A stretch of 55,073 bases of DNA from a virus (lineage: Duplodnaviria > Caudoviricetes), in the IMG/VR virus record IMGVR_UViG_3300042469_000249, positions 1-55,073 of that record; one strand, 5' to 3'. Position 1 is the stretch's first letter, and every line of letters begins with the position of its first letter. The translations under genes and the position numbers were made by a program. The notes beneath the pieces were generated by a model that saw only the letters and a list, made by a program, of their open reading frames with translations, had not been told where the DNA came from and made no database searches. Below are positions 1 to 55,073 of this stretch, in pieces.

Positions 1-182
1 CTTGCTTTTTTGAATGCTCCTTGCTCTTCTGTTCCAATAGCGTCAATAGCTTTGATTGCATGGATGAGTGTGGTTACTCCTTCTGGTGGGGTTACATTAA
101 GCAGCAAATACGCTTGTAGCTTGTTCCAGTCTTCGTGTGAGGTTATTGCCGCGCATAGGGATTTTACTTTTTCTGTTGTCAT
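1..182 (-). CDS. Partial small protein (MTTEKVKSLC...), copy of 51972-52217
   Basis: ATG at 182 overlaps the stop of the upstream ORF; near-identical to the 81-aa ORF at 51972-52217. Confidence 0.8.
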   Translation of the reverse strand, partial: MTTEKVKSLCAAITSHEDWNKLQAYLLLNVTPPEGVTTLIHAIKAIDAIGTEEQGAFKKA

Positions 183-766
183 TCTTGTGGTAGTTGTGTT
201 TTTAACCAATCTGCCCATCGTTTTTGCATGGGAGTTATTGTTCCTACTGATTCATCTCCCGCAATAATACGGGCTAAGAAACTTTGTTTTAATGGAGTCT
301 TGTCTTGAATCTTACCATACTGAGTTCCAGAAAATGCTTTTTCTTGTTCTGGAGTTAAATTAAATTTTGGTATAATTTGTTTTTCTTGAATGAATTTTTG
401 TATAAATTCATTTTTATTTTGATTGGAAATTGATCGTGGAGACTCAGGAGATTCATCTGGTTGAGCAAAAAAAGGTAATTTTTTAGATTCTCTTTCTTTT
501 GCAAACTCAACAGCCTTTCTTGTAATTGATTTATTTAACTCTGGATTTACAGTATTTAATTTATCTGCTGGAGTAGAAAGAAGATATTTTAATTCATTAT
601 CATCCAAGGTTGGAACCATTGTTGGGATAAGTTTTTCTCCACTACCCCAGTCGATTCCAATAGATAATTCCGTAGAAACATCTTTAGGATTATCTAATCT
701 TGGGATTGCACCAAGAAATCCAGAACCTTTTATTGTGCTATCTGGTCTGAGATTGCTTGTGTTCAT
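179..766 (-). CDS. Hypothetical protein downstream of portal (short allele, 195 aa)
   Basis: Start overlaps the portal stop; homolog of 52214-52978, net 59 aa shorter. Confidence 0.8.
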   Translation of the reverse strand: MNTSNLRPDSTIKGSGFLGAIPRLDNPKDVSTELSIGIDWGSGEKLIPTMVPTLDDNELKYLLSTPADKLNTVNPELNKSITRKAVEFAKERESKKLPFFAQPDESPESPRSISNQNKNEFIQKFIQEKQIIPKFNLTPEQEKAFSGTQYGKIQDKTPLKQSFLARIIAGDESVGTITPMQKRWADWLKTQLPQE

Positions 767-3255
767 AGTGTTGCTGGTGGTGGCTCCTCTGTTTCCATCT
801 CAACTTCTTCGGTGGCTTCTGGTGTCTCAACTTCTACCTCTTCAATTTCTGTTTCTTCTTCTTCCATTTCTGGCTCTTCCATTTCTGGAGCAGGTTGTTC
901 AGTTACCATCTTACCTTTAGCCTTCTGAATCTCCGCACGGGCTTTAGCCTTCTGAAGCGCAAGTTGTGTGATACCTTGTTCTTTCCGTTGTTCGGTGCGT
1001 TGAGCGTGGCTGATAGAAGCCTTACCGATTGCGATGTCAGAAAGTTTTTTCTTAGTATCAATCTCAATACCAGATTTAGCAGCGAGGTATTGCAGTTTGA
1101 TATCTTCCTCAGAGTTAGGTTGACCAGATTTTTGAGCTTCAGCTTCTGCCATCTGAATATACACCTGTTGTAGTTCATCAGCCATTGCTTGAGCCTCACC
1201 CATACCCTGCATGAATTGTTTCAAAAAGTCCTGCTTTGATTGATCTCTACTGATATACTCAACGTGTGCCATGATGTGACCACCCTTGAATTTGACTGAG
1301 CGCACTGCCCTTGAAAGCTCTGCAAGCTCTGGTTGACCCTGCTGCACAGATTGCATATTCATCTGCAACTGCATAATCATGTCTTGGAAGTGACCAGTTG
1401 CGTGTTCGATATGCGGATCGGTTGGTAGCACTGGGAAGTTTTGCGGGTTAACAAACGCATCTGTCATACCAGCATTCTCAAATCCAATGATACGAGCTGT
1501 ATCATCAATCTTGCTTGGCTTAGTATTACGATAGCGAGCTACGTTGTCTCTGCCAGAAAGCGCGGCGATTGCGTCTTTAACAGCATTCTCTTGCCCTTCG
1601 TTTGCTGGAGTGATTGCTGTAATCTGCAACAACTTTTCTGCGGTAATCAGTTTGAATGATGGACTGCCCGCCCCACTAATAAGGTTGGAACGGATGCTTG
1701 TGATGTTCTTATATGCAGCCGCTTCTTTTGGAGTTCCAAGTTCTTCCAAAACTTCATAGAACTTCTTCACAAATTCATATCCATCATCGCTGGACTTAGA
1801 GTTAACAAAGCGTTTGTAGAGTTGCTTGAAGTAAAGGGTTTGGCACTCATTAAATCGACGTATTTGAGTTCCAGATAGTTTTGCTGATTCGGCGGCATCA
1901 AGTTCTGCTTCGCCTTTTGTCCTTTGTTTACCACCAGCAGTTGGAGCGTTGATACGATACTGCCCCATGCCCCTATACATATCTCCCATAAAAAACTGCA
2001 TGAAGCTCATGCTTTCTGCAACTGGAAGTTGGAATCGGTTTTGAATGAACTTAGCTCCATCTGGCATTACGCTAATAGGTAGCCATTCCATTTGCTTGAG
2101 CATCTTAGTTGAGTCTGGCCCCTGTCCCTCAATCATCAACATGGAGTTGAGTCGCACTGCATCAACCAATGAGTTCATTGTGAAGTCATATTGGCGGCAA
2201 GCAACGAACGCCGATTCAGCTTGGCTCTTGATGTCTTGGAATAGTCCGCTACCTACAGAGTCAGTAAGCATATACAAAATTTCATCCCAAGAATCATAAA
2301 GTCCAATCTTGAGCATCATAAACCCGTGTTGAGTTCTGATGTCATCTTCACTGATCTTGCCAGCCCCTTTTACATTGGAGTTAATGTAATCAGCTATTGG
2401 TTGATAATCTTGAAGGATAATTGTTTTACTGATTTTACCATCAAACTCTCTCCAGTAAACTTCGTATAGGTCGATTTTTTGGTTTACTGAAAGTGACCAG
2501 TTAAATCCTGACTCGCTGATCGTGCGGAAGAAATCTTCGCGGGTCTTTCTATGATTTGTAAAAGCGCGATGGAAACGGATAGCATCAATAGCTGCATCCA
2601 CATTCCATCCCATCGCTTCTGCTGCGGCACGATTCTCAATTTTTTTATAGAGTTCGTATGGAGTCAAACGGACACGCCTGACAAATTCCTCAAGGTTTGA
2701 AAAGTCGATCCTAATGTCGTCTGGAAAGAGAAGGTCGGATAGGAAAACGTGTTCTGGCATCCATCCAAGTGGACTATCCCACATTCCAATTCCCTTTCCA
2801 TACAATAGCATTTCCTCAAGGTCTTGTTCTGCATTGTAGAGGTATCCGGGCCATTCACGCAAGGCTTGGTCAAATGCGGTTGTGATGTTTTCTGTATTAA
2901 CGAGGCGTTCTTTGTCATTTCCATATTTGGTCTTGATTGTGCAGCAAGCCTGACGTTCAGTAATTACATCGTAGTAACTGGACTTTTGGTTATCAACAAT
3001 AAATCCAAGTTGTCCATAGTTAACATCCGATTGCCAAGGTAGTCGCTTTTCGGCAAGCTTGCTGTATCCCGTGGGAGGAAACATTTTGTAAGCTTTATAA
3101 ATACGGATGCGCTTATTCTCACGCCCAATGTTAGCCAACCTCAGATTGTTTGCTATGTTCCACGCATGATTTGCGTTGGAAATTCGTGTTTCTGGTGGCT
3201 TACCATCTTGGTCAAGAGTGGCTAAACTGAAGTTATCATTACCGATTGAGAGCAT
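763..3255 (-). CDS. Portal (head-tail connector) protein
   Basis: 830 aa, first large gene of the structural operon upstream of scaffold and capsid; Gln-rich helical C-terminal region and acidic tail as in podoviral portals; adjacent to terL. Confidence 0.75.
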   Translation of the reverse strand: MLSIGNDNFSLATLDQDGKPPETRISNANHAWNIANNLRLANIGRENKRIRIYKAYKMFPPTGYSKLAEKRLPWQSDVNYGQLGFIVDNQKSSYYDVITERQACCTIKTKYGNDKERLVNTENITTAFDQALREWPGYLYNAEQDLEEMLLYGKGIGMWDSPLGWMPEHVFLSDLLFPDDIRIDFSNLEEFVRRVRLTPYELYKKIENRAAAEAMGWNVDAAIDAIRFHRAFTNHRKTREDFFRTISESGFNWSLSVNQKIDLYEVYWREFDGKISKTIILQDYQPIADYINSNVKGAGKISEDDIRTQHGFMMLKIGLYDSWDEILYMLTDSVGSGLFQDIKSQAESAFVACRQYDFTMNSLVDAVRLNSMLMIEGQGPDSTKMLKQMEWLPISVMPDGAKFIQNRFQLPVAESMSFMQFFMGDMYRGMGQYRINAPTAGGKQRTKGEAELDAAESAKLSGTQIRRFNECQTLYFKQLYKRFVNSKSSDDGYEFVKKFYEVLEELGTPKEAAAYKNITSIRSNLISGAGSPSFKLITAEKLLQITAITPANEGQENAVKDAIAALSGRDNVARYRNTKPSKIDDTARIIGFENAGMTDAFVNPQNFPVLPTDPHIEHATGHFQDMIMQLQMNMQSVQQGQPELAELSRAVRSVKFKGGHIMAHVEYISRDQSKQDFLKQFMQGMGEAQAMADELQQVYIQMAEAEAQKSGQPNSEEDIKLQYLAAKSGIEIDTKKKLSDIAIGKASISHAQRTEQRKEQGITQLALQKAKARAEIQKAKGKMVTEQPAPEMEEPEMEEEETEIEEVEVETPEATEEVEMETEEPPPATL

Positions 3256-3274
3256 AGGATTTTATGTTTATCGT

Positions 3275-3652
3275 TTACGATAATGAATTCAAGGCATTTC
3301 TTCGTTTGTTACACGAACTACACCCGCGAGCTTTATGCTCAAGTTTAGTTCCTAAAACTTTATCTGTAGCTGCCGCTACTGTGTGAATGGCTTGAGCGAT
3401 ACGATCACCAAGTCCATCATTATACCAGCAACGATCACTTGGTTGGCGTTGGCAGGTTTGATCCTCTACCATTTGTTCGATGTTACTTGGAACTTCAACC
3501 CCATTGGATCGGTAATCTTTTTGGATATTCTGAAGAAGACTATTCCATGTGCTTCCATAAACTATCGCTGGATACACAACGCCATTACGCTTTATCTCAT
3601 ATTTCCACCACCATCCTCCGACTGGTGCGAGATTTTTGTTTTTCAGTTTCAT
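3275..3652 (-). CDS. Small Cys-containing hypothetical protein (GLGD...CxxCxKR motif)
   Basis: 125-aa ORF between promoter and portal; CQRQPSDRC and CSSCNKRR. Confidence 0.75.
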   Translation of the reverse strand: MKLKNKNLAPVGGWWWKYEIKRNGVVYPAIVYGSTWNSLLQNIQKDYRSNGVEVPSNIEQMVEDQTCQRQPSDRCWYNDGLGDRIAQAIHTVAAATDKVLGTKLEHKARGCSSCNKRRNALNSLS

Positions 3653-3664
3653 CTTGCCTTTTCA

Positions 3665-3704
3665 CCGAAAATATATTTTCTTATTGATATGTCAAGAGTT
3701 TTTT
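3665..3704 (-). promoter_or_regulatory. Sigma70-like promoter for the portal operon (TTGACA-16-TATTTT)
   Basis: Minus strand AAAAAACTCTTGACATAT...ATATTTTCG; the same motif precedes the capsid leader near 49918-49958. Confidence 0.6.
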
Positions 3705-5542
3705 CTTCAAGCAAAGGGATTCAAAAATATGGTATTAAATTTTCAGAGGACATGGATGAATTGGGAATTGAGCTTTATTGTTATGCTATTTCCCGTGGTG
3801 AGTATGGAAAAGACTACTGCATCAAACATAATATTAACCTAAAAGATTTTAAGTTACTTACACCAGCGGAGCATTTTATTAATGCTGTGAAACTTCAATG
3901 GCCGACTGAGGTTTCTATCTACAATAGGGGATATACCAATACTCAACTTCTTAGAACACTGGAAGAACTCTGCAATAATACAGATGTTTGTTTGGCTGGC
4001 GCAGCTTCGATGGGAAAAAGTTTTCCAGTTGCTCTTTGGGTTTATCTTGATTGGTGTTCTGCCCCACATTGCACTTCAGCATGGGTTGCTACTACTACTC
4101 TTGGCGCATCTGAGGATCGTATTTGGGGTATCATTTCTAAACTTTGGAAGTGCGCTCGCATCCAATATGGTAAACTTATCGACTATCGCCACATGATTGT
4201 TTGGGGTGGCGCATCGAACGATGAAGATAAAGATTATCGTAATGCGATTAAAGCACTTGCATTTCAATCAGGTAACGAGGGTCAGAAGGCTATTGATACC
4301 ACCCGTGGTCGTAAGAATGATCGAGTTCGCTTGGCACTTGACGAGTTGCCAGAAATGGAACTCGGAGCAATTACTGCTCGCGTTAACCTTTCAGCTAATA
4401 ACGATGTTACCTTTATTGGTATTGGAAACCCATCAGCGGGAGATAACCCACATACCCGTTGGGCAATGCCAAAAGGTAAATCTAACTTCGATACAGTGAA
4501 TCCTGATTTGATGAATTGGGAAACTGAAACTGGAATTTGTTTATTTTACAACGGCATGAAGTCTCCTAACTTCGATGCTCGCCCAGATGAGCCATCCCCA
4601 TTCCCCTTCCTCATGGATCGGAAGAAGCAGGAAATCATGCTCAAACAATGTTATGGTGATGAGAATGCCATTGACTATGTTCGTAACGCTATCGGTTGGT
4701 GGCCGAAGTCTGGGTTTATTCAGACCGTAATTACTTCTGATCTTATTCGCAATGCCGATACAAACGAGGAACCAATCTGGGATTCTGAAGGATTCACTAA
4801 AGTAGCAGGCTTTGACACTTCGTTTACAATTGGTGGTGACCGATGCGTTCTTACCATTGCTAAACTTGGCTTTGTTCGTGGAACCCGTAATCGTGTTATG
4901 TGGCTTGAGAGTCAGAAGGTAATCCAACTATCTGCCAATGCCGCCGCTGAGTTTGAGATTCAACTTGCTACTGAAGTTGTTTCTTTGTGTAGGGCGGCTG
5001 GAGTTCAACCTACTAAATTTGGTATGGACGTTTCTGGTGATGGTGGTCGAGTCGGACAGGCTATCATTCGTGAATGGCTACGCACTGACTCTAATGGCGC
5101 GGCCATTGCCCTTATCTCGTCCATGGGTAAGCCTACCGATAGAATCGCAGCAGAGGTTGACAGAAGACCTTGTAAGGATGTCTATGATCGTTTGGTCAGT
5201 GAATACTACTACTCAGCCTATCATGCTTTCAAGAGCCGAGTTCTTTTCGGCGTTGATCCAAGCTCTGAGTTGGCGCGGGAACTCTGCCTTCGTCGCTATA
5301 CTATCAAGAATAAAAAGATCGCCATTGAAACTAAAGATGATCTTAAAAGCAGAAGTGGATACTCGCCGGATTTGAGTGACAGTTTAATCTACGCACTCGA
5401 AATGGCGCGGCGTAATGGACTCGTTTTTATCGGTAACGATAAACCTGTTCCGACTAACCGATTCTGGGCGCGGGAAGAGAAACTAACGGAATCATTTTCA
5501 GAAGATGATAGCTACTCTTCTGATGATAATGGAGACTGGTGA
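3689..5542 (+). CDS. terL: Terminase large subunit
   Basis: Walker A GAASMGKS, Walker B LALDE, GIGNP coupling motif, RuvC-like AGFD...GGD and PDLSDS. Probable ATG at 3689 (MSRVF) because the ORF-track extension overlaps the opposite-strand gene. Confidence 0.88.
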   Translation: MSRVFSSSKGIQKYGIKFSEDMDELGIELYCYAISRGEYGKDYCIKHNINLKDFKLLTPAEHFINAVKLQWPTEVSIYNRGYTNTQLLRTLEELCNNTDVCLAGAASMGKSFPVALWVYLDWCSAPHCTSAWVATTTLGASEDRIWGIISKLWKCARIQYGKLIDYRHMIVWGGASNDEDKDYRNAIKALAFQSGNEGQKAIDTTRGRKNDRVRLALDELPEMELGAITARVNLSANNDVTFIGIGNPSAGDNPHTRWAMPKGKSNFDTVNPDLMNWETETGICLFYNGMKSPNFDARPDEPSPFPFLMDRKKQEIMLKQCYGDENAIDYVRNAIGWWPKSGFIQTVITSDLIRNADTNEEPIWDSEGFTKVAGFDTSFTIGGDRCVLTIAKLGFVRGTRNRVMWLESQKVIQLSANAAAEFEIQLATEVVSLCRAAGVQPTKFGMDVSGDGGRVGQAIIREWLRTDSNGAAIALISSMGKPTDRIAAEVDRRPCKDVYDRLVSEYYYSAYHAFKSRVLFGVDPSSELARELCLRRYTIKNKKIAIETKDDLKSRSGYSPDLSDSLIYALEMARRNGLVFIGNDKPVPTNRFWAREEKLTESFSEDDSYSSDDNGDW

Positions 5543-5675
5543 TACTGGGCCAAGACGTTACTCTTGGTCACGGTTTTAGTTACGGCCCCGTGTATTGCCG
5601 CTTGGCTTTTTTCGCCATTCAAACAAGACTACTTTAAAGCTCGTAGTTAGCTACATGACTCCATGCTTCCCAGTA
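5543..5675. ncRNA. Putative multi-branch structured RNA between convergent genes
   Basis: Closing stem TACTGGG(5543-5549)/CCCAGTA(5669-5675) encloses five small hairpins. Confidence 0.45.
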
Positions 5676-5679
5676 AAGA

Positions 5680-5904
5680 TCAATCGAGAATTCCTTCAAG
5701 CTCCAAGGTATTTGCTACTTCTTCTGGAACTACGATACGAATTACTTTCTCTCCGTCAAGGAAACCAAGGTTTTCTTTTACACGAATATCGCTTTTGCTC
5801 ACCCAACATTGGTTGAACCTCTGCCTAAACAGAATCTTAGTTGGGCTTTCGCTTACTTCTGTTCCTTCGCAAACGATGCGTGATTCAAAGTTATTTGTAG
5901 TCAT
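5680..5904 (-). CDS. Hypothetical protein
   Basis: 74-aa ORF coupled to the upstream HNH-like gene. Confidence 0.65.
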   Translation of the reverse strand: MTTNNFESRIVCEGTEVSESPTKILFRQRFNQCWVSKSDIRVKENLGFLDGEKVIRIVVPEEVANTLELEGILD

Positions 5905-6190
5905 AAATTATATATCCATTTTCTCTCGCCCACCCTACTTCGTGGTGGCATTTATTGTGACAGGTGCGGCATAAAACCATGAATGAGGACTTGTCACATA
6001 AGAACTTGCCCCTACCTTTCTTATGGTGTAAGTCCGTTCCATGCCCATTACATATTTCGCAAGTGAAATTTTTCTCTTCAAAGTATTCTGCTTTAGCTTT
6101 CTCGTAGTCAGCATTTTTTACTTTTCTTGATCCTGATAAACTCTTTAACTTTTGTCCCGTTTTTTTGAACCCCGTTTTTCTTCGTAACAT
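5891..6190 (-). CDS. Small HNH-type nuclease / Zn-finger protein
   Basis: CEIC...DLHH...LCRTCHNKCH pattern. Confidence 0.7.
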   Translation of the reverse strand: MLRRKTGFKKTGQKLKSLSGSRKVKNADYEKAKAEYFEEKNFTCEICNGHGTDLHHKKGRGKFLCDKSSFMVLCRTCHNKCHHEVGWARENGYIIYDYK

Positions 6191-6203
6191 CTATAGTAGT
6201 CTG

Positions 6204-6620
6204 TTAGCTGTTGAAGTCCGAGGGCGGCCAATTCCAATTTGTCGTAGCTTTCTCTGACTGATTCGGGGAAGGACTTTCCCCTTTGGTGCATGGTGGTTGG
6301 ACTTCCTGCGGAGTAGGGGCTGACTCTGAGGTAGTATTTACCTTCTTGAATTTCGAGAAAGACGTGCATAGGGAAATGATTTTATCTACCTGTTCTTTTT
6401 TAAGAATGCTCTTGGAGTTTACTTCGATCTGGTTAATCAACGATCCAGTCACGCCGATCTTGTCTCCAAGTTCTCTAACAGTCAGTTTAAGCGTTCTCCT
6501 TGTTTCACGAAGTTGGTTTGCAAAAGTCTTTCGTCCAATAGAACGAACCATGCGTGATTGCTCGTAGGCAGTCGCGCAAGCGTCATAAGCATCTTCTAAT
6601 GGATGTTTCATTTGGATCAA
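6204..6620 (-). CDS. XRE-family HTH transcriptional regulator
   Basis: LRETRRTLKLTVRELGDKIGVTGSLINQIE is a typical HTH_3 signature. Confidence 0.75.
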   Translation of the reverse strand: MIQMKHPLEDAYDACATAYEQSRMVRSIGRKTFANQLRETRRTLKLTVRELGDKIGVTGSLINQIEVNSKSILKKEQVDKIISLCTSFSKFKKVNTTSESAPTPQEVQPPCTKGESPSPNQSEKATTNWNWPPSDFNS

Positions 6621-6664
6621 AGTAAACCAAGACTATTGACAAGTCAATACTTTTTTGATATATT
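6619..6664. promoter_or_regulatory. Overlapping divergent sigma70 promoters
   Basis: Plus TTGACA(6636)-17-TATATT(6659); minus TTGACT-17-TACTTT; the two -35 boxes form the palindrome TATTGAC-AA-GTCAATA. Confidence 0.65.
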
Positions 6665-6672
6665 TGTTACCG

Positions 6673-7053
6673 ATGAATAAAGAAAATTCTAATAAAGATT
6701 TAGATACCAAGCTTCAAGACTTACTGGCAAGTGTCAGGAAGACTGTATTAATTTCCAACATGGCCCTCTCTACGGCCAGCCGCACTTCCTTCATGGCTAC
6801 CTATGAGTCTAATGATGGTATTTGCTCAATGGCTATCAAACCAAACAACATTGCTATTCTCGCCGCAGTATCGACTGGTGGAGCTACAGTCTATAAGGCT
6901 GATTTTGTAGTAACCGATGAGGGTATTGGCGAGCGGCGTTGCATATTCAAGTGCGAGACTGAGCAAGACGCTGATGAGATTTGGGAACTGATGAACGATA
7001 AGATGTATGCTTGGTCGCAGGGTGATATTGAGTCTGTAGATGTAGAATTGTAG
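6673..7053 (+). CDS. Hypothetical protein
   Basis: ORF directly downstream of the plus promoter; probable ATG at 6673. Confidence 0.65.
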   Translation: MNKENSNKDLDTKLQDLLASVRKTVLISNMALSTASRTSFMATYESNDGICSMAIKPNNIAILAAVSTGGATVYKADFVVTDEGIGERRCIFKCETEQDADEIWELMNDKMYAWSQGDIESVDVEL

Positions 7054-7082
7054 AAATTATCGTTACCGATAAAAAAAGATGC

Positions 7083-7111
7083 TTGACATGGAATACAACC
7101 TATAGTAGTTT
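7083..7111 (+). promoter_or_regulatory. Sigma70-like promoter of the replication operon
   Basis: TTGACA-17-TAGTTT, with a palindromic site at 7057-7072 just upstream. Confidence 0.6.
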
Positions 7112-7117
7112 TCAGTT

Positions 7118-7262
7118 GTGCGAGAAATTGCACCTTCGGGGTAGGAGCCGAAGTGAATGAAAAGTCAGTAAATTAACATAACAATATATGATCCCTTGTG
7201 GCATTGCCACTCCTTCGCGTCTGTTGCCGCACTTTTCCAGTGTCACAAGGGGTCGCCTTTTT
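7118..7262 (+). promoter_or_regulatory. Attenuator-like structured leader
   Basis: Two 5' hairpins, then a long stem 7190-7206/7238-7254 followed by a T-run. Confidence 0.55.
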
Positions 7263-7267
7263 CTAAA

Positions 7268-7582
7268 ATGAAAAAATATGACGATTGTCCAATAAGGACA
7301 AAGAACGGGATAATAATTAAACGAAAAGTAATGCGTATTAAAGGATTGAATCCTCTGCAACGAACATTATTAGCATACATCGAAAATTGGGATAGAGGGT
7401 GCGTGAATGACAAAGAATATTTGGCCTTTGTTTTTGATGTATCAAAATATCGTATAGAGTGTGCATTGGATTTTTTAGCATCGCTTGACCTTATCTACTG
7501 TGAAAATAATTGCGATGAAGTAAAAATATTCTGCAACATCAATTATATTAACGATGTTTATGGGGAGGGAATTGAATTATGA
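7268..7582 (+). CDS. Putative winged-helix protein of the replication module
   Basis: LNPLQRTLLAYI...YLAFVFDVSKYRIECALDFLASLDLI resembles a wHTH; probable ATG at 7268. Confidence 0.55.
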   Translation: MKKYDDCPIRTKNGIIIKRKVMRIKGLNPLQRTLLAYIENWDRGCVNDKEYLAFVFDVSKYRIECALDFLASLDLIYCENNCDEVKIFCNINYINDVYGEGIEL

Positions 7583-8307
7583 GCGAAAAGAACGAAAGGG
7601 TATTTCGCGGAGTATGGGTTCCAGTAGAGATATGGGAATCTCAATCGCTATCGTGGATGGAGAAATGTTTGTGGGCAGAAATCAGTTCTCTTGGAACTGA
7701 AGAGAAACCATGCTTTGCAAGTAATGGTTATCTTGCAAAAATGTTTCATAGCACGGAATCAAGTATGTCAAACATGATTTCAAAATTGAGGTCATTGAAG
7801 ATGATTAAACAAATTTCTTACGATGGAAGAAGTAGGAAAATTCTCGCTGTTTTACCAAGCGGGACTTCACCCACAAGTGAAGTCAGAGTTCACTCACAGG
7901 TGAAGTCTGACTCAACCCCCAAGTGCAATCAGAGTCAACCTGCTGGTGAAGTCAGAGTCAACCCACAGGTGAACATAGATACTAAGGTAGATAATAGTAG
8001 AGATACTAAAGGAGAATTATCTCTTAATCTCTTAACTTTTCAACAACGAGCAAACCGACTTCTCGGAAGACGCGATGCTACGAACTGGACACCAAAAGAA
8101 ATAAAGGCAGCTAAACCAAACCTCGATACCTGCGAAGAAGACTGGAAGTTACTCGAAAACTTTTATTCCAAACGAAACGAAAAAGATGTTTACACCCGCC
8201 GTTCAATGGAAACCCTCCTCAACAACTGGGCAGGCGAAATAGACAAGGCTCGCGCCCATAAGGAAAGCGAAAGTCAAACAGCTTTCTTTAACAACAATAC
8301 ATTCTAA
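7579..8307 (+). CDS. Replication initiator (lambda O-like replisome organiser)
   Basis: N-terminal HTH (CFASNGYLAKMF...ISKLRSLKMI), internal iterons, immediately upstream of DnaB. Confidence 0.8.
   Translation: MSEKNERVFRGVWVPVEIWESQSLSWMEKCLWAEISSLGTEEKPCFASNGYLAKMFHSTESSMSNMISKLRSLKMIKQISYDGRSRKILAVLPSGTSPTSEVRVHSQVKSDSTPKCNQSQPAGEVRVNPQVNIDTKVDNSRDTKGELSLNLLTFQQRANRLLGRRDATNWTPKEIKAAKPNLDTCEEDWKLLENFYSKRNEKDVYTRRSMETLLNNWAGEIDKARAHKESESQTAFFNNNTF
7866..7974 (+). repeat. Origin iterons: about 4.7 copies of a 23-bp repeat inside the initiator gene
   Basis: TTCACCCACAAGTGAAGTCAGAG, TTCACTCACAGGTGAAGTCTGAC, TCAACCCCCAAGTGCAATCAGAG, TCAACCTGCTGGTGAAGTCAGAG, TCAACCCACAGGTGAAC; followed by AT-rich AGATACTAA repeats. 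Confidence 0.75.
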
Positions 8308-8337
8308 CCAGAACGATTCTCCAACTTTTAAACCCTA

Positions 8338-9570
8338 ATGAAAAAAGTCCCAATAGCACGAAAGAGTGAAGCGGCAGCACTCTCATTAATCGCAATCGAC
8401 AGAAACATACTTTCCCAACAAACATGGGATAGTGGTTATTTCGCCATAAACGCCAACAGGCTCGTCTTTGATGCCCTCCAAGGGGTTCACCAGCGGACAG
8501 GAGTTTGCTGCCCGTTCTCAGCCATTGCTGAGTTGGAAGCTACCAGCAATCTCGAAGCGGCTGGTGGTGAAGATGGAGTCCATCAGATTCTATCCACGAT
8601 GAACGTAGCATCTGGAAAGGTTTGTCAGGACATGGCAGACGATTACCGCAAGCATCTACATCGCACCAAATCCTACCGAGATGTAATTACTTTGATGGAG
8701 AAGGAAGAGCCAAATCTACGGACAGGTAAAGCAAATCTAAAGGAATTATCGGAAACGATAATGAAGTGCGCCGAGGATCGGACGAACAAAGTGAAACCAG
8801 TTAAAGACCTAATCATCGAAATCATTGATGAGATGGAAGGAAAGGTAAAAGAAGAAGTCTATCCTACTGGATTAATAAAACTGGATCGTGCGCTCAAGGG
8901 TGGGATGCACAAAGGAGAGATGATGACAGTAGCTTCAGAGACTGGTGGTGGTAAATCCATCTACCTCGTCCAAGCTGCACTTGCAAATCTCTTGGATGGC
9001 AAGTCAGTTCTGTTCTTCAGCCTTGAAATGAAAGCTAAAGACATCCTAACTCGCATGGCTTGTAATATCGCAGGCTATCCAGTGAGAGAACCAGAAGAAT
9101 ACAAGACAGTAAACAAAGATGAACTCGCCAAAATCAGTGCCGCATTGTTGAAATTACACCAGTTGCCCCTTGAAATCGTGGACGGCATAGCTGAAATTGA
9201 CGAGATTGAGGCCAATATCAACCGATACACAGGGGAAAATCGGGCAGATATTATTGTCGTAGATTACCTGCAAATTATCTCATTTGATGGTGTAGAAAGC
9301 AGAGAAGGGCAGTTATCCGAGATTGCAAGGCGTTTAAAACTGGTAGCACTGAAGAATAATGTGATTGTTTTGACTGCTTCACAGCTAAATGACGAGGGAA
9401 GACTGCGTGAATCACGGGCAATTGGAATGCACTCTGACCAAGTAGTGTATATTGAGCATATCAAGGAGAAAAGTAGGCTCACGGTGAAGAAAAACCGCCG
9501 TGGCGCGAGGAATTACACCACAGAAATCATCATGCGTGGAGATATTTCAAAACTTGAGGAGGTTTATTGA
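8338..9570 (+). CDS. dnaB: Replicative DNA helicase, DnaB family
   Basis: ASETGGGKS, FFSLEM, VVDYLQ, ASQLN, LRESRAI, KNRRG motifs. Confidence 0.93.
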   Translation: MKKVPIARKSEAAALSLIAIDRNILSQQTWDSGYFAINANRLVFDALQGVHQRTGVCCPFSAIAELEATSNLEAAGGEDGVHQILSTMNVASGKVCQDMADDYRKHLHRTKSYRDVITLMEKEEPNLRTGKANLKELSETIMKCAEDRTNKVKPVKDLIIEIIDEMEGKVKEEVYPTGLIKLDRALKGGMHKGEMMTVASETGGGKSIYLVQAALANLLDGKSVLFFSLEMKAKDILTRMACNIAGYPVREPEEYKTVNKDELAKISAALLKLHQLPLEIVDGIAEIDEIEANINRYTGENRADIIVVDYLQIISFDGVESREGQLSEIARRLKLVALKNNVIVLTASQLNDEGRLRESRAIGMHSDQVVYIEHIKEKSRLTVKKNRRGARNYTTEIIMRGDISKLEEVY

Positions 9571-9764
9571 TGACAACTGACCAAGCATATGGAAAAGCGT
9601 TGAAATATTTGGAGGCGGCTAACACAATTTGGGAATCTCAAGACAAGGAAAGGTATTGCATTGCAGAGAACTATCACAATGAAGGAGTAAAAATCATGAA
9701 TCAGTATTTTTCTGAAACAAAAATATTGACAGAGATACAAGATATTGACAATATGCTGCCATGA
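9567..9764 (+). CDS. Hypothetical protein
   Basis: Translationally coupled ORF. Confidence 0.6.
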   Translation: MMTTDQAYGKALKYLEAANTIWESQDKERYCIAENYHNEGVKIMNQYFSETKILTEIQDIDNMLP

Positions 9765-10210
9765 ACGACACACCAGAAACTGAAGCTGCAGTAATTGCAT
9801 CTGGTGGCGATTGGTCACCAGTATTGCGTGAGACTTGCCGCCGACTTGAGCGTCAACGAGACGAATATTATAACAAAGCCATGACGAATGCTGGTTTAAT
9901 TTTAGACGCAAGAGCAGAGCGCGACGAGGCGCGGGAGCATTTGAGAGAAATAAAAGAATACGGCACGGATGAAATCAACGCTGCCGTAGAACTTCGCCAG
10001 AAACTTGCTCAGGCTCTTGTTGATTTGGATAATATGCAAGACCAACGCGATCTTGCAATGAAAGTGATAACACGTCTTAAACAAGAACGCGACGAGGTGC
10101 GGGAGGTGTTTTGGGAGATGTGGCAATCTGGAGATGCTTTTTTACCTCACGTTGACGAAGAAACAACAAACCGCTGGCGCAAGGCCGCTGGATGGGAAGA
10201 AACAAAATGA
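9761..10210 (+). CDS. Coiled-coil hypothetical protein (TPET / ERDEAR repeats)
   Basis: ATGA overlap with the upstream gene; repeated ERDEAR-like units. Confidence 0.7.
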   Translation: MNDTPETEAAVIASGGDWSPVLRETCRRLERQRDEYYNKAMTNAGLILDARAERDEAREHLREIKEYGTDEINAAVELRQKLAQALVDLDNMQDQRDLAMKVITRLKQERDEVREVFWEMWQSGDAFLPHVDEETTNRWRKAAGWEETK

Positions 10211-10383
10211 GCAGACCTACACCAGAGACGGATGCGGAGGCTTGGATTGAAACTGACCGGGCAAACGCTGTAGTCTTTGCAAAATTCGCTCGCGGTATGG
10301 AACGCGAACGCGACGAGGCGAGGAAACAAATTGATGATTATAGAGAACGACACGATTTACTTCCAATAAGTTGGGAACTTTAA
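10207..10383 (+). CDS. Short paralog of the TPET / ERDEAR protein
   Basis: ATGA overlap; TPETDA...ERERDEAR. Confidence 0.6.
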   Translation: MSRPTPETDAEAWIETDRANAVVFAKFARGMERERDEARKQIDDYRERHDLLPISWEL

Positions 10384-10388
10384 ACACT

Positions 10389-10718
10389 ATGATAAACTCA
10401 AGAGCTAAAGGAGCAAGAGGCGAGAGGCAGTGGAGGGATCAACTCCGTGCAGAAGGTTACACAGCTAAACGAGGTCAGCAATTTGCAGGAGGACAAGACT
10501 CGCCAGATGTGGTATGTGAAGAACTAAAAGGTAAACTCCACTTTGAAGTAAAGTGTGTTCAGAATTTGAATTTAGATAAAGCTTGCGAACAGGCCGAGCG
10601 AGATGCTAATGGCATTGCTTGGGCAGTGGCTCACAAAAAAAACAATAAGAACTGGAAGGTAACAATCCCTGCCGACTTGTTCTTTAAACTTCTCAGGGAT
10701 GGAATTGATGGATTATGA
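10389..10718 (+). CDS. Holliday junction resolvase-like PD-(D/E)xK nuclease
   Basis: SRAKGARGER...SPDVVC...HFEVK. Confidence 0.75.
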   Translation: MINSRAKGARGERQWRDQLRAEGYTAKRGQQFAGGQDSPDVVCEELKGKLHFEVKCVQNLNLDKACEQAERDANGIAWAVAHKKNNKNWKVTIPADLFFKLLRDGIDGL

Positions 10719-10900
10719 AACCAACAACTAAAGTAGGTAAGGCCGCAAAGGTGGCTAAGGTAATGAAAGAATACAAGGCTGGCAAACTGAAAGCTGGCAT
10801 CAACCCCAAAGGCCCAAAGAAAGCACCAATGGCTAAGAGCCGTAAACAAGCCGTAGCAATCGCACTTTCACAAGCAGGAATGTCTAAAAAGAAAAAATGA
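10715..10900 (+). CDS. Small Lys-rich basic protein
   Basis: KVAKVMKEYKAGKL...SRKQAVAIALSQAG. Confidence 0.75.
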   Translation: MKPTTKVGKAAKVAKVMKEYKAGKLKAGINPKGPKKAPMAKSRKQAVAIALSQAGMSKKKK

Positions 10901-11043
10901 AAACTGGACTCTACGCAAATATCGCAGCAAAGAAAAAACGCATCGCTGCGGGAAGCGGTGAGAAGATGAGGAAGGTTGGCAGCAAAGGCGCACCAACTGC
11001 AAAAGCATTTAAACAATCAGCAAAAACAGCAAAGAAAAAATGA
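10897..11043 (+). CDS. Small Lys-rich basic protein, 48 aa (not in ORF track)
   Basis: MKTGLYANIAAKKKRIAAGSGEKMRKVGSKGAPTAKAFKQSAKTAKKK; ATGA overlaps at both ends. Confidence 0.75.
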   Translation: MKTGLYANIAAKKKRIAAGSGEKMRKVGSKGAPTAKAFKQSAKTAKKK

Positions 11044-11162
11044 AAAAAGAAAACGGGAAAAAATGTTGTAAGAAAGACAAAAGTTGCAGCAAAAAAATGC
11101 ACGAAAAAATGGAGTCTAAAGCCATGAAGAACATGGAACGTAAGCGCGGCAAGAAATCCTAA
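11040..11162 (+). CDS. Small Lys/Met-rich basic protein, 40 aa (not in ORF track)
   Basis: MKKENGKKCCKKDKSCSKKMHEKMESKAMKNMERKRGKKS; ATGA overlap. Confidence 0.6.
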   Translation: MKKENGKKCCKKDKSCSKKMHEKMESKAMKNMERKRGKKS

Positions 11163-11185
11163 TTATAACAAAGTTAGTATAGTTT

Positions 11186-11428
11186 ATGGAAAAGCGATTC
11201 ACGAAAATAGTTAAGAACCCAAAGACTGGCAGGACTAAGACGGTTAAGTATGGTCAAGCAGGTAAAACTAAAGATGGTAAGGATCGTATTCAGCCACTCA
11301 CAAAAAAAGCAGATGCCTACTGTGCCCGTTCAGCTAAGATCAAAGGCGATTGGAAGTCCGACCCTAACAGTCCAAACCGACTTTCACGCCGCAAATGGAA
11401 ATGCAAGGGAAGCAAGTCAATGAAATGA
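11186..11428 (+). CDS. Small basic protein
   Basis: KTVKYGQAG...AYCARS...SPNRLSRRKWKC. Confidence 0.75.
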   Translation: MEKRFTKIVKNPKTGRTKTVKYGQAGKTKDGKDRIQPLTKKADAYCARSAKIKGDWKSDPNSPNRLSRRKWKCKGSKSMK

Positions 11429-11595
11429 AAGTTAACGGAAAAGAAATGGAAGGTAATGTCAAGGGTGACGATGCCAGAGTAGGATGGAAGTATCCATTAA
11501 ACTCAAAACAAATTAGTAGAGCTTGCGAAGACTTCTTCAAAAAGCGAGGTATTAAACAATACAATCTTTGCGGAAAAGTAAAAAAAACTAAATGA
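11425..11595 (+). CDS. Hypothetical protein
   Basis: ATGA-coupled ORF (MKVNGKEMEG...). Confidence 0.55.
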   Translation: MKVNGKEMEGNVKGDDARVGWKYPLNSKQISRACEDFFKKRGIKQYNLCGKVKKTK

Positions 11596-11846
11596 TTTGT
11601 CCAAAATGTGACTCACTTACTCAGGTCATCAATAGCAGAAAGAAAGATGGCAATGTAGTAAGAAGGAGACTTTGCGCCTGCGGAGAAAGGTTCTCAACTA
11701 AAGAAGTAATTGTAGACTCCAAGCAAGTTAACTTCAAGAAAGTAATCAAAGCCCTGTCCATGACTAAAGCGGATACAGGAGAGTGGACAATCAAAGTAGA
11801 TGAAGACACGCCCACATGGGCAAAAAAGATGTTACTTAACCTATGA
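11592..11846 (+). CDS. NrdR-like N-terminal zinc-ribbon protein
   Basis: MICPKC...VINSR...RRRLCACGERFSTKE; no ATP-cone. Confidence 0.7.
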   Translation: MICPKCDSLTQVINSRKKDGNVVRRRLCACGERFSTKEVIVDSKQVNFKKVIKALSMTKADTGEWTIKVDEDTPTWAKKMLLNL

Positions 11847-11865
11847 GTATCGGTAACGATAACCT

Positions 11866-12108
11866 ATGAATATTTTTCACGAACTATTAACAAGTCAGCT
11901 TGAGTTAGAATATTTAAAAAACCATATTCTAAATATTCTACCAGCATTTGGGGAACAAATGAAAAAAGGTAGAAAAGAAAAAAAGATAACAATTAGACAA
12001 CTATGCGAATCATTGGATATAAGTATAGGATTCTATTGTGACTTGGAGCGCGGCGCAAGGAAGCCATCTATAGAACTAATGCGTAAAATAGAAAAACTAC
12101 TTTTGTGA
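11866..12108 (+). CDS. XRE-family HTH regulator
   Basis: KKGRKEKKITIRQLCESLDISIGFYCDLERGARKPS. Confidence 0.75.
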   Translation: MNIFHELLTSQLELEYLKNHILNILPAFGEQMKKGRKEKKITIRQLCESLDISIGFYCDLERGARKPSIELMRKIEKLLL

Positions 12109-12244
12109 ACTGGGATGAAAAATCTCGCAAGTCTTTGGAAAAGCATAAAAAAATGTCGCACACATACGTAGGGAAATTGAAAATACTCAGTAGGGAGAAC
12201 CCAAAAAAAAATCAATTTGTCGCACATATAAAGGAGGGGAATGT

Positions 12245-12757
12245 ATGAATTGGGATGAATACGCAATGAGTATAGCAGAGGTAGTGGCTAAGAAGAGTAA
12301 AGACCCGTGGAGGAAGGTAGGAGCAGTAATCCTTAGAGAAGACAACTCTATAGCCTCAGTAGGATATAATGGGTTCCCTCAAGGTGTAGAAGAAGACTGG
12401 TCATCCAGAGAAGAGAGATCAAAATTCGTAGTCCATGCGGAACAGAACGCACTCAGGTATACTCAACCCGGAGAAGGAAAGACACTGGTCTGCACCACCC
12501 TGCCATGTAGAGACTGCCTAAAGGCCATAGCCACCTATAAGATAAAGAGAGTCCTCTACAAAGATATCTACCAAACCGATCCTATAGCACTGGAAATAGC
12601 AGAAAAAATGGGAGTCACACTAATCCAATTTACAAAAGAAAAACTCTCCTCACACTGGGATCACTCAACAAAACCATCCTTTTTCGTAGTGAAAAAGGGG
12701 CAAGAGGAAATCTATCGCGGAACCTACCCAGACGGAGCAAAGATACTCGGTATATGA
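12245..12757 (+). CDS. dCMP deaminase (cytidine deaminase family)
   Basis: SKDP..KVGAV, GYNG, HAEQNAL and PCRDC zinc-binding motifs. Confidence 0.9.
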   Translation: MNWDEYAMSIAEVVAKKSKDPWRKVGAVILREDNSIASVGYNGFPQGVEEDWSSREERSKFVVHAEQNALRYTQPGEGKTLVCTTLPCRDCLKAIATYKIKRVLYKDIYQTDPIALEIAEKMGVTLIQFTKEKLSSHWDHSTKPSFFVVKKGQEEIYRGTYPDGAKILGI

Positions 12758-12950
12758 CAGACCAAATCATGGCCCTCATTCTCGCTTGGTCGATCATAGT
12801 AGCCTGCTTCATCATAGAGATGATAACCAAGAAATAATTTGAGATGCAATAACGTGGTATTGTGGCGGATAACTCTTGGCGGGGTTTATCTGGTTAAAGT
12901 GAACACCATTCCTGTAACCACATAAAACAGGAACTCTCATTACTAATAAT

Positions 12951-13133
12951 ATGAACCGAGAACAAGAAATACTCCAACTAATCAAAGATACAGTAGATAA
13001 ATTCAAATCTGAAGATGAACACAAGGACAGGATGTTCAATCTTGGAGAAATAAACGATACCAAGGGAAACAGACAAAGGGTATGGCTAACCTTCACATCG
13101 ACTATTATGCCACTCAAAAATAGAGAACTCTAA
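12951..13133 (+). CDS. Hypothetical protein
   Basis: 60-aa ORF with an A-rich leader. Confidence 0.5.
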   Translation: MNREQEILQLIKDTVDKFKSEDEHKDRMFNLGEINDTKGNRQRVWLTFTSTIMPLKNREL

Positions 13134-14180
13134 TTATCGTTAACGATAACCAAGTAGACTCCAGCATATGTGAACATCTGTTAATAGATTTCTATTGACA
13201 TACAAAAAGGCAGTTTTTCTGTGGAGAGGGGTTTTCCGCATTGGGAGTTGTCGCGCATGGGTGCATGGGGCAGGGGGCGGGCGGGGTCGAGCCTCACAGA
13301 AAAAAGAGATTCCTTAGGCTCACGGCCTGCCTATGCTGTGCGCTGTGCTATGCTCATAGTATAGTGAAGCATGGCCAGCGTGCGGCGTGCAGCATGATCG
13401 AGTGATGCGTTGCTTTGCTTATTGAGACAACGAATGCCGCGACTATCGACGCTATGTCATTATGTGATGTTATCAATCTCAACAAGGATCATGGTATAAT
13501 GCAAGTCAGTTGCAATAATCTTTGCGCTACGTTGGCGTAGGATGCGTTTGAATTGAACGAGCGGTGTGATGACATGGGGAGAAATTGGGTGCAATCGCTG
13601 TTTGATTGGGACGCTGGAAAATGGCAATCGCTATTTGAGAGAATAGCCAGAAGAGTGATTTTGATTTACTGTGACATTCGCGCAATAAGCTTTTCTGTAT
13701 ATGGCGAGACATCGCTTTTCTCGTTATCGTGACACCGATAAATTCCCATACTCTGGATACATCGATGAATCGTTATATCGTTATATAGCGATATATCGAT
13801 ATTGTCTCTCATATCATCATATCTTGATATGTTTATATGTTCCCTGCTTTGCTTGTCATATCTTCATATCTTGATTCTTTGATATGTTCATTGCCTTGTC
13901 TTATTCCATATCTGATATGGCAAGTATCGTTGTGTAGCGATAGAGCGATGGCACAAGATTTGCTTATGCTGCCTGAAAAAAAATCAAATTAGGCATTGCC
14001 AAAAATACAAGATGTAGTATCTTTATCTCTGTTGCGTCCGCTATGCCGCTTGTGTAGCAGGTTTGCGGGTGAATCAACGAATGATCTTTGAGATAAAAAA
14101 ACTTTTCGCACTGGCTGATTGTCAGTGTCGAAACAATACAAACCTTGGATGCTTTCGAGCATTCACAAATAGAAAAACCC
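13134..14180. other. About 1-kb non-coding region, candidate genome terminus / packaging and early control region
   Basis: No credible ORF; G-rich tract at about 13259-13288; ATATC/GATAT-rich repeats at 13757-13920; precedes a cluster of small early-type genes. Confidence 0.45.
13809..13902 (+). repeat. Imperfect 47-bp tandem repeat
   Basis: TCATATCATCATATCTTGAT...TATGTTC at 13809 and TCATATCTTCATATCTTGAT...TATGTTC at 13856. Confidence 0.6.
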
Positions 14181-14181
14181 T

Positions 14182-14454
14182 ATGACATACAAATACGCTA
14201 TGACCTCAAAAGGCATGACACAGAAATACAGCATGACAATAAAAGCCGTGACACATAAGACAACGGGAGATCGTTTCCTTTGTGTTGATGAGGGGTTGAT
14301 TCCAATTGGAATCGCTTCCATGTGCATTGACCCTCGCATTTCTGGCTTTGAAATCAAATGCACGGAGTGCCGAGTAAAGTATCCTGTGCGCGATTTGAAT
14401 GAAGGCGGGTATTGTGAATCCTGCGTGAATGCCGACTTTGAATCCTGTGAATAG
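14182..14454 (+). CDS. Early hypothetical protein with CxxC...CxxC zinc finger
   Basis: CTEC...YCESC. Confidence 0.55.
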   Translation: MTYKYAMTSKGMTQKYSMTIKAVTHKTTGDRFLCVDEGLIPIGIASMCIDPRISGFEIKCTECRVKYPVRDLNEGGYCESCVNADFESCE

Positions 14455-14553
14455 ACAACTCTATGCGCTGAAGATCAAACTTGCGTCTATGACCGATGCA
14501 AAAAAGATTCACGCGCTTCAACTCAAAATACAACAATTAGAAAAAACCCAAAA

Positions 14554-14904
14554 ATGAAAATGACACTGAACACATACCAAATTGCGGATGCACTCAAAAA
14601 CGACACTTGCGCCCGTTGGTCTTATAATGGCTCACTTGCCCTTGCTGAACACTTGGAAGAATACGAAGAGAGCACGGGGGAACAGTTAGAGTTGGACGTG
14701 TGCGCGATTCGTTGCGACTTCTCCGAATATGCCAGCCTTTTAGACTGGGCGAATGATTATTTCTCTAATGCTCTGGAGGAACTGGGATTCGATGAAACGG
14801 AAGAGAATGACGATGACGACGTTGATTCTAAAATCCGCGATTACATTCAAGAACACGGTCAATTGATCGAATTCAACGGCGGAATCATTGTTTCCTCATT
14901 CTAA
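14554..14904 (+). CDS. Highly acidic early protein (possible DNA mimic / antirestriction)
   Basis: D/E-rich 116-aa ORF in the early cluster; the function is inferred. Confidence 0.55.
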   Translation: MKMTLNTYQIADALKNDTCARWSYNGSLALAEHLEEYEESTGEQLELDVCAIRCDFSEYASLLDWANDYFSNALEELGFDETEENDDDDVDSKIRDYIQEHGQLIEFNGGIIVSSF

Positions 14905-15057
14905 TCTAATCGCGGCAAGTTCAACCCTTCGCCGCTTTCCTTCTTATTTTATGAATAAATTATCCTCTTCTCTTCAATACAACAAAGCAAAGTCCCGCTT
15001 CTTTAGCCTTTTGCTTATCCTCTCCACGCTTGGCGCAATCCTGATATTTCAAATCCT

Positions 15058-15258
15058 ATGAATTACTTAGAAATAACCTCACTTTATGACTTAGGCAACC
15101 TCTCACAGTTTGAATTTATTGATCTGTTAGAAAAGCGATGGATTGTTTTAGATCGAAAGATCAAATCCTGCACGTCTGGCGATTCCACATGGAATGACTT
15201 TCAATTCTGGAAAAGCGAATGGCATGACATTGACGATTTACTCAAAAAATTAGTTTAA
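15058..15258 (+). CDS. Hypothetical protein
   Basis: 66-aa ORF. Confidence 0.5.
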   Translation: MNYLEITSLYDLGNLSQFEFIDLLEKRWIVLDRKIKSCTSGDSTWNDFQFWKSEWHDIDDLLKKLV

Positions 15259-15435
15259 TCCTCTCCACTGTGCGGGCGATGTTCAATCCATGCCTGCTCA
15301 TATTTGCCTTCTGCCGCGCTTTTCCTATCTTTCCGCACCCTATGCACCATTTTCAATCTTCGCGCTCCACAAGAGGCATGATCGTTTCCGATAATTTTCC
15401 CCTCCATAACACCAACACAACACAAAAACCAACTA

Positions 15436-15708
15436 ATGAATAACACACTCCACAATCGCCAGTTCCCTCTTGGAATAATACACAATGATGATAAGCTTAT
15501 TGTCATTACTTCACAAGGGACGCACTACGCGACAACATATGATCCCTCTGCCGCTCGTTTAATCTCCTCCGCACCGGATTTGCTGGAAGCATTGCGCTTT
15601 CTATTGGCCGATTATATCGCAATTGAGGGCGAACGTTTGACTGGTTCAGATGCTCCTTTGAAAATGGCACTCTCCGCAATCGCCAAAGCAGAAGGGAGGG
15701 TAAAATGA
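15436..15708 (+). CDS. Hypothetical early protein (ARLIxxAPDLLEAL motif)
   Basis: AARLISSAPDLLEAL...ALSAIAKAEG, a motif common in phage early genes; AC-rich leader. Confidence 0.75.
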   Translation: MNNTLHNRQFPLGIIHNDDKLIVITSQGTHYATTYDPSAARLISSAPDLLEALRFLLADYIAIEGERLTGSDAPLKMALSAIAKAEGRVK

Positions 15709-15926
15709 TTCAGAAGCTAATTTTTCCCGGTGGTATTTTCTCGCCGGGGTCATTCGCACTCCACAAGATCAAAGGCAAGTTTACGGGAAAATGCTCGGCG
15801 TGGTATGACTCAGAAGGAAATATGACAGATTGCGAATGGATTCGCAAAGATGGAAGGGTCTGCATTATCCCTCCACATAAGCCTATGTATCGGTTTCTGG
15901 AATCCTTGGGGCCAATCTGGAAATGA
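15705..15926 (+). CDS. Hypothetical protein
   Basis: ATGA/stop overlap with the upstream gene. Confidence 0.55.
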   Translation: MIQKLIFPGGIFSPGSFALHKIKGKFTGKCSAWYDSEGNMTDCEWIRKDGRVCIIPPHKPMYRFLESLGPIWK

Positions 15927-15948
15927 TTTCACAAATGCGGGGTTAGTT

Positions 15949-16545
15949 CTAACCTTCCCCGCTTTCGACTATGGTTGCCAATTCCGATTCGTTTTCCAAG
16001 TCCTCCGCTCCACGGACATATTCAGCGGATACAATTTCAATCTTATCGGCTTTCGTTGGGCCTGTCACATGAAGATTTATCATCGCATTTACGCTTAAGC
16101 CTTTCTTATCGTGCATATTATTCTCATCCAGTCCCAATGCCCTCGTTGCCAGTTTCTCGTATTCCGCGAGGACATCCAGACGTTGAGATTGTTCTTTGAT
16201 GTTCCCCGTTTTGTGTCTCTCCTCAATCTGTTTTCTCTCCGCCGCAATCTCGCGCAGCATAAAGGTGTAATGGTTAGCGGTTTCCACTACCATCAAGTCT
16301 TCAAGCTTAGGCGCAACCACATTCGCCACTTGTTCTCTCAATCTCTTTCGCTTCTCAATCCACTTGTTTTTGACCATGCAATTTTTGAGATAAAAGCGCG
16401 ACATTTGCGCGAACTCAGGAAGCTTGAGAATGTCCGACATCTCAGCCCCACCCATGAATAAGGTTTCAATCTTTTCCATGTCCCATTTTTTCCGACCCTT
16501 TCCACGGCCTAACTTTTCGACTGGCGTTTCTGGCGTTTTGTTCAT
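15949..16545 (-). CDS. Putative terminase small subunit-like protein
   Basis: N-terminal HTH-like segment (WDMEKIETLFMGG..MSDI), central helices, acidic tail; own TTGACA promoter near 16575; no other TerS candidate. Confidence 0.45.
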   Translation of the reverse strand: MNKTPETPVEKLGRGKGRKKWDMEKIETLFMGGAEMSDILKLPEFAQMSRFYLKNCMVKNKWIEKRKRLREQVANVVAPKLEDLMVVETANHYTFMLREIAAERKQIEERHKTGNIKEQSQRLDVLAEYEKLATRALGLDENNMHDKKGLSVNAMINLHVTGPTKADKIEIVSAEYVRGAEDLENESELATIVESGEG

Positions 16546-16614
16546 ATTTTTATATTGTCAAAACCCTGATAGATTGTCAAATAAATTTCCCTCCACAACA
16601 CAACCAAACCTAAA

Positions 16615-16752
16615 ATGAAAATAACACCAAACATCACAAAAACAGAATCCACCTGCCTACCTCCAGAAGCCTATATTCGACTCTGGAATGCTGCCGCCAA
16701 ACAATCCAAAGGCCCAAAAATTCAATCCACCGTTTACCCTACAAAAAAATGA
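16615..16752 (+). CDS. Small hypothetical protein, 45 aa (not in ORF track)
   Basis: MKITPNITKTESTCLPPEAYIRLW...; AC-rich leader; ATGA overlap with the next gene. Confidence 0.5.
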   Translation: MKITPNITKTESTCLPPEAYIRLWNAAAKQSKGPKIQSTVYPTKK

Positions 16753-16937
16753 GAACATTTACCCTACACAAACAGAAGCCAGTATTCCGTATCAAGAACA
16801 CTCCACTCTCTGGCGAGTCAGTGAAGCGGGAGTTAATGGAAGCATTGGAAGCAGTCTTGGATTGCTACGGAGATGGCGATACTCTCCTGATGATGCAATG
16901 CCGCGCAGCTTTAGATAGAGCGAGGAGGAACCCATGA
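16749..16937 (+). CDS. Hypothetical protein
   Basis: ATGA-coupled at both ends. Confidence 0.6.
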   Translation: MRTFTLHKQKPVFRIKNTPLSGESVKRELMEALEAVLDCYGDGDTLLMMQCRAALDRARRNP

Positions 16938-18559
16938 ATATCAATGACCTCATGGCAACAGTTGAGTGGTCGCAACCCATTCAACTAAACACTAAACGAG
17001 GCGTTCGCTTGCTAAAGAAAGCACCCATTGAGCAAGCCTTTTGGAAAGTCTATGGCGAAGATAAAGAGCTATTCAGGAAGCAGATGGGTGACGCTGGCAT
17101 TCAGCTTGGCAAGTTCCGCGATGAGTGGCAACTAACTTGGTGGTCTGGCGATGATCTGAAGTTTAAGCAGATTATCGTTACCGATACTCAGCAAGAAGCT
17201 ATTCAAGAATTAGATTTAGTTCCTCTACTTCACCCCGAAGGTTTGTTAGAGTATCAGATTACCTCGGTGCAGATGGGCGTTGCCTCGATGAATAAATACA
17301 ATCGCGCTCTTCTCGGTCACTCCACTGGCGTAGGTAAAACATTCTGTGCATTAGGTATTGCCAGAGAGTTAGGCAAACGTATTGCGGTAATCTGTCCGAA
17401 ACCCATTACTACAGATTGGCATCGTGCCGCGAAGATGATGGGCGTTGAGGTCTTTGAGATATGCGGATGGGAATGGACAAAGACAGGCAAGAGTCAGCTT
17501 GGCCGTTGGACAGACGACAAGAAGAAAGAATTCCGCTTTATGCTACCCGCTGATGTCCTTCTGGTATTTGATGAGGTTCACAGAGGCAAAGGTGAAGCCA
17601 CCCAAAACGCCTATCTCGTTCGAGATTCAGTCAATCAGAACATCCCTGCCATTGCTCTATCTGCTACCATTGCAGATGATCCTACCAAATTGTGGGCTTT
17701 AGGTCAGTTCCTCGGTCTACACCAAGGAGGCAAAGATTACTTCCGATTCCTCAGTCAGAACGGATGCAGGAAGACCCGATTTGGAATGCAGTTCACAGGT
17801 GGGCATTCAGTCCTAAAGAAGTTGCACTCTCGTATCTACCCAGAACGAGGCAATCGGCTTAGACACTCTGATCTCGGTGACGCATTCCCTGAGACTCTGA
17901 TTAAGGCAAAAGCCTTCGATATGGATAATGCCAAGAAGATCGCCAACGAATATGATGACCTTTGCAACCGCATTGAGGAACTTCGTATGCAGGAAAACTT
18001 CTCAGCCAATGTTTTGGCAGAACAGACTCGCGCTCGCCAAAGAATTGAAATGTTAAAAGCTCCCGCTGTAGCAGCAATGACACGCGATTTGCTGGAAGAA
18101 GGTCATAGTATTTTCATTGCAGTCAACTACACCGAGAGTCGCCAATGGTTGATGGAAGAGTTGAAAACCGATTGCGCTATCTATGGTGGTCAGTCTGACA
18201 TGGAACGCCGAGGCAAAATTGACTCGTTCCAGAATGATAAAAGCCGAGTCATCATTGGACAAATTCAAGCGTGTCGTGAAGGATTAAACCTACACGATCT
18301 TAATGGCAATCACTCGCGCGTTTCTCTAATAATGCCCAGCCCAAGCATTTACGACACCAAGCAGGTATTGGGTCGGGTGCATAGGTCAGGCGGAAAAACG
18401 AAATCAATCCAGTTTTTGGTATACGCAGCGGGTGTTCCTATCGAAGAAAATATCTGTGAGAAGCTGGATGTTAAACTAAAGCGACTTGATGTTTTAGCGG
18501 ACGGTGAATGCGATCCAACCATTTCACTACTTCCAAAAGATGAAGAAAAACTAATCTAA
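16934..18559 (+). CDS. Superfamily 2 (SNF2/DEAH-like) helicase
   Basis: HSTGVGKT, FDEVH, LSAT, EGLNL, QVLGRVHR motifs. Confidence 0.9.
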   Translation: MNINDLMATVEWSQPIQLNTKRGVRLLKKAPIEQAFWKVYGEDKELFRKQMGDAGIQLGKFRDEWQLTWWSGDDLKFKQIIVTDTQQEAIQELDLVPLLHPEGLLEYQITSVQMGVASMNKYNRALLGHSTGVGKTFCALGIARELGKRIAVICPKPITTDWHRAAKMMGVEVFEICGWEWTKTGKSQLGRWTDDKKKEFRFMLPADVLLVFDEVHRGKGEATQNAYLVRDSVNQNIPAIALSATIADDPTKLWALGQFLGLHQGGKDYFRFLSQNGCRKTRFGMQFTGGHSVLKKLHSRIYPERGNRLRHSDLGDAFPETLIKAKAFDMDNAKKIANEYDDLCNRIEELRMQENFSANVLAEQTRARQRIEMLKAPAVAAMTRDLLEEGHSIFIAVNYTESRQWLMEELKTDCAIYGGQSDMERRGKIDSFQNDKSRVIIGQIQACREGLNLHDLNGNHSRVSLIMPSPSIYDTKQVLGRVHRSGGKTKSIQFLVYAAGVPIEENICEKLDVKLKRLDVLADGECDPTISLLPKDEEKLI

Positions 18560-18579
18560 AATTAGTTTCACTCAAACTT

Positions 18580-18625
18580 AAAAACCAGATTGGAAAAAAT
18601 TCCTTTCTGGTTTTTTTTGTTTTTT
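18580..18625. terminator. Bidirectional intrinsic terminator
   Basis: AAAAACCAGA...TCTGGTTTTTTTT between converging transcription units. Confidence 0.65.
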
Positions 18626-18660
18626 ATTTTAAAATATTTTTTCTTTTTTCCCCGAATCTT

Positions 18661-19150
18661 ACACTGCTTCTGGAAGGTTTGAACTGGCAGTGCAGAGACA
18701 CTTCGCCTGTTGTGAGGAATAAGTGTCTGAGTCTACTTCCGTATAGGAATCACAGTATAGTTCTTTCGACATTTACGTTGTTGTTTTTATCGGCCCGCAC
18801 TAACACTCCATATTCAGCCTCAACAACGCCTTCGCCAACCTTTCGGTTGCGTGTATCCCAAGCTTTCGCTTGAGCGGGTCAGGTGGCATGGCTACATCAT
18901 TCCGACCCCGTGCGTGTTATAGTGAGTGCAACCAAAGTTTCGTCACCATGTTCTCGGTCATATTTCGCTTACCGATACAGCATACTAACACGGGTTACTC
19001 TGGGGAACTGCGTAAGCTTCATACCAAGTAAATACCCGCTGCATCCAACGGTGGCAAAAAAATTGGGCCTGTCGTAGCTTGCGGACTACAACAGACCCAT
19101 TTTATTGACTCAAAATTGATCTCCAAAGTCCGCAAGAACTCGTATTGGAT
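18661..19150 (-). ncRNA. Putative large structured ncRNA (~490 nt)
   Basis: ORF-free; own promoter; GAAA-tetraloop hairpins and many helices whose G-U pairs favour the minus strand. Confidence 0.6.
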
Positions 19151-19156
19151 ACGAGG

Positions 19157-19184
19157 AATCTAACAGAGCAAAGACCAATGTCAA
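19157..19184 (-). promoter_or_regulatory. Sigma70-like promoter (TTGACA-16-TAGATT, extended -10)
   Basis: Read on the minus strand; palindromic site at 19194-19209 just upstream. Confidence 0.6.
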
Positions 19185-19210
19185 ATACTTTTTTTATCGT
19201 TTCCGATACT

Positions 19211-19492
19211 TTAGCTGATAATCCGTGGAGCCTCCTCTTTCTCCTCTTCCTTATCGAATCGCTTGCGGAATTGGGACTCGCGGTAATAAAAAAACGCCAA
19301 TTCCATGTGCTTGATGGCTTCAAATCCTTCACCCTTACGGGATTCTGATTTAATTACCATCATTGATGCCGTATGCAACAGGCTTGCCATTGCATGGACT
19401 CGTTCGTTTAGTGTCTCGTCATCGCATTTATGAAAACTAAAAGCTTCCAGAATTGATTTCGAGGTTTCGTTTTGTGGTGTTTGTTCTGACAT
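19211..19492 (-). CDS. Hypothetical protein
   Basis: 93-aa ORF at the end of the recombination operon. Confidence 0.65.
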   Translation of the reverse strand: MSEQTPQNETSKSILEAFSFHKCDDETLNERVHAMASLLHTASMMVIKSESRKGEGFEAIKHMELAFFYYRESQFRKRFDKEEEKEEAPRIIS

Positions 19493-19495
19493 AAA

Positions 19496-20482
19496 TTATT
19501 GTTCTTTCAAGAATCTCAACCATGCGTTCTCTGCTGGATCAAACCATGACTTGTCGCCAAGATCGATCAAGAGTTGGTGTTCTTGCACTTCGTCTGGCAT
19601 ATTGCGGAGGACTTCTGAGTTAGAGAAGTTACCAACATTGAGGAGAAGGAAGCGATGAGTTGCTGGTTTATCGTCCTTACCTTGCTCACTACGCACTCGG
19701 TTTCTAACCTCAGTTGAGGATAGCTTCTCGTTCTTCGCGGCCTCAAGAAGCTCACTCTGCTTTTTAGCGTTGGTCTTCTCATCTCCGAAGTTAGCATTTC
19801 CAATCTCTCGATAGACTGTAAACGGAAGCATTGGATCACGTTTAACAGCGGGGAAGGCTTTGCAAGCGCGAGCATAACCTGACACGGTAGGGTAACTTTT
19901 CTTAAAATTAGAACAGAGTTGGTTGACTACATCATCATGTCCAGCTGCCTCCAGGGCTACTACTGAATCGCCAATGATCCATTGCGCTCCGCTTTCCAGA
20001 GTAAGACCGAAGGCAAATGCTGCCACCCAGTCTTTCATATCTACTTCACCTTTGGGAACGCACTGAGTCATTCCCGCGCCAATGTCAAACTTCTTGGTGA
20101 AGGAAGAGAGTTCCAATCCATTCTTAACACTCTCCACAAGGGAGAGGGATTCATTGACTGGCTCTTCGATTGGCTCATCTTCAGTCAGTTCAACCTTCGC
20201 TTCGACTACTGGTTCACTCAAGCGTTCTTCTTCCATTTCCTCTGCCATTTCCAAGTCAGCACTCATCCTCTCATACATCTCCAGCATCTCATCTGGTGCA
20301 TCATCCTCAAGGTATTCGTTCTTCTTGAGTTTCGCCCATGCTTTTTTGATATGGGTTTCGGTAATGTTGATGCCCGGCCATTCGGTTTTGACATACTCAC
20401 CCATCTGAGTGAGGTATTTTGACAGAGGGACAAGAACGCCCTCTTGAGTTGGACTGAATAGTTCTAATTCTTTCTTTTTCAT
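19496..20482 (-). CDS. Hypothetical DNA-binding protein (WxIGD domain with HTH-like C-terminal part)
   Basis: GAQWIIGD...YPTVSGYARAC...ELLEAAKNEKLSSTEVRNRV; acidic N-terminal half. Confidence 0.6.
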   Translation of the reverse strand: MKKKELELFSPTQEGVLVPLSKYLTQMGEYVKTEWPGINITETHIKKAWAKLKKNEYLEDDAPDEMLEMYERMSADLEMAEEMEEERLSEPVVEAKVELTEDEPIEEPVNESLSLVESVKNGLELSSFTKKFDIGAGMTQCVPKGEVDMKDWVAAFAFGLTLESGAQWIIGDSVVALEAAGHDDVVNQLCSNFKKSYPTVSGYARACKAFPAVKRDPMLPFTVYREIGNANFGDEKTNAKKQSELLEAAKNEKLSSTEVRNRVRSEQGKDDKPATHRFLLLNVGNFSNSEVLRNMPDEVQEHQLLIDLGDKSWFDPAENAWLRFLKEQ

Positions 20483-20521
20483 TTTAGTGTTATTAGGTTA
20501 GGTGTTCTGGGGAGAACAGAA

Positions 20522-21340
20522 TCAATATGGAATCTCGTCTACGTCTTCTTCAATAGGAGCATCGAGGTTGAAGTCTATCGCGGCTTGCTCTACGCACTTA
20601 GCGAATGGAGTTGTGAATCCCTTCTCCAAGTAATACTGGTAGAGTTTAGTGAGTGCAGGCTTTCCAATCTCTCCAAGCTTCTTATCCTTCTGTGATCCAC
20701 TTGGAACGATAGCAGATGCCCAATCTTTAGGATCAAGTTCTGCTTTTGGTTCCTCCACTTTAGGTTCAGACTTTGGTTCTGACTTAGAGATAGAGATTCC
20801 CTTGCGGTTGGCTTCGATGAAAACCGACGAGACATATGCCCGAAGAGTCTCCTCATCTGTCACCTTTCCAAGATAGGCCATGCGAACCAAGGAGTCGATA
20901 TAGAGGTGAGTCTCTACAATTTGATCGAGTGCCTGCTCTGGATTATCGGAAACGATAACCTTGGGTGTAGATGCAACACGGGGAGGTTCCTCGTTTTGAT
21001 TTTGGAACTCAACTTTACCTGTAGCCGTTACCTTGATGATGTCACGATCAACTTTCCCGTTCTTACCATCGTAGGTTTCATGCTCAAGTGACACACCTGT
21101 CATGCCATGCTTGCCTCGGATTGAAGAGAGCGTTACTACATTTCCCTTCAATGATTGCTCTTGATTATTGTTGAAGAACTTGAGTCCATAGGTTTGCCCG
21201 TCAATCTCAATGTCTCCACCTTGGATCACGAACTCACCTTTCGGGCCAGTAAATGTCTTTGGTTCCCACAATTTAGTGACCTTGCCAGTCACTCGCTTGA
21301 TGATATCTTTCTGTTCGATTCCTTCTAATTGGTTACTCAT
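20522..21340 (-). CDS. Single-stranded DNA-binding protein (OB-fold)
   Basis: Beta-rich N-terminus (VTGKVTKLWEPKTF); acidic tail EEDVDEIPY resembling the SSB DDDIPF tail; next to the exonuclease. Confidence 0.6.
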   Translation of the reverse strand: MSNQLEGIEQKDIIKRVTGKVTKLWEPKTFTGPKGEFVIQGGDIEIDGQTYGLKFFNNNQEQSLKGNVVTLSSIRGKHGMTGVSLEHETYDGKNGKVDRDIIKVTATGKVEFQNQNEEPPRVASTPKVIVSDNPEQALDQIVETHLYIDSLVRMAYLGKVTDEETLRAYVSSVFIEANRKGISISKSEPKSEPKVEEPKAELDPKDWASAIVPSGSQKDKKLGEIGKPALTKLYQYYLEKGFTTPFAKCVEQAAIDFNLDAPIEEDVDEIPY

Positions 21341-22202
21341 TTGATTTGTATGTTGATTTATAATAGTTGCAGAAGGGTGCTACTGAGCAATAACGCTCGC
21401 AACGAATATCCCCTCCGTTTCGTTTTTCGATTGAGTGTTTCGCGCCATAGGTAGGAAGTAAGTTTTGCGCTTCCTCAAATGTCTCGCACACTTTTGCTGC
21501 TCGTTTGTTCCCGTCCTTCTTGATCGCAAAGGTATCTGGTTTTGCCCATCTTTCCTTTGGTTCACAGATAGAAATGGTATCGTCTGGCATCACCGCCGCT
21601 GCTTGGTGCAGTTTGATTCTCTCAGCAGCGTATCGGATTACTTCGCAGTTATCCCAGAGTGGAATGTCAACGATGTGGACTGCACACTGGGGATACTCTT
21701 TGTCAAACTCAGCCTTACTCGCCTGCCAGTCACGAAGGATGGCGACGATCTGACCTTTCTTAACTTGATAACCATACTCTCTCCAAAGCATTGCGTTCAA
21801 ATTAATTTGCGTCTCCCACTCAAATTTCCCTCCGAGAAGGAATGAGAATACCGAGGTTACTTTGAAGTCTGAGATAGTTTGGTTGCCTGTCTCATACAAG
21901 TCGGTCTGACCTGTGAGAGTCCAACCATTGATCTCTTTATAAAGACGCTTCTCAGTCATCTCTTCTTCACCGCCTGCCAATTCAAGAACCTTGTGAACTG
22001 ACTGACCGAGTAATGCCCACACCCTATCGGATGCGTCTTCCACGATTTGGTCGGAGTAACGTTTCTTGAGTTGGTTGATTTTCGGTGGCCCGATTAGAGT
22101 AGTCACCGAGATGTCCGCCTTCCTTTGTCCTGCCATATACCCATCATGGGACAAGGCGCGAAACATTGGGGCAGGCAAATCGTGGTTATTCGTTATCGTC
22201 AT
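21333..22202 (-). CDS. PD-(D/E)xK (RecB/Cas4-like) exonuclease
   Basis: ISVTTLI, GQSVH, E, LTGQTDLY, SDFK, QINL motifs; C-terminal RC..YC....FC. Confidence 0.8.
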   Translation of the reverse strand: MTITNNHDLPAPMFRALSHDGYMAGQRKADISVTTLIGPPKINQLKKRYSDQIVEDASDRVWALLGQSVHKVLELAGGEEEMTEKRLYKEINGWTLTGQTDLYETGNQTISDFKVTSVFSFLLGGKFEWETQINLNAMLWREYGYQVKKGQIVAILRDWQASKAEFDKEYPQCAVHIVDIPLWDNCEVIRYAAERIKLHQAAAVMPDDTISICEPKERWAKPDTFAIKKDGNKRAAKVCETFEEAQNLLPTYGAKHSIEKRNGGDIRCERYCSVAPFCNYYKSTYKSNE

Positions 22203-22341
22203 AATTTCTCGGATTAGGGTCTATGCCATCCTGCATATCGCGGCGAGCGCAAGCATAGAGAAAGTCTTCCTCTCTCTCTTCCTCAATCTCACCGCTAAGA
22301 TCGTAGGGTTCTTCTTCCCCATCGTTACAAGCGAGACTCAT
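22186..22341 (-). CDS. Small acidic protein, 51 aa (not in ORF track)
   Basis: MSLACNDGEEEPYDLSGEIEEE...; fills the gap, coupled to the upstream stop. Confidence 0.45.
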   Translation of the reverse strand: MSLACNDGEEEPYDLSGEIEEEREEDFLYACARRDMQDGIDPNPRNYDDNE

Positions 22342-22559
22342 TATTCGGTAACTGCTGGAAGTTTCTCTTCAAACGAAGCTGCCAGAATTTCCGATACACC
22401 GCGAAGGTGATCGCCAGTTTTAACCAGAGTTGCTGCACTGGTCAGATTGCCGAGGTCGAACTTGCCATCCGCTGCTGTAGCGGTAATCAGGCGAAGGTAG
22501 ATTTCTTTTTGAAGCTCACTTGGAGCGGTTGTTCTTGTAGGTGTAGGTTTATCTTTCAT
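22341..22559 (-). CDS. Hypothetical protein
   Basis: First gene after promoter TTGACA(22621-22626)-16-TAGATT; probable start MKDKPT. Confidence 0.55.
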   Translation of the reverse strand: MKDKPTPTRTTAPSELQKEIYLRLITATAADGKFDLGNLTSAATLVKTGDHLRGVSEILAASFEEKLPAVTE

Positions 22560-22660
22560 TAGAGTTTTATGGACGGATGTTGTGCCGTTCACAAGGCCAA
22601 TCTACATTCTGCGATTATCGTGTCAACATTTTTTTGTAGTTATTTTTTATCGGTAACGAT

Positions 22661-22737
22661 AAACAGAAAACGCACCCCAGATTTCTCCAAGGTGCGTTCC
22701 CTAATGAATAACACGAAACAACAGCAACAAGCTGCGG
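22661..22737 (-). ncRNA. Putative small antisense RNA
   Basis: Promoter TTGACA(22764-22769)-16-TAATCT, GU-rich body, intrinsic terminator GAACGCACCTTGGA-GAAA-TCTGGGGTGCGTTT-TCTGTTT. Confidence 0.5.
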
Positions 22738-22771
22738 GGGTAGATTACATGAGCCTCTGCGGATGTCAACC

Positions 22772-25700
22772 TTATTTATTCGGAAGCTTGTTCAAAAATA
22801 TATTGTAGTTCTTTTGATATTGGCTTTCGAGCTTCTGAATCTCATCAAATTTTTCTTTGCTCACTTTTTCTTTGAGCCATTTCTTAAATGCTGTTTTCTC
22901 CGCTTGATCCATTGGCCCACTTCCAAGTCGCAATGGTTGACGATTCCTTGCGCCCGATTGCATACTTTGAATTGCGTTTGCTCGTTCCTTTTTTGGAAGG
23001 GAATTCAAATACTCTTTTGCATACGCCACCGCTGCTCCCGGTTCACCACGCTGGAGATAACTTGCAATCTCTCGATTGATTGGTGTCATTTTACCGGGGG
23101 CAATATCCATTGGTCGCTTAGTCCTGTATTCCAAACCTGCACTTTCAGCCCACCTGCGAGCATACTTATTGATCGAAGCAACCTCTCTTCTGAACATTTC
23201 TTCTGCTACGGTTGGGGCTTTTGAATATCCCAATCCACTCGCAGCGGTTTGATACAAGCGTTGAGCAACCCTGTATCCAGAGAATGTTCTGTTAAGGTAG
23301 TTGTTAATATCTCCAAGTGTAATCTTACCTTGGTCTGCGGCATTCTGAATAAGTGTTGCGGTTTCTTTGAAGATACTGAGAGCTGGAGGATCAAGGGGAT
23401 TTTTTACTCGTTCACGATCCTGCCAGTCCATGAAGAATTGACCATAATTTCCTATGAGTCCAAGCGCACCCATACCAATCAGATTATACCATGCGCGTTC
23501 AAGGGACAGATAGAGTTCATCGTCATCCTCGTCATCTTCAAATGCCCTGATAATATCTTCGTAACTTGGCCCCTTCATCAGCACACCGAAAAGCATATCG
23601 CGCATACGAAGGATTACTTCACCACCAACATAAGCAGAAGCAAGCCACATCATCACAGGAATGATTGTGAGTGCCTTACCTTCGGCTTTTGTTACCTTCT
23701 TAGGTATCTCATCCAGTGTAATCTTACGATTGTCACCAAGCTCTTTTGCTTCAGCCAACCTCAAACGATATAGTAATTGTCGAGTTGGATCGGGAAGTTG
23801 AAAGGTTTCATTCTTGTTGGTTACTGCTTTCCAAGCTGGCTCAAATGTATTCTTCCAGCTTTGACGCATGACTTGAGTTGAGAACTTCTGATACTTAAAC
23901 AAGAACCTTCCAATAGGAGTATCTGTAAAGATTGGAGTTTGAGCAATCGTGTAGCTTCCTTGCGAGATGTTGGCAAAGTAACGAAGTAGTTTGTCAGTTT
24001 CTGGGCCAGTGCCCCGCTCAACGATTAGCTTATCAGCATCAATGTTGTTTCGGTTCAACCATGTTAATGCTCGTTTAGAAAATGAACTATCAGGGTTCTT
24101 AGATAGACTGGAAAGTGTTTTCCTCAAAAATGATTTTCCAATAATCATGCTTTGAGTTCTGACCATTTGTTCTACTGGTGTGAATCCAGACCATTTCAAC
24201 AAAAAATCAGTTGTTTTCTGCCCTGCTTTAGCAATTCCACTTGACTCAAGAACAACTTGATTGTCACCAATTATGTTCATCAAGTCACGGGATACGATAC
24301 CTTTTTCTCTCGCATCTTTAAGTTCTCTTCCAAGTTTGCGTAGTTCTGTAAAAGATGAAACATAACTTGAAAGTGCCCCTGGTTGTCCAACCATCGCATT
24401 CAAAGTTGTTCCACCAAAGAAGTTCAACATGGATGATGCAGGGTTTCCAAGCTGAAGTCCAGATGACCAAATATTTAGAGTCGCCATTCCCTTTACAATT
24501 GGATCATTTGGATAGTAACCCTCAACTCGTTCTTGTGCCGCTGTGATATAGTCAATCGTTCTCCGATCTCTGGTTGATTCTCTTGATCTATCCCAAAGAG
24601 TTTTTGAGTTCTCTCCAAGCTTCTGACCAAATTGTTCGATTCGACTGCTATGCTGTGCCCATCGTGCAACATAATCCGTCATTACTTGGGCAGAGTAATC
24701 GTAAAGTTCTTCTGGGAATGCTTGTCCACGGGCAACTTCAATTCCAGAAAAGTAATCATTCTGACTTCCCGTTCCTTGATAGTCAGAGATAAACGCTTCT
24801 GCTTCCTCTGGAGTTTGAATCCTACCAGATTTCATCAAGGCATCTACAATTTCATTGTATTCCTTTTGATATTTGTCTGGCTCCATCAATGCTCGCTTAT
24901 ACTCAGGCTTGAAAACTCGCGGCCAAAACTTTTCTACTTTTCCGATTGGTCGCCATCTTTGTAGCCCTTTATCAAAAACTTTGATTCCGATCCTTTGGTT
25001 TTCATTTCCAGATTCTTCACCAAACTTTTGCCAAGCGGTAACAATCTTCTGAGTGATTGGATTTAGTTCATCAAAGAACTCAGCGGTATCTCGTTTGTTT
25101 TCTTGTGCTGCAAAAAACCTTTTGACTTCTTCATCAATCTTTTTCTTGGTTGATTTGGATTGCTTGGAATATTCATCAAATGCTGGCAGTAGAATCTTGT
25201 TTGCGAATCCAAGTCGGCGTTGAGCTTGATCGTAGTAATCATCAATAGCTGTAGCCAGTTTAGTGAATTTAGCCCTACGCAACCTGTCACTTGCCGATTC
25301 AAAAATACCACGGACAAAAGCAAAATTCTTGATATGACTCTCAATCTTATTGTTGATTGGCATATTGTTTTCTTTGCCAATATCAATTCCTTGAACCAAT
25401 CCTTCCGTAATTGTTTTTACTTCTGGTTCTATTGGGGTTGGTTCTACTGCCGCCTTACGAACTCCAAAATCTTCTGGACGCTCAAGAAATTCGCCAGACT
25501 TAAATCTATCTACAGCACCAGCAAGTATTGCTGCTGCATCACGATCAGTCATTTTGAACTTAGTTTTAAAATTATCGTTCAACCATTTTTTGACTGCATC
25601 AAGTAGTCTTTGAAATGCACTTCTATTTTCTCCAGCATTTAAACGAGCAACAAATGCGTAAACTTGTTTCTCTTCCAATCGAACTTCGCCCGTTTCATCA

Positions 25701-28084
25701 TTGTAAACATTCTCAACAAATCGCTCTAACTTTGCTTTTTCTTTTGCTGGCAAACTATTCCAAAATTCTTCAAATGCTGATTTAACTGTTGGATCACCAA
25801 GAATATAATGACCAAGTTCATGCGCGATGTAGTCACGAATATTGTCATCCGTTGAAAGATATGCTCTGTTTAGGTAAATTGTTCCAGTCCCAATTTCATA
25901 TCCTGCCTTACCTTTCTCATTAACATCATCAATGAGATTCAAATATTCACCAACAAAGTCTTCTCCAAACATCTTTATTACAGCATTAATGATGTTTTTT
26001 GCTGGAACCAATTTATCATCAGGTGTTGGAATTACCCCTGCAACAACTTTGCGAATTGGCATCTTCTTAATGGGTTTCAAGTCTTTAGCTTCTACTACCT
26101 GCATCTCTCCTGTTCGCTCGCTTTTTACAGAATAAAACTGCTCGTTATTAGCCTTTTCTGCTTCAGTCTGTGGGATTGCTTCTTCTACGATGTATGCTTG
26201 TGGTGACTTACCAAGTTTGATGCGGTTGCCTACGGATATACCTGTGGGTTCTGCTGGCGTTATCGTTTCCGATACTGCGGATGGTTTAAACAAATTTACC
26301 TTTTGGATTGCTTCACGGACATCTTGCATCTTGCCCTTTAATGATTCTTGAAAATCTTTATCTTTTTTTATCATTTCTGGTAATTGCATTAAAGAATCAA
26401 CCAATGCTTTATCAGATTTTTGTTCTGGCGATCTGTTAGATATAATTTCCGCCAATATAGAAAACCTTTGTCCGTTTTCAGTATTTATCCAGCCTTCTTG
26501 ATTTTGACCTTCTGCCAAGTTGAGCATATCTTGAAACAAGTCTGCGCTTGAAACATCGTTATTATTTCTCCGATAACGCTCCAATTCTACTTGAGCATAT
26601 TGGTCTTGCAATTTCGCATACTCATTGCGTTTTGCTCTGTTTTGCAAGATTGCATTTCTGCTTTTTGGATTTTCAATATCCTTCTCTATCTTATCAATTT
26701 CATTGACTCGCTGATTGTATATTTCATTAAAAGCATTATCATCCAATTCTTGTAGAGATAAGTCTGCTTGCTGTGGACGGAGCGTGCCAAGTGGTATATC
26801 TTCTTCAAGACTTACAATCTCCATTGGTGCAGTTTCCTTTACAGGAACAGGCGTAATAGCGGAAACTTCTGTGAGTGGTGCGGCAACTTCGGGTGCAGTA
26901 ATCGCTTTTGCCAACTCAATCTGTTGCTTCTCTGCTTCTACTACTGGCTCATTAGAATCTACTATGCTATCAACTTGCCCTTGTGCAGCGGCAAGAATAG
27001 CTTCTTTCTCTTTAAGTTCTAACTTGAGCTTCTGTGCGATTGGATCGGTTGATTCAATAGCCTGCAACACCTGCTTTGCATCAGCAACTTCTTGTTCAAG
27101 CTTCTGTTTGTTTGCCAACACTGCTTTGCCTTGAGGATTATCGTTACCGATAAAAAGATTCTCAGCCTCTTTGTTTGCACTCTCGTTAATTTTAGCTTCT
27201 GCAATTTGCTCTGGTGTGAATGGTGCGGAAACGATAGTAGCCGCTGCGCCTGCGCCACCACCAATCAATGCTTCACCGATTGCTTGCTTAGGACTAACCT
27301 GTATTCCTTTTTTAGTTTCTACAGTCTCACCAACTTGTTGAATCAATGCGTCTATTCCTTCTGGAAGTCCTTCGCCTAAAAAAGAAGACGCAAGGCGTTT
27401 AGAGAATGAACCAACTGCCTTCTCTCCACCCGGAAGATACTTGGCTCCGAAAGCATTTAGCAAACCAGAACCAGCAGCGGTGACAATAGCATAAGCCATG
27501 TCTTCATCAGTTGGTTCTGTGTAACCATTGTTCTTGGCTCGTTCTAAAGCAACTGGCCCCACGATCTGCGCTGCTTGGGTTAATGCTGGCCCTGCAAATG
27601 CACCCGCCGCTGCACCAGCAACTGCCCCGCCACCGCCACCTATCAACCCACCAAGCCCACCGCCAGCAACTGCACCCGCAATGCGTGATCCAATGCTCAT
27701 TAGAATCTGACCAGTCTGTTCTGCAATAGCCCTTGGAGCATACTGAGGAGCGAAACCAGCAACTTGAAACTCACCTTCTTGTGGCTCCATGAATCTTTGA
27801 CCAGCGGAAACATAACCTTCTGGTTCTTGAATTGCACCCTTCAATGCTGTGCCTACTGCGGGAAATCCAGAAACTTGCGCCGTCTCACCCATAGCTTCAA
27901 GCGGTTGACCAAACGATTGCTTGAGTGCCGCTGGAAGCTGAGAGATTTCTTGACCAATAGAAGTTCCTACTGGTTCTTTTGTTTCGGTTGGAATTTCTTG
28001 TTGATTATCATCAAGAAAAACAATTCTACGCTTCTGTGCTTGCGGAGCCTCGGAAACTTCCTCGTCTAAAAATACAATAGCCAT
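22772..28084 (-). CDS. Large internal virion / ejection (polyvalent-type) protein with zincin-like HExxH motif
   Basis: 1770 aa, last gene of the structural operon; Gly/Ala hydrophobic N-terminal region; IYLN...IAHELGH; helical C-terminal domain. Confidence 0.7.
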   Translation of the reverse strand: MAIVFLDEEVSEAPQAQKRRIVFLDDNQQEIPTETKEPVGTSIGQEISQLPAALKQSFGQPLEAMGETAQVSGFPAVGTALKGAIQEPEGYVSAGQRFMEPQEGEFQVAGFAPQYAPRAIAEQTGQILMSIGSRIAGAVAGGGLGGLIGGGGGAVAGAAAGAFAGPALTQAAQIVGPVALERAKNNGYTEPTDEDMAYAIVTAAGSGLLNAFGAKYLPGGEKAVGSFSKRLASSFLGEGLPEGIDALIQQVGETVETKKGIQVSPKQAIGEALIGGGAGAAATIVSAPFTPEQIAEAKINESANKEAENLFIGNDNPQGKAVLANKQKLEQEVADAKQVLQAIESTDPIAQKLKLELKEKEAILAAAQGQVDSIVDSNEPVVEAEKQQIELAKAITAPEVAAPLTEVSAITPVPVKETAPMEIVSLEEDIPLGTLRPQQADLSLQELDDNAFNEIYNQRVNEIDKIEKDIENPKSRNAILQNRAKRNEYAKLQDQYAQVELERYRRNNNDVSSADLFQDMLNLAEGQNQEGWINTENGQRFSILAEIISNRSPEQKSDKALVDSLMQLPEMIKKDKDFQESLKGKMQDVREAIQKVNLFKPSAVSETITPAEPTGISVGNRIKLGKSPQAYIVEEAIPQTEAEKANNEQFYSVKSERTGEMQVVEAKDLKPIKKMPIRKVVAGVIPTPDDKLVPAKNIINAVIKMFGEDFVGEYLNLIDDVNEKGKAGYEIGTGTIYLNRAYLSTDDNIRDYIAHELGHYILGDPTVKSAFEEFWNSLPAKEKAKLERFVENVYNDETGEVRLEEKQVYAFVARLNAGENRSAFQRLLDAVKKWLNDNFKTKFKMTDRDAAAILAGAVDRFKSGEFLERPEDFGVRKAAVEPTPIEPEVKTITEGLVQGIDIGKENNMPINNKIESHIKNFAFVRGIFESASDRLRRAKFTKLATAIDDYYDQAQRRLGFANKILLPAFDEYSKQSKSTKKKIDEEVKRFFAAQENKRDTAEFFDELNPITQKIVTAWQKFGEESGNENQRIGIKVFDKGLQRWRPIGKVEKFWPRVFKPEYKRALMEPDKYQKEYNEIVDALMKSGRIQTPEEAEAFISDYQGTGSQNDYFSGIEVARGQAFPEELYDYSAQVMTDYVARWAQHSSRIEQFGQKLGENSKTLWDRSRESTRDRRTIDYITAAQERVEGYYPNDPIVKGMATLNIWSSGLQLGNPASSMLNFFGGTTLNAMVGQPGALSSYVSSFTELRKLGRELKDAREKGIVSRDLMNIIGDNQVVLESSGIAKAGQKTTDFLLKWSGFTPVEQMVRTQSMIIGKSFLRKTLSSLSKNPDSSFSKRALTWLNRNNIDADKLIVERGTGPETDKLLRYFANISQGSYTIAQTPIFTDTPIGRFLFKYQKFSTQVMRQSWKNTFEPAWKAVTNKNETFQLPDPTRQLLYRLRLAEAKELGDNRKITLDEIPKKVTKAEGKALTIIPVMMWLASAYVGGEVILRMRDMLFGVLMKGPSYEDIIRAFEDDEDDDELYLSLERAWYNLIGMGALGLIGNYGQFFMDWQDRERVKNPLDPPALSIFKETATLIQNAADQGKITLGDINNYLNRTFSGYRVAQRLYQTAASGLGYSKAPTVAEEMFRREVASINKYARRWAESAGLEYRTKRPMDIAPGKMTPINREIASYLQRGEPGAAVAYAKEYLNSLPKKERANAIQSMQSGARNRQPLRLGSGPMDQAEKTAFKKWLKEKVSKEKFDEIQKLESQYQKNYNIFLNKLPNK

Positions 28085-28094
28085 TGGTATTATC

Positions 28095-29396
28095 TTATTG
28101 TTGATTGTCAGATTTTACTGTGGCTTTTCTATATTTTTTTGTTTGAGAATCGTAAATATAAATGATTGTTCCAGCATCAAGATTTGCTTTTTCAGCTTCT
28201 GCTACTGAACCAAATTTTCGACCAGCAAGTTCTCCCGTTGCTGGCCCTCCTTTAGTTACCGCTTTGATTCCTGTTCTTGATGCAAATGCGGGGAATCCTT
28301 TTACTCGACCAAAAGCATCAAAGGTATCTTTATCAATTGGATAACTTTGACCTCCTTTAATTTTAATGGAATACTCTTCACCGCCAGATGTTGCTGGAAT
28401 AATATTTGCAACTCCTCCAGCTTCTTGAACTATATCAGACCATGTTTTGTCTTCTTCTGATGGGCCATTTCCAGATAGGAAATTTACAGACTCTTGCAAT
28501 TTAGAAGCATATTCATTAGCCTTCTTGTTCAGAGCGTCATCAACTTCAACCTTCTTTGTTCCAGAAAATCTTGCTCCGGGTTTATCAGTTTCACCAGACC
28601 ATGTTTGACTATACTCTGTAGTAGAACCAATCGGTGCAATTCGTATTTCATCAGAAATATTTTCTTTCGGGAAGAAACTTGATAGTCCAGCAATTTCAGT
28701 TGGTTGCCAATTATTATCTTTATCAGACTTGTTAATTGTAGCTCCCTCAACTGCTTTACTATATCTTGCTGGAGTTGCGTCAGTAGCTTGAGCAGCCGCA
28801 TTAGCTGCATCAAGTTGGGTTTTATCTGGTTGCATTGCAGGCATTCCAGTTTGAGTAGCGGCCCCAGTTTCATCTGGTAATAAAACATCATTTGCAGCCG
28901 CATTAGCTGCATCTTGTTTTATTTGTTGTTGTTCAGCTAAAGGAATATTGGAAGTTGTATTTTGTTGTCCTCCAAAAACCATTTGCTGTGCCATTTCTGC
29001 GCCTGATTGTTGAGGTTCGCCGCCGCCTCCAGCATAACGATCTTTATATGCTTCAATCTGACTCTTACGTAGATAATCATCAGCAAATTGTTTAGACATT
29101 GCTGCCATCTGCTGATTCATGTTTTGGATAAATGGATTGTTCGATGCTCCAAATTGGAGTTGAGCATTCATCAATTCACCATATCCCTCACTCAGATTAC
29201 CTTGTCCAATTTTATCAAACGCACTCTTATATGTGGCTTGCAATACTGGTAGCACAGCTTGAGCTTGGGTTTGCGCCTCTTTCTGTGCCAATGCTGCACC
29301 TACATTCTGACCAAGTTTAGCCAAAGATTCTCCAACCCATGCGGTAGATTGCGATGAGCGATTGGTTCCCTGCATTATGAGTTCTGCGATAGACAT
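28095..29396 (-). CDS. Internal virion (ejection) protein
   Basis: Gln/Ala-rich, no Cys; middle gene of three in podoviral ejectosome synteny. Confidence 0.6.
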   Translation of the reverse strand: MSIAELIMQGTNRSSQSTAWVGESLAKLGQNVGAALAQKEAQTQAQAVLPVLQATYKSAFDKIGQGNLSEGYGELMNAQLQFGASNNPFIQNMNQQMAAMSKQFADDYLRKSQIEAYKDRYAGGGGEPQQSGAEMAQQMVFGGQQNTTSNIPLAEQQQIKQDAANAAANDVLLPDETGAATQTGMPAMQPDKTQLDAANAAAQATDATPARYSKAVEGATINKSDKDNNWQPTEIAGLSSFFPKENISDEIRIAPIGSTTEYSQTWSGETDKPGARFSGTKKVEVDDALNKKANEYASKLQESVNFLSGNGPSEEDKTWSDIVQEAGGVANIIPATSGGEEYSIKIKGGQSYPIDKDTFDAFGRVKGFPAFASRTGIKAVTKGGPATGELAGRKFGSVAEAEKANLDAGTIIYIYDSQTKKYRKATVKSDNQQ

Positions 29397-29402
29397 AATA
29401 TT

Positions 29403-30527
29403 TTATTTTCCAGTATATGCGTTTGGAATTGCAAATGGCCTGTCACTCATTGATGCAGTAGCTACATTTCCTCCTTGATAAACTCTTCCTCCTGCAACTT
29501 GACCATATTGATCTCCCCTTGTTGCAAATGTGTATTGTTGATTGTAAAGTGGCGTTGCTCTTGGCCCAGTTCCCGCTCCTCCCATTCCACCACCTTGCAT
29601 TGATCCCATTTTACCAAGCGCACTACTATATCCAGACAAAGCGCCAGAAGTTGCTTGTCCAATATCAGAGACACCTTGGCCGACTGCTTGCTGTGCGGCG
29701 TAGCTTGAAGCAATATTTTCTTTGTTTGCTCCGTAGATTTGAGAAGCCAATCCAGATTGTGCATTGTAGATATTAGAGAACATATCGGAAGTCATTTTAG
29801 CTTTTTGCAATCCAACTTCTGCTCCTGCTGTTTGATAGCCCAGTTGCAGTCTACCTACATCCAATGGCTCTGCTGTGAATGCTCGCGCCAATTGCTGCCA
29901 GTTCTGTGCTGTGCCTTGAATACTTGGGATTGCTGCCATTCCCTGCCTTTGAATATCAAGAGAGGTTAGTCCAAGATTACGGGCCATCTGCCCTTGCGCT
30001 GCTTGAAAACCACCAACTTGCCCTGCCGTTGCTGGATTAAACCCTGCACCTGCACTCTCAGCGACATTACGCATGATCTGTTCTTTGACATCTTGCGGCA
30101 CTTCTCCGCGAAGATATTGAGAAATCACATCCATTGCTTGCCCAATTTGAGCTTGAGCTTGTCCACGTTGTTGCGCTGCTCCGGGTTGGAATGTTTCAAG
30201 TTGTTTGCGATAGTAATCTGAAATCTGACCAGCATCACCTATCATTGCTCCAAGGTTATACTCTGGAGCTTGAACATCAGCGATCATTCCTTGGACTTGT
30301 TCTTGTCCTTTGACGAGTTCTTTGGTTGCTTTTCTCTGTTGTTTTTTAAATTGTCCTGCTGCTGCGCCTTGAGCTTTCTTTGCCCTATCTGCCGCCGACA
30401 TAGAGATAGCCGCTGATCCTGCTGCCGCACCTACAGCAACTACACCAGCAGCAATAGCAAATCCGCTGGTATGAAACATCATTGAATGTTTATCGTTGCC
30501 TAAGTGGTCTGGTAAAAGAAATCTCAT
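29403..30527 (-). CDS. Internal virion (pilot/ejection) protein
   Basis: N-terminal hydrophobic AIAAGVVAVGAAAGS; Gln/Gly/Ala-rich. Confidence 0.65.
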   Translation of the reverse strand: MRFLLPDHLGNDKHSMMFHTSGFAIAAGVVAVGAAAGSAAISMSAADRAKKAQGAAAGQFKKQQRKATKELVKGQEQVQGMIADVQAPEYNLGAMIGDAGQISDYYRKQLETFQPGAAQQRGQAQAQIGQAMDVISQYLRGEVPQDVKEQIMRNVAESAGAGFNPATAGQVGGFQAAQGQMARNLGLTSLDIQRQGMAAIPSIQGTAQNWQQLARAFTAEPLDVGRLQLGYQTAGAEVGLQKAKMTSDMFSNIYNAQSGLASQIYGANKENIASSYAAQQAVGQGVSDIGQATSGALSGYSSALGKMGSMQGGGMGGAGTGPRATPLYNQQYTFATRGDQYGQVAGGRVYQGGNVATASMSDRPFAIPNAYTGK

Positions 30528-31012
30528 TTGATTAAGTCAGTTCGGTTATGCCGCCATTTTTGAACCCTTGGGTCTTCCTTGGCGATATGGGGATTAAAGT
30601 CTCTTGAAGTAATGCTGTCAATAATTTCGTCTGGATCAGTCAAGTCTGTGACATGGCAGGTTGTCCAAATTGTATCTTTGTGAGTGGCAAGCATACGTCT
30701 TGTTCCTGCTTCTGTGATGCCCGTGTAGCCTGTTTTATATCTGTGGGCTGGGATGCCATGATACCAGACAGTCACATCGCCTTTCATTATAAAAAATGGA
30801 TGAGTAGTCAGATGAAGCAAAGTTGTGAGAATAGTATCCTTCGGCATATAGATTTCCCGAATATACATTCCCGGCGTGAACTTGTGAATCAATGGACATT
30901 CCCGTGGAGGTAACTTTAGAATTTCCAAATCCATCAAGTTAAGTTCGTAGTCAGGATCACCATATCCAACTACATTCCTCGCATCAATCTTATCTGGAAT
31001 TGTCAGTGTCAT
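30524..31012 (-). CDS. Cupin-like protein of the tail/ejection module
   Basis: HKFTPGMYIREIYMP...H...H...G pattern. Confidence 0.6.
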   Translation of the reverse strand: MTLTIPDKIDARNVVGYGDPDYELNLMDLEILKLPPRECPLIHKFTPGMYIREIYMPKDTILTTLLHLTTHPFFIMKGDVTVWYHGIPAHRYKTGYTGITEAGTRRMLATHKDTIWTTCHVTDLTDPDEIIDSITSRDFNPHIAKEDPRVQKWRHNRTDLIK

Positions 31013-31971
31013 CTCGAAAGGAAATAATCGTTTGGTGATGGTGACAATAGATCAGACCCGATTAGGTTATCTGCCCTACTATAGTTTGAAAACCTAATTG
31101 GCGCGGCAGTGGGGATTTCTGCGCCTTCCATTTCTTTCTCTTGTTCTTGCACGGCCAATGCCAAGTTACTCATGAACTCTTGCGCCTTACGATTCTCACG
31201 CGAGTTTAATGCAAGAACCGCATAGATCATCGCATCAGGAATAAACTCTACCAAATCCTTTGGATCGGTTAGATCAAAGTATTTCTTAGATGCATAAAGC
31301 GTAATACACTCGCAGGTCTTCGGGGCTTTGAACCTACGGAATGTAGGATGAGCATCGTTAGGTTGATAGATGGCAATGAGAGTCTTTGCTTCCAATGCCG
31401 TGTCGTAGGCATATACCCGAATCCTACCTTTAGTTACTGGCTTAGTTACCGCCCGAATCCCTTTAACAAGAAGATCAGACTTAGCCAGCGTTGGTGGATT
31501 AGCAGTAGTGACCTTAACCTTATGATAGGTGTCATACTGGTCTTGTGCTTCAAACATCAACTCTACGCCGATGTCTTCAGCTTCCTCTGCCATCACGCCG
31601 ATTTGGTATGGATGGGTAGTGTAATCGCGGAAGAGAACGTGGAGTCCTCCTACTTCAGTAATTCCTCTATGGCATGAGTGATCCGCATGAAGAGCAAACG
31701 CATTGGTCGCATTGAACCATTCATCTGCGAGAGATGCTGATTCATTGCCAATCCATGCGAGTTTGATTTGCTCATAGCGAGATGGAAGCGTAAAGCAATT
31801 GTTTACGCAACAAATTTGGACATATTCTTCTATGCTCGTCCAGCCACGCTTATTCCACAAAAGTCGTCTTGCTTGGTTTACGGCTTTGACTCCGCGCTCG
31901 TATGAACAAGTGCCTGAGTCTCCGGCGAATCCCTTCACAAGCTCAACCATCTCTTCGAGGGTATCAGCCAT
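31009..31971 (-). CDS. Putative head-tail adaptor (tail tubular protein A-like)
   Basis: N-terminal helix pair with VNQARRLLW, C-terminal DAMIYAVLA; synteny with the nozzle. Confidence 0.5.
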   Translation of the reverse strand: MADTLEEMVELVKGFAGDSGTCSYERGVKAVNQARRLLWNKRGWTSIEEYVQICCVNNCFTLPSRYEQIKLAWIGNESASLADEWFNATNAFALHADHSCHRGITEVGGLHVLFRDYTTHPYQIGVMAEEAEDIGVELMFEAQDQYDTYHKVKVTTANPPTLAKSDLLVKGIRAVTKPVTKGRIRVYAYDTALEAKTLIAIYQPNDAHPTFRRFKAPKTCECITLYASKKYFDLTDPKDLVEFIPDAMIYAVLALNSRENRKAQEFMSNLALAVQEQEKEMEGAEIPTAAPIRFSNYSRADNLIGSDLLSPSPNDYFLSR

Positions 31972-31990
31972 AGGTTATCGTTACCGATAA

Positions 31991-32149
31991 TTACTTTTGG
32001 TAGCCTTGCTTTGGAGTGCCAGCGGTCGTATAGATGCTTGGCTTCTTAGCTCCAAGGTTGGGCATATTCCCCATACCTTCACGGATACTTCCGCGAGTTG
32101 GTGATCCACCAGAAACAAGTTTTGGGTCGGTTCCTTTTAGTGTTGTCAT
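31991..32149 (-). CDS. Small basic Gly/Pro-rich protein, 52 aa (not in ORF track)
   Basis: MTTLKGTDPKLVSGGSPTRG...; AC-rich leader; fills the gap exactly. Confidence 0.55.
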   Translation of the reverse strand: MTTLKGTDPKLVSGGSPTRGSIREGMGNMPNLGAKKPSIYTTAGTPKQGYQK

Positions 32150-32173
32150 ATGTTTGGTTTTCTTTGTGATGGC

Positions 32174-32683
32174 TTATGGTGTCGAGGAATGAACCGCCAT
32201 CCAGTTCAAGCTCGTAATTTGTGCAATGTTGTTATCAGCCCGAAATGTAAATCCTGCTGTATTTTGTGAAACAATAGTGTAAAGTGGCGTTGTTAATGGA
32301 GTTCCAGTTGCGTAAATTGGAGTCAGCGAGATTCCATAAACGGCAGATGGAAGAGGAGAGCTAAAGGTAATTCCAATAGATAATGTGTCATCTGGCGCAA
32401 TTGGAGAGTATACGCCATATCTAACCTTAATTGTTGGATTTAATTCTAAAGCATCTACTCGCGTATCAAGCGCAGTTATCTGAGTTTGCTGGTCAGCAAG
32501 GTCTTCGTTAATCTGCTGAATCTGCTGTGGAGTAACATCGCCAAGGCCGGGAACATTGATGGTTCCGTTGGACAAAACTTCATCAATGAATATTTGAAAT
32601 ATATTTTGCCAGTTACCAGCAGGACAAAAGTCATCTGGAACATTTGGAAATGTAAGTGCAGGAGATGAATCTTGATTGTCCAT
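32174..32683 (-). CDS. Tail-associated protein with short coiled coil and beta C-terminal domain
   Basis: ITFSSPL...SQNTAGFTF...LNWMAV, typical of fibre-tip domains. Confidence 0.55.
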   Translation of the reverse strand: MDNQDSSPALTFPNVPDDFCPAGNWQNIFQIFIDEVLSNGTINVPGLGDVTPQQIQQINEDLADQQTQITALDTRVDALELNPTIKVRYGVYSPIAPDDTLSIGITFSSPLPSAVYGISLTPIYATGTPLTTPLYTIVSQNTAGFTFRADNNIAQITSLNWMAVHSSTP

Positions 32684-32688
32684 TGGAT

Positions 32689-34683
32689 TTAATTTACGAT
32701 ATTATATTCCCAATACTTTTCTTGGCAACACAAAAATGGTTCACATTCCTCATTTTCTTCTGGGCAGTCGCCAACTGGAGAATCGTCGTTGTTCTTAATG
32801 TTTGCCATTAGTCGAACTCGGTCAACAGTAGCCGCACCAGTGAGGTTTACTTTGATCTGAAATTCACTTCCTTCTACGGATGGGATGCCAGCCAAGTCAT
32901 TGCACTCGCTTGGGTCAGGCGTATTGAACTTATATCGCTTGTAGCGATTACCATTTTTTTGTGGAACGCATTCAGTTACCTTAGGTGAACACGGGTTGCA
33001 TCCGTAGCTTGTAGGAACTTTTAGTTCTGACCAGCATGGATTGGAATCGGCGCGAAACTCAACATCGCTATCTACCACTCCTTTAATTTCACTCATCCAC
33101 ATTTCTCCACCAGTAATCTTTTTACGAAGGAACTTGTTCGTCGCCCCACTTCTGTTGAAGTCATACCTACCAGTAGTGAAGAAGGAATCAATCTGCCTTG
33201 TTCCATTAGGCCCGTAATCGTCGCCTTGTGAGGTAGTAAATTCGTAGAGTCGGTTCTTGTTGTCTTTATCAAACGAGAATCCGAATCCACGCTTTTCACC
33301 TTGGATTAGTGCAGAGAGTAGCTGAGTTGGTCTAAAGCCCGTCCAGATGCCATTCCAACGAAAGGAAAGCTGTGCATCTGGTGCGGGTGAAGATGATTGG
33401 TCAAGATCAAGAACTACCATTCCCCTATGATAGCGGTTCAATCCTTCCACACCTGCTGCTCGATAGGTCTGCGGAGCTACTGTGCTAATGATGTAGTTAT
33501 CAAAAAACATTGTAGAAGCAAATTGCTTTAGCCAAGGAGTATCATTCGTAACCCACTTGTTTACTTCTCTCGAAAGTTTACGAAGTGAAAAGTATCGGGC
33601 AAATTCAGATTGGCTATTGGAGTAGAATGCCCAACCATCGTGTGATCTAAACCAAAGTTCCGAGTTTGCCAATCCCAAGTATGGGCTTGTGCATCCGCGC
33701 CCAAGCAATGAAATTCTTTGAATGTTCGATGTGTTCCATTGGCTTCTTGGTATAGATACATCCATTGAGAATGCTCCGTTACCAGTTAGGATAACAAGCT
33801 CACCTTGGCCGCGAAGGTTGGTTCCAATCTGTGGCATTACTCTCATGCCAGTGATATTCCCCATCATTGCTGGAGTAGAGAACGCGCCACCTTCTGCCCA
33901 ATATCCAATCTCTGTGAAGTTCTCGGTATTCTTGGTGTCAGTAAATCCACCACCATAGATAATATCTGAAGCGTAGATTTGATTGAACCTATCAGAAACA
34001 AATACTCGTCCGAAAGCATACTCCATCACGGTTCCAATCGGCATCTTTGCAAGGTATGGATTCAAACGATAAGCAGGTATTTTAATTGTCCCAGTTCCTA
34101 CTCCACTTCCAGTTGCCGTGAACTTGACTCCAATTGTATTGGATGGCGCACCGATCAATGTAAAGTCAGTAGTGCCAATCGAAACGATTTCGCAGTAGTC
34201 TTGATTTTGAATTTCGCCTGCGGTCAATGTTCCTAATATTCCATCCCATGCAATTGCATTTTGGTATCCGTTTTGGATATACGCCCGATCTTCAGCTTGC
34301 ACAAAAAATGTGTGCATCATGCCCGGATCGTTGCCTTCGATGATTTTGTATGCGTATGCTTGGTTGTTTACGATTTTTAGAAAGTAAATAATTCCAGATA
34401 CAGATAGCAAAAGTCCATCGCTGGTTCTGTAGTTGGTTGCCCGATATGGATACGCACCTTGGAAACTCCCGCCAAGAATATCGTTAACGATAATCTCGTC
34501 TTGCCCCGCTCCAGCGACAATCGAGATATTCCGAATGCTCGGTCTGGTTCGATTGATGCCGCCTCGGAATGTCCTATTTACCGACTCTGCTACTACAGAC
34601 TCTGGCAAATACGATGGGTGAGTATCTGCGTCTTGCGCGATGATACTTGTAAACCCATCAAAGACTGATCCTTCGGCTGGCAT
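32689..34683 (-). CDS. Tail nozzle / stabilisation protein (tail tubular B-like)
   Basis: 664 aa, beta-propeller-like (GRVFVSD..QIYASD, GRGCTS); podoviral synteny. Confidence 0.6.
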   Translation of the reverse strand: MPAEGSVFDGFTSIIAQDADTHPSYLPESVVAESVNRTFRGGINRTRPSIRNISIVAGAGQDEIIVNDILGGSFQGAYPYRATNYRTSDGLLLSVSGIIYFLKIVNNQAYAYKIIEGNDPGMMHTFFVQAEDRAYIQNGYQNAIAWDGILGTLTAGEIQNQDYCEIVSIGTTDFTLIGAPSNTIGVKFTATGSGVGTGTIKIPAYRLNPYLAKMPIGTVMEYAFGRVFVSDRFNQIYASDIIYGGGFTDTKNTENFTEIGYWAEGGAFSTPAMMGNITGMRVMPQIGTNLRGQGELVILTGNGAFSMDVSIPRSQWNTSNIQRISLLGRGCTSPYLGLANSELWFRSHDGWAFYSNSQSEFARYFSLRKLSREVNKWVTNDTPWLKQFASTMFFDNYIISTVAPQTYRAAGVEGLNRYHRGMVVLDLDQSSSPAPDAQLSFRWNGIWTGFRPTQLLSALIQGEKRGFGFSFDKDNKNRLYEFTTSQGDDYGPNGTRQIDSFFTTGRYDFNRSGATNKFLRKKITGGEMWMSEIKGVVDSDVEFRADSNPCWSELKVPTSYGCNPCSPKVTECVPQKNGNRYKRYKFNTPDPSECNDLAGIPSVEGSEFQIKVNLTGAATVDRVRLMANIKNNDDSPVGDCPEENEECEPFLCCQEKYWEYNIVN

Positions 34684-34850
34684 TACTCAGATACACCAAG
34701 CCATTTAAGCCAGTTTTTATGTTCTTCAGTAGCAGCTTTCTCAAAGTCTGCACCGCTCTCAATAGACTCAAACTCTACAGTTTTTTTATTCTCTTCATGC
34801 GAAAATTCATAAACTGCCTTATTATTGGTTTTTGAAATCAAGGTTTTCAT
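34683..34850 (-). CDS. Small protein, 55 aa (not in ORF track)
   Basis: MKTLISKTNNKAVYEF...WLKWLGVSE; coupled at both ends. Confidence 0.55.
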   Translation of the reverse strand: MKTLISKTNNKAVYEFSHEENKKTVEFESIESGADFEKAATEEHKNWLKWLGVSE

Positions 34851-35773
34851 ACATTGTAAAATGGGATTTTGCGAGCAGTTCCATTGATATTTACTACCAA
34901 ATATCCAACTGGAGTTGCGGGAAGCGCACTTGCTCCACCAGCAGCACCAACTGTAGTTGCCGTTGTTGCTGATGTTATGGTCACATCTCCTGCAACATGA
35001 AGTTTGCTTGATGGCAATGGAGTGTTTATACCGACATTTCCAGCAGCACCATCAATGCACAGACGATTAGCATAGTTTGAAAAATCATTTCTTGTGCTAA
35101 AATTAATCGCAGTTGGAATCTTCCCAATAGCTGGAGTTCCGTCAACAGATGCACTAATTATTGCAGCTAAGTTATCAGTTGTTCCATCGTATCCAGAAAA
35201 AACAAGCGATCCAATTCCATCGCCATTTTGGACAATTGTAGGGGATGCTTGGGTTCCTCGACTTTTTTTAAAGTGAGCATACGATATACCAGTTCCACTT
35301 GAATTAAGAAATGATTGAGAACTGGATTCCGATGTAATGCTTACAACATTACTTGCTGAAATTCCTTGATTTCCAAAATTTGGACTAATTTTAGTTCCAT
35401 CAATAGCTGCGGAGGCATTTATATCAGCATTTACAATTGTTCCATCAACAATCTTTGCTGAAGATACAGATGAATCAGCGAGTTTTGCAGTCGTTACCGA
35501 TGAATCAGTAATTTGATTTGTGGTTACTTGTGAAAACTCAATTTTACCAGTAGAATCTTTAGTAAGAACTTTATCATTGTCTCCGTTTGTCCAAGTCAAA
35601 TTTCCAACTCCATCAGTCTTTAAAACTTGTTGTGAAAGTGGAGTCTGAATCGTCTTTTGACAAGCAGCAGAGTCTTCTACTACCAATCGTTTTCCATTGG
35701 CAGTTGTTTCAAGTGGTTCACACAACAACGGAAAGTTCGTGTCGCATGGTGGGCATGGTGTGTAGTAGCTCAT
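34847..35773 (-). CDS. Tail fibre protein
   Basis: VTTAKLADSSVSSAKIVDGTI repeats, GNVGINT..PSSKLHVAG, C-terminal NINGTARKIPFY; probable start MSYYTPC. Confidence 0.7.
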   Translation of the reverse strand: MSYYTPCPPCDTNFPLLCEPLETTANGKRLVVEDSAACQKTIQTPLSQQVLKTDGVGNLTWTNGDNDKVLTKDSTGKIEFSQVTTNQITDSSVTTAKLADSSVSSAKIVDGTIVNADINASAAIDGTKISPNFGNQGISASNVVSITSESSSQSFLNSSGTGISYAHFKKSRGTQASPTIVQNGDGIGSLVFSGYDGTTDNLAAIISASVDGTPAIGKIPTAINFSTRNDFSNYANRLCIDGAAGNVGINTPLPSSKLHVAGDVTITSATTATTVGAAGGASALPATPVGYLVVNINGTARKIPFYNV

Positions 35774-35778
35774 AGATT

Positions 35779-37644
35779 TTATGGTTGTATTAAACAAGAA
35801 CCAGCAAGGTCAACTTGCAGTCTATTTTCTGATCTGGAAGATGTGTTTGCTATTGCAACATCCAATGTTGTTGCTGTTCTGCTTGCTGAAATTATAACTC
35901 CAGATACACGGCTAACTTTTGATACAGGTATTGGAGATGGGGTTAATGATGAAGAATCATCCCAAGTAAGATTTGTTCCATTCCATGTAATAACTTCAAC
36001 ATCGTAAGCCCTATCAAATGAATTTCCACTTGTTAAAGTCATTGTCAATTCACCATAAATCCTGTCTGTTGATTTTGCTGGTAAAAGTGTTTTGTATGAT
36101 GTGCCTGCTGGATAAGTGAATTCAGAAAAAATAAATTTTGGATTGATAATAACAATTTGTATATCTGTTGGTGATATATTGTTTGTGCAATCAATAAAAA
36201 TATGATCTCTAATTGTTGCTACTTCATACGCATTTGAAGATGTTCCGTTTGTAATTCCAATATCACAATTTTTTGTTATATTGTTTGATATAGTAATTGC
36301 ACCATCAAATAACGCAATTCCTTTTTCACAATTAGTAATTATATTTCCTTCAACAACAATTGCGTCATTTACAGTTGCAACAGAAAATATTCCTCTATTG
36401 AAATTATCAATTACATTGTTAGATATAATAATTTCAGTAGCTGGATTTTGATTTAATGAATTAAATATAAGGCCAATTGCGTCAGTTCCCAAATCTTTTG
36501 ATGGGCCATTCTGATACATTGTATTGCCAATAATTGTAATGTGATTTGGCCTTTCTTCTGAACCTCCAACTTGGTTTGCATTAAATTCAATGCACCTGCA
36601 TTGTGTTGATGTTCCATTATTTATAGAGAATCTATTTCCCTCAATTGTAATATAATCGCTATTTTCTTCGATGTGAATTGCGTCTGTATATGACCCAATA
36701 AAGAAGTTGTCACTAATAGTAACATATTTTACTGATGCCAACGCTACTCCTAACGATTGAGTCACTTCTCCCGCTGCAATGGATTGGTTGTTTTCAAATG
36801 TATTATTTGCAATAACGATATTATTCATTATTCCATTTGGACTATTTAGTCCACAATCATTGTAATAATTTGCTGTAAACAAATTTCCAACAATTTTCCA
36901 ATTATTTGAAATTGACGATGAAAGATTATCTTTTAGAAAAGGATATGTTAATCTGGTTAATTTGGAATTTTCAATTACAAAATTATCTGAAATAAAACTA
37001 CTATCTCCTCCGTGAGAAATTCCAAAAACGTTATGTGATATTGTCGTGCCAGAATGAGTAACACTTCCATCTAAAGTGCAATTATTAATTGATACATTAC
37101 TTGCCCTCAATGAAATCAATGTAAGATTATTTGCAGGTTGCACTTTTGCTGTGATTTTTAACCCTGTAAACTCTATTCCTTGGTTTATTAAACTAAAAAA
37201 AACAGGAAAACTACTTGATGTAAATCCTTGGGGAGATGCAATTATTTCTGTATTCAAATCACCATCACCCTCAATTACAATATTTGCTGGAGGAGTAAAG
37301 CAAATATTAGTTGTAAATTGAATTAAATATCTGCCAGATGGAATATAAAGTTTTTTTCCTGCTGCTGCTGCCATTGCATTTTGAAATGCAATTGTATTAT
37401 TAGTTCCTGTAGTTCCATTCCAGTCACCAACCGCACCGAAGTCTTTTACATTTACCCAATCAGCAAACCTATTAGCTAATGTCCTTGATGTAGTCGATCC
37501 AGTTGCCGTCACACTGGAGCCATTCAGCCCTACAAAGCTATTTGCCGTAACTATGCCAGCGTTACTCACAGTCATCTGGTCTACGCCACCTACCCCGATG
37601 ATTGCCTGTGTTCCGTCTGTGGATGCTTTAATATTTGCGCTCAT
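35779..37644 (-). CDS. Tailspike with pectin-lyase-like beta-helix (depolymerase)
   Basis: VNVKDFGAVGD..TNNTIAFQNA..LYIPSGRY; repeated IxxNxF beta-helix rungs. Confidence 0.85.
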   Translation of the reverse strand: MSANIKASTDGTQAIIGVGGVDQMTVSNAGIVTANSFVGLNGSSVTATGSTTSRTLANRFADWVNVKDFGAVGDWNGTTGTNNTIAFQNAMAAAAGKKLYIPSGRYLIQFTTNICFTPPANIVIEGDGDLNTEIIASPQGFTSSSFPVFFSLINQGIEFTGLKITAKVQPANNLTLISLRASNVSINNCTLDGSVTHSGTTISHNVFGISHGGDSSFISDNFVIENSKLTRLTYPFLKDNLSSSISNNWKIVGNLFTANYYNDCGLNSPNGIMNNIVIANNTFENNQSIAAGEVTQSLGVALASVKYVTISDNFFIGSYTDAIHIEENSDYITIEGNRFSINNGTSTQCRCIEFNANQVGGSEERPNHITIIGNTMYQNGPSKDLGTDAIGLIFNSLNQNPATEIIISNNVIDNFNRGIFSVATVNDAIVVEGNIITNCEKGIALFDGAITISNNITKNCDIGITNGTSSNAYEVATIRDHIFIDCTNNISPTDIQIVIINPKFIFSEFTYPAGTSYKTLLPAKSTDRIYGELTMTLTSGNSFDRAYDVEVITWNGTNLTWDDSSSLTPSPIPVSKVSRVSGVIISASRTATTLDVAIANTSSRSENRLQVDLAGSCLIQP

Positions 37645-37647
37645 GTT

Positions 37648-37851
37648 TTATTTTTCTTGGTAATCTTCTGTCTTATCATGCTTGCTTGGGAAGTCGGATG
37701 GCCAATTTAAAATTTTTATATCTTCAGCCCTTCCAGTATCCTTTACATATTCAGAAGATTCATTTTCTGTATATGTTTTGACTGTTCCATCTTCTTTTAT
37801 AATTGAAATTGTATTTTCAATTAAATTCCACATTACTTCATTATTTTCCAT
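37648..37851 (-). CDS. Small protein between tailspikes (possible chaperone)
   Basis: 67-aa ORF filling the gap. Confidence 0.55.
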   Translation of the reverse strand: MENNEVMWNLIENTISIIKEDGTVKTYTENESSEYVKDTGRAEDIKILNWPSDFPSKHDKTEDYQEK

Positions 37852-37860
37852 AATATTATA

Positions 37861-40659
37861 TTACCAAATTGGATATTGACAAATATATCTAAATTCAGAC
37901 GATAAAGTATTTACTGCTGTAAAAGCAAGCATAATTGTATTTTCATTTGGAGCAGTAACATCTGCTGTAACTACTCCAGTGACGTCAACAGGGATTGTTG
38001 AAACAAGCATTCCAGCCGTCGATGCGGTTGTTGAAAGTAAATCAAGCTGTGATGGTATTGGTGGAGAGAATTGAACTGATGTGGATAAAAGCGCAGTTGG
38101 GGTAATTGTAACTCTACCAGAAAGAGTGCAAATTCTATCTTTTATTGAAAAATGGCACAAAGAAAATACAACTGTAGTAACATTTGTTGATGCAACAAGC
38201 GATGGTATATATGTTCCAGAATCAACATATTTGTTATCAATATTTGGATCATATGTTAATCCGAATATTGCTTGCGCTCCAATTGTATCTCCAAAAAATT
38301 TATTTCCACTCCAATACACCATATTGGTTCTGTATTTATATCCACTTGTTGGATATGCAGTCAAATCAGTTAAAGTTCCAACAAAAATAGGAAGTGCAGT
38401 TCCAATATCTGAAAACATATTATCTCTAATATTTATTGAAAAAACATTATCTGCAACATAAACACAATATGTTACAATTTGGCCTATAAAGTTATTTCCA
38501 ACAATTGATATTCCATTTGCATATTCTCTAAGATAGATGTGAAAATCTGAATTTGTTATTGTATTATTAGAAATAATAATATTCATTAAGTCAGCACTTT
38601 TATGATAATTATCACTTCCAGTAATAGTAATTGCTGTTTCAGTTTGTGAAATAATATTGTTTAATATATTTGTTTTTACATTTTTTATTCCAAAACCCAA
38701 CTCGCCTACACCCGGAGAAATTATGATTCCAGATTTAAAATTATTAATTGTATTATTTGAAATCAAAGATTCCCAAGCATAATTAATTAATCCAATTCCC
38801 GTTCCTACAGAATTAGAAGTTCCTGTAATAAAATTATTTGCACATAATGAATTTGGCGATCTTAAAAAGATTCCAGTATTGCAGTATAAAAATTGATTAT
38901 TTGTAACCTTTACACCATACGACCCAGAATGCGATGTCATTCCATTTGCACAATTTGTAGAAATACATCTATCTACATATGCAAACATAGAAGGTGAAAA
39001 TACTCCACTTCCAAAAATACCACTACTATATGTCACATCAAATCCTTGAAAAGCATTTTCAAGTTTACAATCTTCATAACCACAATTCCAACTTGAAATA
39101 TTTGATAGTGGATTGTAAGTAAATGTAGTTGCAATTCCAGCGGTATAATAAACTGAACAACCAACAGATTTTGTGTTATAACAATTTATGTAATTTATTG
39201 CTTCTCCGACACTATTTAAACTAAAATCACAATTTTTTATTAATCCATCACTAACACCATAAAAATTAATCTTATTTGTTCCTGTTCCAGAAATAAATTT
39301 AATGTTTTGGATTATTGGGTTTTCAACAAATGTGACTTTTCTAATATCAGAATTTGCTCTGCTGTTGATTGTAAAAGTAAGCGTTGTTCCGTTTGTAAGA
39401 GTAAATCCAGCATTGGATGAAGAATACATCCTGATTTGTGTAGAATTTATAATTGCAGAAATCCTAACAACATAACTTGATGGAATGCCAGTTCCAGTTA
39501 CAGTCATTCCCTCAACAAGTCCAGTCGTGTTACCAGATGCAAGTGTAATTGTAAAAGCATTATCTCCTAAAGCTACTGTTGGAATATTACAAACTCTTGT
39601 TGTATTTGGAGTTTCTGCCGAGTTACTTGTATTGTAGTCAGGAAAAACAAGAGGAGGATAAAATTCAAATGTATCAGAATCATTTACTGTTTGAACATTT
39701 AGAATTTCACTATAATACGATGCTTTTAGTGACCCAGTTCCAATACCCAATTGCCAATCACCACCATCAGGAGTCAAAGCATTTCTTTGCGATAACAACG
39801 CATACTTGTCTCCAACAGATGCGCCATGCGGTGATACTGTTGAAACGCTCGTATCATATCTTCCAATATTAGAAGATATTGCTATTGGTGATCCAACTGT
39901 TGGAACTGTGTATATGAAGTCACCAGTTGTTTGAGTTGAGTAATCAAAAATTGTAGACCCATTAATATCACCGCTTATCGTAATATTACTGTAAGTTTGA
40001 AGTTGGTTTGAGATTTTATATTTACCAGAAGGAATGTATACAAATTTTTTATTTACAGATAAATTTGCATAATTTATTGCATTTTGAATAAATGTTGCAG
40101 AATTAACTACTCCAGTAGGATCAGCACCAAAGTCCAATACATTCACCACATCAGCAAACCGATTAGCAAGCGAGCGAGCAGTCGAACTGCTTGTAGCAAG
40201 AGCGGTAGCACTCGATGCGTTGCCTGATAGCGTTCCTCCGATAACACTACCTGTAAAAGTAGCATCAGTTCCATTGGTTCCGTTCTCCAAAACTTTGCTT
40301 GTTCCATTGCTCGCAAATACATCACCAGTCAAATTGCCCGTTGTATTTCCAGTGACATTTCCAGAAAGGTTTCCCGTGACATCACCAGTTACATCGCCAG
40401 TAACATCACCAATAACATTTCCTGTTAGATTGCCAATGACATTCGCTGTGATAGTCCCAGTGATAGCTCCATTAAACCCCTGCGGAAACGATACAACGCC
40501 AGTGTTACTCACGGTCATCACATCCTGCGTAGTTGCTCCAGCATTACCCCTAGCCAGCTTAATCGTGCCGTCTGGTGACGATGGCACTGCCAGCGTGAAG
40601 TTCTGCGTTGCTGTAGGTGATTGTCCGATCTGGACTGCGTTTGCTTTAATGAGACTCAT
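37861..40659 (-). CDS. Tailspike with beta-helix and GNVTG repeats
   Basis: VNVLDFGADPTG..IQNAIN..VYIPSGKY; G(N/D)VTG repeats; IISNNTI rungs. Confidence 0.85.
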   Translation of the reverse strand: MSLIKANAVQIGQSPTATQNFTLAVPSSPDGTIKLARGNAGATTQDVMTVSNTGVVSFPQGFNGAITGTITANVIGNLTGNVIGDVTGDVTGDVTGNLSGNVTGNTTGNLTGDVFASNGTSKVLENGTNGTDATFTGSVIGGTLSGNASSATALATSSSTARSLANRFADVVNVLDFGADPTGVVNSATFIQNAINYANLSVNKKFVYIPSGKYKISNQLQTYSNITISGDINGSTIFDYSTQTTGDFIYTVPTVGSPIAISSNIGRYDTSVSTVSPHGASVGDKYALLSQRNALTPDGGDWQLGIGTGSLKASYYSEILNVQTVNDSDTFEFYPPLVFPDYNTSNSAETPNTTRVCNIPTVALGDNAFTITLASGNTTGLVEGMTVTGTGIPSSYVVRISAIINSTQIRMYSSSNAGFTLTNGTTLTFTINSRANSDIRKVTFVENPIIQNIKFISGTGTNKINFYGVSDGLIKNCDFSLNSVGEAINYINCYNTKSVGCSVYYTAGIATTFTYNPLSNISSWNCGYEDCKLENAFQGFDVTYSSGIFGSGVFSPSMFAYVDRCISTNCANGMTSHSGSYGVKVTNNQFLYCNTGIFLRSPNSLCANNFITGTSNSVGTGIGLINYAWESLISNNTINNFKSGIIISPGVGELGFGIKNVKTNILNNIISQTETAITITGSDNYHKSADLMNIIISNNTITNSDFHIYLREYANGISIVGNNFIGQIVTYCVYVADNVFSINIRDNMFSDIGTALPIFVGTLTDLTAYPTSGYKYRTNMVYWSGNKFFGDTIGAQAIFGLTYDPNIDNKYVDSGTYIPSLVASTNVTTVVFSLCHFSIKDRICTLSGRVTITPTALLSTSVQFSPPIPSQLDLLSTTASTAGMLVSTIPVDVTGVVTADVTAPNENTIMLAFTAVNTLSSEFRYICQYPIW

Positions 40660-40961
40660 ACGATTGTATATGTGCTACCCGATGGCACTGTTAGTGTGAC
40701 TCCGGGGTTTACTGTGATTGGCCCTGCTGACATTGCGTTGCGGTCAGTTGTGATGGTGTAGTCTGTTACCATTACTTGGTCATTCTCGTAGAATACTCCA
40801 AAGGTATTTCCACCAGTTGGAGCTTTGCCGCCCGTTGTTCCCCCAGAGGCTTCTACCGCAATACGAGCATAGTAAGCTGCACGATTTACAATCTCATTCA
40901 ATGCTGCCTCACTTGGGCCGCACGGATTGCATTTAGAACTTTGGGAATTTCCGCAACTCAT
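40656..40961 (-). CDS. Tail fibre/spike attachment protein
   Basis: FYEND...YTIT...NAMSAGPITV..GVTLTVPSGS.YTIV. Confidence 0.6.
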   Translation of the reverse strand: MSCGNSQSSKCNPCGPSEAALNEIVNRAAYYARIAVEASGGTTGGKAPTGGNTFGVFYENDQVMVTDYTITTDRNAMSAGPITVNPGVTLTVPSGSTYTIV

Positions 40962-40992
40962 AGTTTTATCGTTAACGATAGTTTAGGTTAAG

Positions 40993-41535
40993 TCAAGATG
41001 TTTGTTCCACTAAAAGATAGGGAATCGTCTTTTGGTTGTATCTATTCATTTCCGAATAGACGAGATTGATGAACCCATCCCATTGTGCGGGGTAGATTGT
41101 TTGGCATCCTTCGCTTGAGGTAGATTTGTAACTGCCCTTATGGATGTTGATAGCGATGCCCATATCATCTCCAGTAATGTCTCGCGTGACGGGCAATTGT
41201 TCTTTTGCGTTAGCAGGTCGCAACGCTGGATAGCCACCTCCGGGTTTACTAATGCCATGATTCCCCTTACGAAATCTATGAACGCCCGTTTTAAGAACCG
41301 CAATACCTTTTCTAAAAACTGATGGATCAGTATTAGCATTAAATGTAGCGTGAACGCTTGGTGATAGTAATATAATCGCATCATCGTATATGCCGCGATT
41401 GTTTCCTGATGGAGCAAATGTTTCAGAATAATACCCTCTAATCCCTACCAAAACGACACGATCTTCGATTCTTGCTTTGATAACCATTGCAAGAGTCTTT
41501 TCTTTCGATTGCTGCGGTCTGGAATTTGGAACCAT
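40993..41535 (-). CDS. Putative endolysin with L,D-transpeptidase-like His/Cys motif
   Basis: INIHKG...SSEGCQ; directly downstream of membrane-protein genes. Confidence 0.6.
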   Translation of the reverse strand: MVPNSRPQQSKEKTLAMVIKARIEDRVVLVGIRGYYSETFAPSGNNRGIYDDAIILLSPSVHATFNANTDPSVFRKGIAVLKTGVHRFRKGNHGISKPGGGYPALRPANAKEQLPVTRDITGDDMGIAINIHKGSYKSTSSEGCQTIYPAQWDGFINLVYSEMNRYNQKTIPYLLVEQTS

Positions 41536-41705
41536 TAGCCTTTGCGGATTACATTGATAAGTCCAACAAGTCCAAGTCCAGCAACAAGGATTGCTTCTTG
41601 GAGTTCTGGCTCAATCTTAACTCCAACTGCCGTAGCAATCAGAATCAATCCGCGCCATGTGCTATTCTCTGATAGCCGCTGAAGTAGTGTATTTACGATT
41701 TTCAT
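41535..41705 (-). CDS. Putative holin, 56 aa (not in ORF track)
   Basis: RLSENSTWRGLILIATAVG...AILVAGLGLVGLINVIRKG; two hydrophobic segments. Confidence 0.65.
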   Translation of the reverse strand: MKIVNTLLQRLSENSTWRGLILIATAVGVKIEPELQEAILVAGLGLVGLINVIRKG

Positions 41706-41893
41706 TTTTTTGTTCCTTTTGGTTGTGGAAGTTCATATGTAAACATTCCATAGTCTGTCTGTAGGGAAATTCCAAGTGTCTCGCATCCAGTCAAAAATGC
41801 CATTGCAAGAAAAATAAATGAAATCAAAATCATTATAAATGCAATTTTGCTTGGTTTCATTTTACGAGCGATAATAAGTTTCGAGGTATTCAT
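41702..41893 (-). CDS. Small lipoprotein (spanin-like)
   Basis: Hydrophobic signal ending in lipobox LTGC; lies in the lysis cassette. Confidence 0.55.
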   Translation of the reverse strand: MNTSKLIIARKMKPSKIAFIMILISFIFLAMAFLTGCETLGISLQTDYGMFTYELPQPKGTKK

Positions 41894-42066
41894 AGTTTTT
41901 CTATTTTCTTCCACATATACACGCAAGTCAAAAGACCAGCGATTAAACCAACTACTGCACCAGAAATTCTTAATCCAGTTTCAACATGAGGCAACATAGA
42001 TATAATAACCCCACTAATACTCGTTGCTGTTCCCATTAATCCTGCAAGTGTTGGATGTTCATTCAT
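41890..42066 (-). CDS. Small two-TM membrane protein, 58 aa (holin/antiholin-like; not in ORF track)
   Basis: MNEHPTLAGLMGTATSISGVIISML...GAVVGLIAGLLTCVYMWKK; ATGA overlaps. Confidence 0.55.
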   Translation of the reverse strand: MNEHPTLAGLMGTATSISGVIISMLPHVETGLRISGAVVGLIAGLLTCVYMWKKIEKL

Positions 42067-42482
42067 GGCGATGTAAGAATAGTAAGAGTTTCGCTTAGTG
42101 TTTCCTCGAATGTGTGAGGGGCGGTTGGCCAGTTGCTGGACGCTGGGGCGAAGCCAGAGGCGATCATGCCATCGAGCCAGCCTTGCACGGCGTTGAGCTT
42201 GGGCGAGGATTTCGCAGCGGCGTCAAGGCGGAGTTTTTGGTAGAGGAGAGTCGTGCTGCGGTTTCCGCCGTAGCCTTGCGAATCAGTCCACTCCTCGGCG
42301 GTGTAGACCGGCGCGGATGGCGTGACCCATTGGCCATCTTGCCACATGGCGTCGTCGCTGGGCTTTGGCGGGGCGGCTTCCCACTGCTCTGCCTTCGGAT
42401 TCCCGGCTGCGATGAGGTCGGCGATGTAGGATTCAGGGAGTTCGCGGAGTTCGTTGGTGATTGTATTTTTGTAGAGGCTCAT
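42063..42482 (-). CDS. Fibre-associated (chaperone-like) protein, paralog of 45360-45785
   Basis: LRELP..I...NPK..W..AP.KPS..A.W..GQWV.PS shared between the two. Confidence 0.7.
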   Translation of the reverse strand: MSLYKNTITNELRELPESYIADLIAAGNPKAEQWEAAPPKPSDDAMWQDGQWVTPSAPVYTAEEWTDSQGYGGNRSTTLLYQKLRLDAAAKSSPKLNAVQGWLDGMIASGFAPASSNWPTAPHTFEETLSETLTILTSP

Positions 42483-43126
42483 GGGTAGATGCGTGGATGG
42501 TTGGAAACGGTCGCGCTGTTGTTATTGGTGATGACGAGTCCGCCCTTTTGGTCAAGGAGATCACGAACGAGGGGAGCGTAGAATACGAGACTCTGCGGGC
42601 GAACCTTGTCGCAGGTCATCCCCTTGGAGAGGGAGGCGACTTCGGCGGCGGTGAGGGCGGCGGACCAAATGCCGACTTCGGCGAGCCGGCCATCCAAATA
42701 ACTTGATGGAGTGCTTGTCGCGTTAAAATAAATGCCAATGCCAATCCTAGTAAATGTTGGCGTTGCTGTATTGTTTACAGTATTTGTCGCTGAATTTCCT
42801 CCATCCAAATATACTGTCCTAGAATTATTTGCTGCAAATACAGCGGCCCCGTGTTGCCATTGTCCTGTTACATATCCAGCAGTTGTCCGTGCTGCGTTAT
42901 ATACGTTTCCACGAAAATCGGACGCAGCGACAGGATCGCCAGCGTCTCCTCCTCGCGCATCTAAAGCGAGTGTTGCTCCTGTGGTTCCGCTGGAAAGATT
43001 AACTAATGCATGAAAACCATTCAAACTGTCGGGGTAAAACCACGCACAAATAGACAGCGGGAGAGAGCTCGTTGGGACCGAGGTCGTGTAAAGATACTGC
43101 GTAGTCCCGTTGAATTCGTAAGCCAT
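42479..43126 (-). CDS. LamG/ConA-like lectin domain protein
   Basis: SICAWFYP...GQWQHGAAV...VYLDG...LDGRLAEVGIWSAALTAAEV. Confidence 0.8.
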   Translation of the reverse strand: MAYEFNGTTQYLYTTSVPTSSLPLSICAWFYPDSLNGFHALVNLSSGTTGATLALDARGGDAGDPVAASDFRGNVYNAARTTAGYVTGQWQHGAAVFAANNSRTVYLDGGNSATNTVNNTATPTFTRIGIGIYFNATSTPSSYLDGRLAEVGIWSAALTAAEVASLSKGMTCDKVRPQSLVFYAPLVRDLLDQKGGLVITNNNSATVSNHPRIYP

Positions 43127-44106
43127 TACGCTGCGCTCCTTACTTCGACGGCGATGAGTTCGGCATCGCCCGTCATGGTGTCGTTGGTGGTGTCGCTGCT
43201 ATCGCGGTAGACGCGGAGGCGGAAGCGGTCGCCTGCGGCGAGGGAGTCGAGGGCGGTGCAGGTGAGGGTGGTGGTGGCCTCGATGCCGGATGTGGCGGGT
43301 GCGGCGGTGTGGGCCTCGGTGGAGGAGTCGAAGGAGTCGGAGTCGAGGTCGGTGCCGGATTTTTCCCATTGGGCTCCCCAGCGGCAGTTGCCGGAGGTGG
43401 CGGAGGTGGCCATCCAGCGGATGCTGACGATGAGGCCCGTGCTGAGATCGGCGGCTTCGGGGATGACGCCGCAAAAGGTGGTGGATTCGTTCGTCGCGCC
43501 ATCGTCAAAGTCAAGCACGGCGATGGAGTTTCGCGTGTCCATGGTGGCAAATGCGGTAGCAGGCGGGTAATTATTGCGAGGTGTAAAAACCGCAATTGTT
43601 TTTGTTCCGGGAGCAGCAATAAGATTAGGGTGAGAAGTGCTTGCTTTACTATCAAGGGCAGTTTGCGTTGCCGTGGATATAGGTTTATTTGCATCCGAGG
43701 TATTGTCGCAATTTCCAAGACCAACATCTGTTTTATCAAGAGTTACCGAACCCGTGCGTGTGTTAACGGAAGTTACACCAGACACACTTCCAGAAATGTC
43801 AGATAATGTCGCAATCGTTCCAGACGCATTAGGTAGAACAAAAGTTTTTGTTGAACCTCCAGCAGTTATGGTAAGATTACTATTATTTTGCAGTTCTAAA
43901 AGTTGACTATTATCAGACGAGTAAAGTTCGTCGTGTGAATGCACAGACATTCCGCCAATTTCTTGTATCGAACCTGTCGATGGATGCTTGGCGTAAAGTT
44001 TTTTGTCGGCGTGATTTATACAAATCTCACCGCTTCCGAGATCGGAACTCAACGGAATTTTCGCAGATTGAACCGATTTTTTAGGAATTATTTTTGGATT
44101 TGCCAT
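43126..44106 (-). CDS. Fibre protein
   Basis: N-terminal GEICIN..DKKLY, VTSVNTRTGSVTL, DVGLGN.DNTSD..KPISTATQTAL; C-terminal domain shared with 45788-47254. Confidence 0.7.
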   Translation of the reverse strand: MANPKIIPKKSVQSAKIPLSSDLGSGEICINHADKKLYAKHPSTGSIQEIGGMSVHSHDELYSSDNSQLLELQNNSNLTITAGGSTKTFVLPNASGTIATLSDISGSVSGVTSVNTRTGSVTLDKTDVGLGNCDNTSDANKPISTATQTALDSKASTSHPNLIAAPGTKTIAVFTPRNNYPPATAFATMDTRNSIAVLDFDDGATNESTTFCGVIPEAADLSTGLIVSIRWMATSATSGNCRWGAQWEKSGTDLDSDSFDSSTEAHTAAPATSGIEATTTLTCTALDSLAAGDRFRLRVYRDSSDTTNDTMTGDAELIAVEVRSAA

Positions 44107-44167
44107 TCTTATAGAAGATGGGTTCCCCCGTGGATTTTACTCCACGGAGGACTTGTTTTCTTTAATT

Positions 44168-45085
44168 TTAGTAAGTTCCGCCATCAATGACAGACTCAAG
44201 AGCGGCGATGCGGGATTCGTGATCCGCGACATCAGACTCAAGATCAGTCAAACGACCAGAAACACCTACGGTCTCAAGCGAATCAATACGATTGCTCAGG
44301 TTGGTGTCTGCGGTAGAACGAGCAGAAGCTTCGGCAGTGATGTTACCTTGCAGGGTCGTATCAGCGGAAGCACGTGTGCTGGCTTCAGCGGTGATGTTCG
44401 ATTGCAGAGTAGAATCAGCAGCGATGCGAGCGGCTTCTTCGTCCGAGATATCAGTCTCGGCGGCAGAAACTCGGCTGGTCAGCGCGGTTGCGGCAGTCTC
44501 TACGGTAACGATGTCAGCAGCAAGTGCGCTGTCGCCAGACTGGCGGTCAGTGACTTCTTGTGCAAGAGCGGCGTTGTTAGAAAGAACATAGCCAGCAAAT
44601 GCGCTGTCGTTAGTCGTATCAACGCTGTTGATGAGCGAGACGATTTCAGCGAAAGTATCTTTGTCTGCATCAACGGCGGAGAGGATCGCATCAATGCGGC
44701 CTTTTTCCGTGCTGATTTTGCCATCGAGGCTCGTATCCGCAGAAGAGCGGGTCGAAGCTTCAGATGTGATAGCAGCAGCGCGAGCTGTAGCCTCTGCGGA
44801 GATGTCGTCAGCGAGGTCGCTTTCAGCACCTTGAGCGCGGCTGATTTCAGCGTTAAGATCGCTGGTCAGGGTTGTGTCAGCAGCTTCGCGGGCAACTTGC
44901 TCGGTCGAAACAGCAGAGTCAACATAGGTTTTCTTGGCGAAAATGTGTTCGCCGCCGATTGGAAGAACTCCAGTGGCTGTGCCAATGAAGAAGCTTTTGT
45001 TTACTGTGTCAAACGCAACTTCGCCAACTTGAAGGCTGACTGGTGCGCCGGAACCACGTTTGATTTTGATGATGGGATTAGCCAT
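44168..45085 (-). CDS. Coiled-coil fibre/whisker protein
   Basis: IKIKRG..P..LQVGEVAFD N-terminus; E.xxR.xAD coiled-coil repeats; ends IDGGTY. Confidence 0.75.
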   Translation of the reverse strand: MANPIIKIKRGSGAPVSLQVGEVAFDTVNKSFFIGTATGVLPIGGEHIFAKKTYVDSAVSTEQVAREAADTTLTSDLNAEISRAQGAESDLADDISAEATARAAAITSEASTRSSADTSLDGKISTEKGRIDAILSAVDADKDTFAEIVSLINSVDTTNDSAFAGYVLSNNAALAQEVTDRQSGDSALAADIVTVETAATALTSRVSAAETDISDEEAARIAADSTLQSNITAEASTRASADTTLQGNITAEASARSTADTNLSNRIDSLETVGVSGRLTDLESDVADHESRIAALESVIDGGTY

Positions 45086-45133
45086 ATTTTTTTATTATTT
45101 TTTGGTTTTTGGTTTTGGTTTTGTTGTGTTTTC

Positions 45134-45349
45134 TTAGTATCCTCCCGCATCAACTATTGTGATAGCGGCTGGAAATTGAAATCCTTTTGCAATAATTTTA
45201 GAAATTAAAAGCTCTTGCTGTGATTTATCCATCGCGGAAAAGCATCCGAATGAAAAAATATTAGAATCATTTATAGCTTCAGCAATGGAAAGGTATCTTT
45301 CGTAATTTAGTTGATCTAAAGTATAATATGAAGCACAGGAAACATTCAT
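45134..45349 (-). CDS. Small structural protein (CF motif, ends VDAGGY)
   Basis: SFGCF shared with 47277-47548. Confidence 0.55.
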   Translation of the reverse strand: MNVSCASYYTLDQLNYERYLSIAEAINDSNIFSFGCFSAMDKSQQELLISKIIAKGFQFPAAITIVDAGGY

Positions 45350-45359
45350 TGTATTTTAA

Positions 45360-45785
45360 TTAATTTCCAAGTTCTTGATATGCTTCAATAACAGTTTCAT
45401 TAAATGTAAATGGCGCAACCTCCCAATTTTCTTTAGGTTCATTATTTTGAACATACTCACCGAGAATTCTATTTGTCCATGCTTTAACTGCGTTAAGTTT
45501 TGCTGAAGTTTTGTTTGCTATGGATAATGCAGCATATAAGTCTAATAAAGTAACAAGTTGTGTAGCTCCATATCCTTGTTTAGATAACCATTTTTCTGCG
45601 GTATAAACAGGAGGCGATGGAATAACCCATTGCCCATTCTCCCACACAGCATTTGGTGATGGTTTTGCAGGCGCAAGAATCCATTCTTGCATCTTTGGAT
45701 TATTAACATCTACCCAAGTATCAATAAGACTTTGCGGTAAATCACGAAGATCAGATAAGTTATTTTTGTTGTAGTAATTAGCCAT
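45360..45785 (-). CDS. Fibre-associated (chaperone-like) protein, paralog of 42063-42482
   Basis: Full-length similarity to 42063-42482. Confidence 0.7.
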   Translation of the reverse strand: MANYYNKNNLSDLRDLPQSLIDTWVDVNNPKMQEWILAPAKPSPNAVWENGQWVIPSPPVYTAEKWLSKQGYGATQLVTLLDLYAALSIANKTSAKLNAVKAWTNRILGEYVQNNEPKENWEVAPFTFNETVIEAYQELGN

Positions 45786-45787
45786 AA

Positions 45788-47254
45788 TTACGCTACGCTC
45801 CTTACTTCTACTGCGATTAGTTCTGCATCTCCAATCATGGTATCTGATGCACTTGTTGCATTACGAGTTACTTTTAATCGGAATCCATCACCAGACACAA
45901 TAGAATCAATAGTTGTTAATGTTATTTCTGTATAGTTTGGAACTCCACTTGTTACATTTGTTGTGGCCGTTAAACTTTCTGCTGTATCAAATGAATCAGT
46001 ATCAATATCTGTAGTCATTTTTTCTAAAGCGGTTTGCCACACACAATTTCCTGTTGTTGCAGTTGTAGCTGTCCAAATCAAAAGAATTTTTAATCCACTC
46101 CCAAGTAATACCGCTTCTGAAATTACATTAAGAAATATTGCGTTTTCATTGGTAGTATCATCGAAATCTAATACAGCAATGCTATTACGGGTATCCAATG
46201 TTGCAAAATCTGTAGCAGGTGGTTGGTTCTCGCGTGGAGTGAAACGAGAAATAGTTTTTGTTCCTAATGCCGAATTGGTCAACGTGCCAGCAGTAAGCGA
46301 TAAACCTGTTCCAATCGTTATTTGTTCCGCAACTCCAGTTCCTACCGTCGATCTACCAAGTAAACGGTTTGTCGTCATGCTGGTTGAGATTGTTGGGGTC
46401 GCTCCACCAGAACTTGTAATTGGCGAGGTTGCTGCTACCGAAGTAACTGCTGCTGTTGTTTGAACTGTATTGTCGTTAAATTTAACTCCAGTTGAAGCAA
46501 GAACCAATTGACCACTCATCGTGTCACCAGTTTTTAAAACATAAGCAGAAAGGTCTACAGAAGGAAGGGAAGTAGTAGTTTGAGCAACATTTGCATCTTC
46601 AAAATGCATTGTCATTGTTCTACCAGTAAGATCAAGTGCGTAAAATTTAACTACAAGTCGATCTGTAGCTAAAACAATTGTCGCAGGGACTGGAATGCTC
46701 CACAAATACAATTCATTGAGAGTTCCAGAAGTAATTGGATGTGGATTAGAAACATTTGTTGCAATTAGCGTTTCTGTTCCAGCAAGATTGCGAACATAAA
46801 TTTCACCATAAATTTTAGGTGTTCCACCATTGGAACTCATAGAAACATAATTTTCAAAATTCCAGTTACCTGATGGGATCGTTGTAACATTTGGATCATT
46901 TAAAACTGTTGCAAATGACCCTACTAATTGTGTGCCTGCACCAGTAGCCGTGAGCGTAGTCCCCGCGCCAATTACCAAGTTTTTAGACATCTCATAGTAT
47001 CCAGAGATACTTGATGCATTTGAGCGATTGAAATAATATATTGCGCCAAAAGCACCGCCTCCACCTCCACCACCACCTCCAGTTATTCCTTGAATGGCGC
47101 GGAGAATTTCAAGCCTTTGAATATCCTCGGTTGCGTCTTTGAAGCAATCAGCAGTTAGCGGGCTAACATATGTTCCCTGCTCTTCTGCCGCTTGTAGAAT
47201 AGCGAGTCTTTGCAAATCGCTTGTTGCATCTAAAAACTGAGGATCAGTAAGCAT
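45788..47254 (-). CDS. Fibre protein
   Basis: N-terminal repeat, poly-Gly linker, YVLKTGDTMSG motif; C-terminal domain shared with 43126-44106. Confidence 0.7.
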   Translation of the reverse strand: MLTDPQFLDATSDLQRLAILQAAEEQGTYVSPLTADCFKDATEDIQRLEILRAIQGITGGGGGGGGGAFGAIYYFNRSNASSISGYYEMSKNLVIGAGTTLTATGAGTQLVGSFATVLNDPNVTTIPSGNWNFENYVSMSSNGGTPKIYGEIYVRNLAGTETLIATNVSNPHPITSGTLNELYLWSIPVPATIVLATDRLVVKFYALDLTGRTMTMHFEDANVAQTTTSLPSVDLSAYVLKTGDTMSGQLVLASTGVKFNDNTVQTTAAVTSVAATSPITSSGGATPTISTSMTTNRLLGRSTVGTGVAEQITIGTGLSLTAGTLTNSALGTKTISRFTPRENQPPATDFATLDTRNSIAVLDFDDTTNENAIFLNVISEAVLLGSGLKILLIWTATTATTGNCVWQTALEKMTTDIDTDSFDTAESLTATTNVTSGVPNYTEITLTTIDSIVSGDGFRLKVTRNATSASDTMIGDAELIAVEVRSVA

Positions 47255-47276
47255 AATATTTTATCGTTAACGATAA

Positions 47277-47548
47277 TTACAAAACTGGGGTAATAGCAGC
47301 AGCGAGTGCTTCATTAAGAAGAAAAAGTTGCTGGTCTTCGGTATCTTGCACAAAGCAATTTTCTGTTACTGGTGTCAATCCAGCGATGAGTGCAAATCCA
47401 AGATAGAATTGATAGAGTCTTGATGCGTCACTTGCAGAGTCAAAACATCCAAAAGATACTGGATCAGTCAATGGCGTGATTGCAGAAAAAATTGTTTGAA
47501 GCAGTGGGTAGAACTTATTGCGGTAAGGAAGATCGGTAAAGCAGGCCA
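47277..47548 (-). CDS. Small structural protein with three CF repeats
   Basis: Probable start MACFTDLP; CFTD, CFDS, CFVQ. Confidence 0.55.
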
Positions 47549-47603
47549 TAATTAGAAAATGGTATGGGTGAGGAAGGATAGACTTCCCCACCCAAAAGTT
47601 AGG

Positions 47604-48218
47604 TTAGTAGTAGATGCCTACAACGTAAGCATTAACATAGAGCGCACCAACGCGCCCTGCGGTATCAGCACCAGAAACAACATCAGCACCAGCGTTTGCA
47701 TAGGTGAAGGTGGTTGAATCAACAACAGTAACTTCAGCCTGCACATCATTGAATGTGCTGTCAGTCATGCTGGCAATCGTGATCGTGTCACCCGTGGAAA
47801 AACCATGGGCAGCACCAGTCACAATCGTAGCCACACCAGAGGTGCGAGCGCGAGTTGCGGTAGCTTGACCAAGACCAACAGTGGATTTCAACAAACGAAG
47901 TTTGCTGGAACCAGTGATAACATAAGGATTGGCGGCAATCGCAAGAGGATTGTAGCGTCCTTGGTTATCAAGAGCGTCAGTGATAGTAAGCGAAGCTGTG
48001 ATGTTTTGGCCAGTGGTTCCGTTGTCCACGATCACAATTGGATCAGTGGCAGTGGTTCCGCGAGCGTAGGCAGTCTCCAGCACGATGCTTGTTGGAAAGA
48101 ACTTAGTCTCTTGGTCGTTGAGAACCAAAAGATCAGCATCTCCAGCAGCGAGAAGGTTAACGGCAATCGGGCCAAAAAGGTTAACCCGATCATAAGCGAG
48201 TGGTCGTTTATTAGACAT
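47604..48218 (-). CDS. Capsid decoration / minor capsid protein
   Basis: Directly after the capsid gene; Thr/Ala-rich beta protein with AHGFSTGDTITI insert. Confidence 0.55.
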   Translation of the reverse strand: MSNKRPLAYDRVNLFGPIAVNLLAAGDADLLVLNDQETKFFPTSIVLETAYARGTTATDPIVIVDNGTTGQNITASLTITDALDNQGRYNPLAIAANPYVITGSSKLRLLKSTVGLGQATATRARTSGVATIVTGAAHGFSTGDTITIASMTDSTFNDVQAEVTVVDSTTFTYANAGADVVSGADTAGRVGALYVNAYVVGIYY

Positions 48219-48237
48219 ATATTTTTATTTAAGGTTG

Positions 48238-48267
48238 TGGGGAGAGGCTTGAATAAGCCCCCCCCCT
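48238..48267 (-). terminator. Stem-loop after the major capsid gene
   Basis: Minus strand GGGGGGGGCTT-ATTC-AAGCCTCTCCCC; no clear U-tail, so it may be a stabilising hairpin. Confidence 0.45.
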
Positions 48268-48274
48268 ATTTAAC

Positions 48275-49687
48275 TTAGGCGGGCACAACGATGTCACCCA
48301 CACCAGCGCAGCTATAGCAATCCTGATTGTTCTCAGGAACGATGTAGCTCTGAACTGGGCAGCAGGAACCATAGAGGTTTTTGCTCTTAGGCAGACGATG
48401 CAAGAACGAGTGCATGATGGTTGGGTCTTTGACCTGTGCGGCAAGACGGAACTGGGCCTGATAGAAGCCCGATTTACGCCAACGGTTGCACTCCCAATCT
48501 GGATTCTTCCACTCCCAATCGCCAGCGTAGTTCTGGGTCATTTGTTGAGCTTCGCCATATCCAGTCGAGGATGGCATTGTCCACTTGCACATGGCCTTGT
48601 TTACCATAGCAACCGAGATACCGAAGTCGGCATTGCGGTAAGCTTTGTTTGGAACGTAGGCACATCCGTTTTCAAGGACGGTCTTGACATAACGGGGAAC
48701 GCGAACGAGACGCGCCCATGTTGCGGGATCAGCTTCGTTGAACGGAGCGAGGCCAGCATTGAAGGCGGTGTCAGCGTTGAAACGGGCCGAGTTGATGTCG
48801 TATCCGAAGGCGTAGTCGCCGATGATGCGGTTGATGCCGAGCTTCAGACGAGTAAGACGCTCATCGAAGTCGGTGTTTGCATCCCAGTAACCATTGTTAC
48901 GCTTGGCTTGGAAGTAAAGCGCACGGCCAACTTGAGGATCAGGGATAACGATGTCGAGCAAAGGCTGACCAGTCGCGTCTTGGAGATCAAGGCGGAAAGC
49001 GTCATCTTCGTCTTGGAGGTCAACGAGTGCATCGTCAAGCATATCAAGCGAGAGATAAGCAATCTTGTTGAGGTCAGCAGGAGCGAGCTTAACGCGAAGA
49101 GCGCAAAGATCGTAACCAGCTTCGTTGTTGACGGTATGCTCTGGAACGAACCAAGCAGAATCATCAACCAGACCGCAGTAAGTGCCGTCATCCGTAGTGA
49201 TGCCCATCCACTTGTGGCCGGAACCACCGATGTAGTTGGAACGAAGGAACTCTTCGTGGACATTCTTGGTGATGCGAGCATTCGACTCCTCGAACTGAAG
49301 AATCTCTTCAGCAGGGAAAAGGCGATAGAGAAGGCTCTCAACGCAAATCCAGTCAGTGGTCATCTCTTTACGGAGAAGCTCGAAAGTGTAGCTCTCAGTG
49401 CCGGGACGCTGAATGACTTCTGGTTTGCTGTCGCAAGAATCAGTCTCGCAATAGGTGTCGTTGATTGCACGGAAAGGTGTGCAGGGATCGTGGAATCCAC
49501 GGCCAAAGCGGAAAGCTTTTTGCTCGGTGGTGTGGTTGAGGGGCCATGCTTGCTCCTCGAAACGTGTGAAGTATGCACTGTTAGTAACAAGCTTCTTAAC
49601 GTAGAGGTCGTTGAAATACTCACGGCCCTCGCGGAAGAAACTGTCAATCTCAGCACATGAATTGAAATACAATTGATCTGATGCCAT
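48275..49687 (-). CDS. Major capsid protein
   Basis: 470 aa downstream of the scaffold; strong C-ending codon bias; own promoter and long AC-rich leader. Confidence 0.75.
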   Translation of the reverse strand: MASDQLYFNSCAEIDSFFREGREYFNDLYVKKLVTNSAYFTRFEEQAWPLNHTTEQKAFRFGRGFHDPCTPFRAINDTYCETDSCDSKPEVIQRPGTESYTFELLRKEMTTDWICVESLLYRLFPAEEILQFEESNARITKNVHEEFLRSNYIGGSGHKWMGITTDDGTYCGLVDDSAWFVPEHTVNNEAGYDLCALRVKLAPADLNKIAYLSLDMLDDALVDLQDEDDAFRLDLQDATGQPLLDIVIPDPQVGRALYFQAKRNNGYWDANTDFDERLTRLKLGINRIIGDYAFGYDINSARFNADTAFNAGLAPFNEADPATWARLVRVPRYVKTVLENGCAYVPNKAYRNADFGISVAMVNKAMCKWTMPSSTGYGEAQQMTQNYAGDWEWKNPDWECNRWRKSGFYQAQFRLAAQVKDPTIMHSFLHRLPKSKNLYGSCCPVQSYIVPENNQDCYSCAGVGDIVVPA

Positions 49688-49724
49688 AATGATTGGTTTT
49701 GTTTGGTTTTAGTTGGTTTGGTTT

Positions 49725-49920
49725 AGTTATGCACTCCATGACAAATCCGAAGATAGCCAAAGCGAGTGCTTGGTTTTCTTCGGCTGGAGTCAACCCCGAA
49801 ACCTTCTTGAGAAGGCAGTCCAGAATAGAATTTTAATTAGAGAATCTACAACTCTAAGGCCGGGTTCGCCTACGCACTAATTTTATCGTAAACGATAATT
49901 TCGTCTATCCCGATGCGACG
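49725..49920 (-). promoter_or_regulatory. Structured 5' leader of the capsid gene
   Basis: Helices AACCCG/CGGGGTT, TTAGAG/CTCTAA, GCCTTCT/AGAAGGT, ACTCCA/TGGAGT, CCGAAGA/TCTTCGG; contains palindrome 49883-49898. Confidence 0.5.
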
Positions 49921-49958
49921 AAAATATGCGAGGTGTAATATATGTCAAGAGTTTTTTT
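49918..49958 (-). promoter_or_regulatory. Sigma70-like capsid promoter (TTGACA-16-TATTTT)
   Basis: Same extended motif as the portal promoter. Confidence 0.6.
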
Positions 49959-50565
49959 CAGACCAAACAAATATTTTTTTGTTATGCTTTTTACGATTAA
50001 TTGATCTTGGTATTACTTGCAGATTACTTGGAGCATGGATTCCTCCAAGTGAGATTGGGTTTATATGATCTACTTCAAATGGAATTCCAATTATTTTAGA
50101 TAATCTTTGAGCTTGTTCAAAAAGTGAGGAGATTATCATTTTTGATTCATTTGAAAGGTCTGGAGTTTGAGCAACTTTTTTAGTTCTGTATTTCGCAAGC
50201 AACCCACTCATTCTTGCCCAGTTTTTTTCTCTCCATTTTTTATTTGCTAATGCAACTCTATCCTTATGGTTTTTGTAGTAATTCCTAAAGTATTCTTTTA
50301 TTTTTTCCTTGTTTCTTTCTCTCCCTGCTTTTGCAACTAATAGGTATTCTTCTCTATTATTTTTCCTTCTTTCTTTTCTTTGAAGACTTCTTTTTTCTCT
50401 ATTTTCATCATAATTTTTTTTTGTAGTATTTTGTCTTTTCTTATATAGGTCATTGAATTTTTCTGGTGTTACCCAATATTCATTGTTTGGATAGCATTTC
50501 CCATAAGCCCAAAACACTAATCCATTAGAATTAACTGCACCTCTTTTATGTTTTATCGTTTCCAT
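49945..50565 (-). mobile_element. Freestanding HNH homing endonuclease gene
   Basis: EVDHINPISLGGIHAPSNLQVI...N; K/R/E-rich helical region; very AT-rich; between scaffold and capsid. Confidence 0.8.
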
Positions 50566-50604
50566 TCCAACAATGATAATGAGCGACAATTTATAATCAA
50601 GCAA

Positions 50605-50654
50605 CTTTTTTTAAAAAAAGTAAGGGGGGAGGTAAGACAAATTTACCTCCCCCC
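50605..50654 (-). terminator. Intrinsic terminator after the scaffold gene
   Basis: GGGGGGAGGTAA/TTACCTCCCCCC stem followed by a T-run on the minus strand. Confidence 0.7.
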
Positions 50655-50681
50655 ATGACAACCAGAATTAGGAATGATGGG

Positions 50682-51968
50682 CTATGCAGTCAAACGATTT
50701 TGCGGCGAGAATCTTGCGATTTTCGCGGCCAGTCCCTCTGTCATACTCACTCTTGGTTTCTGGGAATCCGATGCACTTGGCGATGAAGAAATGCGAGATG
50801 ATCCTTTAAGCTGTGCTATGTAAGCATCTTTTTCTTTTACCATCTCTTGGTATGCCTTGAGTTGTGCTTGAATCTTTTGATATGCGCGGCCTTGGTGGAT
50901 TAGGCGGTTCATATCTTCAACTGATGCCTGCTCATTACTTTGCTGAGTAGCAGCAAGCGCGATGGCTTCGTCGCGGGAAAGGTCAAAGTTAATTCCTTTT
51001 TCCTTCATGTATTCCGCAACATTATCTGGAACTGATGTGGCATTATCAATTTCCTGCTGAGTATTCTTGTAGCTTTCGCGCCATTGATTCAAATACTTAT
51101 TCCGGCCTTCTTGCTCTTTCTGTTTAGCGGTTTGCAGTATATTCTGCTTGGTTTCTTCAAAGTTGACAAGAGCTGCGTGATGTCCCTGAGTTGCTTTGAT
51201 AAAGCTGTTGACTTGCTCCGCGAACTGGTATTGTTTGAATTGCGAAAGCGAGTTTGTGATTTCTTCAAACGCTTGATCTCGATCTGTTTCTGCTGCTCTA
51301 CGATCTTCTTCGGATGTCGAATTAAAGATGGAGGCGTTTGCATTGACAGCACGGGAGAAGGTTGAAAGAAGCGTTGGATCATTCGATAGCAACTGCCTCG
51401 CAGTGTCGTATGTATTCTTGATCGGATCGAGGTAAGTCTTCTTGAAGTCTGGATTGCTTGTAATATCGTGGAAATCCAACTTGCCCCTGAGTTCTTTGAT
51501 TTGCTCTGATAGTTGTTGCTCAACTTCAACTTTCTCTTGGTTGGCTTTGTTGAGTTGTTCTTGGTAATGATTCGCTTCTTTGGTCGATGTTGACTCGGTG
51601 ACCATTCGCTCAAGCTCTTGGATTTTGGTTTCAAACTTGGGGATTTCATCCTTTTTGTATTTCTCAAGTTCTTCTTTGAGCTTGCGGTTTTCTTCGATTT
51701 GACGTTCAACAAATCCTTTTTTCTTGCCTGTTCGGTCTGAAGTAATTTCAGACTCAGTAACTCCCATTGCTTCTTCTGGTGGTTCTTCTTCATTGAATTT
51801 TTTCATTCCAAGATTAGGGTCGCCCATGTTGGTGGCACTCGGCTTGCCATCATCAGTTTGTTGTTTACTGAACTTCTTGAGGAAGTCAGATGTATTACCC
51901 TTAATCGCAACTTGAGGTTTAGCCTTCAGTTCTTTGATTACTTCTGCTGTGTTGTTTGTATCTGCCAT
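50682..51968 (-). CDS. Capsid scaffolding protein
   Basis: Charged coiled-coil protein between portal and capsid genes. Confidence 0.7.
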   Translation of the reverse strand: MADTNNTAEVIKELKAKPQVAIKGNTSDFLKKFSKQQTDDGKPSATNMGDPNLGMKKFNEEEPPEEAMGVTESEITSDRTGKKKGFVERQIEENRKLKEELEKYKKDEIPKFETKIQELERMVTESTSTKEANHYQEQLNKANQEKVEVEQQLSEQIKELRGKLDFHDITSNPDFKKTYLDPIKNTYDTARQLLSNDPTLLSTFSRAVNANASIFNSTSEEDRRAAETDRDQAFEEITNSLSQFKQYQFAEQVNSFIKATQGHHAALVNFEETKQNILQTAKQKEQEGRNKYLNQWRESYKNTQQEIDNATSVPDNVAEYMKEKGINFDLSRDEAIALAATQQSNEQASVEDMNRLIHQGRAYQKIQAQLKAYQEMVKEKDAYIAQLKGSSRISSSPSASDSQKPRVSMTEGLAAKIARFSPQNRLTA

Positions 51969-51971
51969 AAA

Positions 51972-52217
51972 TTAGATTTCGTCAAGGTCTGGATCAATCG
52001 TGCTATCCGCTGGCTCTTTATGCTTTGCAGTAGCTCTTGCTTTTTTGAATGCTCCTTGCTCTTCTGTTCCAATAGCGTCAATAGCTTTGATTGCATGGAT
52101 GAGTGTGGTTACTCCTTCTGGTGGGTTTACATTAAGTAGCAAATATGCTTGTAGTTTGTTCCAGTCTTCGTGTGATGTTATCGCCGCGCATAGGGATTTT
52201 ACTTTTTCTGTTGTCAT
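51972..52217 (-). CDS. Small hypothetical protein
   Basis: 81 aa; conserved in both terminal copies. Confidence 0.75.
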   Translation of the reverse strand: MTTEKVKSLCAAITSHEDWNKLQAYLLLNVNPPEGVTTLIHAIKAIDAIGTEEQGAFKKARATAKHKEPADSTIDPDLDEI

Positions 52218-52978
52218 TCTTTTGGTAGTTGTGTTTTAAGCCAGTCAGCCCAACGCTTTTGCATTGGGGTTATTGTTCCCGCCGATTCATCTCCTGTAAG
52301 GATACGAGCTAATACGCTTTGCTTTAGCGGAGTCTTGTCTTGAATCTTTCCGTATTGAGTTCCAGCAAATGCTTTTTCTTGTTCTGGAGTAAGGTTAAAT
52401 TTTGGTATGATGTTTTTTTCATCAATAAAGTTCCTAATAGCTTCGTTTTTAGCTACTGCCATTTGTTGTTCATTACTCAAGTTGCTAAAAGGATTTAGAA
52501 CAATTGAACGAGGAACATCTGTTGATGAATCATTTTTTCCTGCACCCCATTGCATTCCTGTTGTTTGTGGATTTTCCTTAAACCACTTCAAAAGGTCTTC
52601 ATCAGGTTCTACAATTGGATAACCTAAAATTGATCGCGTTGTTTTTCTTGCTTCTTTAGGAGATTCATCAGGTTGAGCAAAGAAAGGTAATTTTTTAGAT
52701 TCTCTTTCTTTTGCAAATTCAACCGCTTTTCGTGTAATAGATTTATTTAAATCTGGATTTACAGAATTTAGTTTATCTGCTGGAGTAGAAAGTAGATATT
52801 TTAATTCATTATCATCCAAAGTTGGAACCATCGTTGGGATAAGTTTTTCTCCGCTACCCCAGTCGATTCCAATAGATAATTCTGTAGAAACATCTTTAGG
52901 ATTATCAAGTCTTGGAATTGCACCAAGGAATCCTGTTCCTTTTACTGTATTATCTGGCCGAAGATTGTTTGCGTTCAT
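52214..52978 (-). CDS. Hypothetical protein downstream of portal (long allele, 254 aa)
   Basis: Homolog of 179-766 with a net 59-aa extra internal segment. Confidence 0.8.
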   Translation of the reverse strand: MNANNLRPDNTVKGTGFLGAIPRLDNPKDVSTELSIGIDWGSGEKLIPTMVPTLDDNELKYLLSTPADKLNSVNPDLNKSITRKAVEFAKERESKKLPFFAQPDESPKEARKTTRSILGYPIVEPDEDLLKWFKENPQTTGMQWGAGKNDSSTDVPRSIVLNPFSNLSNEQQMAVAKNEAIRNFIDEKNIIPKFNLTPEQEKAFAGTQYGKIQDKTPLKQSVLARILTGDESAGTITPMQKRWADWLKTQLPKE

Positions 52979-55073
52979 AGTGTTGCTGGAGGTGGTTCTT
53001 CTGTTTCCATCTCAACTTCTTCAGTAGCTTCTGGAGTTTCAACTTCCACTTCTTCAGTCTCTTCTTCCTCTGGCTCTTCTTCTTCCATCTCTGGTTGCTC
53101 TGCCTTCATCTTGCCTTTGGTCTTTTGAATCTCAGCGCGAGCTTTAGCCTTTTGAAGCGCAAGTTGAGTGATGCCTTGTTCTTTCCGTTGTTCTGTGCGT
53201 TGAGCGTGACTGATCGAAGCCTTGCCGATTGCGATGTCAGAAAGTTTTTTCTTAGTATCAATCTCAATACCAGATTTAGCAGCGAGATATTGCAGTTTAA
53301 TATCTTCTTCAGAGTTAGGCTGACCAGATTTTTGAGCTTCAGCTTCTGCCATCTGAACATACACTTGTTGAAGTTCATCAGCCATTGCTTGAGCTTCACC
53401 CATGCCCTGCATGAATTGTTTCAAGAAGTCCTGCTTTGATTGATCTCTACTGATATACTCAACGTGTGCCATGATGTGGCCACCCTTGAATTTAACTGAG
53501 CGCACTGCCTTGGAAAGTTCTGCAAGTTCTGGTTGACCCTGCTGCACAGATTGCAAGTTCATCTGCAACTGCATAATCATGTCTTGGAAGTGACCAGTTG
53601 CGTGTTCGATATGTGGATCAGTTGGTAGAACTGGGAAGTTTTGCGGATTAACAAACGCATCTGTCATGCCAGCATTTTCAAATCCAATGATACGAGCTGT
53701 ATCATCAATCTTGCTTGGCTTAGTATTACGATAGCGAGCTACGTTGTCTCGTCCAGAAAGCGCGGCGATTGCGTCTTTAACAGCATTCTCTTGCCCTTCG
53801 TTTGCTGGAGTGATTGCTGTAATCTGCAACAACTTTTCTGCGGTAATCAGTTTGAATGATGGACTGCCTGCCCCATTGATGAGGTTTGAACGGATACTTG
53901 TGATGTTCTTCCAAGCCGCCGCTTCTTTTGGAGTTCCGAGTTCTTCCAAAACTTCATAGAACTTTTTAACAAACTCATATCCATCATCGCTGGACTTTGC
54001 ACTTACAAAGCGTTTGTAGAGTTGCTTGAAGTAAAGGGTTTGGCACTCATTAAATCGACGTATTTGAGTTCCAGATAGTTTTGCTGATTCGGCGGCATCA
54101 AGTTCTGCTTCGCCTTTTGTCCTTTGTTTTCCGCCAGCAGTAGGAGCGTTGATACGATACTGCCCCATGCCCCTATACATATCTCCCATGAAGAACTGCA
54201 TGAAGCTCATGCTTTCTGCCACTGGAAGTTGGAAGCGGTTCTGGATGAACTTAGCTCCATCTGGCATTACGCTAATAGGTAGCCACTCCATTTGCTTGAG
54301 CATCTTAGTTGAGTCTGGCCCTTGTCCCTCGATCATCAGCATGGAGTTGAGTCGCACCGCATCAACCAATGAGTTCATCGTAAAGTCATACTGGCGGCAA
54401 GCAACGAACGCCGATTCAGCTTGGCTCTTGATGTCTTGAAAGAGTCCACTACCTACCGAGTCGGTGAGCATATACAAAATCTCATCCCAAGAATCATAGA
54501 GTCCAATCTTGAGCATCATAAACCCATGCTGAGTTCTGATGTCATCTTCACTGATCTTACCTGCTCCCTTTACATTGGAGTTAATGTAATCAGCGATTGG
54601 TTGATAGTCTTGAAGGATAATTGCTTTACTAATCTTACCATCAAACTCTCTCCAGTAAACTTCGTAGAGGTCGATCTTTTGGTTTACTGACAATGACCAG
54701 TTAAATCCTGACTCACTGATCGTGCGGAAGAAATCTTCGCGGGTCTTTCTATGATTTGTAAAAGCGCGGTGGAAACGGATAGCGTCAATAGCTGCATCCA
54801 CATTCCATCCCATCGCTTCTGCTGCGGCACGATTCTCAATCTTTTTATAGAGTTCGTATGGAGTCAAACGGACACGCCGGACAAACTCCTCAAGGTTTGA
54901 AAAGTCGATCCTAATGTCGTCTGGAAAGAGAAGGTCGGATAGGAAGACGTGTTCTGGCATCCATCCAAGTGGACTATCCCACATTCCAATTCCCTTTCCA
55001 TACAATAGCATTTCCTCAAGGTCTTGTTCTGCATTGTAGAGGTATCCGGGCCATTCACGCAAGGCTTGGTCAA
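52975..55073 (-). CDS. Portal protein, second allele (5' truncated by the window end)
   Basis: Near-identical protein to 763-3255. Confidence 0.75.
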   Translation of the reverse strand, partial: DQALREWPGYLYNAEQDLEEMLLYGKGIGMWDSPLGWMPEHVFLSDLLFPDDIRIDFSNLEEFVRRVRLTPYELYKKIENRAAAEAMGWNVDAAIDAIRFHRAFTNHRKTREDFFRTISESGFNWSLSVNQKIDLYEVYWREFDGKISKAIILQDYQPIADYINSNVKGAGKISEDDIRTQHGFMMLKIGLYDSWDEILYMLTDSVGSGLFQDIKSQAESAFVACRQYDFTMNSLVDAVRLNSMLMIEGQGPDSTKMLKQMEWLPISVMPDGAKFIQNRFQLPVAESMSFMQFFMGDMYRGMGQYRINAPTAGGKQRTKGEAELDAAESAKLSGTQIRRFNECQTLYFKQLYKRFVSAKSSDDGYEFVKKFYEVLEELGTPKEAAAWKNITSIRSNLINGAGSPSFKLITAEKLLQITAITPANEGQENAVKDAIAALSGRDNVARYRNTKPSKIDDTARIIGFENAGMTDAFVNPQNFPVLPTDPHIEHATGHFQDMIMQLQMNLQSVQQGQPELAELSKAVRSVKFKGGHIMAHVEYISRDQSKQDFLKQFMQGMGEAQAMADELQQVYVQMAEAEAQKSGQPNSEEDIKLQYLAAKSGIEIDTKKKLSDIAIGKASISHAQRTEQRKEQGITQLALQKAKARAEIQKTKGKMKAEQPEMEEEEPEEEETEEVEVETPEATEEVEMETEEPPPATL

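Follow-up and report, generated by a model that had tools for sequence, protein, structure and literature searches.

A candidate accessory noncoding RNA transcription unit with a covarying leader and exchangeable structured bodies in a freshwater phage

What is encoded in a stretch of phage DNA that lies between two convergent sets of genes and was first described as free of ORFs? The window, meaning the whole stretch of DNA analysed here, comprises a complete virus record, 55,073 bases long (IMG/VR; CheckV estimate 100% complete), and its source is a freshwater phage. An initial annotation had placed in it, on the minus strand at 18661..19055, a phage-encoded large structured RNA with its own promoter and a downstream terminator. 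Phage origin is confirmed by the completeness of the 55-kb record and by its genes, with PHROG matches to a DnaB-like helicase, a dCMP deaminase, an exonuclease and tail-spike proteins. A Pfam search left 32 of 39 further window ORFs without a match, and neither an integrase nor a repressor nor an RNA-binding protein was among the window genes recognised by the PHROG and Pfam searches. The window had no match in a DNA similarity search against GenBank phages. Its DnaB helicase is less than 27% identical to anything in GenBank or cultured phages, and a clue to the host is therefore absent.

The RNA unit sits between the gene of a superfamily-2 helicase (PHROG match; 16934-18559, plus strand) and a convergent minus-strand operon, in which an exonuclease gene is followed by three more, for products of 272, 328 and 93 aa, the 93-aa gene occupying 19211-19492. 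The whole unit spans 19184-18580 on the minus strand and is larger than the region first noted. The body found in the window is called type C, or C, and a commoner body found in relatives is called B. The features of the unit are as follows.

19157..19184, minus strand: sigma-70-type promoter, TTGACA at 19184-19179, 16-nt spacer with TG, TAGATT at 19162-19157 (from the scan and conservation)
19139..19155, minus strand: inverted repeat CTCGTAT-CCA-ATACGAG, directly after the -10 element, three of its seven pairs changed on both sides among relatives
19127..19136, minus strand: leader strand CTTGCGGACT; its complement lies in the terminator-like hairpin (loop and top)
19100..19115, minus strand: small A/U hairpin UUUUG-AGUCAA-UAAAA in the leader spacer (by eye from the leader alignment)
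19056..19099, minus strand: terminator-like hairpin of 15 bp (19099-19064), then AA and a U-run (seven T, 19062-19056)
18657..19055, minus strand: type C structured RNA body, 399 nt, from GCCACC to GCAGTGTAAGA (fold z score and consensus fold)
18859..18872, minus strand: GAAA-tetraloop hairpin CAAGC-GAAA-GCTTG (sequence and consensus fold)
18836..18849, minus strand: GAAA-tetraloop hairpin CAACC-GAAA-GGTTG, its stem exchanged and its loop kept in one relative (L114)
18611..18656, minus strand: A-rich linker between body and terminator, poorly conserved (type C comparison)
18580..18610, no strand assigned: bidirectional terminator CCAGAAAGGAATTTTTTCCAATCTGG with a T-run (by eye; paired in the consensus fold)

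Does the region code for protein? ORFs of 29-64 aa were found on both strands of the body region, so the description as ORF-free does not hold literally for frames of 37-64 aa, although none of them is conserved or has a PHROG match. That the region encodes one or more small proteins, with the structure incidental, would draw on these ORFs and is scarcely credible. The only ATG-started ORF on the RNA strand (37 aa, 18659-18772) is broken in relatives, where it is down to 9 codons, and the plus-strand frames that stay open differ among relatives only by amino-acid replacements. A PHROG search of the body-region ORFs returned no family match (best E-value 0.032), and the exchange of a hairpin stem with its GAAA loop kept, together with G-U pairs that fit one strand only, points to selection at the RNA level. 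The small-protein reading was rejected, and by these comparisons the RNA unit is noncoding.

Is it a known RNA? Searched with Rfam 15, the whole window gave no match at gathering score. The surroundings of the unit (18400-19350) gave eight matches at E<=10, all with E >= 0.8 and far under gathering score; none of these lies on the minus strand inside 18661-19055, and two on the plus strand overlap the A-rich 3' end. The body itself (18640-19060) gave none at E<=10, 16 related loci (136,415 bases) gave none, and one locus with body B gave only noise at E<=10. No covariance-model match at gathering score was obtained for GOLLD, ROOL, group I/II introns, RNase P, tmRNA, SRP, 6S or C4 antisense RNA. 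ARAGORN found no tRNA and no tmRNA genes in the window. The earlier statement that intron, RNase P, tmRNA and SRP cores could not be matched is in agreement with these searches. The unit is new relative to Rfam 15 and to GenBank phages. It may be among the 10,006 candidates of Fremin et al. 2023 (PMC10690425); six short motifs of the locus were not found in the searchable part of its supplementary files.

Is the body of the window a folded RNA? The nested helices and the two GAAA hairpins that were first noted are all present on the minus strand at the positions given for them, and they recur in both the MFE fold and the consensus fold. GATGCAGC (19045-19038) pairs with GCTGTATC (18981-18974), and further minus-strand helices are formed by GGGTCGG/CTGACCC, GCGTTGTTG/CAACAACGT, AGACACTT/AAGTGTCT and GCACTGC/GCAGTGT. 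For the minus strand of 18640-19110 the fold energy is -146.3 kcal/mol, compared with -130.1 +/- 6.1 for dinucleotide shuffles (z -2.65; none of 100 as low), whereas the plus-strand fold of the same region has a z of -0.39, with 33 of 100 shuffles as low; the fold thus beats shuffles on the minus strand only.

The type C sample comprises five contigs (eight loci) with three distinct sequences, the bodies of which are ~95% identical. Folded by consensus, the three distinct sequences form 118 pairs, and 99.2% of cells are paired. Four pairs are changed on both sides, a number reached by 7 of 500 shuffles, for a structure that was derived from those same three distinct sequences. Eight further pairs show one-sided changes, all of them exchanges of G-U with G-C or A-U. 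In the L114 variant the stem of the second GAAA hairpin is wholly replaced (UUACA-GAAA-UGUAA for AACC/GGUU), with pairing and GAAA loop kept. In the GGGUCGG/CUGACCC helix, GGGGUCGG/CUGACCC becomes GGGGUUGG/CUAACCC in other C sequences, so that a C-G pair is turned into U-A. The CAAGC-GAAA-GCTTG hairpin is invariant across all type C sequences. For type C the covariation evidence is thin, and is suggestive of a conserved structure rather than proof of one.

How is the unit distributed? IMG/VR relatives were collected as 43 loci via the helicase and 37 loci via the 328-aa protein. When 18560-19220 was compared with these by blastn, only one locus matched over the full length (L008, 91.6%). Another 24 loci (13 distinct) match at both ends, over the promoter and leader (first ~178 nt, 72-95%) and over the terminator (last ~63 nt, 89-96%), and carry other sequence of 313-350 nt between these ends. 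Among the 43 helicase-anchored relatives, the site holds B in 14, C in one and a nuclease ORF in five, is empty in 21 and is undecided in two (L032, which is cut, and L043), the occupancy of L021, L023 and L039 being inferred from ORF spacing alone. An empty site consists of ~70 nt holding another terminator.

A leader pattern search retrieved 10 IMG/VR stretches, all in contigs from the relatives set, and 29 metagenome loci. The bacterial/archaeal genome set gave one leader match, with body B, on a 51.8-kb contig of a Woesearchaeota-labelled metagenome-assembled genome; in size the contig is like these phage genomes, and it is probably a mis-binned phage. In all leader-bearing loci examined, B was found in 76 (36 distinct) and C in eight (five contigs, three distinct), and one was too short to type. 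Two IMG/VR pattern scans for distant type C homologues gave only three contigs, none of them less than 90% identical to the window. With a B-body pattern, 13 loci were retrieved, namely 11 of this module and two chance matches in coding DNA. No extra copies of the leader were found in the window.

Body B, which is ~300 nt long, was aligned from 23 distinct sequences (alignment A3). Its consensus fold comprises 13 helices and 69 pairs, and 98.8% of cells are paired. Of the 69 pairs, 20 are changed on both sides, compared with 9.9 +/- 1.5 in shuffles (0 of 500 reach the observed number) and 1-4 in slid controls. These alignments make B a well-supported structured RNA. Covariation among homologues, which had been proposed as a check on the RNA of the window, is strong for B in the same slot and for the leader, but for C comes down to the four two-sided pairs and one whole-stem exchange; structure thus appears strongly conserved for B and weakly for C.

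Are B and C related? The leader of the window is 72-95% identical to those of B carriers, identity between leaders of C and B carriers reaches 95%, and the sequences diverge right after GGAU, the 5' strand of the first helix in both bodies. This helix is GGAUCG/UGAUUC in B, where it is invariant, and GAUGCAGC/GCUGUAUC in C. In this region the window had no match to an nhmmer profile of B, and local alignment of C with five B bodies gave z values of -0.8 to 2.5 against shuffles. With no nhmmer match and z <= 2.5, homology of B and C is not claimed. The locus is read as one in which one payload would have been replaced by another through recombination. The initial suggestion of a new large ncRNA class can be retained in that the RNA is noncoding, structured and without an Rfam match, but what the window carries is the rarer of two unrelated payloads behind one leader and not a stand-alone class. 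By eye, B and C have in common UAAGCGAAA..GAC..GAAAC, a long hairpin interrupted by an internal loop and, at the 3' side, a hairpin whose loop is GUUCAAACC; this likeness is not significant.

Is the unit transcribed on its own? The promoter scan identified TTGACA-16 nt-TAGATT at 19184-19157 on the minus strand, with 10 of 12 consensus matches and TG present. The scan alone found two such sites, compared with 2.5 +/- 1.6 in shuffles, and so no excess. All 34 of the distinct upstream regions retain TTGAC[A/T]-16 nt-TAnnnT, with 20 different spacer sequences between the hexamers, and it is by this conservation that the sigma-70-type promoter is judged to be real. The RNA therefore has the promoter of its own that had been attributed to it, as far as hexamers and 16-nt spacing are concerned, but a leader of ~110 nt, overlooked earlier, separates this promoter from the RNA start that was first noted. 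The covarying inverted repeat at 19155-19139 begins with its 5' arm 2 nt past the -10 hexamer; it may be a first RNA hairpin or, since the likely start site is overlapped, a DNA operator.

At the other end, the predicted downstream terminator was found at 18610-18580, where it is common to the unit and the convergent helicase gene (end at 18559). It was read by eye, is paired in the consensus fold and is conserved at 89-96% among loci carrying the module; it is missing from the list of the terminator scan. The A-rich linker before it (18611-18656) is the least conserved part of type C, in which substitutions and indels cluster. Could the transcript serve replication? ColE1 RNA II provides a parallel for a structured replication primer, and the unit is placed between two convergent DNA-replication operons (helicase, exonuclease, DnaB) and ends in an A-rich stretch of ~45 nt. 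A cis-acting element, whose structured primer or origin transcript would end in an A/T-rich unwinding region and whose leader helix would control primer maturation, is nevertheless highly improbable. Of 43 close relatives, 21 have an empty site, a pattern difficult to reconcile with an origin, and the existence of these relatives implies normal replication. In addition, the A-rich stretch is the very part that is least conserved, and repeated protein-binding sites were not noticed.

What is the leader built for? In the scan its terminator-like hairpin (19099-19064) was found to have 15 pairs, seven of them G-C, and a 6-nt loop, followed by AA and U7. Upstream of it, CTTGCGGACT (19136-19127) is complementary at every position to AGTCCGCAAG (19087-19078), the segment that forms the loop and top of the hairpin. 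A second exact complement of this leader strand is absent from the window. A third complementary site was considered in the 93-aa ORF (19262-19271), and was rejected because its 9/10 match is at chance level (3 vs 2.5 expected) and does not covary in relatives.

The strand-loop pairing was followed through 29 distinct leaders (alignment A2). The helix has 11 pairs, of which four are changed on both sides, and 92% of cells are paired; at each of three pairs there are five unpaired cells, which reflect a one-column register shift in five A2 rows. One pair, for example, occurs as A-U 12 times, as G-C nine times, as U-A twice and as C-G once. For the leader structure as a whole, the covariation score is reached by none of 500 shuffles, and in slid controls 30-45% of cells are paired. 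At least seven contiguous complementary strand-loop pairs are present in all 29 leaders. The duplex has an energy of about -16 kcal/mol in 23 of the 29 and of -8.0 to -15.5 kcal/mol in the other six, where the five lowest energies come from rows clipped by the alignment window. The hairpin (-24 kcal/mol) lies at -20 to -25 kcal/mol in 29 of 29 leaders, and the seven pairs of its lower-stem core (columns 67-73/95-101) are invariant in every one. G-U pairs in the leader (16 cells) fit the minus strand only; the pairing is therefore at the RNA level.

The leader helix covers the whole hairpin loop and four further hairpin nucleotides, and 2 nt remain between the helix and the 3' arm. With four nucleotides in common and a gap of 2 nt, there is hardly room for a complete 11-bp helix alongside a complete 15-bp hairpin. 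From this geometry we infer either that the top of the hairpin opens, giving a pseudoknot over the lower stem, or that helix and hairpin alternate as a switch. The strand-loop pairing could in principle also take place between molecules. The leader has the elements of an attenuator, namely a GC-rich hairpin with a U-run and an alternative, covarying helix of 10-11 bp over part of it, and an effect on termination is predicted. As the hairpin and U7 look like an efficient terminator, most transcripts may stop before the body.

The helix is also variable. Twelve alleles were distinguished among 35 distinct modules. When B modules with a body identity of at least 98% were compared in pairs, the two had the same allele in only 10 of 63 cases, which means that the helix changes or recombines at a much higher rate than the remainder of the unit. 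Is the leader itself then the product? The main product might be a terminated leader RNA of ~95 nt, with the variable pair providing RNA-RNA specificity between co-infecting relatives and the body arising as a read-through by-product. By sequence, the hairpin with U7 is a strong terminator, the number of alleles and their rarity in common among near-identical bodies are as expected of a specificity determinant, the lower-stem core is invariant in 29 of 29 leaders, and the arrangement resembles that of P4, where a CI RNA accompanies seqA and seqC (PMC4825925). On the other hand, the leader had no Rfam match of C4/CI type at E<=10, lysogeny is not evident in a window with no recognised integrase or repressor, and there is no further complementary site in the window and none that covaries in the upstream ORF. 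The two long structured bodies, which stand behind the leader in every typable locus, would go unexplained, and a helix merely free to covary would give the same pattern without selection for diversity. A leader RNA as main product is thus regarded as unlikely, though it is the chief rival reading.

Does the site suggest a selfish origin? Five relatives carry free-standing nuclease genes at the same site. The site ORF of L016 matches HNH endonuclease families (E 8e-68). For L010, L031 and L034 the matches are to endonuclease VII-like families (E 3e-10 to 6e-13), and L024 shares the 206-aa ORF, for which the HNH match is weak. Free-standing nuclease genes of the homing type and other accessory inserts thus accumulate at this site, which is a hot spot for them. 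Relative to helicase identity (66 to 97%), the pattern of occupancy is a mosaic, and leader alleles are shuffled relative to bodies. These observations would suit selfish or hitch-hiking DNA at a homing-endonuclease hot spot, spread by co-conversion and with a body that is functionless for the phage. They are opposed by the compensatory conservation of structure in B, and to a lesser degree in C, and by the conservation of the promoter. At the junctions, no terminal repeats or target duplication were seen beyond an A-run, and the long 5' UTR of the nuclease cassette is similar to neither B nor C (z 1.0 and -0.8). Selfish DNA of this kind is accordingly considered very unlikely.

What, then, is the unit? 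It is interpreted, with moderate confidence, as an autonomous, accessory and horizontally exchanged ncRNA transcription unit, in which a leader-gated platform would serve interchangeable RNA payloads; for the functional part of this interpretation confidence is much less than for the whole. It builds on promoter conservation, leader pairing, payload swap, the presence/absence pattern and the noncoding nature of the unit, each established by comparison of sequences. A host-type sigma-70 promoter would start the ~110-nt leader, in which the upstream 10-nt strand would pair with the loop and top of the strong hairpin ahead of the U-run. RNA polymerase that passes the hairpin would make a multi-helix RNA of ~400 nt with GNRA tetraloops, ending at the terminator shared with the helicase gene. 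Promoter and leader would together form an expression platform and the body an exchangeable payload, with the rare C in the window, B in most relatives and no unit in many others. The leader helix would modulate termination or read-through, because helix and full hairpin compete for the same four nucleotides. The payload would act in trans as a folded RNA, perhaps as a protein-binding scaffold or a decoy during infection, and not by coding or long antisense pairing.

A further proposal, which we consider quite unlikely, is that the fast-changing self-complementary helix is an "address" that decides, in cis or between co-infecting relatives, on read-through into unrelated RNA payloads. If true, phages would tell self from non-self, or compete with each other, through RNA alone, by means of RNA effectors that can be interchanged; likewise, allele diversity that reflects phage competition would constitute an RNA-only specificity system. 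If the leader gates read-through, it would represent a compact new attenuator design.

To our knowledge, few large structured phage RNAs are known, and none has an established function. Here, two unrelated, structurally conserved RNAs of ~400 and ~300 nt replace each other behind one leader, which makes the arrangement directly testable, and the empty-site relatives are natural "knock-outs". The pairing of a terminator loop with a strand upstream of it, for which at least 12 compensated alleles exist, is directly testable as well. The RNAs of both types, B and C, qualify as candidate new Rfam families and as subjects for structural work.

How does the unit compare with known systems? GOLLD and ROOL often adjoin tRNA genes, and a cryo-EM preprint reportedly covers ROOL and GOLLD complexes. 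Like these RNAs, the unit encodes a large multi-helix phage ncRNA that is non-essential by its distribution, has GNRA tetraloops and has no known function. Unlike them, it is smaller (body ~400 nt, ~520 nt with the leader), has no Rfam match, combines a dedicated promoter-leader with a swappable body and lies in a 55-kb record without tRNA genes. The earlier description as comparable in kind to ROOL or GOLLD therefore applies as an analogy only; the RNA is a member of neither, and no tRNA genes are nearby.

The loop pairing of phi29 pRNA takes place between molecules. The unit resembles phi29 pRNA as a phage-encoded structured RNA with a loop that covaries with a distant segment, but there is no sequence or model match and the unit is not beside packaging genes; its absence from many close relatives means that it is not an essential packaging part. 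With attenuators and riboswitch platforms it has in common a promoter-proximal leader, a terminator hairpin followed by a U-run, and a strand upstream whose pairing partner is part of that hairpin. However, the strand here pairs with the loop and top rather than the base of the 5' arm, so that the GC-rich lower stem can still form; there is no aptamer-like conserved pocket or Rfam riboswitch match, and an RNA instead of a coding gene lies downstream.

The c4 RNA of P1/P7 is an antisense RNA of phage immunity. P4 CI with seqA/seqC and P1/P7 c4 are like the unit in placing a short hairpin RNA and a complementary target on one leader transcript beside a terminator, and in having a complementary pair that differs between close relatives while the scaffold is conserved. 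In P4, the targets of CI RNA are on the regulator RNA's own transcript, and pairing causes premature termination (PMC4825925). The phage unit differs in having one target, upstream only, and a long structured RNA after the leader in place of replication or antirepressor genes. Membership in the P4 CI/P1 c4 immunity type was rejected, given the single complementary site, the lack of a C4 match in Rfam and the lack of a recognised integrase or repressor, and there is no sign of lysogeny.

Further pairings were considered within the leader and between leader and body. For a possible helix of leader GCCACCA with UGGUU..GC, no covariation was found. For one between leader CAYY and body GGUR, the alignments contain one compensated variant. 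The small A/U hairpin of the leader spacer was seen by eye in relatives as the variants UUUUG/UAAAA, UUUUC/GAAAA, UUGUA/UACAA and UUUCU/AGAAA.

The intergenic site beside the helicase gene is a homing-endonuclease hot spot, because in five relatives the same site is occupied by a free-standing nuclease gene, HNH or endonuclease VII-like. Its occupants, the RNA unit versus nuclease genes, are mutually exclusive.

Nuclease genes at the site in related loci (own coordinates)
L010, 5693-6313, minus strand
L024, 5694-6314, minus strand
L016, 5586-6296, minus strand
L031, 5655-6581, plus strand
L034, 4030-4908, plus strand

The nuclease cassette of L010 and L024 contains a promoter-like site (TTGACC...TATCTT), a terminator of its own and a 5' untranslated region of ~190 nt, which looks structured and includes a AGCGAAAGCT GNRA hairpin. 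Comparison of this upstream region with RNA bodies B and C revealed no similarity.

Upstream regions of the nuclease cassette
L010, 6313-6545, minus strand
L024, 6314-6570, minus strand

Elsewhere in the window, a 219-aa ORF contains an HNH endonuclease domain, and therefore this genome too has a free-standing HNH gene away from the site. Most of the genome lacks a Pfam family (32 of 39 further ORFs), and no Pfam match was found for a 1770-aa ORF.

Other genes of the window
49945-50604, minus strand, 219-aa ORF (Pfam PF01844, E 4.8e-05)
22772-28084, minus strand, 1770-aa ORF (marginal PHROG metalloprotease match, E 6e-4)

Within the set of bacterial and archaeal genomes, the leader matched only L126 (contig CAYGZP010000003.1, 51,842 bases), from a metagenome-assembled genome labelled Candidatus Woesearchaeota. 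Since L126 is similar in size to these phage genomes and carries body B, this contig probably comes from a phage and was mis-binned, and is not evidence for an archaeal host.

Two short elements lie near the start of the RNA unit.

19262-19271, plus strand, 9/10 copy of the leader strand's complement, within the 93-aa ORF
19139-19155, minus strand, inverted repeat CTCGTAT-CCA-ATACGAG, directly 3' of the -10 element

The partial copy, 130 nt upstream of the unit, was rejected as a further site complementary to the leader strand, being a chance-level match without covariation in relatives. The inverted repeat covaries among relatives, and could be a repressor operator over the transcription start instead of an RNA hairpin.
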